DNA from: a virus | Lineage: Duplodnaviria; Caudoviricetes | Strand: one strand, 5' to 3' | Length of the DNA: 36,828 nt | Virus record (IMG/VR): IMGVR_UViG_3300028599_000011 | Coordinates: 1-36,828 of that record | Part shown: positions 1-36,828 of the stretch, piece by piece | Layout: every line of letters starts with the position of its first letter | Numbering within the stretch: position 1 is the stretch's first letter | Program-made: the position numbers and the translations under genes | The notes under the pieces: generated by a model | Told to the model about the DNA's origin: nothing | Databases searched by the model: none | What the model saw: only the letters and a program-made list of their open reading frames with translations

Positions 1-70
1 GCAGCCATATTAGAATTATCTGATATAGTGGCCGAATTAAAAGAGCAATTAATAATATTAGAGCTTATTA

Positions 71-718
71 ATGATTGAATTATTAAATATGGATTGCATG
101 GAATATATGAAAACCTGCAAGGATAATCAGTTTGACTTAGCGATTGTTGATCCGCCTTATGGGATTATGGAAAGCAAAAGCAACGAATCAAGGAATAGAG
201 TTGCATCAAATAATTATAAGGATAAGGAGTGGGATATTAAAGCGCCTGACTGCGGCTATTTTGATGAGTTAAAGAGAATCAGCAAAAATCAGATAATTTG
301 GGGTGCAAATCATTTTATAGACAATCTTCAATTTATGTGTAATTCGCCTTGTTGGATCGTTTGGGACAAAGACAACGGAGCCTGTGATTTTGCTGACTGC
401 GAGCTTGCTTATACTAGCTTTAAGACTGCAGTAAGAAAGTTTAAATTTCAATGGGCTGGAATGCTGCAGGGTGATATGAAAAACAAAGAGCAAAGAATCC
501 ACCCAACACAAAAACCCATTAAATTATACCAGTGGTTGCTTGATAACTATTCAGAGCCAAAACAAAGAATACTCGACACCCATCTGGGTTCAGGCTCTAG
601 CGCAATAGCCGCGCATTACTTCGGATGTGACTTCGTAGGAATAGAAAAAGACGAGGACTACTTTAGAGCCGCTCAAGAGCGATTTAACAACGAAACACGA
701 CAACAGGCTATGTTTTGA
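71..718 (+). CDS. Orphan N6-adenine/N4-cytosine DNA methyltransferase (beta class)
   Basis: Catalytic DPPY near the N-terminus, HPTQKP motif, SAM-binding LDTHLGSGS near the C-terminus; no cognate endonuclease nearby. Confidence 0.93.
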   Translation: MIELLNMDCMEYMKTCKDNQFDLAIVDPPYGIMESKSNESRNRVASNNYKDKEWDIKAPDCGYFDELKRISKNQIIWGANHFIDNLQFMCNSPCWIVWDKDNGACDFADCELAYTSFKTAVRKFKFQWAGMLQGDMKNKEQRIHPTQKPIKLYQWLLDNYSEPKQRILDTHLGSGSSAIAAHYFGCDFVGIEKDEDYFRAAQERFNNETRQQAMF

Positions 719-897
719 CCTGCACCCACGACAAGTACAGAGGTAAAGGCTGGATGATGGCCAGTAACGCACTAAAGGCCATGAAGCGCGGCGAAATAGT
801 TAAAATAGGCAAGACTGTAAAGAATTGTGAACAATGCGGGGCTGATATTGCCTTTGCTAAACGTGTCCAGACATGGACTTATGAGGAGTGGATATAA
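715..897 (+). CDS. Small hypothetical protein, possibly Zn-binding
   Basis: Overlaps MTase stop; CxH and CxxC (CEQC) motifs. Confidence 0.55.
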   Translation: MTCTHDKYRGKGWMMASNALKAMKRGEIVKIGKTVKNCEQCGADIAFAKRVQTWTYEEWI

Positions 898-1160
898 TGG
901 AAATACTAACAACTAAAGAAGATTTAATTCGTGAATATATGCACCGGGTCAATAAAGAAGCTAAGGACATCGATTCTCGTCATATAGAGAACCTGGACGC
1001 AGCCATTAGAGTAATTGTGTCCATCATGGCTGAGAACGAGTCCAAGCGTGCCAGAGGCGAACAAGCAGCAGCAGAATTCGTTATGCGTCTAGGAATAGGT
1101 GAGCGTAAAACCCGAAAAGAAGAAATGAGCGCGCTAGAATCAGACAGGCCGTTAATTTAA
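888..1160 (+). CDS. Hypothetical protein
   Basis: ORF in operon with GAGGAG upstream; true start may be ATG 897. Confidence 0.65.
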   Translation: MDIMEILTTKEDLIREYMHRVNKEAKDIDSRHIENLDAAIRVIVSIMAENESKRARGEQAAAEFVMRLGIGERKTRKEEMSALESDRPLI

Positions 1161-1517
1161 ATGAGTAACCCAATATCACAAATACCCACAGAGCAATTAA
1201 CACATGAGCTGTGGAAGAAATCTAAGGATCAGGCTGAAAAGGAAAAGGACTGGCAAATAGCGGAGCATTCCAGGCCGATTATCTTGAGTGAATTAACTAA
1301 TCACTATGCCGCTAAGGGTGATTCTATCTCAGCCGCAGAGAAAAAGGCCCGAACATCACAAGAATACAGGGAATGTATACAAAAGTTAGGTGAAATCCGC
1401 TCCGACTTGGTATTAGCCAGAGCCAGAGTATCCGCCGTAGAGTATGAAATTAAACTAAGAATAAACCGCTCTTTCAAGGAGCGGTCGGAATATAACGCAG
1501 GACACATCACAACTTGA
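1161..1517 (+). CDS. Helical phage protein, weakly UvsY-like
   Basis: All-helical with AEKKARTSQEY motif; family call tentative. Confidence 0.55.
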   Translation: MSNPISQIPTEQLTHELWKKSKDQAEKEKDWQIAEHSRPIILSELTNHYAAKGDSISAAEKKARTSQEYRECIQKLGEIRSDLVLARARVSAVEYEIKLRINRSFKERSEYNAGHITT

Positions 1518-1542
1518 TAAACCCTCCCTTAAAGGCTAATAT
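1514..1542 (+). promoter_or_regulatory. Sigma70-type promoter for the packaging/structural operon
   Basis: TTGATA-17 nt-TAATAT upstream of terS; same hexamers as the promoter at 32347. Confidence 0.6.
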
Positions 1543-1575
1543 AAGATTATATTAATTTAGCTACCCGAGGGCGCT

Positions 1576-1878
1576 ATGGCTACAACATCAGCAAACAAGA
1601 ATAGAGCAATGCGACAGAACGCTCTAAGAGAGCAGTTATCTAAGCAAAAGCACGTTGAGCATGTTATTGATATTGCTAACAAATTAGCAAAGCTTGATGA
1701 ATCATTAGACCCCCTTCAAATACAAAGACTTAAAGCAGCCGCAGACATAAAGAAAGGGCTGATTTCTAAATATTTACCCGATATAAAAATGGTTGAATTA
1801 ACAGGCGAGGGCGGAGACCCAATTAAAACTGATTTCACTGTAACTATCGTAAATGCCAGCACTGACAGTACCAAGTAA
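1576..1878 (+). CDS. terS: Terminase small subunit
   Basis: Directly upstream of and overlapping terL; C-terminal VELTGEGGDPI motif typical of TerS. Confidence 0.8.
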   Translation: MATTSANKNRAMRQNALREQLSKQKHVEHVIDIANKLAKLDESLDPLQIQRLKAAADIKKGLISKYLPDIKMVELTGEGGDPIKTDFTVTIVNASTDSTK

Positions 1879-3283
1879 GCTTGAAGGATTCTTAACCAAA
1901 AAGAAGCGATTCAAGATTGCTTTCGGTGGGCGAGGAGCCGCCAAGTCACAAACCTTTGCTGATATCTTCTTAATGAAATCCCAGACCGAGCAAGCCAAGA
2001 TTGGTTGCTTTAGGGAAATGCAGAACTCAATTGAGGATTCTGTTCATTCACTCCTTAAACATGAAATATCCAGGTTAGATTTTGAAGGCTTCACTTCAGA
2101 GAAAGCATCGATATATAACACGGTGGGCGGTGAGTTTAGATTCAAAGGACTGGCTCGTAACCCAGATGCTGTTAAATCTATGCATGGCTTCAAGTACTTC
2201 TGGATTGAGGAAGGTCAGTCAATCTCACAAGACTCACTTGATATGTTGACGCCCACACTACGCGAGACTGATTCCGAGTTATGGGTGAGTATGAACCCGC
2301 AAAGCTCTGAAGACCCAATGAGTAAACGATTCCTTAAGCCCTTTGAGAAAGAACTGTTAAGAGACGGGTATTATGAGGATGAATTACACTTTATCGTCTG
2401 GATTAATTACATTGACAATCCGTGGTTCCCTGATGTTTTAGAGCAGGAGCGTGTATGGGACCTGGAAAACAAGTCAAGGGCTGAATACGATCATATCTGG
2501 CTGGGTCATTACAATGACTATATTGAATCAGCTATTATCGAGGCAGAATGGTTTGATGCTTGTGTTGATGCTCACATTAAGATTGGATTCAAGCCGCGAG
2601 GAATGAAGGTGGCCACTCACGATCCAGCAGACTCAGGCGATGCACGCTCCTATGGCTTGAGGCATGGCGTAGTCTTTATGGACGCACAGGAAAACCTTGA
2701 GTTAGATGTTAATGATGCATGTGACTGGGCCTGTGACCTGGCTATAGAACAAGGAGCTGACCACTTTATATTCGACGCGGACGGGCTCGGGCTAACCTTA
2801 AAGCGGCAAGTGGCACAGTCATTTTCCGGCAAACACACTAAATATCACTTGTTCCACGGAGGCGGGGCTGTTTATGACCCAGAAGAGGTTTATCAGAAAA
2901 TAGAAAAAGGCAATGAGAAAACTAATGAGGAGACCTTTAAAAACAGAAGGGCTCAGTGTTATTGGAATATCCGAGACAGAATCTATAAAACATGGCAGGT
3001 TGTTAACAAAAAAGCCATGTATGACTCGGATGAGTTGATTAGTTTCTCAAGTGATATAAACTGTATACAGAAGCTTAGATCTGAGTTGTGCAGGCTCCCT
3101 CGTAAATACAATGGGTCTGGCGTGATTCAGTTATACTCTAAGCAGGAAATGAAGGACAAATTCAAGCTGGATTCGCCTAACTTGTCGGATATGGTTATGA
3201 TGTCGGTCGATAAGATAGAAGTGGATGCAAAGAAGAAAGTTAAACGTAAACCACTAAAACTGAGGAATAAGGGGATTGTATGA
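1853..3283 (+). CDS. terL: Terminase large subunit (PBSX/Terminase_3-like)
   Basis: Walker A GGRGAAKS, Walker B WIEEGQ, PTLR and MNP motifs, nuclease acidic residues (HDPAD, FDADGLG, SPNLSD). Confidence 0.95.
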   Translation: MPALTVPSKLEGFLTKKKRFKIAFGGRGAAKSQTFADIFLMKSQTEQAKIGCFREMQNSIEDSVHSLLKHEISRLDFEGFTSEKASIYNTVGGEFRFKGLARNPDAVKSMHGFKYFWIEEGQSISQDSLDMLTPTLRETDSELWVSMNPQSSEDPMSKRFLKPFEKELLRDGYYEDELHFIVWINYIDNPWFPDVLEQERVWDLENKSRAEYDHIWLGHYNDYIESAIIEAEWFDACVDAHIKIGFKPRGMKVATHDPADSGDARSYGLRHGVVFMDAQENLELDVNDACDWACDLAIEQGADHFIFDADGLGLTLKRQVAQSFSGKHTKYHLFHGGGAVYDPEEVYQKIEKGNEKTNEETFKNRRAQCYWNIRDRIYKTWQVVNKKAMYDSDELISFSSDINCIQKLRSELCRLPRKYNGSGVIQLYSKQEMKDKFKLDSPNLSDMVMMSVDKIEVDAKKKVKRKPLKLRNKGIV

Positions 3284-3519
3284 GTAAGAAGAAAGCAAAG
3301 AAGACCACTGAGATTGAAGGAGCTGACGTAACGGTCGAAATCGTAGAGCCAATCGAAACAGGTGACGAAATGAACGCCTTAGCCATGAGAATATGGGATG
3401 GTCAGTCGATAAGCTTACCCTTAACCGAGCGGGTCAAGAGAATCAAAGCACGATTAACCGAAAAAGGGTATGATACAAGCACATTAACCCTGCCAGCGGA
3501 CGATAAATACCTTGAATAA
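3280..3519 (+). CDS. Hypothetical protein
   Basis: Overlaps both terL stop and portal start. Confidence 0.65.
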   Translation: MSKKKAKKTTEIEGADVTVEIVEPIETGDEMNALAMRIWDGQSISLPLTERVKRIKARLTEKGYDTSTLTLPADDKYLE

Positions 3520-5863
3520 CAGTGAGTTACTATCTATTATCGCAGTTCACAGAGATTCCTCTCTGGGTGCTGAAGATACAGAGCTAACAATCGACCGAGC
3601 TGCAGCATTAGACCATTATTACGGCAGGCCATACGGCGACGAAGAGGACGGCCGCTCTCAAGTCGTATCAATGGACTTAAAAGAGACGCTAGATTGGATC
3701 AAGCCAGCATTAATCAAGATATTCGCCCAAAGCGGTAACATTGCTGAGTTCACTCCAATCGGAGAGGACGACGAACAACGTGCCAAGCAAGAAACCGAGA
3801 CCGTTAATCATGTCATTATGGCGAAGAACAACGGCGTCCTGTTATTACACGACCTGTTCCACGATGCGCTCCTGTTAAAAAATGCATATTGCAAACATTA
3901 CTATGAAGAAACAGAGGTTATATCTGAATCAGAATACTCTGGGCTGACCGAAGACGAACTACTGCAGGTTATCCAGGAACTTGAGCAAGATGGAGAAGTT
4001 GAGATAATCGAGCAAGAGCAAGGCGTAGTCTATTTACCCTCTCAAGATGGAACCACAATTGAGGTCCCTGTCTTTGAAATTAGAGTCAGGACCACCACTA
4101 AAGAAAAGAATTATATAGTTGAGCCGATACCAACCGAAGAGGTCCGGGTCTCTAATCGATGCAAAGGCAGCACCCAAACCTCCCCATTCACTGAGCATGT
4201 CACCACCAAAACACGCACAGAATTAATCGAAATGGGAATGCCCACAGACTTTGTTAACAACCTCCCCTCACGAAACGACGAAGACAATGACACGCTAACC
4301 AATGCCAGGGATACGGTAGAAGACGACTTCCAGGAAGACTCCAGCTTTAATGATCGCTCAATGGATGAAATTGAGTACTGCGAGGCATACATCCGCGTTG
4401 ATTTCGATGAGGACAGCAAAGCAGAGCTGAGAAAAGTTATTTCTGTAGGCAATAAGATCCCGCCTGGTAAAGAATGGAACGAAGTGGTTGATTGTGTCGC
4501 TATTACGGCCCTAACCCCGAAACGTGTGCCCCATCGTCACGTAGGCGAATCACTAGATGATGACATTGCTGACTTACAACAGATTAATACCGTCCTAAAA
4601 CGCCAAATGCTGGATAATATCTACCGTATTAACTCAACCGAAAAGGTGGTTAATGATCGGGTTGATATGGATGATGCATTAAGGTCTGAAGCCGGTAACG
4701 TGATTAGAATTGAGGGTGACGCAGAGGTGCAAAGCGCGCTCATGTATACCAAACCACAATCGATTGTTGCTGATATCCTCCCCGCTATTGATATGATCAA
4801 CAAAGATAAAGAAGGTCGGACCGGAATTAATGAGACCAATACCAGTTTAGATCCAAATGTTTTAAAAGATGTGAATAACAAAGTTTATCTTGAGGGAGTC
4901 GCAAAAGCCTCGCAGAAAGTAGAAATGATTGCGCGATTACTCGCTGAAGGGGTTAAAGAAGTTTGCCTAAGAGTCCATGAGCTTCTAATTAAACATCAAG
5001 ATAAAGAAATGTCCTACAAATTAAACGGCCAATATGTCTCAGTTAACCCACAAGAGTGGAAAACCCGTACTGATATGCGTATCACTGTCGGATTAGGGAC
5101 TGGCACCGAGGAAGAGAAACGGATGAAGCTGTCAGCTTTCTCCTCAGAGCAGGAAAGAATGATGCAATTCGGGTTAGTTGGACCACAGCAAGCCTATAAC
5201 CTATTTGAGGATATTGGGCGGTCATTAGGTAGTGAAACCCCCGAAAAATACGTGATGAAGCCAGGCTCTCCAGAGCATCAGCAGTTTATGCAAGCATCAC
5301 AGAAAGACGAGCCTAACCCATTAGCTGAGGCTGAGCAGGTTAAAGGTCAAATCAATATGCAGGTTAAGCAGTTTGAGTCTGATTCAAAAGAACGTATCGA
5401 ACTTGAGCGTGCTAATTTAGAGCGATATAAGGCACAGATTGAGGCTGAGCATAAAGCCCGTGATTTGGATTTAAGAGAGCGTGACCTGGCTGTCAGAGAA
5501 TATGAGGCGGATATCAAAGGTAAGACAGAAGCCGCTAAGATTGAAGCCGATAGATTTAAAGCTGAGCTCAAGGCCGAAACAGATATGGCTATTAATCAAT
5601 TGAAACTTGGCGCAACCTTCCAGGAGGCCGTTGGTACTAAGTTCACCGATATGTCAGAAGATAACGACGAACGGCTAACCGAAATGATTAACTCATTGCT
5701 AGGCGAAATATCCGAAATGAACAGCCAAAATATGGCGGGTATGGAAGGCATAGCTACTGGATTAACAGACCAGGTTAACGGGCTGGCCTCACAAATGGCT
5801 AAACCTAAGAAAGTAATTTATAACGAAGCAGGCGACCCGATAAGAGTCGAACCAATTGAATAG
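3512..5863 (+). CDS. Portal protein (P22-like, long C-terminal coiled coil)
   Basis: Position after terL, 783 aa, YYGRPYGDEEDGRSQVVS N-terminal motif, heptad-rich C-terminus; TTG start. Confidence 0.9.
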   Translation: MNNSELLSIIAVHRDSSLGAEDTELTIDRAAALDHYYGRPYGDEEDGRSQVVSMDLKETLDWIKPALIKIFAQSGNIAEFTPIGEDDEQRAKQETETVNHVIMAKNNGVLLLHDLFHDALLLKNAYCKHYYEETEVISESEYSGLTEDELLQVIQELEQDGEVEIIEQEQGVVYLPSQDGTTIEVPVFEIRVRTTTKEKNYIVEPIPTEEVRVSNRCKGSTQTSPFTEHVTTKTRTELIEMGMPTDFVNNLPSRNDEDNDTLTNARDTVEDDFQEDSSFNDRSMDEIEYCEAYIRVDFDEDSKAELRKVISVGNKIPPGKEWNEVVDCVAITALTPKRVPHRHVGESLDDDIADLQQINTVLKRQMLDNIYRINSTEKVVNDRVDMDDALRSEAGNVIRIEGDAEVQSALMYTKPQSIVADILPAIDMINKDKEGRTGINETNTSLDPNVLKDVNNKVYLEGVAKASQKVEMIARLLAEGVKEVCLRVHELLIKHQDKEMSYKLNGQYVSVNPQEWKTRTDMRITVGLGTGTEEEKRMKLSAFSSEQERMMQFGLVGPQQAYNLFEDIGRSLGSETPEKYVMKPGSPEHQQFMQASQKDEPNPLAEAEQVKGQINMQVKQFESDSKERIELERANLERYKAQIEAEHKARDLDLRERDLAVREYEADIKGKTEAAKIEADRFKAELKAETDMAINQLKLGATFQEAVGTKFTDMSEDNDERLTEMINSLLGEISEMNSQNMAGMEGIATGLTDQVNGLASQMAKPKKVIYNEAGDPIRVEPIE

Positions 5864-5890
5864 ATCGCTGTGAAGCGAACGGATGCAAAA

Positions 5891-6538
5891 ATGAAAATAT
5901 TAACAGTTTTACTATTATTAATTACGACAAATGTTTTTGCTGCATCTGCCGTGGTACGTTCAGGCGAGTATATTGACCAATATGCTATTAGTGACCCAGG
6001 TAACGTCTCCGGACTTGATAATGTCCGCGTTATTATTTCCTTTGGAGTGACAGAGGTCGTGATTCAGGCCAGCGGAATAGATAATAATACCTCGAAAGAG
6101 TCCTTATTGTGCTGGAATGACAACACTATTCTGGAATGTCCCGATGATGATGTTGGTGGTGGTGTTGCACGTATGCCAGCGCTTGCATTTTTGGAAGAAC
6201 AATTCTTAGCTGGAACGGTGACTGTGGGCGCACCACTAAGTGATTTACGACAAAAGGCAATCTACTTAGCTTTTTGGCATGAATATCGAACAGAAAAGGT
6301 TGTTGAGGATTCTATAGCCGAAATGGTGCTTGAAGGCTTAAACGCAGTCCAGCAGCGCAGGGCTTTAAAATATATCTATTTCGGGCTTGGTATCGACCTC
6401 GTTACCGCTCAAGCACTGGCGAATAACCGAATTACCAATATTATTCAGGCGACTTACGATGAATATGGATTAGCTACTGTCCCACAACAAGATAGGCGGC
6501 TACTAATTTTATTTGGTGAAGTGGGTTGGTTTGAATAG
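5891..6538 (+). CDS. Hypothetical protein with signal-peptide-like N-terminus
   Basis: MKILTVLLLLITTNVFA-ASA; ATG 5891 preferred over GTG 5870, which lies in a hairpin loop. Confidence 0.65.
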   Translation: MKILTVLLLLITTNVFAASAVVRSGEYIDQYAISDPGNVSGLDNVRVIISFGVTEVVIQASGIDNNTSKESLLCWNDNTILECPDDDVGGGVARMPALAFLEEQFLAGTVTVGAPLSDLRQKAIYLAFWHEYRTEKVVEDSIAEMVLEGLNAVQQRRALKYIYFGLGIDLVTAQALANNRITNIIQATYDEYGLATVPQQDRRLLILFGEVGWFE

Positions 6539-6547
6539 GAGAAATGT

Positions 6548-6784
6548 ATGGCAAAAGTTAAGAAAGTAAAAACGCAAAACCCAAGAATTAAACATATAAA
6601 AGGGACGCAAGACTATAGACCTACTCAAGCAGAGGTTGAGTTGTCGACTGTTGTTATTAACAATGATCCAGAAAGGGAGAAAACCATTGACTTACAGATA
6701 TACGTTGGCAGCGATATTAGCGTATGCAGGGTGCCTTTAACTGTAATAGATGCAATAAATTCCGCCCTTAGCAAGAAGACTTGA
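6548..6784 (+). CDS. Hypothetical protein
   Basis: AGGAG RBS, tight packing. Confidence 0.7.
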   Translation: MAKVKKVKTQNPRIKHIKGTQDYRPTQAEVELSTVVINNDPEREKTIDLQIYVGSDISVCRVPLTVIDAINSALSKKT

Positions 6785-6788
6785 ATAA

Positions 6789-9005
6789 ATGGCAATAACT
6801 TACGGAGCAGGCCCGGGAACGCTAACAACTACTCACGCAATGAATGAGAATTTACCTGCTTCACAGCCGAGTAATCTCAGTCAAGTGCGCGTATCCGATG
6901 ATTTGGTGACGGCGGGGAATGGTCAAATAGGTTCAGGCGCAACCACTGGCTCAATAGGTAATAGCTATGTAGGACGTTTGCTAATTATTAACCGCGAGCT
7001 AGGTTCTCAGCAGATAAGGATGTGTACTGGTGAAACGGATGAAGGTACAACGTTTTTGCTTGATGTCCATGAACCTTTTGATACGCAGCCAGTAGGCACA
7101 ACAGATACAATCCATGTGCCTTACGAGGGGTTTGATATTGAAGATGGCGGTGCGTCTGGTGGTATAGGCTTTACTGTAAGAACAGGTTATCTCACTTTTT
7201 CAAACGATTTAACAATTCCCAGCGGTGGCGGACTTCAGATCATGAATGGCGGCGCGTGGGAAATGGATGATACTGGTTCGGCTATTACCTTTTTTCACCA
7301 GTCAGGCGGCTCTTTCTATTCAGGCTATGAATCAGGAGGTAGCTATATTAACGGAGGTGAAATCCTGTATGTTAATAATACCGCAACCGAACCATCATAT
7401 CAGGCGCAGAGTGGCGCAATATCACATTGTTATGATTTATTGTGGTGGGCACAGCTCGTAGCACAGCAGATAGAACATGCGAATGGGTCTGTTGCCAGAT
7501 ACTACGGAACAAAATTCCTTAATTTCACTAATGAGGCTCATTTTTATGACACCCTGTTAAGGGATGTTAAGGTTTACGGTAAAGGCGGCACGACTGAAAT
7601 AGTCAGGGTTGATGCTGGAACTGACTGTGATGGGCTTGTTTTATCGAATGTAGACACGATTCAAGGCTCTGCCACAGCCGACACTAAAACATTAAAGAAC
7701 GTTAACTTTGCTGGCGTGACTGATTTAGTCACATTAATTAACAGTGATATATGGCATTTTATCAACGCTATCTGGACGGCCACACTTCACTCAGATTTTA
7801 ATGATGCCGCAGTAACAACTTCAGCGACCATTAATGATAGAATAGAAGTCACTGCAACGGTTAAAGAGGCGGACGGCACACTATTACAAAACGCGCTGGT
7901 TAATATTTATGAGAATACCGTGCTTGGCGATTTAGTCCTTGAGTTGACTACTGATGTGAATGGCCTTGCCTCTGACTCATTTATTTATCTAGCCCATATC
8001 TGGACAACAGGCACAGGTGCAACGACGACTTACGGCGGACATGCAAGACAAGTCGGCAAATGGCTGTATTTACCTGCGGTCTTTTCACAATCCTCTACTG
8101 ATAAATTTATCGGCGATGTTGTACTCTCGCCTGATACTAATATTGTTCAAACTACCCAAGCCACAGCAGAAACAGCAGGGGCAACGGTCACATGGAATGA
8201 AGATACAAACGCATCAAGCGTTATTTCATTTACAGGTGGCACAGGAACATTAGCAGTTGGCAATACAGTCACGGGCGGCACATCAACAGCCGATGGTATC
8301 GTTACAGAGATATTAGACGGTAATTCAACAGCCGGAGAGATTCATTTAAAAACCCGTGATGCTAATGCTTTTAGCGGAACCGAGTCCCTGAGTAACGGCG
8401 CAGGTTGGACGGCTACACTCACCGCTTCTAGTGAACAGAGATTCTCTGTGTGGATAGACTGCCAAACGCTGTCTTTACAGACAATCTATGATTATTTAGC
8501 GGCGATTCAGAATAAGACCACCCTTACAGCGGATGGTGAGTTGATATGGGAATGGTGCAGAAGCGCCCAAACTCAACCCCTTTACGCCACAGGATCTAGC
8601 TTCTACACTGAAAGAAGTAATAGTATAGGTATATTTTTAGTAGATATAGGCGGCGGCACGTTAGATTACGCCACAGATGACGCCGGGGTTACATGGTCGC
8701 CTCCTGCTTCGGTTACGGTAACAGTTAAAGTTATCGACAGATTAGGTGCGAATATAGCCGGAGCACAGGTGTCCATGTACTTAACTGCGGATGATAGTCA
8801 AGTGATGCTACAAGACACAAATGCCTCTGGCATAGCCACAACCAATTTTACAGACACAACCCCAGCGGGTGTTTATTACCGGGTCAGAAAGTCTTCCCCA
8901 GGCGATACAAAATATATCCATGACAGCGCAACAGGCACAATTGAGACAGGTACAGGCTTTTCATCCACAAGAACATTAACAGTAGACCCAAATAACAATG
9001 CTTAG
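6789..9005 (+). CDS. Large putative virion appendage protein 1 (two Ig-like domains)
   Basis: T/G/S/A-rich; Ig-like patterns VTATVKEADGTLLQNALVNIY and VTVKVIDRLGANIAGAQVSMY. Confidence 0.7.
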   Translation: MAITYGAGPGTLTTTHAMNENLPASQPSNLSQVRVSDDLVTAGNGQIGSGATTGSIGNSYVGRLLIINRELGSQQIRMCTGETDEGTTFLLDVHEPFDTQPVGTTDTIHVPYEGFDIEDGGASGGIGFTVRTGYLTFSNDLTIPSGGGLQIMNGGAWEMDDTGSAITFFHQSGGSFYSGYESGGSYINGGEILYVNNTATEPSYQAQSGAISHCYDLLWWAQLVAQQIEHANGSVARYYGTKFLNFTNEAHFYDTLLRDVKVYGKGGTTEIVRVDAGTDCDGLVLSNVDTIQGSATADTKTLKNVNFAGVTDLVTLINSDIWHFINAIWTATLHSDFNDAAVTTSATINDRIEVTATVKEADGTLLQNALVNIYENTVLGDLVLELTTDVNGLASDSFIYLAHIWTTGTGATTTYGGHARQVGKWLYLPAVFSQSSTDKFIGDVVLSPDTNIVQTTQATAETAGATVTWNEDTNASSVISFTGGTGTLAVGNTVTGGTSTADGIVTEILDGNSTAGEIHLKTRDANAFSGTESLSNGAGWTATLTASSEQRFSVWIDCQTLSLQTIYDYLAAIQNKTTLTADGELIWEWCRSAQTQPLYATGSSFYTERSNSIGIFLVDIGGGTLDYATDDAGVTWSPPASVTVTVKVIDRLGANIAGAQVSMYLTADDSQVMLQDTNASGIATTNFTDTTPAGVYYRVRKSSPGDTKYIHDSATGTIETGTGFSSTRTLTVDPNNNA

Positions 9006-9014
9006 GAGCATATT

Positions 9015-11537
9015 ATGTCAAGCACAATATTAGGCACAGACATCACGGTATATTACCTTGATGAAAACCGGCAAAAGCGCCTTGAGTGGACAGGCTCCGC
9101 TACGGGCACACGCACAATTAACGAAATTTATTCCGCAATGGCCGACCTATTGGATGAGTCAGCCACAGGTGATGATGCAACCTGTATGACGGCCGAAACG
9201 CCGGTTGAGTATACAATTGGCCTGATTGATGCGAATGATGCCGATCCGTGGTATATCTCTTATGAATGTATGCAACACGTCACAGGCGGCGCACTTCAAA
9301 CCTCGGGCTGGACTCATGCAAACGGTACAGACACAGGGATTATTATTGTCCCTGTTACCTCTAATACCATCACCACAGCCAAATACGGTTTAGATATCTC
9401 AGGCGCAACCACAGGCGCGGGAACGCTTTTAGAGATCCTTGTCCCTGATTCGGGTGGTACTGAATATTTAGTTATTCGTCCTGATACCAATACAAGCTCA
9501 TTTACAACCGCCTCACAGGTTATTACATGTGACGCATTAACCGCTTCACAGTCAGGCGCGGTATCAAACACAGGTGAGCAGGTCTGGGCTAACTTCTATA
9601 ATGTACTGCCTGTTGACGCTAATACGCATTGGTATGCTTATCAAGGCACAGTGGCAGATGGCGCTAGAACACGAGTTTATGATGTAAATGACGGTAATAA
9701 TACCGACTCCCAAGATTACTGGCCAGAAGGATCAGTTGATAGAGCTCTATTCACAAATGACATCACCTCCGCGACATTAGCCGCGATAGATGATAGAAAT
9801 GTGACGTGGTTCGCACGTAAAGGCAATACATTAGGTGATTCTTTCGAGTCCACTGCTTCGGCTTCTGGTGGTCGTAACCCTATTCCTCTTAAGCCTTCAG
9901 CAGATTCTAACCATACTACGGGTTATCAATCTATCACTATGGCCTCTGTTATCTCTGATACTCACGCGGTCGGGGATGTTATTGAGGGTGGTACGTCTGG
10001 CGCAAAAGGGGTCATTACTTTAATAACAGGCTCTAGCCCTACATGGGTTTTCCATTACTACCTGATTGGCGATCCACAAATTACCTTCAGCACAGCAGCC
10101 GAAACAATCAACTCTGTTTCTCCTGGTACGGGTACCGGCTCAAAAGGTATCGTTGCTCCAGCTAACCAAGGCCCAGCACTGGCGACGTGGTTTACGTCTA
10201 ATACCGCGCCTACAATGGTTCATGGTAATACCACCTCAGATATTGATGATAACGGTACAGCCGAAGGTTATGGCGCTTTGCTAGATTGCCAATCTAACCC
10301 ATTAAGTGAGGTTTACGAGTGGACGCAGTATGTTTGCCAAAATGGCACATTAGGCACAACACCGACAGATGGTATAGCAGGCGAGCAATATGTAGGGCCT
10401 ACTGTATTTTTAGAATATTCCGGTACGGTAACTGGTACTATTTCTGAAGGGTCAGACGTTTCTCAAGCTACTTCTTTGGCCACGGGTATTGTGGTTTCTC
10501 ATGATGTCACACTAAAACAAATGTTATTACGTGATGTTAGAGGGACTTTTGATACCACTAATGTTGTTACAGATAACGATGTGGGTGGCACAGTCACCCC
10601 CAACACCACAGCAACCGCGTTTAACGCTAATACTGCGAGTCCTTTTGGTACCTTTGCCGGTGGTCGATACTTCTTTGCTCGCGGAATTGTTCCTGTCAAT
10701 TGGATTGGTGCTGATGAAAACTCGTTTGAAACAATACCATCTAATGATGGTAAAAAAGCTAATGGTGATGCAATCTCAAGACCTACTGCGATCTCACTAT
10801 CTGTATCTAATCTTGTTGGGACAGGCATAACAACTGCGACAGACGATCAAGTTTGGATGCATCGATTAACTGGATCAGGTGGGACCATCGACAAAACCGA
10901 ATATTCAGCAGCCGGTGGCGAAGCAGCGGGAGCCGCGACATTAGTCGTAGATACTGCGATTAGTGCGGACACCCCTGGTAAGTCTACAGGTGGACAGTTA
11001 AACCTTAGAGATGCTTCTGATAATAACGCGCATTACGCGATCAGGTTCTCATCATGGGCGACATCCACCTTTACGCTGGCTAACTTTGCCGCCTTTGTGA
11101 CCACGGCAACGACCAATGCCACTCAAGTCACTTATGCGACAGGTGGGTTTAATGCCAACGTTCAGAGGGGTGATTTAGTCTATAACTCCACTGCTGGCGG
11201 GGTGGGGTACGTCTTGACGGTGGATTCTGATACTCAATTGACATTAGAAGGAACAGGGATATCAGGACAGACAAACGGCGATACTGTGGAAATTAACTGT
11301 ATTCCGATTGCTTTGGTCGATACCGCTGATGATGTTTATGTGTCCTTAATCGGGGAATACGCAAGCTCAACCAGTGCCAGCGTATCAATCGTTTATGCTT
11401 CACCTATTTTTTACCGGGTGAAAGTGGCCAATACTCGCGCCACGACTAAGATAAAACGCTTTGTGAATGATGGCTCAACATCAGGAACGGATAAAGATAC
11501 ACCTTGTATCCGTAACACTGACTCGATATACGCATAA
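9015..11537 (+). CDS. Large putative virion appendage protein 2
   Basis: AGGAG RBS; T/G/S-rich; repeated GxTSxAxG-like modules. Confidence 0.7.
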   Translation: MSSTILGTDITVYYLDENRQKRLEWTGSATGTRTINEIYSAMADLLDESATGDDATCMTAETPVEYTIGLIDANDADPWYISYECMQHVTGGALQTSGWTHANGTDTGIIIVPVTSNTITTAKYGLDISGATTGAGTLLEILVPDSGGTEYLVIRPDTNTSSFTTASQVITCDALTASQSGAVSNTGEQVWANFYNVLPVDANTHWYAYQGTVADGARTRVYDVNDGNNTDSQDYWPEGSVDRALFTNDITSATLAAIDDRNVTWFARKGNTLGDSFESTASASGGRNPIPLKPSADSNHTTGYQSITMASVISDTHAVGDVIEGGTSGAKGVITLITGSSPTWVFHYYLIGDPQITFSTAAETINSVSPGTGTGSKGIVAPANQGPALATWFTSNTAPTMVHGNTTSDIDDNGTAEGYGALLDCQSNPLSEVYEWTQYVCQNGTLGTTPTDGIAGEQYVGPTVFLEYSGTVTGTISEGSDVSQATSLATGIVVSHDVTLKQMLLRDVRGTFDTTNVVTDNDVGGTVTPNTTATAFNANTASPFGTFAGGRYFFARGIVPVNWIGADENSFETIPSNDGKKANGDAISRPTAISLSVSNLVGTGITTATDDQVWMHRLTGSGGTIDKTEYSAAGGEAAGAATLVVDTAISADTPGKSTGGQLNLRDASDNNAHYAIRFSSWATSTFTLANFAAFVTTATTNATQVTYATGGFNANVQRGDLVYNSTAGGVGYVLTVDSDTQLTLEGTGISGQTNGDTVEINCIPIALVDTADDVYVSLIGEYASSTSASVSIVYASPIFYRVKVANTRATTKIKRFVNDGSTSGTDKDTPCIRNTDSIYA

Positions 11538-11719
11538 TGTATACCGTTGAAGGGTTGAGAAACGGGATTAAGCAGTGCAGGAATAATAAGAAACTGCTTA
11601 AAGAGGCGATGGGCAAAGAAGATAAAACCATCGCCGACTATAAAGCCATGATTGCCAGCATCGAAGAAGCCGATAAAAAGAAGGCTGAAGCTGAGGCTAA
11701 TATTCATATAGAGGTTTAA
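11537..11719 (+). CDS. Small coiled-coil protein, possible assembly chaperone
   Basis: TAATG coupling; charged helical sequence between two large structural-type genes. Confidence 0.6.
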   Translation: MYTVEGLRNGIKQCRNNKKLLKEAMGKEDKTIADYKAMIASIEEADKKKAEAEANIHIEV

Positions 11720-11720
11720 A

Positions 11721-13202
11721 ATGGCCGTAAGAACAGACTTTACGTTCAACATGGAAGTAAGTCCGCGCATCATTACGATTGCCGCGCCTTCAGTAGAGGC
11801 GACCGTTCAAGATATACACAGCACCATTACTGATTACGAGGACTCGATTGAAGGTGGGCAGTTTCCTAGATTAATCCTGTCGGCAGGTAAAGAAGATCTG
11901 GGTGGTGGTGTAACGGTTGGGATCACATCCACATTACAGGATGCTCAAATCCAGTTTGCCGGACGAACGGTAGCGACAGAATTCGGAGCGGTAAGTTCAA
12001 ACGATACGACAGGAACGTTATTAAATGCAGTTGGTGGGTTATTCGTCACTAACGGGGTATCCCGTGGTGATACGGTGTTTAATTCCACAACTGGCTCAAT
12101 GGCGACCATTTTATCTGTGACCGACGAAACTAATCTTGTGTCTCAGCAAATCACCGGAGGGGCAAGGACAACCTGGTTAAATACGGACAATTACTCAATT
12201 TATGTAAATGTTCAGTGTAATATCTCAGGTGGTAACTTAGTAGCGGTTGACGATGTAGGAGCTTCACTCAGTTCTATATTACAATCTCCTAATACTAACG
12301 TGGTTAGAACAGCATCAAGTTCGGCCACCTTAGCGAATCAAACCCAATTAGAAGCCTCAAGTTTCTTTGGCGCGGTGGCTATCGATCCAGCATCAGGTTA
12401 TTCAGGCACAGATTTTCCGGTCGGTACACGAGAACAGCCTGTTAACAATATAGCTGATGCTGAACTAATAGCTGACGCACGAGGATTCCGCGACTTTTTC
12501 GTAGTTGGAAACTTAACTATAAGCTCTCAGGATGTGTCGGAAGGTTATCGCTTTATCGGTGATTCTCCAGCTAATATTGTTGTAACGGTAGATGCGTCAG
12601 CAGACGTCACAAATTGTGAATTCCAGCATTGTATTATTCAGGGTACTTTAGACGGTACTAATATACTAAGGCAGTGTATTGTTTTAGATATCACTGTCGA
12701 TACGGCTACTGGAGATTTCTTCCAAGAATGCGCACTAAACGGCACCATTACTTTAGTCAGTAGCACCTCGCTTAACATATGGAATTGTAACTCCAATTTT
12801 GCAGGTGGAGGGCCTTCTCAATTAGCAGTTATTGATTTAGGCGGGGCCACTCCTACCTCAGTTCTTATGAGAAAATACAACGGGGGGGTTAAGTTTATTA
12901 ACTGTTCGGCTGCCGTTGACGTGTCCGCTGATGTGCCGTCCGGTCGTGTTGTTATAGATTCCACGATAACAGCAGGTACTTTCACTCTAAGGGGCGGGAG
13001 TTGTGAGGTTACCCATACCCAAACAGGAACTGAGACGGTAACCGACAAAACAATATACAAAAGAACGAATGATTTATGGCAGTTTAAAGGAGCCGATCCA
13101 GATAACGCCGCGGCAATAACTGGCGACGGCGTGACAAGCTCTGTGGTAACGGTAGACAGCAAGGTGTTAACCATTACTCCAACCAGCATTACGAGAACAT
13201 GA
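11721..13202 (+). CDS. Large putative virion appendage protein 3 (possible beta-helix C-terminal half)
   Basis: T/S/G/V-rich; periodic N/C/F ladder-like pattern (VTNCEFQHCIIQG, FQECALNG, IWNCNS, FINCS). Confidence 0.7.
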   Translation: MAVRTDFTFNMEVSPRIITIAAPSVEATVQDIHSTITDYEDSIEGGQFPRLILSAGKEDLGGGVTVGITSTLQDAQIQFAGRTVATEFGAVSSNDTTGTLLNAVGGLFVTNGVSRGDTVFNSTTGSMATILSVTDETNLVSQQITGGARTTWLNTDNYSIYVNVQCNISGGNLVAVDDVGASLSSILQSPNTNVVRTASSSATLANQTQLEASSFFGAVAIDPASGYSGTDFPVGTREQPVNNIADAELIADARGFRDFFVVGNLTISSQDVSEGYRFIGDSPANIVVTVDASADVTNCEFQHCIIQGTLDGTNILRQCIVLDITVDTATGDFFQECALNGTITLVSSTSLNIWNCNSNFAGGGPSQLAVIDLGGATPTSVLMRKYNGGVKFINCSAAVDVSADVPSGRVVIDSTITAGTFTLRGGSCEVTHTQTGTETVTDKTIYKRTNDLWQFKGADPDNAAAITGDGVTSSVVTVDSKVLTITPTSITRT

Positions 13203-13537
13203 CATTAAGTGTTGCCACATCAGGACATATCCCCACCAGAAGCCCTGCATGCTTGGCGGTATCTGGGTTTATATGTGAATCTGTATCAGTTAGAGCTGGT
13301 GTTAAGCACTACGCCAAGAAGAAATATGAGGATGATTTAGACAATTTTCTTCTTCCTTGGGAAATTAAGGACAAAAATAAGACGGTTGTTGTTGAAAAGC
13401 AAAAAACGGGGAAATTTGCTAAAAAGCAGTTCATTGTCCATAATACAATGGAGGCTGAGTATATAACTGAACTCAAAGCCGAACAGAAACGAAAACGCCG
13501 TAAAAAGGCCATTGCCATGCTATTAGAGAGCTTATGA
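13199..13537 (+). CDS. Hypothetical protein with basic C-terminus
   Basis: ATGA coupling; ends KRKRRKKAIAMLL. Confidence 0.65.
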   Translation: MTLSVATSGHIPTRSPACLAVSGFICESVSVRAGVKHYAKKKYEDDLDNFLLPWEIKDKNKTVVVEKQKTGKFAKKQFIVHNTMEAEYITELKAEQKRKRRKKAIAMLLESL

Positions 13538-13794
13538 CTGACAAATTAAGAAACACAGATGCTAATAATGTTTTAAGTAATCCAGCCTATAAAAAGGCAA
13601 TGGAAAAGATTGAGCGCAACCTGGAAGAAAAACTTAAAGGTTGCGCTCCAAACGATCCTAAAATGGCACAAAGCGTTGTTTTAGCCAAGCAGATATTCTA
13701 TGGTATACAAAGAGAATTAGTGCGCATCATGAACGATGTAGAACGCGAACCGAATTTAAAGGAAATAAAAAAGACCTCAGTTTTTAAACGCTGA
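13534..13794 (+). CDS. Small helical head-region protein upstream of scaffold
   Basis: ATGA coupling and position. Confidence 0.65.
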   Translation: MTDKLRNTDANNVLSNPAYKKAMEKIERNLEEKLKGCAPNDPKMAQSVVLAKQIFYGIQRELVRIMNDVEREPNLKEIKKTSVFKR

Positions 13795-13827
13795 TAACAT
13801 TCAGCATAATGTCGGGAGACATAAAGT

Positions 13828-14928
13828 ATGGAAAATCAAGCTACCCAAACGGGCGCGAGTGTACATGACCAATTAATGGAGCGATTGGCTCCACCAGAAG
13901 AAACTCAAGACGATCTCGATACTGAGATCGTCGAAGAGTCTGATTCACTTGAAAAAAGTGAGCCAGAAGAAGTAGAAACTGCTGAATCTAGCGAGGAAGC
14001 ACAGGAAGAAGAGGTGTCAACAGACGCCGAAGATGAAAACACTGAATCGCAAATAGAACTCTCTGACCTTGCCGAATATCTAGGCGTCGAAGCTGATAAA
14101 CTCGATGTTGATGATAGTGGTGCTATATTAGTGAAAACTAAAATAGATGGTCAGGAGGGTGTTGCTAAATTTAGTGATCTCATTAAGAGCCATCAATTAG
14201 AAGGCCACCTCAATAAACAAAACATGGAAGTCGTCGAAGCGCAAAAAGCACTCGACACACAACGTACTGAACTTGAGTCTCAAGTATCAGCAAAACTCCA
14301 GGAAACCGAAACATTAACGCAGCTTGCTTATGGTGAGTTAACGCGTGAATTTGAATCGATTGACTGGAATTCGCTTCGTGCAGAAGACCCCGCCGAATAT
14401 GCAGCACAGCAACGGGATTTTGATGCACGAAAACAGTCTATTACTGAAGCATACCAAAAAGTACAGCAAGACAAGCACGAGCAAGACGTTAAGCAGAATC
14501 AAGAGTTGCAAGCACATTTACAAGCGGAAGACCAAAAACTCTACCAGGCGATTGAGGGATGGGATAAACCCGAAACGGCTAAAAAAGAGTTTTCTGAGGT
14601 TATGTCCTACTTACAAACTGCTCATGGCTACTCTAATGAAAACTTATACGGAGTGCGTGATCAAAACGGGGCAATCGTTCAGCCTGGTATTAGCGATCAC
14701 AAAATTGTCGTTATGGCGCGAAAAGCCATGTTGTATGACCAGCTTCAGCAAACCAAGCCCTCTATTACTAAAAAAGTGCGTAAAGCACCCAAGATAGCGA
14801 AAGTGGGCGCGATCAAGGCTGTGGATACGGATGCTAAAAAACATGCAGAGCTCAAGAACAAAGTCAAACAATCAGGGGGTAAGATAGGCTCTTTAGCCGC
14901 TTACCTTTTAGAAACCGGAAAAGTTTAA
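13828..14928 (+). CDS. Capsid scaffolding protein
   Basis: Acidic N-terminus, KTKIDGQEG, IDWNSLRAEDPAEY, coiled coil, basic C-terminus; directly before the capsid gene. Confidence 0.88.
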   Translation: MENQATQTGASVHDQLMERLAPPEETQDDLDTEIVEESDSLEKSEPEEVETAESSEEAQEEEVSTDAEDENTESQIELSDLAEYLGVEADKLDVDDSGAILVKTKIDGQEGVAKFSDLIKSHQLEGHLNKQNMEVVEAQKALDTQRTELESQVSAKLQETETLTQLAYGELTREFESIDWNSLRAEDPAEYAAQQRDFDARKQSITEAYQKVQQDKHEQDVKQNQELQAHLQAEDQKLYQAIEGWDKPETAKKEFSEVMSYLQTAHGYSNENLYGVRDQNGAIVQPGISDHKIVVMARKAMLYDQLQQTKPSITKKVRKAPKIAKVGAIKAVDTDAKKHAELKNKVKQSGGKIGSLAAYLLETGKV

Positions 14929-14940
14929 AGAGGATTTATC

Positions 14941-15888
14941 ATGGCATTACCAGCAGATACACTATCCACCTATGGATCAATAGGAAACAGAGAAGACTTA
15001 TCAGATATTATCTACGAAGTCGCTCCCACTAAAACGCCATTTTTATCGATGCTGCCGCGCACCACTGCGACATCAGTTAAACATGAATGGCAGGCACACG
15101 ATCTGGCCGCCGCTTCAGCTACGAACTTCGTAATTGAGGGCGATGACGCTACGACTGACGCCGTATCAGTAACCACTCGGCCAATTAACTACACGGCTAT
15201 TAGTGATAAGGTCGCGCGCGTTACACGTACTCAAGAAAAAGTAAGCAAAGCAGGTCGTCGTTCTGAAATGGCTTTCCAGATGGAAACCAAAATGAAAGAG
15301 CTAAAGCGGGATTGCGAGTCTATCTTACTTGAGAATAATGCTTATGTCGCTGGCGGCACGGGCGTTGCTCGTGAGAGTGCCGGTGTTCAGGCTTGGGTTA
15401 AAACAAACACAAGCATTGCGGCTGATGCAACTGCTTCAACGGGCGACGGTTCAGATGCTCATACTGACGGCACAGCAAGGGCTTTAACTGAGAGCATGTT
15501 TGAAGAGGTCCTCTCTTCATGCTGGACGGAAGGTGGCGAGCCGACTATCGCGATCCTTAATAAATTCCAGAAACGTAAGGTTGCCAATTTCTCAGGTAAT
15601 ACGACCCGTACTATGGATGGGGATATGAAGAAGTTAACTAATACTATTGATATTTATATCGATCCATTAGGTAATGAAATCCGCATGGTTCCTGATCAAT
15701 TCGTCCCGGCTGACGTTATATATTTCATTGATCCTGAGCACGTTAAATTTGCAGTATTGGATGACTTCCAAAGCGCAGATTTAGCTAAAACAGGTGATAG
15801 TGACCGCAAACAGATTATCGTTGAAGCCACGCTTGAAATGTGTAATGAAAAAGCGCACGGCGGGATTTACGATCTGTCTGCTTCATAG
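14941..15888 (+). CDS. Major capsid protein (DUF5309/SU10-like)
   Basis: GNREDLSDII..TPF, HEWQ, EGDDA, ELKRDCE, LAKTGDSDRK..E.TLE..NEKAHG motifs. Confidence 0.92.
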   Translation: MALPADTLSTYGSIGNREDLSDIIYEVAPTKTPFLSMLPRTTATSVKHEWQAHDLAAASATNFVIEGDDATTDAVSVTTRPINYTAISDKVARVTRTQEKVSKAGRRSEMAFQMETKMKELKRDCESILLENNAYVAGGTGVARESAGVQAWVKTNTSIAADATASTGDGSDAHTDGTARALTESMFEEVLSSCWTEGGEPTIAILNKFQKRKVANFSGNTTRTMDGDMKKLTNTIDIYIDPLGNEIRMVPDQFVPADVIYFIDPEHVKFAVLDDFQSADLAKTGDSDRKQIIVEATLEMCNEKAHGGIYDLSAS

Positions 15889-15897
15889 GAGAATATT

Positions 15898-16254
15898 ATG
15901 CCAGGTTATTCATTAAAAAATATTTTCCTGACCGGAGAAATTGCTGATATCTCAACCGCTTCATCTGTCCGTATTCCGATTGTGGATGATATGGAAGGCG
16001 AAGTGGTTGATGTTAGAACAGTATTAGGCGGCGCTATTATTACCGCAGATGCTATTGTGACAGTCAGCAAAGGAAATGCGTCAATGGGAACAGTCACAAT
16101 TGCTACTGCGGCAAGTGCAGAGGGTGATATTGATTCTCTGCAACCCACAAGCGACAACAGGTATGTTGTAGCAGGCGATTGGCTTGAGCTGACCACTAAT
16201 GGCGCATCAGGCAACGCAGTCCCTGTTGGTTTTACTGTCACCATTAAGCGATAA
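15898..16254 (+). CDS. Putative head decoration protein
   Basis: Small beta-rich protein between capsid gene and terminator; AGGAG RBS. Confidence 0.65.
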   Translation: MPGYSLKNIFLTGEIADISTASSVRIPIVDDMEGEVVDVRTVLGGAIITADAIVTVSKGNASMGTVTIATAASAEGDIDSLQPTSDNRYVVAGDWLELTTNGASGNAVPVGFTVTIKR

Positions 16255-16279
16255 AGGAGTGGGGCGAAAGCCCCTCTTT
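16254..16279 (+). terminator. Intrinsic terminator after capsid/decoration genes
   Basis: GGGGC-GAAA-GCCCC then TCTTT; short U tract suggests read-through. Confidence 0.7.
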
Positions 16280-16290
16280 GGAGAGGAAAT

Positions 16291-16656
16291 ATGAGAAATT
16301 CGTTTAAAGAAGAACGGCTTGTTTTTGAGTCCGTAGCTAGAACAGCGACCCCGACAGCGGCTACGCTTGTCTGTGGTAGCTTGGGCGGTTTGTTTGTTAT
16401 CGATGTGACTGCAGTCGCGGCCACGCCATCAGTGGTTTTTAATATAGATGGTGTTGTTGCAGGTATTGAGTACACTATTATCGATTCTGCTGCTATCACG
16501 GCCACAGGAACGACTGTTATCAGGGTTCACCCTAGTTTAACCGGGGCGGCTAATACGATCGCAAAAGATATCTTACCCCAGGCGGTCAAGATTTCACCTG
16601 TTCACGCAGATGCTGATTCAATCACTTATACGGTTACTTATGTCGGAGTGAACTAA
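16291..16656 (+). CDS. Small beta-rich virion protein
   Basis: GAGG RBS; A/T/V-rich; structural operon. Confidence 0.6.
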   Translation: MRNSFKEERLVFESVARTATPTAATLVCGSLGGLFVIDVTAVAATPSVVFNIDGVVAGIEYTIIDSAAITATGTTVIRVHPSLTGAANTIAKDILPQAVKISPVHADADSITYTVTYVGVN

Positions 16657-16997
16657 TGGACGAAGATGGACTGGTTGAAACGAGGCACTTTGATGAGAAA
16701 TCAGGCAGCCTTACTGTAAAGACGAGTTATGACTCAACCGGAACCATAGACGCTAATAAAAAGGCGCGTAACCGTACACCTGAGACCGGAAAGTTTAAAC
16801 AGTCGAACGGTGGGCTGGTCCATGCTTTACGCATTGAAATGGGTGATGTGATCCGTTTACGTAATCTTGGATATAACCTATTATCTCCTGATAAAGACGA
16901 GGTAAGACGTGCGTTGCTTTATATACAGCAAAATGAGCCATGGCACATTCCGACTACAGGTAAAGTCTTTACTAAAAATAGGACGGTATGGATGTGA
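16656..16997 (+). CDS. Hypothetical virion-assembly protein
   Basis: TAATG coupling; lies before the adaptor gene. Confidence 0.6.
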   Translation: MDEDGLVETRHFDEKSGSLTVKTSYDSTGTIDANKKARNRTPETGKFKQSNGGLVHALRIEMGDVIRLRNLGYNLLSPDKDEVRRALLYIQQNEPWHIPTTGKVFTKNRTVWM

Positions 16998-17638
16998 GCA
17001 TATCTAATTATGGTGAATTAAAAACCGCCGTTGCCGATTGGTTGAATGATTCTACTTTAACTGCTCGAATACCTGATTTTATCTTATACGCTGAGTCGAT
17101 TATTTACGGCGATCCAAAGCCTGTCGATCCTTCTGTGTTGCCAGGTGTTCGTGTAAGGGCGATGTATCAAAGAATCGTCACTGCCGTAACAACGGAGTAT
17201 TTCACCAGCCCTGCCAATCTATTAGAATTGAGAGATATTCAAATCAATACCGATCCGATTGTCTCCTTAAAATACTTAACGCCTAAACAATTAACCGATA
17301 AATATTTAGCCTCTGGCGGTGGACCACCTAAACACTATACAATTATTGGTGATGAGATACAGTTAAAACCTGATCCAGATGCCTCAATTGATGTAGAGAT
17401 AGGCGGAAATTATAAATTCACCGCTTTTTCGGCCGATGTTGATGAAAACTGGTTACTCACCAATCATCCTTTTATTTACCTTTATGCGGCATTAATTGCG
17501 GCGAGTCCTTATCTGAAAGATACGACAGTTGACTGGAAATCAGAGTATATAACGTTAGTTAAGTCGTTAAATGCATCAGAGAAAAGGGGTCAGTATGGTA
17601 GCTCAATCAGCTCAACAGTGAGGGCGTCTACCCCATGA
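16988..17638 (+). CDS. Head-tail adaptor (tail tubular A-like)
   Basis: YGELKTAVADWL..LT..IPDFI..AE, G.PKHY, NWLLTNHPFIYLYAAL motifs. Confidence 0.82.
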   Translation: MDVSISNYGELKTAVADWLNDSTLTARIPDFILYAESIIYGDPKPVDPSVLPGVRVRAMYQRIVTAVTTEYFTSPANLLELRDIQINTDPIVSLKYLTPKQLTDKYLASGGGPPKHYTIIGDEIQLKPDPDASIDVEIGGNYKFTAFSADVDENWLLTNHPFIYLYAALIAASPYLKDTTVDWKSEYITLVKSLNASEKRGQYGSSISSTVRASTP

Positions 17639-19083
17639 TTTTAGAGTTTGGAGAATGGCTGCCCGATCAACCTGCCCTTAGCAACCCAGGCTGCACCGAG
17701 GCGAAAAACTGTTTTCCCGTGAAGACTTCATATAAATCTATGCGCGATCTGGTTAACTTCTCCGCCGCGCTGACAGAAAGACCTTATCAAGCCTTTTCCG
17801 CAAAATCTGCAGACTTAAATACACACATGTTTGTTGGATCTAGCACTAAGATTTGTAAATTAGCCACATCGACAGTATGGGCTGACGTATCTATAGCCGC
17901 AGGGTATACCGCAAATGATTGGGAATTTGCCCAATATGGAGACGCAGTGATCGCGGTTAACATTGGCGATCCTATTCAAACATACACTCTAGGTGTTAGC
18001 GCCTTATTTTCTAACTTGATCGCCACGCTTAACGCGTCTACAGTTGCTTCTTCGGAACTTTTTGTAATGGTCGGAAATACTAACGATACGACAGACGGCG
18101 CAGTACCTCATAGAATAAGGTGGTCTGCTATTGGCGATCACACAGATTGGACAGTTTCCGCAGCAACTCAGTCTGACTTTGAAGATCTAAATTCAAATTA
18201 CGGTGAGGTTAAAAAGGTCGTTTATAACGGTGATTTTTATGCCTTTCAGGAAAAAGCCATCACACGGGTAAGTTACGTTGGTTCACCTGTTGTGTTTAAT
18301 GTAGACACTTTTGAAACAGGCAGAGGGACAAAATATCAAGGGTCAGTCGCAACCGTAGGAGATCGCATTTTCTATTTATCAGAAGATGGGTTTTATATGC
18401 TGAGATATTCCGAATCTGTTCCGATTGGTGCTGATAAAGTCGATAAAACTTTTTTTATAGATTTACACAGCTTTTACGCAGAAAGAATAAGGGTAGCAGT
18501 CGATCCAATTAACAATCTTATTATCTGGTCCTACCCGTCAATTGCTATGAATGGCGAGCTTGATAAACAGATTATTTATAATTGGAAAAATAACCGCTGG
18601 TCGAGTTCTGATTACACACTTTCAAATATTACGCAATCTTCATCGCTGGGCTACACACTAGATGGATTGGACGCGATCACAACCAACCTTGATGCGCTGA
18701 CTTTATCTTTAGATTCGAGAGTATGGCAAGGCGGCGAGGTGTCACTAGCGGCATTTGACAAAGATTGGAAGTTTAGTTTTTTCACTGGAGCGACTAAACC
18801 CGTTACAATGGAGACCGCCGAATTCCAACCTGTGGAAGGGCAGCAGTCTCATTTATCCAGAATAAGAGCGTTAACCGATGCTGTCGCCACAGCCCAGATT
18901 GGCACTAGAAACACACAAACAGGCGACCCAGTCTGGAGCTCAGTGTATTCAGCCGAAACTAACGGTGATATCCCTGTAAGAGAGAAAGCCAGATATCATA
19001 GAATCAGACTGATTACGTCCGGAGATTATGACGATATTCAAGGCGCAGAAATAATGAAGGCTCTGCCAGCAGGTGGCCGATGA
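17635..19083 (+). CDS. Tail nozzle/stabilisation protein (P22 gp10/tubular B-like)
   Basis: FGEWLPDQP start, RIRWSAIGD, FYLSEDGFY; propeller-like; position. Confidence 0.8.
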   Translation: MILEFGEWLPDQPALSNPGCTEAKNCFPVKTSYKSMRDLVNFSAALTERPYQAFSAKSADLNTHMFVGSSTKICKLATSTVWADVSIAAGYTANDWEFAQYGDAVIAVNIGDPIQTYTLGVSALFSNLIATLNASTVASSELFVMVGNTNDTTDGAVPHRIRWSAIGDHTDWTVSAATQSDFEDLNSNYGEVKKVVYNGDFYAFQEKAITRVSYVGSPVVFNVDTFETGRGTKYQGSVATVGDRIFYLSEDGFYMLRYSESVPIGADKVDKTFFIDLHSFYAERIRVAVDPINNLIIWSYPSIAMNGELDKQIIYNWKNNRWSSSDYTLSNITQSSSLGYTLDGLDAITTNLDALTLSLDSRVWQGGEVSLAAFDKDWKFSFFTGATKPVTMETAEFQPVEGQQSHLSRIRALTDAVATAQIGTRNTQTGDPVWSSVYSAETNGDIPVREKARYHRIRLITSGDYDDIQGAEIMKALPAGGR

Positions 19084-19394
19084 GTAAAGTTGTCACAAAG
19101 CATGGTAATGAAAAAGAGCATCGTTATTTGTTGGCTTCCGCTATTAATGAAAATGATGACGGGAAAACGAGTAATACCGGATCATTTACGGTTACGATAA
19201 GTCAGACCACCACGGTCGTTTCAGATAAAAGGGCTGGCACTAACTCAGTTATTTTATTTTCCCCAACAACAGCCAGCGCGGCAACAGAAATTTCTACAAT
19301 GTATGTATCAGCGAACGGAAAAGAAACATTCACAGTCACTCACGTAAGTTCTGTGACAGCAGATAGAACTTTTAACTATGTAATAGTAGGATAA
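19080..19394 (+). CDS. Small tail-associated protein
   Basis: T/S/V-rich; follows the nozzle gene. Confidence 0.6.
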   Translation: MSKVVTKHGNEKEHRYLLASAINENDDGKTSNTGSFTVTISQTTTVVSDKRAGTNSVILFSPTTASAATEISTMYVSANGKETFTVTHVSSVTADRTFNYVIVG

Positions 19395-19398
19395 GATC

Positions 19399-19974
19399 AT
19401 GGGATTATTAGACACCATCACAGGCGGGAATCAGAGTAGTCAAAGATCCTTTATTGACCCGAATCAAGCGCCGCTGCTCAATCAATATTATAGCGAACTA
19501 GGAGGCCCACGAGGGATTGATCCGAAAGTTACGGAACAACTTCAAGGCGGACTAGGAGAGCTTAATCCCGCTGTTATGGAAGGGCTTCTTTCAACGATAC
19601 GAGGCGATTATTTACCTGGTAGCGAGACGTTTGGTGATCAAATGGAAGCGATAGGACGGGAAATACAGCCTCAGCTTGCGTCTCAATTTGGAACAGCAGG
19701 ACGATTTGGTTCAGGACTTCACAAGCTTGGATTTGGTAAAGCCTTAACAGATGCTGGTACCGGATTATTCCAACAAGAACGTAACAGACAACAAAGTGCG
19801 ATATCAGGCGCACCCGGGATATTTAATAATCTAAACCAGATGAATTATGATCAACCTTATTCCGGCATGGATGCATACAGAAAACGTATCGGAAATCCTA
19901 CCGTATTGTCTGAGGGGACGAGCTCATCCTCTCCTGGTTTGGGTGGTTTGGTTGGCTTTGATATAAATTATTAG
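19399..19974 (+). CDS. Putative DNA ejection (pilot) protein 1
   Basis: G/Q/S-rich, QFGTAGRFGSG motif; position. Confidence 0.7.
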   Translation: MGLLDTITGGNQSSQRSFIDPNQAPLLNQYYSELGGPRGIDPKVTEQLQGGLGELNPAVMEGLLSTIRGDYLPGSETFGDQMEAIGREIQPQLASQFGTAGRFGSGLHKLGFGKALTDAGTGLFQQERNRQQSAISGAPGIFNNLNQMNYDQPYSGMDAYRKRIGNPTVLSEGTSSSSPGLGGLVGFDINY

Positions 19975-19981
19975 GTGAATC

Positions 19982-20974
19982 ATGGCATTATTTAACTTTA
20001 AAAGCGATCAAGGGCGTGGCCGCAGAGAAGCTGCGTTAAGGGATTTACAGCAAAGCCTTTATAAGCCAGGTGAAATGACCACACAGCCAATGGAAGGACC
20101 ATTATTGGCCGGTCAAGCACGTCCTGAGATTACCGCCCAGAATGAAGCGACAGGGCTCTTGTCGGGTCGGCCTGAATATGCAAAATTTGTCACCTCTGCT
20201 TTAGGAACTCAATATGGCGGGGATGTTATGAAAGGGTTATTGTCTCAAATGGGCGGCGGCCAGGCGGGGTATAAAAATGTCACTCAGGACGATCTAGGGA
20301 ATTGGTACGGTTTAAATCCAGCAAACGGACAAGTAGAGCAAATACCTGTATCTGGAGGCGATTTTACAAAATATAAATCAGTCCAGTCAGTTGATTCAAG
20401 CGGCAGACCAATTGTAGAGCTTGTATCACCAGGATTATTAAAGAAAGAAAGTGGTGACAGTAGGATCACAGTCGGTAAGAAAAGCTTTAGTGAGGGTCAA
20501 ACGACCTCAGCAACTTTTGCCGATCAAATGGTTAGAGCAACCCAAGGCATAAATTCTTTAGTTAAAGAAGGGTTCAATCCAGCTAATCTTGAAGATTACG
20601 CCGCTGGAAAAATCCCGGTGATTGGAAACTACATGGCGAGCGATGCCGCCAGGCTGTATAGACAATCCCAAGAAAGCTGGGTAAGGGCTAAACTGCGTAA
20701 AGAATCAGGCGCGGTTATTGGTGCGGATGAAATGCGGGATGAGATATCGACATACTTCCCTAAACCAGGCGACTCCACAGCGGTAATTAATCAAAAAGCC
20801 AAAGCAAGAGAAACAGCAACAAGAGGACTGGTTAATCAGTCTCAGGGTGCATTTGAAGCGTTAAACCCTGATTCATATCAGCTATATAAAAAACCAGGCG
20901 ACCGAGGCGCGCCTAAAAAATCAATCGCAGATATGACAGACGCAGAATTAGAGGCTATTATCAGTGGCAACTAA
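19982..20974 (+). CDS. Putative DNA ejection protein 2
   Basis: LRKESGAVIG.DE...YFP.PGD motif; position. Confidence 0.7.
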   Translation: MALFNFKSDQGRGRREAALRDLQQSLYKPGEMTTQPMEGPLLAGQARPEITAQNEATGLLSGRPEYAKFVTSALGTQYGGDVMKGLLSQMGGGQAGYKNVTQDDLGNWYGLNPANGQVEQIPVSGGDFTKYKSVQSVDSSGRPIVELVSPGLLKKESGDSRITVGKKSFSEGQTTSATFADQMVRATQGINSLVKEGFNPANLEDYAAGKIPVIGNYMASDAARLYRQSQESWVRAKLRKESGAVIGADEMRDEISTYFPKPGDSTAVINQKAKARETATRGLVNQSQGAFEALNPDSYQLYKKPGDRGAPKKSIADMTDAELEAIISGN

Positions 20975-23024
20975 AGAACAAGCAATGCAGGAAATGGCGC
21001 GACGTGAACTAGCAAAACGCAAAAGTCAGATCAAACCAGCAGTTCCTGATTATTCGGAAGTCTTTAAGGCAGATGATAAAAATCTAAGTAATTTGTACGG
21101 TTTTAAACGCCCGATTGGATTACATGCCAGGTCTAGCCTTCAGGGGCTAGGGAGTATGGCTGATTTTATTGGTACACCCATTCGCCTTGGAGTGCAGGCG
21201 GCTGGCATGGACGACCCATCTGGCGGCGGCAAAAGACTGGCTGATTATCTTAATCTCCCTAAACCTGAGAACCCAACAGAACGCGTTACATCCGGGATCA
21301 ATGAGATTATCGCAGGTGGGGCTGGGCTGGGAACAATCGCAAAAGCCGGATCTTTAGCTGCAAACGCAGGCTCAACAACCAGTAATGTGCTCAAAACAAT
21401 GGCTTCAGGGCGAGGAATGCAGCTATCTTCTGCGGTGGGAGCTGGTACCGCCGGGGGCTTAGCAAAAGAATCGGGGGCTGGCCCGGTTGCACAAGTGATC
21501 GCTTCTGTTATAGGAGGAGTAGGCACACCTTTAAGTATTGAAGGTGGAAAGAGAGCACTGAACGCCGGTAAAGCTGTGTATCAGAAATTAGCAAAAGATC
21601 CTAAAGTCTTGGCTAAAATCGACTTAATTCTGGAGTCTGCTGCAAAACAACAAGGTATAAAGTTTGGTGATATCGCTGCTAATGTTAAAAACCAACTTCA
21701 CAAAGATATGAAGGAGTCTTTAAAGCGTGGTGAAATGTCTCCGGATGTCGTTCGCCGTTTAATTGATTATCGCACCACAGGCTTAACCCCTACTGCGGGA
21801 TCGTTAACATTAGACCCGGGTATTGTGACAAAACAGAAGAACCTGGCCAAGTTAGGGGCCAACAGTAAAGACCCAAGGTTAGAGAGGCTTTCTAAAATAG
21901 AAGGGGAAAATAATACAAAGCTGATTGAAAATATCAATAAACTCGGCGCAGATAAAGCAGGGAGTAATGCCGCAACAGGTCAAAAGATTATTGATACATT
22001 AGATGATCAAGCCTCGACCGCCAGCAAAAAAATAGACTTGCTATACAAGAATGCCAGGGGAACAGAAGGAAGAAGCGCTAAATTAGATCCCAGCCACTTC
22101 ACCCAAAAGGCAAATAATCTGCTGGATGAGGCGATGATAGGCGGGAAGCTCCCTGCCGATGTCAGAAACAATCTAAATAAGATCGCTAAAGGTGAAACCC
22201 CGCTAACTGTTGATGTCGCTGAACAATTTAAAACTAATATCGCTGCATTACAACGCGCCACAATAGACAAGGCCGAGAAGATGGCATTAGGGGCGGTCAG
22301 AGAGGCGCTTGACGACACGCCTATGCTAGCAGGTCAAAACCTTGGTAAAGATGCTATAAAAGCATTTAATAAAGCCAGAACCGCAAACAGAGAATGGATG
22401 AAAAACGTCGAGAATATACCGGCATTAAAAGCCGTAGTTGATGGTGTTGAGCCTGATAAATTTGTGCAAACGTACATCACTGGGGCAGGCAAAGATGCAT
22501 CAATCAACAATGTTAGGAAATTAAAAAATGCTATGAAGAACAATCCAGAGGCCATCAGCGCAGTAAAAGACAATATTGCTCAATTTTTAAAGAGCAAAGC
22601 TTTAAGCGGGGCTGCAGATGAGGTTGGCAGTTTTAGTCAGTCTGGGTTTAATAAGGCATTAACGTCTATCGGTAATGATAAGTTAAAGATATTTTTTTCT
22701 GGCCCAGAATATAGAGCATTAAAAGCGATCGGAAGGGTGGCAAGTTACGAACAAGTTCAACCTAGAGGATCGGCGGTTAATAATTCAAATACCGCATCGA
22801 CCGCTATAGCGGCGGTTTTAGATAGAATAGGCGGGAGCCCGCTTCTTAGGAAAATCCCGTTAGGCGCTGAAATTGTTAGCAATCCTATAAAATCTGTCTC
22901 AATGGGAATACAAGCAAATAAGATGGCTCAATTACCAACAGCGGCAGCAGCAGCAAAACAACCTTTATCTAGAGGATTAGTCGTGCCTGGGGCAGCAATA
23001 TTAAGCTCACAAGGGGCGGAATAA
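20964..23024 (+). CDS. Putative large DNA ejection protein 3
   Basis: Gly/Ala-rich hydrophobic segments then a long helical body; NNSNTA near the C-terminus; GTG start. Confidence 0.72.
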   Translation: MATKEQAMQEMARRELAKRKSQIKPAVPDYSEVFKADDKNLSNLYGFKRPIGLHARSSLQGLGSMADFIGTPIRLGVQAAGMDDPSGGGKRLADYLNLPKPENPTERVTSGINEIIAGGAGLGTIAKAGSLAANAGSTTSNVLKTMASGRGMQLSSAVGAGTAGGLAKESGAGPVAQVIASVIGGVGTPLSIEGGKRALNAGKAVYQKLAKDPKVLAKIDLILESAAKQQGIKFGDIAANVKNQLHKDMKESLKRGEMSPDVVRRLIDYRTTGLTPTAGSLTLDPGIVTKQKNLAKLGANSKDPRLERLSKIEGENNTKLIENINKLGADKAGSNAATGQKIIDTLDDQASTASKKIDLLYKNARGTEGRSAKLDPSHFTQKANNLLDEAMIGGKLPADVRNNLNKIAKGETPLTVDVAEQFKTNIAALQRATIDKAEKMALGAVREALDDTPMLAGQNLGKDAIKAFNKARTANREWMKNVENIPALKAVVDGVEPDKFVQTYITGAGKDASINNVRKLKNAMKNNPEAISAVKDNIAQFLKSKALSGAADEVGSFSQSGFNKALTSIGNDKLKIFFSGPEYRALKAIGRVASYEQVQPRGSAVNNSNTASTAIAAVLDRIGGSPLLRKIPLGAEIVSNPIKSVSMGIQANKMAQLPTAAAAAKQPLSRGLVVPGAAILSSQGAE

Positions 23025-23081
23025 CCAAGAAAGGATAATTTGAGAGATAATGTATCCCAGTAAAATTGGGTCTATTTCCAT
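23007..23081 (-). CDS. 24-aa hydrophobic peptide MEIDPILLGYIISQIILSWLFRPL, probably leaderless
   Basis: Hand translation; ATG 6 nt downstream of a consensus -10 hexamer. Confidence 0.55.
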   Translation of the reverse strand: MEIDPILLGYIISQIILSWLFRPL

Positions 23082-23087
23082 AACTTA

Positions 23088-23116
23088 ATTATACCACTGT
23101 CGGGAGGCAGCGACAA
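23088..23116 (-). promoter_or_regulatory. Strong antisense sigma70 promoter
   Basis: Minus strand TTGTCG-17 nt-TATAAT with extended -10 (TGgTATAAT). Confidence 0.7.
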
Positions 23117-24072
23117 TGCCAGACGTAGAAGATTATTCAACCACAGCGGCGAGCAATACGACTGATTTTCCTGAAGGGCAAGCACCCTCCACGGTTAATA
23201 ATGCAGGACGTGAAACGCAAGCCGATATAGCTGCAATGTATCAGCGCGACAATGCCATAATTACAGCAGGCGGCACAGCGGACGCTCTTACGGGCACTTT
23301 CTCACCTGCTCATACAACAGATGTGGCCGGACGAGTGGTTATTGTTCAAGCGGCCTCTAATAATGCAACAACAACCCCAACGTTCCAGCTTGACTCTCTA
23401 ACAGCCAGGACCATCACCAAGGATGGCGGGGTGGCTTTAGCAGCTGGAGACATAAAAGCAGGCAGTTTTATAATCCTTAAGTATGATCTGACTAATACTG
23501 TGTGGGAGCTGTTAAACCCGATGAGGGCTCCAACAGCCGCAACGGGCGCAAGCATGGTTTTACTCGCAACTCAAACCGCATCAAACAGCGCCACGGTTGA
23601 TTTTACAACCAATATCGACGGGACTTACGATCATTATGTTATCAAATTCACTAACGTAGATATAGCGACAACAGGATCAACTTTATATATGAGGTTCTCT
23701 ATCGCTGGTACTTTTGTTACAGCGGGTAATTATAGATGGATGAATAACGAGAATTACGCCGCCGCCACTACCACGCCTTTAGGTAGCGCTTCCGATACTG
23801 TCTTTAGAATAGCTAACTCAATGAGTGCCGATCCGACTGGCAACGCTTATTCAGCATTAGAAGGCGAGATTCACCTCAGCTCACCGGATAATACAACTTA
23901 TGATACCAGGTATTGGGGTCATGTTACGTATGAGAGCACTGCAGACTTCACTACGGCTATTTTAGGGGGAAACCTTAGAGATACCGCAGCAGTAGACGGG
24001 GTTAGGTTTTATCCATCATCAGGAAATATAAATTCTGGTTTATTCAGACTTTATGGAATAAAGGACGCTTAA
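23116..24072 (+). CDS. Tail fibre / receptor-binding protein
   Basis: PEGQAPSTVNN anchor, AGGTADALT module, C-terminal domain LLATQTASNSA...SGNINSGLFRLYGIK. Confidence 0.75.
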   Translation: MPDVEDYSTTAASNTTDFPEGQAPSTVNNAGRETQADIAAMYQRDNAIITAGGTADALTGTFSPAHTTDVAGRVVIVQAASNNATTTPTFQLDSLTARTITKDGGVALAAGDIKAGSFIILKYDLTNTVWELLNPMRAPTAATGASMVLLATQTASNSATVDFTTNIDGTYDHYVIKFTNVDIATTGSTLYMRFSIAGTFVTAGNYRWMNNENYAAATTTPLGSASDTVFRIANSMSADPTGNAYSALEGEIHLSSPDNTTYDTRYWGHVTYESTADFTTAILGGNLRDTAAVDGVRFYPSSGNINSGLFRLYGIKDA

Positions 24073-24073
24073 C

Positions 24074-24538
24074 ATGTTATACGACGAAAACGGAGTATTA
24101 TTATCTGATACCGCAGAAAAAGCATTTATGGATCAGTGGGCGATTGATGGCTTAGATAAGCCCCGCACAAGGACTTATAAAGATGGGCATATAGCACTGT
24201 CATTGGTCGAAATCACAGAGTTTGAGACAGAATGGGCGGCTAATAAAGCTGAATCAGATGAGATTAATCGAGTCACCGGCATAAAAACCGAGGCCGCAAA
24301 TAGAATTATTGCCCTTTTACCGCCGAGCAATGAGCCTAATTTCTTGATCCGAGAGAATAACTTACAAGCAAGAATGAGTTATTTACAAAGAAAAGAATAC
24401 AAAGGTACTGTGACTCTGGCTGAAACAGCCGAATTAGATGCTGGAGAGGCTTTATGGTTGAAAATAGAGCAGATTAGAGCTTTAGAAGGCTCCGCCACGA
24501 CTTTAGAGCAGTTTATTATTGACCTGGATTTATTGTGA
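24074..24538 (+). CDS. Putative tail fibre assembly protein
   Basis: Helical acidic protein directly after the fibre gene. Confidence 0.55.
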   Translation: MLYDENGVLLSDTAEKAFMDQWAIDGLDKPRTRTYKDGHIALSLVEITEFETEWAANKAESDEINRVTGIKTEAANRIIALLPPSNEPNFLIRENNLQARMSYLQRKEYKGTVTLAETAELDAGEALWLKIEQIRALEGSATTLEQFIIDLDLL

Positions 24539-25077
24539 GTAACCTTAAAAACAAGATTATCAATAACATTATCGAGGTTGAGGGCGGTTTTGTGGATAAC
24601 CCCCATGACTCAGGCGGCCCGACTAACTACGGAATTACTGAGCGTGTAGCCCGGCAAAACGGGTATTTAGGGTATATGCGAGACATCCCAGAGGCGACTG
24701 CCTTTGAAATCTACTCCCGAAAGTACTGGGATAGACTTCATTTAGACTCGGTTGAATCAATTAGCTTTTTGCTCGCAGAAGAAATTGCCGACACTGGTGT
24801 AAACATGGGTACTAAACGAGCCGCCGCCTTTGTGCAAAGATCGTTAAACGTCCTGAACCGGCGCGGTAGTGATTATGACGATCTGGTTGTCGATGGTGAA
24901 CTTGGCCCCGCTACAGTCAGAACATTAGGCGAATATTTAAGCCTTCGCGGCAAGTCCGGAGAAGTGGTACTTTTTAAGATGCTCAATGCTTTACAGGGAG
25001 CTTTCTACGTAGAACTGGCTGAAAGAAGGGAAAAAGACGAAACCTTTATATTCGGATGGTTTAAAAACAGAATTTAA
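24535..25077 (+). CDS. Endolysin, glycosyl hydrolase 108 plus PG_binding_3
   Basis: EGGFVDNPHDSGGPTNYGIT catalytic motif, VDGELGPAT, FIFGWFKNRI end. Confidence 0.93.
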   Translation: MSNLKNKIINNIIEVEGGFVDNPHDSGGPTNYGITERVARQNGYLGYMRDIPEATAFEIYSRKYWDRLHLDSVESISFLLAEEIADTGVNMGTKRAAAFVQRSLNVLNRRGSDYDDLVVDGELGPATVRTLGEYLSLRGKSGEVVLFKMLNALQGAFYVELAERREKDETFIFGWFKNRI

Positions 25078-25108
25078 CGAGTAAGAATACTAACAATAAG
25101 GATCAGTT

Positions 25109-25486
25109 ATGGACGTAAAAACAGCTTTGATTGTTTTTAATATATTTATTGGCGTTTTTATGTTTTTTATGGGCATTATTATAACCAGGACAAATAATCG
25201 GCTGAAAGAACAGCATGACGATTTTTCCGCAGAGCGCACAGCCACTGAGACTAAATTTGTAACGATTCATAGTAAAATTGATGAGGTTAAAGAAAAAATG
25301 AAAGATTATATGCCGGAGGATAGAGTCGTTTCGTTTGTTGATCGAACAGTGGAACCGCTAAAAGACAATCTAAACGGATTGAATATAAAAGTTGATAAGG
25401 TGTTTGAAGTAACATCACAGATTAGTAGTGATCAGAGGGTATCTAATACAATGCTCAAATCTTTTATCGAAGATCAAAAAGAGTAA
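25109..25486 (+). CDS. Membrane-anchored coiled-coil protein in the lysis cassette
   Basis: One N-terminal TM helix followed by heptads. Confidence 0.6.
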   Translation: MDVKTALIVFNIFIGVFMFFMGIIITRTNNRLKEQHDDFSAERTATETKFVTIHSKIDEVKEKMKDYMPEDRVVSFVDRTVEPLKDNLNGLNIKVDKVFEVTSQISSDQRVSNTMLKSFIEDQKE

Positions 25487-25502
25487 AGCCTAGGGGTAAA
25501 AA

Positions 25503-25709
25503 ATGAATCCAAACTGGAAAGTACGTCGAACCATCATCATATCCACACTGTTATTCTGTGCCGGCATCGTGATTAAAATCGTCTGGTCTGGAACTGATAA
25601 TCCAACAACTCAAGTAGTGCTATACTGTAACTATGGACTGGCCGCGTCTGTTATAGGTTCTTATGTATTCGGCGCAGTATGGGACGATAAAACTAAAAAG
25701 AAGGGGTAG
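25503..25709 (+). CDS. Putative holin (2 TM)
   Basis: 68 aa, two hydrophobic helices, charged C-tail; between endolysin and spanins. Confidence 0.7.
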   Translation: MNPNWKVRRTIIISTLLFCAGIVIKIVWSGTDNPTTQVVLYCNYGLAASVIGSYVFGAVWDDKTKKKG

Positions 25710-25711
25710 AT

Positions 25712-25996
25712 ATGCTGGGAAAATACAAGATATATATCCAAATTGTCGCCTTAATCTCTTTCGGGTTCTTTATGTACAAGGCCGGTGCAAATGGCGTAGT
25801 GGCTAAAATGTTTCACGTGGAACAAGCCGAAAAAGCCAAAGACGTAGAAAAGGTCAAAGATGTCAACGAAGCCAAAGTAAAAGAGAGGGTTATCTATCGT
25901 GATAAAATCATCAAAGTTAAGACTGTTAATGCTACTGCCTGCGCTGATATTAATTTCAACGACATGGGGCTGTACAAGCGCACCTCAGAGGATTAA
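25712..25996 (+). CDS. Rz: Inner-membrane spanin
   Basis: N-terminal TM, charged helix, C-terminal Cys; overlapped by a lipoprotein ORF. Confidence 0.7.
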   Translation: MLGKYKIYIQIVALISFGFFMYKAGANGVVAKMFHVEQAEKAKDVEKVKDVNEAKVKERVIYRDKIIKVKTVNATACADINFNDMGLYKRTSED

Positions 25997-26138
25997 ACCT
26001 GACGGAGCCTTAACTGTACCGGCTGAGACTGTCGAGCTCCACTGGTCTGATACGCCTCGTACATGCGCGGTTAAAGTTCTGCAATGTGAAGAAATCTTAA
26101 AAGACGTGAATGCCAGGTTTAAGGCTATTCGGGAGTAA
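25929..26138 (+). CDS. Rz1: Outer-membrane spanin lipoprotein
   Basis: MLLPALILISTTWG-C lipobox-like signal, Pro-rich linker, overlaps the i-spanin in another frame. Confidence 0.7.
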   Translation: MLLPALILISTTWGCTSAPQRIKPDGALTVPAETVELHWSDTPRTCAVKVLQCEEILKDVNARFKAIRE

Positions 26139-26301
26139 GAGTTAATTCTATTTTTTCCTTTAAAAGCTCCATTATCTGTAAATCGATATCATCAGAACGA
26201 TTCGTGTAAAACCTGTAAACAAGGAAATTACCTAAATTCTGATAATGTTTGTTTAACCTGCTTCTATGTTTAGCTAAGAAACTCGCCGTTTCTTCATTCA
26301 T
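26125..26301 (-). CDS. Hypothetical 58-aa protein (not in ORF track)
   Basis: MNEETASFLAKHRS...LTPE; TGATG coupling to the upstream gene. Confidence 0.55.
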   Translation of the reverse strand: MNEETASFLAKHRSRLNKHYQNLGNFLVYRFYTNRSDDIDLQIMELLKEKIELTLTPE

Positions 26302-26849
26302 CACGTAACCCCTAATTGTCGTAGAGCTTCATTTAACCGCTCTTTTGATTGCACCCATTGAACATGGGCTTTCTGAGTTTTATTAGCCCTTCTACTGTAA
26401 ATTAACCTTGTTGTATACTCTTTATCTTGACATTCTAAAATATCACTAACACCCCGCTCAAGCTTCTCGTTTCTGGCTTTTAGCTTTTTGTTTTCTGCTA
26501 GCACCGCTATTAATTTAGCTGGGTTGACCTCACTTTCATGCAACATTTCAATCTCTTTATCTTTCTGCTCAAGCTGTTCACTTAATCCGGCTGTCATATT
26601 GTTAATTTGAGTAATTACACCGGCAACAGAAGCGAATAACTTAAACTCAGGTGATTCGTTTTTATAGTGGCGATTATATATAGCTAAAGCTAAACTATCG
26701 GCTTCTTGTTTTGATTGCTCAAGCTGTTCTTGTAGGTCTTTGTAATCGTCATAACTAACAAACTCAGTCCCTACAGGCTGACTACTGCAAACATAAAATG
26801 GGCGCTCTGACGCTCTATCAAAAATAATTACTTTAATTAAATCACTCAT
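26301..26849 (-). CDS. Ead/Ea22-like mosaic coiled-coil protein
   Basis: EFVSYDDYKDL motif then heptads; internal 14-bp direct repeat. Confidence 0.55.
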   Translation of the reverse strand: MSDLIKVIIFDRASERPFYVCSSQPVGTEFVSYDDYKDLQEQLEQSKQEADSLALAIYNRHYKNESPEFKLFASVAGVITQINNMTAGLSEQLEQKDKEIEMLHESEVNPAKLIAVLAENKKLKARNEKLERGVSDILECQDKEYTTRLIYSRRANKTQKAHVQWVQSKERLNEALRQLGVT

Positions 26850-27181
26850 CCCTCTAACCTCTCAACGTATTCAATGGTAACTTTTAATCTTGCTTCACTT
26901 GGTGAGTCACCTTCTTCTTGAATTAAATAGCTTGGATTAGTTTCAGTCCAGATTGAAGCAAGCCACTGTGTACCTAGAGGCTGAGTATGTATTTTAAATT
27001 CCCTTTCAAGCGCGCTATCTTGGTCTGCGTTTTCGAGTGTGTTAAAAGAGTCTAGGTAAATATAACCACCGTGAGCTAATTTACGAACATCATCTACTGA
27101 TTGAGTTATACCGCGTTTTTTGTCGAGTATTTTATATCCCATAAACTCTGCTAATTTTTTAACCTGCTCCGGTTTAATCAT
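26846..27181 (-). CDS. Hypothetical protein (NinX-like)
   Basis: KLAEFMG...G.SP.EA pattern; ATG 27181 follows AGGTG. Confidence 0.55.
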   Translation of the reverse strand: MIKPEQVKKLAEFMGYKILDKKRGITQSVDDVRKLAHGGYIYLDSFNTLENADQDSALEREFKIHTQPLGTQWLASIWTETNPSYLIQEEGDSPSEARLKVTIEYVERLEG

Positions 27182-27190
27182 CTTGTTCAC

Positions 27191-27451
27191 CTATATAGCT
27201 AGTCTAGGAAATTCAAAAGCACCACCACCGCATTGTGCTCCTATTGCAATATATTTTTCCTTCGGCATATTTATTACTACGGCACCAGATGTACAGTTTT
27301 CATTTACATATTCAGGATTTTCATTCTTCCATTTAGTCATAACTTTTTTTAAGTAGTCATCACCGGCACTGGTTTCAAACCAAAGATTTTTACCAGAAGG
27401 TAATACCAAACAGCAAACTTCTACATATTCTATATTAACTATCTCACTCAT
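27191..27451 (-). CDS. Hypothetical protein
   Basis: ATG 27451 follows AGGTG; flanked by a 21-bp direct repeat. Confidence 0.6.
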   Translation of the reverse strand: MSEIVNIEYVEVCCLVLPSGKNLWFETSAGDDYLKKVMTKWKNENPEYVNENCTSGAVVINMPKEKYIAIGAQCGGGAFEFPRLAI

Positions 27452-27471
27452 CTTATTCACCTATATAGTTG

Positions 27472-27753
27472 TTAGTCTTTAATTTTCCACGGTTCTAAGT
27501 TAGTTGGTTTTTTGTACCTAACTACAACCATTTCAGGAGAAACTAAAGCCATATAATAAGTTTTCTCATTATCCCCTAGACACTGAACGGCTTCTTCTTC
27601 CGTTCTTCCCTCCCAGCAAGATTTTGACCATCTTGGATAGTTCGGATGCCAACCGAACCACACATATTTAGGCTTGAACCTTTCCGGCATCTCAAAAGGA
27701 GGGATAAGCTCTATTAATTTATTTAGCTCTGCTTCATTAATCACAATTATCAC
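27472..27753 (-). CDS. Hypothetical Trp-rich protein
   Basis: GTG-start ORF just downstream of the tRNA-like element. Confidence 0.6.
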   Translation of the reverse strand: MIIVINEAELNKLIELIPPFEMPERFKPKYVWFGWHPNYPRWSKSCWEGRTEEEAVQCLGDNEKTYYMALVSPEMVVVRYKKPTNLEPWKIKD

Positions 27754-27767
27754 CGTTACTCTTTAAA

Positions 27768-27844
27768 TGGTGACGCAAGGTAGGAATCAAACCTACGAAA
27801 CACTTGGTAATGAACCAAGCTGCTAATTCTCCGCATTCTCCGCC
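27768..27844 (-). tRNA. Degenerate tRNA-like gene, anticodon CAT (Met/Ile2-like), CCA encoded
   Basis: Acceptor GGCGGAG/CTTGCGTC (bulged), D stem TGC/GCA, anticodon arm CTTGG-TTCATTA-CCAAG, T arm GTAGG-TTTGATT-CCTAC, ends ACCA. Confidence 0.7.
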
Positions 27845-27850
27845 ATTAAA

Positions 27851-27878
27851 TGGTAGTCAGGGCATACACCACCTGACT
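27851..27878 (-). ncRNA. tRNA acceptor-stem microhelix (collapsed tRNA)
   Basis: AGTCAGG-TGGTGTATGC-CCTGACT-A-CCA: perfect 7-bp stem, discriminator and CCA. Confidence 0.55.
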
Positions 27879-27886
27879 GTTAAACT

Positions 27887-28060
27887 TTATATTAAAGGCT
27901 CGCCTGTTGTCGCGTTTCTCATTTTACCAAGCTGTTCTTTTAAATCCTTTTCTAATAATTCGTTTTCTTCGGCTTCAGTTCTTGGCTCTAATCCTTTATT
28001 TAACTCAGGATTAATTATGTTGTTGAACGCATACTCAAAAGAACTTATTTTCTTAGTCAT
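27887..28060 (-). CDS. Hypothetical 57-aa protein (not in ORF track)
   Basis: MTKKISSFEYAF...GEPLI; GGGGGAG RBS. Confidence 0.6.
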   Translation of the reverse strand: MTKKISSFEYAFNNIINPELNKGLEPRTEAEENELLEKDLKEQLGKMRNATTGEPLI

Positions 28061-28068
28061 ATCTCCCC

Positions 28069-28215
28069 CTAACCTTTATCCTGTTTAATTAACGACTCAT
28101 ACAAAATAATAATAGCCGCATCTTTAGTGTCTACCCCGAGTATGTCCATAATCTTTTTAACCTGGGCATCTTCAAGCTCTTCATTCGGCTTTATGGCTGT
28201 GTGATCGTCGTTCAT
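28069..28215 (-). CDS. Hypothetical 48-aa protein MNDDHTAIKP...QDKG (not in ORF track)
   Basis: GGAG RBS; its 5' and 3' ends recur elsewhere as repeats. Confidence 0.6.
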   Translation of the reverse strand: MNDDHTAIKPNEELEDAQVKKIMDILGVDTKDAAIIILYESLIKQDKG

Positions 28216-28217
28216 AT

Positions 28218-28686
28218 TTAACTCCATTGTTCGGCCATTGCTTTCATCACCAAAGGAAAGCTTTTACTTCTTTCTTTTGCTCTCTCTGGGCCAGGTGGCA
28301 ACATGTGTTTTATTGGATCTCGTGTCGTTTCTATCATTGTGGACATTAACGGCGGTAAATTTTTAAGCCATAAGCAAAGACCTTTTGTTTCTGGCTCTCC
28401 AAACATCCACGGCTGAATTTTATCGTGGAACCGTCCAACTTTTGTATATACATAGGGATGGGGCTGCGGATTCTCTAAACAGATTTTATCTATCGGCGCA
28501 TCCCATAACGCCTTGAAAAAAACCAACCCTCTTAATGTGCCATTCAGGCTTACCTCCTGAGCAATCTTGGAGATCGCACGAATAAGCCTCATGACCTCGC
28601 GCCCTAAATGCCTTACATCCGACCTGGCTTTCTTCACAAGCCATCAATATTTTCATAGGCTTAATGGCTGTGTGATCGTCTGTCAT
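28218..28686 (-). pseudogene. C5-cytosine DNA methyltransferase-like gene with internal deletion and frameshift
   Basis: N-part KILMACEESQ..AF...GHEAYSCDL in one frame, C-part ICLENP..IQPWMFG..K..CLWLKNLP in another; the PPC catalytic segment is absent. Confidence 0.8.
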
Positions 28687-29249
28687 TTAACTACCTTAAA
28701 TTTCTGACATATCCCTAACAACATATCTTTATTTTCTAACCAGAACTCAAGCGCGCCTCTATCCATAACTTCAATTTCAGCATCTGTGAATTTTTCCAAT
28801 TCGGTTATGTCGTATTCTTTACACCCTATACGCATTTGATTCTTAACTATTTGCACATACCATTTAAGGCCGTGGATGACCAGTCCAGCACCACGCAAAT
28901 CAGCACCACGCAAATCAGCACCATACAAATTAGCGCCACGCAAATCAGCACCACGCAAATCAGCACCACGCAAATCAGCATCATACAAATCAGCACCATA
29001 CAAATTAGCGCCACGCAAATCAGCACCACGCAAATTAGCACCATACAAATTAGCATCACGCAAATTAGCATCACGCAAATCAGCACCACGCAAATCAGCA
29101 CCACGCAAATTAGCGCCACGCAAATCAGCATCATACAAATCAGCACCATACAAATTAGCGCCACGCAAATCAGCACCACGCAAATCAGCATCACGCGAAT
29201 CTACCTTTATTAAAATTTCGCCGGTAAATCTATTTTTTATTTCAATCAT
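28683..29249 (-). CDS. Pentapeptide repeat protein
   Basis: 20 x A(D/N)L(R/Y)(G/D), flanked by IEIKNRFTG and IGC...FW domains. Confidence 0.93.
   Translation of the reverse strand: MIEIKNRFTGEILIKVDSRDADLRGADLRGANLYGADLYDADLRGANLRGADLRGADLRDANLRDANLYGANLRGADLRGANLYGADLYDADLRGADLRGADLRGANLYGADLRGADLRGAGLVIHGLKWYVQIVKNQMRIGCKEYDITELEKFTDAEIEVMDRGALEFWLENKDMLLGICQKFKVVK
28890..29189 (-). repeat. 20 tandem 15-bp units encoding the pentapeptide solenoid
   Basis: Plus-strand consensus ACCACGCAAATCAGC. Confidence 0.95.
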
Positions 29250-29302
29250 TTCAACTCCCCCTAACCTTTATCTATATTACTGTTATGGCTTTATTGCCAG
29301 CA

Positions 29303-29485
29303 TCAGTTAACTGAATCGTAACCGCTAATCATGCCTTTAAGGCTTTCAAGATATTTTATTTGCTTAATCAGTCTCAAATTAGCCTCATGACAGCAAACAA
29401 GGGCCGCTTCTGGTGTGTCTTGGCCGTAGAAGGTCGTTATTTCTTTAACGTCCATAGGCTTTATGGCTGTGTGATCGTCTGTCAT
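29303..29485 (-). CDS. Hypothetical protein carrying the MTDDHTAIKP leader
   Basis: ATGA coupling; second Met directly after the leader. Confidence 0.6.
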   Translation of the reverse strand: MTDDHTAIKPMDVKEITTFYGQDTPEAALVCCHEANLRLIKQIKYLESLKGMISGYDSVN

Positions 29486-29733
29486 TTAATTAACCCGCAA
29501 TGGCCTTCTGTGTCATAATTAGTTTCACCTATCTTCTGATTTGCTGCGTTGACAGTAAAAGCCTCATCCCATACCCACATCATACAATCAGACGCTACGC
29601 AACAAAAAGCTGACGGACTTCTATTTCCTTCTGCATTTACATTACACCCATCAGAGTAATTATTATCTGCATCCATTAAATTCGGATAGCGGATATGCGG
29701 GCACCATTTAGTTTTTGCGTCTTCTTCTGTCAT
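29482..29733 (-). CDS. Cys-rich phage protein, probably Zn-binding
   Basis: KWCP...C.AS.CMMW.W...GHCGL pattern. Confidence 0.7.
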   Translation of the reverse strand: MTEEDAKTKWCPHIRYPNLMDADNNYSDGCNVNAEGNRSPSAFCCVASDCMMWVWDEAFTVNAANQKIGETNYDTEGHCGLIK

Positions 29734-29912
29734 TTCTCTAATGCCTCTCTAACAACTAACAAAACAGCGCACCAGCAAAAAATAATCAATGCGATAGCGG
29801 TAAATACCGGAAAAAGTGACTCAGGGTAATAAATAGTGATAATCGCAAATAATATCATTAACCCTTTTGAAGCCAGTTTAAACATTAGTAAACAACTGTT
29901 ATCTCTACACAT
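29730..29912 (-). CDS. Small 2-TM membrane protein
   Basis: Two hydrophobic helices; GAGGGCAA RBS. Confidence 0.65.
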   Translation of the reverse strand: MCRDNSCLLMFKLASKGLMILFAIITIYYPESLFPVFTAIALIIFCWCAVLLVVREALEK

Positions 29913-29923
29913 TTTGCCCTCAC

Positions 29924-29970
29924 TTGTATTTTTCTGTTATAAGTATATACTTATATTAAGTGTTTATAAT
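29924..29970. promoter_or_regulatory. Divergent promoter region with a perfect 18-bp palindrome
   Basis: TATAAGTATATACTTATA at 29938-29955; plus-strand TTGTAT-16-TATACT and TATAAT at 29965. Confidence 0.6.
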
Positions 29971-29984
29971 ATAAGGATACCCTT

Positions 29985-30185
29985 ATGATTAATTATATTA
30001 CTGTTGCACCTACAGCCCGTCAGGAAGATTCCCATGATCTCGATGCTCTTATCCGAGCGGCTCATACTCGCCCTACAGAAGACCTTATACAGCGTATAAT
30101 CGACAAAGGTCTTGATTACCGTGGAAACTATGTCGGTCAAGTTCACGCGGCTTACATCTGGCGTAAGGCTGTTACGAGTCATTAG
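29985..30185 (+). CDS. Hypothetical protein oriented against the surrounding operon
   Basis: AAGGA RBS and promoter upstream; GLDYRGNYVG...IW motif. Confidence 0.6.
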   Translation: MINYITVAPTARQEDSHDLDALIRAAHTRPTEDLIQRIIDKGLDYRGNYVGQVHAAYIWRKAVTSH

Positions 30186-30453
30186 ATAGCTCTGTTAGGG
30201 CTTCTTCTATAGCCCAAGACCATAATTGCTTTGGCTCCTGGCCCATAAATTCACTATCGAAATATTTCATTGCCGATTTTGCTACTCTATAGCTTGATGG
30301 TAAGTTAGCAGCCTTCTGAAGCTTATCTATCTTGGCTTGCTGTTGCTCCAGTAAAGTTCTCATATGAATCTTTTTAGTACTGCTGATGTGGATATAGTTA
30401 TTCTTACTGAACTCTGTACTGTAGTATTTTATTGCTAATTCTAGATCACTCAT
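30172..30453 (-). CDS. Hypothetical protein
   Basis: ATGA coupling to the replication-like gene. Confidence 0.6.
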   Translation of the reverse strand: MSDLELAIKYYSTEFSKNNYIHISSTKKIHMRTLLEQQQAKIDKLQKAANLPSSYRVAKSAMKYFDSEFMGQEPKQLWSWAIEEALTELSNDS

Positions 30454-30818
30454 CTTGCCTGCCTCACTTTCTGTTCAAAATCTGCCCAAGTATCACCCTT
30501 TTGGGCGGTCATACCTAACCGTTTAGCCTTGTCTTTCCAGTGTTCCTCTACTTCAACTGTGGGGACTTCCCAGTCTTCTTCCCATCCAGCAACCTTTACA
30601 CCGAGAAAAGTCTGCATCTGATAAACGAATTCAGTGTTAATTTTGTCCTTCTTTCTACAATAATTGTAATACCTTAAAACGGCGGCCTGTAAATCACTGT
30701 ACAAGACACCTTCTTTCAGTCTGGCGTTATATTTTTCGTATGCTCCACGTTTAGGATTATTAGGAACCCTTTTAGGGTACATTTTCCAAAGTATTTCAAA
30801 TTTTTCTGGGTATTCCAT
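30450..30818 (-). CDS. Protein resembling the C-terminal domain of phage replication initiators
   Basis: FE.LW..YPKR....K..A..KY...AV.RY...FV....TFLG pattern. Confidence 0.65.
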   Translation of the reverse strand: MEYPEKFEILWKMYPKRVPNNPKRGAYEKYNARLKEGVLYSDLQAAVLRYYNYCRKKDKINTEFVYQMQTFLGVKVAGWEEDWEVPTVEVEEHWKDKAKRLGMTAQKGDTWADFEQKVRQAR

Positions 30819-30827
30819 TGGTTGCCC

Positions 30828-31007
30828 TCACTTTAATAACGAAATCTGCCAATTCCATAATCTAAACCCTTTGTTTCTACTAGAAAATAGCGGAGGATTT
30901 ATATTTCTATTTATTACTAATAACCCGTATCCGTTTAAACGAAACCAAAACCCGCCTAAAAATACGTAGTACACCAGATATTTAGAGATAAACTTTTTCT
31001 TAATCAT
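30828..31007 (-). CDS. Hypothetical 59-aa aromatic/basic protein (not in ORF track)
   Basis: MIKKKFISKYLVYYVFLGGFWFR...SLLK; stop codon lies in the next RBS. Confidence 0.55.
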   Translation of the reverse strand: MIKKKFISKYLVYYVFLGGFWFRLNGYGLLVINRNINPPLFSSRNKGFRLWNWQISLLK

Positions 31008-31072
31008 CTTAATCCGCCTGTACGTTTAGGTTTAATCTTCCAAAGCATTTCAAATTCTGGTGTGTATTCCAT
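31004..31072 (-). pseudogene. 22-codon stub homologous to the start of the replication-like gene
   Basis: MEYTPEFEMLWKIKPKR versus MEYPEKFEILWKMYPKR; identical 21-bp RBS/start region. Confidence 0.75.
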
Positions 31073-31081
31073 TGGTTGCCC

Positions 31082-31207
31082 TCAATCTTTCTTGCTTCTA
31101 ATTAACCAAGTTCCTTCATATTTTGCTGTGATATCTCTTACTAACCCATTCCATTTGCAAGAAAACGGCATTAATAAAAACTTTCTTATATCGCCTATAA
31201 AAATCAT
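31082..31207 (-). CDS. Hypothetical 41-aa protein (not in ORF track)
   Basis: MIFIGDIRKF...RSKKD; fills the gap exactly. Confidence 0.45.
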   Translation of the reverse strand: MIFIGDIRKFLLMPFSCKWNGLVRDITAKYEGTWLIRSKKD

Positions 31208-31210
31208 AAT

Positions 31211-31333
31211 TTAATCCGCCTGTTTATTAAATATCATAGGAAGTACTTCCGGTAGCTCATAAGGATCAACTTCAGCCCCTGGAAAGTCAGGAAATTCCTT
31301 TAGTTCAAAATTTAATAGTTCTTCGTCTGTCAT
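31211..31333 (-). CDS. Acidic 40-aa protein (not in ORF track)
   Basis: MTDEELLNFELKEFPDFPGAEVDPYELPEV...; ATGA coupling. Confidence 0.55.
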   Translation of the reverse strand: MTDEELLNFELKEFPDFPGAEVDPYELPEVLPMIFNKQAD

Positions 31334-31614
31334 TCTATGACCTCACGAACTTTAATAGTTTCTATAAAGCTCTCTTGTCCGCGTTCTTCAGCCTTATCTT
31401 TAGATACATACGCGAGATGAGGTTCTTTGCTGTAAAGATTTATCCAAAAAAACTCCCTAGGTTTAGGTTTGATGCGGTAGTCATTACCAGGCCAACTCCA
31501 TACTGGGTCGCCAAGCGTATCTTGCCAATTATCAAACCCATTTTGCATGAATTCAATCTCAGCACCATCTTCTGCCGCCTGCATTACTTCTATCTTTTCT
31601 TTTAATGTTTTCAT
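31330..31614 (-). CDS. Conserved-looking phage protein of unknown function
   Basis: IEVMQA..DG..IE...W.W....YRIKPKPRE.WIN pattern; ATG 31614 after GAGGGTAA. Confidence 0.7.
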   Translation of the reverse strand: MKTLKEKIEVMQAAEDGAEIEFMQNGFDNWQDTLGDPVWSWPGNDYRIKPKPREFFWINLYSKEPHLAYVSKDKAEERGQESFIETIKVREVIE

Positions 31615-31649
31615 ATTTACCCTCAATTAATATCTCTAACTTGTTACCT

Positions 31650-31677
31650 AGATTAGCACCGTTATGGTGAATATCAA
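31650..31677 (-). promoter_or_regulatory. Leftward early promoter
   Basis: TTGATA-TTCACCATAACGGTGC-TAATCT (extended -10); twin of the promoter at 32347. Confidence 0.75.
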
Positions 31678-31685
31678 GGAATTAT

Positions 31686-31898
31686 TTAAAATAAAGTCAC
31701 TGGGTTTTTAGGGAATAATACGACACTATTAATTTTAAAATCTATTTCTTCATTCCACCCGACTTTTTCACCGTTAATCACTAGTGCTTTATTCATGGTC
31801 CATCGTTTTAACTCGCCGTTACTGGCTTTACCTTGTCTTTCACGACTCATAAAATGACAAACTTTGTTTAAATCTATTAAAAATTCCCACGCATTCAT
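31686..31898 (-). CDS. Stand-alone S4-like RNA-binding domain protein
   Basis: SNGELKRWTMNKALVINGEKV resembles the S4 alpha-L motif (S.sEarRli..gav.iNGekv) of TyrRS C-terminal domains; GAGGTG RBS. Confidence 0.6.
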   Translation of the reverse strand: MNAWEFLIDLNKVCHFMSRERQGKASNGELKRWTMNKALVINGEKVGWNEEIDFKINSVVLFPKNPVTLF

Positions 31899-31929
31899 AA
31901 TGCACCTCTTTTAAGTTATTTGACCCACA

Positions 31930-32129
31930 AAAATACCACGGTTGAAAACCGTTAATCAATCAGAGGCTTATTAAAGGACTCTGGCAACCGCTTTACCTGT
32001 CTATTGTCAGGTTGTTTTGTCTCGCTCCTGGTTGCACAGGATTGATGCACGCCGTGGTGTATTTTAGGCCGTAGCCCCAGTCTCTTTGCTTTAAATTCAC
32101 AAAGCCTCAAGCGCGAACAGAGTAAAGCG
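31930..32129 (-). ncRNA. Putative multi-stem structured RNA or leader (strand inferred)
   Basis: Nested stems 31930-41/32052-65 and 31955-61/32040-46, three inner hairpins, plus alternative pairing 31989-32000/32117-29. Confidence 0.55.
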
Positions 32130-32169
32130 ATCTAGGAAAAATGTGAGTAAATTAACGAATGTTAATATA

Positions 32170-32198
32170 TTGACGTAGCTTAGTTTTGCCCTTAAACT
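32170..32198 (+). promoter_or_regulatory. Sigma70 promoter for the putative sRNA
   Basis: TTGACG-17 nt-TAAACT; inverted repeat ATTAAC-GAAT-GTTAAT at 32151-32166 just upstream. Confidence 0.7.
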
Positions 32199-32204
32199 AC
32201 ACAC

Positions 32205-32335
32205 ATATTTCGTTGACCCTTGCAGCTTACAATGAGCTTGCCCTCTATGCAAGTGAAATATACCCCGCGTCCCACGCTATGCGGTTTCTCTCAAAGCGTT
32301 TAGCCCTGAAGCCCCCATACTTCAGGGTTTTTTTT
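32205..32335 (+). ncRNA. Putative ~130-nt sRNA with C-rich bulges and loops
   Basis: Bounded by promoter and terminator; stems ATATTTC/GAAATAT, CTTGCA/TGCAAG, GCTT/GAGC, CCGC/GCGG; no RBS-led ORF. Confidence 0.65.
32303..32335 (+). terminator. Strong intrinsic terminator
   Basis: CCCTGAAG-CCCCCATA-CTTCAGGG then T8. Confidence 0.9.
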
Positions 32336-32346
32336 GCATTAACTTC

Positions 32347-32374
32347 TTGATATTCACCGCAGTCGTGCTAATAT
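32347..32374 (+). promoter_or_regulatory. Rightward early promoter
   Basis: TTGATA-TTCACCGCAGTCGTGC-TAATAT (extended -10). Confidence 0.75.
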
Positions 32375-32399
32375 GATATGTAACTGGAGGGCAAAACCA

Positions 32400-32585
32400 A
32401 TGAAAACACTAGAATTTACACATAATCAGGTATCACTTATTGACTACATGGTTAACAAAATGATTAAAAAACGCCGGTTTCAATTCACGCTTGCGACTAC
32501 AGCGCCACAGTATCAGGCCAGTCTAGGCAAGATTAAGGAAGAAATCACAGAACTTGAAAACATTAAACGAATAGTGGGTGAGTAA
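32400..32585 (+). CDS. Hypothetical protein
   Basis: ATG 32400 after GGAGGGCAA; the track start at 32373 lies in the -10 box. Confidence 0.65.
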   Translation: MKTLEFTHNQVSLIDYMVNKMIKKRRFQFTLATTAPQYQASLGKIKEEITELENIKRIVGE

Positions 32586-32998
32586 TGAGGGAGATTAAAT
32601 TCAGGGCGTGGGATATAGAAAATAAGTATTTCGTGAACTCCAATAGGTATTTTATAGAGCTTGATGACGGGACTACTTGGTTCAATCTAGGCACAGATGA
32701 AGGTAGCGATAACTTAGTAGATCAGTCGTTTAAACTTGAATTAATGCAATACACCGGCTTAAAGGATAAGAACGGTAAAGAGATATATTCTGGCGACATT
32801 TTAAACGGATATCACAATAAAGGCTGCGAGAAATGCGGCCACAATGCAAGGACAGTACATTATGAGGTTGTTTTTGAAGACGGTATGTTTGCAACAAAAG
32901 GACATCCTCAATCGTTAGAACGCCAAATGGCATACAGTTCCGAACCTAGTGAGTTTGAAGTAATCGGCAACATATACGAAAACGGAGATTTATTATGA
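32585..32998 (+). CDS. YopX family protein
   Basis: MREIKFRAWD, LMQYTGLKDKNGKEIY.GDIL, EVIGNIYEN. Confidence 0.93.
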   Translation: MREIKFRAWDIENKYFVNSNRYFIELDDGTTWFNLGTDEGSDNLVDQSFKLELMQYTGLKDKNGKEIYSGDILNGYHNKGCEKCGHNARTVHYEVVFEDGMFATKGHPQSLERQMAYSSEPSEFEVIGNIYENGDLL

Positions 32999-33150
32999 GC
33001 AACTGTGACGATTTAATGGAGCTTGAAGTTGAATTAAAAACTCTGGACTTCGACGGAACCAGGTTAGACGATCTTGAAGACTTCCGTAATAGTGACGACG
33101 AAGATCAAGACCGCCCTGACTGGGATATGACCGACAATGACTACTTCTAA
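32995..33150 (+). CDS. Highly acidic 51-aa protein (not in ORF track)
   Basis: GGAG RBS, ATGA coupling; 20 D/E versus 4 K/R. Confidence 0.65.
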   Translation: MSNCDDLMELEVELKTLDFDGTRLDDLEDFRNSDDEDQDRPDWDMTDNDYF

Positions 33151-33250
33151 ACTCCCACATATATGCGGAACAGTTTGTATAGTCTTATTCTGGACAGCTT
33201 TTGCAATAATATTTATCGGTCAGGCAATTTATAGGATTATAGTAGACTAA
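33137..33250 (+). CDS. 37-aa single-TM peptide (not in ORF track)
   Basis: MTTSKLPHICGTVCIVLFWTAFAIIFIGQAIYRIIVD. Confidence 0.5.
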   Translation: MTTSKLPHICGTVCIVLFWTAFAIIFIGQAIYRIIVD

Positions 33251-33266
33251 CAATTACACCTAACTT

Positions 33267-33287
33267 AGCCCCTTAACTGGGGTTTTT
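33267..33287 (+). terminator. Terminator-like hairpin inside a longer stem
   Basis: AGCCCC-TTAACT-GGGGTT-TTT; outer pairing 33255-63/33286-94. Confidence 0.55.
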
Positions 33288-33456
33288 GGGTGCAGAAGGC
33301 GGACACGGAGCCGTCATTATTATATTTCTTTTAACACGTTAAGAGGATAGAAAAATGCAAATTAGGGGGTAAATCCCCAGAATCTGACAAATTCCGGTAA
33401 GCCGCTTAATTGCGGCTTTGCTGGTAGAGAAACTAGATTATAAACGAGGGCAAATC

Positions 33457-33684
33457 ATGAAATGTTTACTATTAGCAATAACTTTAAGCGGGTGTGCTTC
33501 AATGCAAGTAACCCCCATCGAGTTCATCGATAAAATGGCAGAACGAAAATGTGAGTTCAAAATGGTGGCAATGAGAACATCGGACAACGAACATGGCTCT
33601 GAGGTTGAAGTTCAAACTGTATGCGCTTCTAAGCCTTTGGTATTAAAGCCTAGTGCATTTAAACGAGAAGGGGAGCAATTCTAA
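33457..33684 (+). CDS. Small lipoprotein
   Basis: MKCLLLAITLSG-C lipobox; GAGGGCAA RBS. Confidence 0.75.
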   Translation: MKCLLLAITLSGCASMQVTPIEFIDKMAERKCEFKMVAMRTSDNEHGSEVEVQTVCASKPLVLKPSAFKREGEQF

Positions 33685-33986
33685 TGCACATAACAACAAA
33701 AGGTTTAATCGTTTCAATTATATTTCTGGTTCCGATTCTATCAGCCTTTTTCACTAAAGGCGCAGAAGCTGGGGTTTATGTTGATATCGGCGTGGCGGTT
33801 CATGAGTATAACGCTCGGGGATTCCAGCAAACCGAGAACCGTAAACTAGGACAGGACATTGGAATAGTTGAGATTGGAATTAAAAAAGGTAACTGGACGG
33901 TATTTTATCTGCATGAGTCTGTTATCTCTCAATATGATGCTGGCCTGGATATGGTTGGGGTTAAATACAGGATTGTAGGGGATTAA
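33684..33986 (+). CDS. Small exported beta-strand (outer-membrane-like) protein
   Basis: Signal/TM ending AEA; amphipathic strands; HxS and terminal VGVKYRI. Confidence 0.6.
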   Translation: MHITTKGLIVSIIFLVPILSAFFTKGAEAGVYVDIGVAVHEYNARGFQQTENRKLGQDIGIVEIGIKKGNWTVFYLHESVISQYDAGLDMVGVKYRIVGD

Positions 33987-33987
33987 A

Positions 33988-34152
33988 ATGTGGTTTAAGA
34001 AAAAAGAAGAAACTTATTTTTACTCTGGGGTAACTAAAGAAGGTAAGCCATTTTCAGAGTGCTTTACTACTAACGCAGGGTCAAAGATTGCCTGTGAAAT
34101 GGCAAGAAACAACCGATCAGATAGGCATATTAAATTTTTTACAAAACTATAA
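33988..34152 (+). CDS. Hypothetical 54-aa protein (not in ORF track)
   Basis: AGGGG RBS; MWFKKKEETYFYSG...FTKL. Confidence 0.55.
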   Translation: MWFKKKEETYFYSGVTKEGKPFSECFTTNAGSKIACEMARNNRSDRHIKFFTKL

Positions 34153-34161
34153 GGCGTAAAC

Positions 34162-34428
34162 ATGACTGATAGAGTAGCAGAGTGGATCAAACAAGCTAAG
34201 AAAAGAAACGGCACAAAATTAGCATGTGTTGACGAGCTAAATAAGGAATGCGGAACAGATATCCCTTTGAAAAGTCTTAATTCAATGGAGACAGGAAATA
34301 GGAACGTACCTGATTCTATCCGTAGAAAAATGTTAGTTGACGTTCTTAAAGTGGAGCTGGCAAACATGCCGAGCTATAAGAGAAAGAAACTTATAGCCAA
34401 GTTACTTCTGCCGGTGAGGGTTAAATAA
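34162..34428 (+). CDS. Putative XRE/Cro-like HTH regulator
   Basis: Small and basic; SLNSMETGNRNVP resembles the XRE recognition-helix end. Confidence 0.6.
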   Translation: MTDRVAEWIKQAKKRNGTKLACVDELNKECGTDIPLKSLNSMETGNRNVPDSIRRKMLVDVLKVELANMPSYKRKKLIAKLLLPVRVK

Positions 34429-34637
34429 TGAAATTCACTAAATTTGAGATAAAAATAGGGCCGGAATTTTTTGTGCTGTTAATTGCTTTTTTGTTCCTAA
34501 TGTTTTCTTTTGTTGTTGATGATGATTTTGCTAGCAGGATGTGGAATGCGGGCATACTTATTTGGTTTGTTATTTACGCGTATGATTTTGGTAAGAGATT
34601 GCCGGTTGATGAAACAGAGGTAAGCGATAATGAGTGA
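34428..34637 (+). CDS. Small 2-TM membrane protein
   Basis: Two hydrophobic helices; TAATG coupling. Confidence 0.65.
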   Translation: MKFTKFEIKIGPEFFVLLIAFLFLMFSFVVDDDFASRMWNAGILIWFVIYAYDFGKRLPVDETEVSDNE

Positions 34638-34800
34638 TGTAATTATCTTAGAGGACTATAAAAAAGATCGTGATTATGATCGAATTATGGATGAAATATT
34701 CTATCCAGATAACATCACCTATGTTGAGCATATCAATATTGAAGTGCCTATGACAAACGAAACTATGGATAAAATACTAAAGGACATTCTTGATGATTGA
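34630..34800 (+). CDS. Acidic 56-aa protein (not in ORF track)
   Basis: GAGG RBS; MSDVIILEDYKK...ILDD. Confidence 0.55.
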   Translation: MSDVIILEDYKKDRDYDRIMDEIFYPDNITYVEHINIEVPMTNETMDKILKDILDD

Positions 34801-34942
34801 TAAAGACCCACTAAAAGACTTAACAAAACTTCTTGAGGAAAAATACAAGGAGATTATTGAGCTGAAAAGAGAAAAAGGCCAGCTATGCGAGCAGATAATG
34901 AAGCTGGAGTATATTATAGAAACTTTCGAGGTGAAAAAATGA
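34793..34942 (+). CDS. 49-aa coiled-coil protein (not in ORF track)
   Basis: AAGGA RBS; overlaps both neighbours. Confidence 0.55.
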   Translation: MIDKDPLKDLTKLLEEKYKEIIELKREKGQLCEQIMKLEYIIETFEVKK

Positions 34943-35259
34943 GTATGGTCTCGCCTTTATGGAAAGACAACCCTATAAGAAGCAAGAAATATCTAAAGTG
35001 GGTGAGAACGCTAGATTGCTGTTTTTGTGGTGGCCCTGGCGGTGTTGCACATCACGCAATCGGAGTCGGTGAGGGCGGAATGGGAACGAAAGCATCAGAT
35101 TTTGAAACCATGCCTTCATGCTGGATCTGTCATGACGGTAAATTTCACAGATTAGATCTGTTTCCAGGACTCAGACAGGATCAATGGCGATTTGTAGCTA
35201 AAACACTTCAGAAAGCCATTAAAGACGGCATAATAAGTGAGATTCAAGATGAGTTATGA
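34939..35259 (+). CDS. DUF968-family (HNH-like Zn) protein
   Basis: RSKKYLKWVR.L.CCFCG..HH..G...GGMGTKASD...P.C..CH; ATG 34939 after GAGGTG. Confidence 0.8.
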   Translation: MSMVSPLWKDNPIRSKKYLKWVRTLDCCFCGGPGGVAHHAIGVGEGGMGTKASDFETMPSCWICHDGKFHRLDLFPGLRQDQWRFVAKTLQKAIKDGIISEIQDEL

Positions 35260-35443
35260 AAAGTCGCAAAATCTTTTGAAGGATATCCGAAATAAGACCG
35301 GGCTTAACGTTGTATGCCCTATATTAGAAAAGGGTAGGTGGAAGGTTTTTATTTTACCAGAAGATATGCCTAGCTATATTTACGACAGAGATAAACATTG
35401 GTATGACGTTTCATATCTATTGAAAATGGTTATAAATAATTAG
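35237..35443 (+). CDS. Hypothetical protein
   Basis: ORF overlapping the DUF968 end; start uncertain. Confidence 0.55.
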   Translation: MRFKMSYEKSQNLLKDIRNKTGLNVVCPILEKGRWKVFILPEDMPSYIYDRDKHWYDVSYLLKMVINN

Positions 35444-35471
35444 TGGCATGTTCACCGTAACAGTGTATGCT
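35444..35471 (+). promoter_or_regulatory. Putative recT-ssb promoter carrying the TTCACC-N6-GTG box
   Basis: TGGCAT-GTTCACCGTAACAGTG-TATGCT. Confidence 0.5.
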
Positions 35472-35492
35472 ATAGAAAAACGAGGGCAGAAA

Positions 35493-36620
35493 ATGAATAA
35501 TCTAGTTACACAAGTCGATAATGCAGTAACAGGCGCAGCCGGACAGTTCGTCTCTACGCTTTCTCAGTATAAGTGGGACTTGCTCCCAGATTCCCAGCTA
35601 CACGCCGCCAAGCAAGCTCTAACGAAGAATGATTATATTATGAATGTAGCGGCTAATAACCCAGAATCAGTTCATGAATCGCTTATTCAGGCAGCTATCC
35701 TCGGCTTAGACTTGACGGAAGGGAAACGGCAAGGTTGGTTATTACCGAGAAAGAGTCAGAAAAAAGATGCTAAAGGTAACGCCATCACAAACATACAACT
35801 TCAAGTCGGTTATAAGGGAGTTGAAGCCATTCATCAGAGAATGGGGGTAATTGACCGCTTAGTTATTCGGGTTGTGAGAAAAAATGATTCGTTTGAATGG
35901 TCTGGCGACGATCAAGAAAAACCAAAGCATGAGGCTGATTGGTTTGCAGACAACGAAACACGGGGAGAAATATCAGGCGCGTTCGCAATTACTTATTTAC
36001 CAGACGGGAACATACATGTCGTTGTTGCTCCAATAACAGATATTTTTGAGAAACATCGCGACCGCTCAGAGTCCTATAAATCTTATAAAGCCAAAACAGA
36101 TAAAAAGCAATGGGCGCATGAGCCGCCTTGGGTGTCTGATGAAAAATCAATGGTCGAAAAGACCATGGCGTATATCGCAGCGAAGCAATGGCCTGCAAAT
36201 ATCCGAGACAGCGAGCAATCTTCTAAGATACTACAAACCCTACACGAAACAGATATTGCGGATTATAACTACCAGTACACCACACAACAAAAAGAAGCTT
36301 TCTATTCATTCATCGAAAATGACGATCCACTAGGCATGTTTTTATTTGAAAAGCGTGTAGATATGGAAGTTTACACCTCGTTACATCGTGGAATGATCGG
36401 CGCTATTCCTCGTGGAGGGAAAACTCAGAGAAGAAAAGAACACGCCGATTTTGTCAGTACTGGCGAAAATGTTTTCTTTGATATTCTTAAATCATTAGAC
36501 AGTAAAGATGCAGGCCAATTATCTGAAAATGTAGAGGGTTGTTCAGAGATAACTATGAAACTATTGAATGCCGCTCTAAATAAAGATCAACAACGAGAGT
36601 TTGAGGAATTAATGAAATGA
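35493..36620 (+). CDS. recT: RecT/Redbeta-family single-strand annealing protein
   Basis: AAILGLDL, WLLPR, QLQVGYKG, VRKNDSF, PW..D..SM..KT; ATG 35493 after GAGGGCAG. Confidence 0.9.
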   Translation: MNNLVTQVDNAVTGAAGQFVSTLSQYKWDLLPDSQLHAAKQALTKNDYIMNVAANNPESVHESLIQAAILGLDLTEGKRQGWLLPRKSQKKDAKGNAITNIQLQVGYKGVEAIHQRMGVIDRLVIRVVRKNDSFEWSGDDQEKPKHEADWFADNETRGEISGAFAITYLPDGNIHVVVAPITDIFEKHRDRSESYKSYKAKTDKKQWAHEPPWVSDEKSMVEKTMAYIAAKQWPANIRDSEQSSKILQTLHETDIADYNYQYTTQQKEAFYSFIENDDPLGMFLFEKRVDMEVYTSLHRGMIGAIPRGGKTQRRKEHADFVSTGENVFFDILKSLDSKDAGQLSENVEGCSEITMKLLNAALNKDQQREFEELMK

Positions 36621-36828
36621 GCAGTTTAAATCAATGTCAGTTTATAGGTAATTTAGGAAAAGACCCTGAAGTACGATACACCTCAGACGGTAAAGCAATA
36701 GCCAGCTTCAGCCTTGCTTGCTCTGAGAAATGGAAAGATAAAAACTCAGGCGAACAAGTGGAAAAAACAGAGTGGATCAATATCTCTGCATTCGGAAGAT
36801 TAGCTGAAGTAATGGGCGAATACCTAAA
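36617..36828 (+). CDS. ssb: Single-stranded DNA-binding protein (truncated by window end)
   Basis: MSSLNQCQFIGNLGKDPEVRYT..G..IASFSLA.SE.WKDK..GE..E.TEWI. Confidence 0.95.
   Translation, partial: MSSLNQCQFIGNLGKDPEVRYTSDGKAIASFSLACSEKWKDKNSGEQVEKTEWINISAFGRLAEVMGEYL

Follow-up and report, generated by a model that had tools for sequence, protein, structure and literature searches.

The question raised by this locus is whether a short transcript, encoded in the 500-bp gap between the leftward and rightward gene arms of an uncultured tailed phage, acts in trans upon the ribosome-binding sites (RBSs) of several of the phage's own genes, as an initial annotation of the DNA had proposed. The window, that is, the whole stretch analyzed here, is an entire contig of 36,828 bp whose best-matching runs are marine sediment metagenomes and whose ends do not overlap, so that part of the genome is missing. 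The host is presumably gammaproteobacterial, since the terminases of phages infecting Pseudomonas, Vibrio, Aeromonas, Shewanella and enterobacteria share 42-48% identity with that of the contig. The genes are laid out as follows:

about 1.8-25 kb: terminase, portal, scaffold and capsid genes
26-32 kb: leftward accessory arm
32.4-36.8 kb: rightward arm, with YopX, recT and a truncated ssb

There is no tRNA or tmRNA in the window; ORF 32400 has no family assigned in Atlas, and ORF 1576, presumed by position only to be the terminase small subunit gene, has no PHROG or Pfam family match. In the leftward arm, a DNA methyltransferase-like gene (phrog_757; 28218-28686, minus strand) is split over two overlapping frames and is therefore frameshifted or decayed, an ORF at 28683-29249 (minus strand) carries a 15-bp tandem repeat and codes for a pentapeptide-repeat-like protein, and a lone rightward gene (29985-30185, plus strand) lies divergent from ORF 29912, with an AT-rich inverted repeat (29939-29986, I22) between the two. 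Gene-start cassettes are repeated in this arm at 28183-28222, 28654-28693 and 29453-29492, and further such pairs occur at 27178-27198 and 27448-27468 and at 30771-30830 and 31025-31084 (for the three sets, repeat families D4, D14 and D5); these repeats are consistent with gene shuffling at boundary repeats, and the joints of variant contigs lie near some of them.

The putative RNA unit and its variants

The initial annotation had delimited some 130 nt by a promoter and a strong terminator, and both elements are indeed present. The unit comprises the following features, all on the plus strand:

32160-32168: possible upstream extended -10 promoter P1, TGnTAATAT, its hexamer the same as that at 32366
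32170-32198: sigma-70-type promoter P2, TTGACG-17-TAAACT, with a predicted start at about 32205
32180-32201: second TTGCCCT-containing arm, in the P2 spacer (repeat I23), transcribed only from P1
32205-32336: candidate small RNA of about 132 nt, judged by its fold z against shuffles
32205-32261: hairpin 1, with an outer stem, a C-rich 5' bulge (32213-32218), a middle stem (32219-32224/32248-32253) and a variable tip
32238-32245: seed UUGCCCUC, the complement of GAGGGCAA
32265-32284: hairpin 2, with a C-rich loop
32302-32335: intrinsic terminator, a 10-bp stem (32302-32329) followed by a U-run

P2 attains a promoter score of only 9/12, and the region has no excess of promoter-like sites (23 versus 25.7 in shuffles). 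The plus strand folds better than shuffles (z -3.19 and -3.93), in agreement with the structured RNA that had been envisaged. The more specific claim, that a hairpin leaves 32238-32247 unpaired, holds for an alternative fold (-10.8 kcal/mol) but not for the minimum-energy fold (-12.3 kcal/mol), which is 1.5 kcal/mol more stable, pairs the UGC of the seed and leaves open only 32242-32249; the predicted cost of opening the seed 8-mer is 1.55 kcal/mol. The candidate RNA contains several C-rich open stretches, and C/U-rich unpaired stretches precede its terminator. The minus strand yields a z of -1.23 and has neither promoter nor terminator there, and a decoy RNA carrying the tag in sense is accordingly disfavoured.

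Transcription from P1 is possible and would yield a longer RNA of about 160 nt, inclusive of the arm at 32180-32201, which is complementary to the leader of ORF 32400 at 17 of 22 nt (duplex -19.6 kcal/mol). The P2 transcript excludes this second TTGCCCT, which could be a P1-transcribed second arm, a relic of an inverted leader that gave rise to the RNA, or a DNA site.

Three neighbouring stretches may be mentioned in their own right. A separate structured RNA at 31920-32075 was considered and rejected, the folding being non-significant on both strands (z -1.5 and -1.7); this stretch forms the long leader in front of the leftward arm and contains a number of small hairpins together with a closing stem. 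Just 5' of the candidate RNA, 32079-32142 (plus strand) gives a sub-threshold match to Ocean-V RNA (25.6 bits, E 0.014, gathering score 75). A second hairpin-rich gap, of 300 nt (33150-33457, z -2.81), has terminator-like sites on both strands and could hold another RNA.

The relatives that bear the RNA are near-identical contigs only, from 4 runs of 2 studies; no RNA run is listed among those containing the region, which carries no weight as to expression. In one variant (X5 record 9), for which all 5 differences are listed, the edge of the 5' bulge, one pair of the tip and position 32263 are changed; in another (X3 record 1 and X4 record 3, with 2 of 8 substitutions, near the ends, not among the differences listed) the bulge edge and the tip are changed as well, and the seed is bracketed by a deletion (32237) on one side and an insertion (behind 32246) on the other. 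Among the changes listed for these two different hairpin variants, none falls within the seed or the middle stem, and in both, as read by hand, the 3-bp helix found only in the minimum-energy fold is disrupted, a point in favour of the open-seed fold. The X3/X4 variant retains the -35 hexamer at the same spacing and has a different 5' spacer (in a loose end before 32185). In place of hairpin 2 the relatives have other sequence, which by eye still forms a hairpin with a C-rich loop (seen in loose ends of the contigs), and their terminators are replaced at the same place by other terminator-like ends. The leader of ORF 32400 is kept in X3 record 1 and is followed by different sequence, and one relative has 337 other bases between the RNA unit and ORF 32400. 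Such a pattern of variation is what one would expect if the RNA were a functional module and the tagged leader portable, but it amounts to conservation among very close sequences and not to covariation. In a separate observation, related contigs skip the DUF968/HNH-like gene (34930-35430) and replace recT (35493-36650) behind the same tagged leader, so that the leader is kept while the gene changes.

A tag at gene starts and its predicted pairing

The sequence complementary to the seed occurs, exactly or with variation, before the following genes:

29914-29921, minus strand: tag GAGGGCAA before ORF 29912 (first gene)
30822-30829, minus strand: tag before ORF 30818 (internal gene; replication-initiator-like fragment)
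31076-31083, minus strand: tag before ORF 31072 (22 aa; internal; duplicate of the 30818 start)
31617-31624, minus strand: variant GAGGGTAA before ORF 31614 (first gene after its own promoter)
32387-32394, plus strand: tag before ORF 32400 (first gene); best predicted duplex
33446-33453, plus strand: tag before ORF 33457 (first gene of the operon with the helix-turn-helix gene)
35482-35489, plus strand: variant GAGGGCAG before recT, ORF 35493 (first gene)
1567-1574, plus strand: weaker 6-nt match before ORF 1576

All of these sites had been named in the initial annotation. The exact GAGGGCAA occurs six times in the window, a number that none of 100 shuffles reaches; five copies end 1, 3, 3, 5 and 3 nt upstream of the ATGs of ORFs 29912, 30818, 31072, 32400 and 33457, respectively, and the sixth is the antisense copy (32238-32245) within the RNA unit. 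The chance expectation, put at under one copy in that annotation, is about one (1.04), and the looser GAGGGYRR, whose count it had suggested as a check, has 16 matches versus 5.47 expected. In an unbiased scan of G-rich start-linked 7-mers, GAGGGCA ranks first in the window, with six of its seven copies preceding an ATG and the seventh in the non-coding loop of the candidate RNA, and it is not listed as a start-linked 7-mer for any of 16 other records or loci scanned, nor for 5 more. Before ATGs, the exact 8-mer has 5-9 copies per genome of 2.5-2.8 Mb in three bacterial genomes, versus 5 among the 66 genes here. The copies are not independent, since the tags of ORFs 30818 and 31072, which overlap the upstream stop codon, belong to genes that are one duplication (family D5), and the promoters of ORFs 31614 and 32400 are homologous (I1).

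The distribution of the tag is uneven. Genes tagged with GAGGGYAR make up 7 of the 35 starting beyond 26 kb and none of the 33 before (p 0.011), and the tag stands on 5 of 13 operon leaders versus 2 of 55 other genes (p 0.002), where a leader was defined mechanically by a gap of at least 40 nt or by divergence, so that a few may be artefacts of missed small genes, and where both counts include two small ORFs, added by hand, that make ORF 31072 internal. The assertion that the RNA is antisense to the first gene of nearly every operon is thus too strong: ORFs 30818 and 31072 are internal, and the tagged leaders come to 6 of 13 even if the 6-nt match at ORF 1576 is counted.

Nor are the tagged sites stronger Shine-Dalgarno (SD) sequences than average, and the reading of the tag as just a strong SD, named in the initial annotation as what might refute it, was rejected: their SD pairing amounts to -6.1 to -9.8 kcal/mol versus a median of -6.4 (calculated against the anti-SD motif), and that of the seed with the tags to -12.9 to -16.4 kcal/mol. 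The three bases 3' of GAGGG are CAA, TAA or CAG in 7 of 10 start regions, at positions where, we assume, 16S pairing is not to be expected. The substitutions tolerated within the tag (C to T, A to G) are of the kind that G-U pairs accommodate. Elsewhere, in G005 (L137, about 8475, minus strand), the canonical SD 7-mer AGGAGAA has six copies, five before an ATG and the sixth non-coding, a comparable pattern that tells against the proposed action in trans and may be either a chance parallel or an anti-SD RNA.

When the first 99 nt of the RNA were scanned against the 66 start regions with correction for accessibility, the seven tagged genes ranked 1-7, a ranking that is in line with the initial annotation and partly circular because the tag had been chosen for its complementarity. 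Their predicted energies are -13.3 to -10.0 kcal/mol versus a median of -4.8, all of them pair via 32238-32245/47, and ORF 1576 ranks eighth; looser matches fall at 29733, 31898 and 33684. Once the seven tagged genes are removed, predicted pairing in the early arm does not exceed that in the late arm (p 0.11). Dinucleotide-shuffled RNAs match an equal number of start regions in 11-29 of 1000 cases (16-29 of 1000 with the duplicate removed), and the 8-mer is present in 62 of 5000 shuffles of the RNA; the chance of such a seed being placed in a C-rich RNA is about 1-3%, which is significant, neither overwhelming nor negligible. A pairing of 8 bp is short, and a chaperone may be needed.

A protein layer of control is also likely, given a helix-turn-helix (HTH)-like ORF and operator-like repeats in three tagged leaders:

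34162-34428, plus strand: 88-aa likely Xre/Cro-type HTH protein, from its predicted structure
31657-31671, minus strand: operator-like TTCACC-N6-GTG in the promoter of ORF 31614 (I1)
32353-32367, plus strand: operator-like TTCACC-N6-GTG in the promoter of ORF 32400 (I1)
35451-35465, plus strand: operator-like TTCACC-N6-GTG upstream of recT

The model of the 88-aa protein has five helices (pLDDT 61), and the top ranks of its structural neighbours in two Foldseek lists are nearly all HTH regulators, with best E values of 0.16-0.4 and none at E <= 0.001; these two sub-significant lists suggest that it is likely a regulator of the Xre/Cro type. The repeat is an imperfect inverted one, in or near the promoter of 3 of the 7 tagged genes.

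A proposed brake on early genes and its alternatives

Taken together, the promoter-like site, the terminator, the fold, the enrichment of the tag, the exact complementarity and the retention of hairpin 1 and seed in near-identical phages confirm, at the level of sequence, the arrangement of tag and anti-tag that had been noted, and make this a credible candidate sRNA-tag system. We favour the reading that 32205-32336 encodes a trans-acting antisense brake on early genes that works by base-pairing to the RBS tags, to which we would give a probability of roughly 0.55. What stands of the initial interpretation is therefore an independent, structured RNA whose accessible seed is complementary to an RBS tag private to the phage; its role as master repressor does not, and the RNA is likely a brake on early protein synthesis rather than the sole master repressor.

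Beyond the complementarity and the predicted accessibility, every step of the mechanism is one that we infer. The host sigma-70 polymerase would transcribe the RNA together with the early genes; the exposed loop UUGCCCUC would pair with the GAGGGYAR tag overlapping the SD sites of seven non-structural genes; the stable RNA would accumulate and block 30S loading on all seven, five of them at the head of operons and two internal; and genes further downstream would be affected through coupling or polarity. The outcome would be a timed shut-off of early functions (recT-ssb, accessory genes) that spares the structural genes. The RNA probably complements rather than replaces a protein layer, in which the HTH protein would act on the CACC-N5-(G)GTG-type repeats, and a longer RNA from the upstream promoter could contribute a second arm. 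A bolder version, which we hold only tentatively and somewhat short of even odds, is that a private 8-nt RBS barcode marks the early-gene class and that one RNA bearing the complementary code, possibly with two arms, shuts the class off. Were this true, the compact tag/anti-tag pair would constitute an RNA-read translational regulon in place of a protein of the kind of T4 RegA, and any gene brought behind a tagged leader by recombination would join it; the pair would also offer a concrete, testable mechanism for start-associated sequences, unexplained since 2011, and could explain how lambdoid-type phages that lack an obvious CI shut off their early genes. In a search of the openly accessible literature, main texts only, no publication turned up that demonstrates recognition of a shared RBS tag across a phage's own early genes by a phage RNA, and the phage antisense RNAs treated in section 4 and Table 1 of a 2025 review target one phage gene or operon, or host genes (PMC12197685).

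A first alternative, shared ancestry combined with coincidence, we regard as unlikely, if well worth weighing: the tag would have spread with promoter-leader cassettes by duplication and recombination, and the RNA would be real, yet either a generic C-rich anti-SD RNA of the anti-hemB or toxic-sRNA-like kind, directed at mRNAs of the host or others, or an inverted-leader relic, its match to the tag being unselected in both cases. Gene-start duplications abound in the arm (D4, D5, D7, D14, I1), the alignment of the minus strand of 32180-32209 with the leader of ORF 32400 beats 1000 of 1000 shuffles (the shared 7-mer being included in the score), the 3' half of the RNA is a sub-threshold match to anti-hemB (28.3 bits, E 4e-4, gathering score 49.5), and the RNA has the several C-rich open stretches already described. 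Against this, the core of the tag stays constant while its flanks differ among copies, the recurrent bases 3' of GAGGG extend beyond the expected 16S pairing, no seed change is listed in variants whose neighbouring bases are altered, and it seems unlikely that, in the absence of selection, useful genes of a phage would retain sites matching its own inhibitor perfectly. The notion that the RNA confers immunity, silencing a prophage or carrier state and blocking superinfection like P4 CI, strikes us as distinctly improbable. RNA-based immunity does exist in P4 and P1/P7 (PMC4825925, PMC5320573), the tag favours operon leaders, and no CI-type repressor is found among the PHROG or Pfam matches; yet 8 of 13 leaders lack the tag, and the likely Xre/Cro-type protein and the operator-like repeats in three tagged promoters speak against the setting of "no visible CI repressor" in which a master repressor had been proposed. 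Moreover, a scan of 64 ORFs of the incomplete contig revealed neither an integrase nor a partition gene, and no integrase is annotated in four cultured terminase relatives (two of them thinly annotated), so that immunity is not the first reading and nothing points to a lysogenic state that would need maintenance. The tagged fraction of leaders, the HTH-like protein, the operator-like repeats and the lack of an integrase in the incomplete contig thus leave the master-repressor form unsupported.

More improbable still is that AGGGCAA is a protein-binding site in DNA or RNA (e.g., for the HTH protein) that doubles as an RBS, with the copies in the RNA gene and the spacer serving as autoregulatory operators. 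Such a view would accommodate the facts that 7 of the 9 copies of AGGGCAA lie within 29.9-33.5 kb, that one of them occupies a promoter spacer, the classic operator position, and that several tags lie, by eye, at about +1 to +10 of predicted promoters; but the 7-mer alone is not enriched (9 versus 5.26 expected, equalled in 15 of 100 shuffles), the site is asymmetric and bound to a spacing of 1-5 nt from the start codon, two mid-operon genes included, its tolerated variants fit G-U pairing, and a separate palindromic candidate operator exists. Least probable among these readings is a regulation in cis only, whereby, in a read-through leader, the seed or the upstream arm would fold onto the RBS of ORF 32400, as in P4 seqC. 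Predicted read-through transcripts do pair 32238-32245 or 32183-32193 with 32387-32397, and ORF 32400 provides the best duplex; nonetheless, a strong terminator and a separate promoter intervene, the 337 other bases of one relative fall there, and six distant tags would be left unexplained.

Homolog searches and known systems

Searches for more distant homologs returned no match in IMG/VR to an exact 20-mer, 3 matches to a stem-seed-stem pattern, none with promoter, outer stem or terminator context, 41 matches to a promoter-seed-U-run pattern, none with this hairpin, and 16 viral and 36 GTDB matches to a seed-free scaffold pattern, which by eye are due to chance. Nothing meaningful emerged from blastn against cultured phages and plasmids. 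A one-sequence covariance model of low sensitivity (R1) recovered only the source itself among 43 sources, one weak match in 35 records (in an apparent coding region, fold z 0.07) and none in 151 genomes of the class of G046. Phages sharing RecT, the capsid protein or ORF 31898 (in the capsid-based comparison, 20 capsid and RecT records plus others, out of 45 loci) lack the RNA and an enriched tag and have at most 2 exact tags; being too distant or mosaic, and many of them fragments, they neither support nor refute the proposed brake.

The closest parallel to the tag is found in the start-associated sequences (SAS/ESAS) of cluster K mycobacteriophages; the paper that described them left open whether the partner is RNA or protein and noted opposite-strand copies (PMC3203893), and a 2025 paper still calls their function unverified (PMC12699233). 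Like SAS/ESAS, so far as these accounts describe them, the tag is a start-linked, asymmetric RBS repeat with conserved bases beyond the SD core, unable to pair with 16S rRNA. SAS/ESAS lie mostly outside structural genes, often after intergenic gaps, with rare opposite-strand copies; the tag is found only in non-structural genes. Inverted repeats stand upstream of a subset of SAS/ESAS sites; the much shorter CACC-N5-(G)GTG-type repeat found upstream of 3 of 7 tags may or may not be their counterpart. The tag GAGGGYAR differs in having 8 nt versus the 13 bp of the SAS consensus, another sequence (by eye) and 7 copies versus 11-19, and in a host that is presumably gammaproteobacterial; furthermore, a candidate partner can be named here, since the opposite-strand copy falls within a loop encoded between a promoter and a terminator.

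On the side of the RNA, c4 of P1/P7 and CI of P4 are likewise structured phage RNAs whose exposed loops pair with the phage's own mRNA (PMC5320573, PMC4825925), and the b' loop of c4 is described as occluding ribosome-binding sites (PMC5320573). As far as those descriptions go, however, both c4 and CI arise by processing of a longer precursor, with RNase P as the enzyme for c4, and target the operon that encodes them, seqA lying upstream and seqC downstream of CI, whereas the candidate RNA looks independently terminated and has its targets scattered over several operons and both strands. The operon-internal targets of c4 in P1/P7 are reportedly icd and ant. Of the two flanks of the candidate RNA, the downstream one has a complement of the seed (32387-32394), and the upstream one has a copy (32186-32192) that is in the same sense as the seed and hence not a target. 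The c4 antisense RNA (RF01695) is absent from the 10 Rfam matches at E <= 10 in 31600-33500, and no Rfam family reaches its gathering score over the whole window.

The nearest multi-operon case is SviR, an RNA of the Vibrio cholerae satellite PLE, which is an element-encoded trans-acting sRNA that regulates several of its own operons, with one seed near the 5' UTR (bioRxiv 10.1101/2022.04.08.487710); it differs in being a satellite RNA that is induced by the helper phage and has a second seed for helper targets, and no shared RBS tag is described in the portion available. C/U-rich open loops complementary to RBSs and a terminator end are also known of anti-hemB (RF02837), the toxic double-hairpin sRNAs (RF02278) and the cuckoo RNAs (PMC5688073, PMC1950547, PMC4615179), which, by contrast, are chromosomal RNAs with a canonical anti-SD motif. 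The anti-hemB score of the candidate RNA given above, and its 16.1 bits against RF02278 (gathering score 50), fall far short of gathering and reflect hairpin 2 plus the terminator, the seed hairpin having no part in them. Cuckoo RNAs are described as 2-4 adjacent hairpins, each with a CCUCCUCCC loop (PMC4615179), and this loop is absent from the folded sequence of the candidate RNA. As judged by model score or motif, then, the candidate is not a c4, CI, anti-hemB, toxic sRNA or cuckoo RNA, though it would resemble c4 in covering ribosome sites and SviR in acting on more than one operon of its own element. With trans-acting sRNAs in general it shares, by prediction, an accessible seed complementary to target starts, its conservation being confined to near-identical phages.

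A different kind of hairpin was encountered in eight loci of unrelated phages with, by eye, a T7-like gene order (L092, L096, L097, L116, L123, L103, L106 and L108), where a consensus promoter is followed, just 5' of an ssb-like gene, by a long hairpin with a C/U-rich loop of 24-29 nt, matched in most of them at about 5001-5155. The top-ranked pairing of this loop in L092 and L097 is with the RBS and start of a 559-aa primase/helicase-like ORF (-23.8 and -23.9 kcal/mol), and the primase/helicase-like ORF ranks second as a target in L103; these hairpins are possibly a separate family of anti-SD RNAs.
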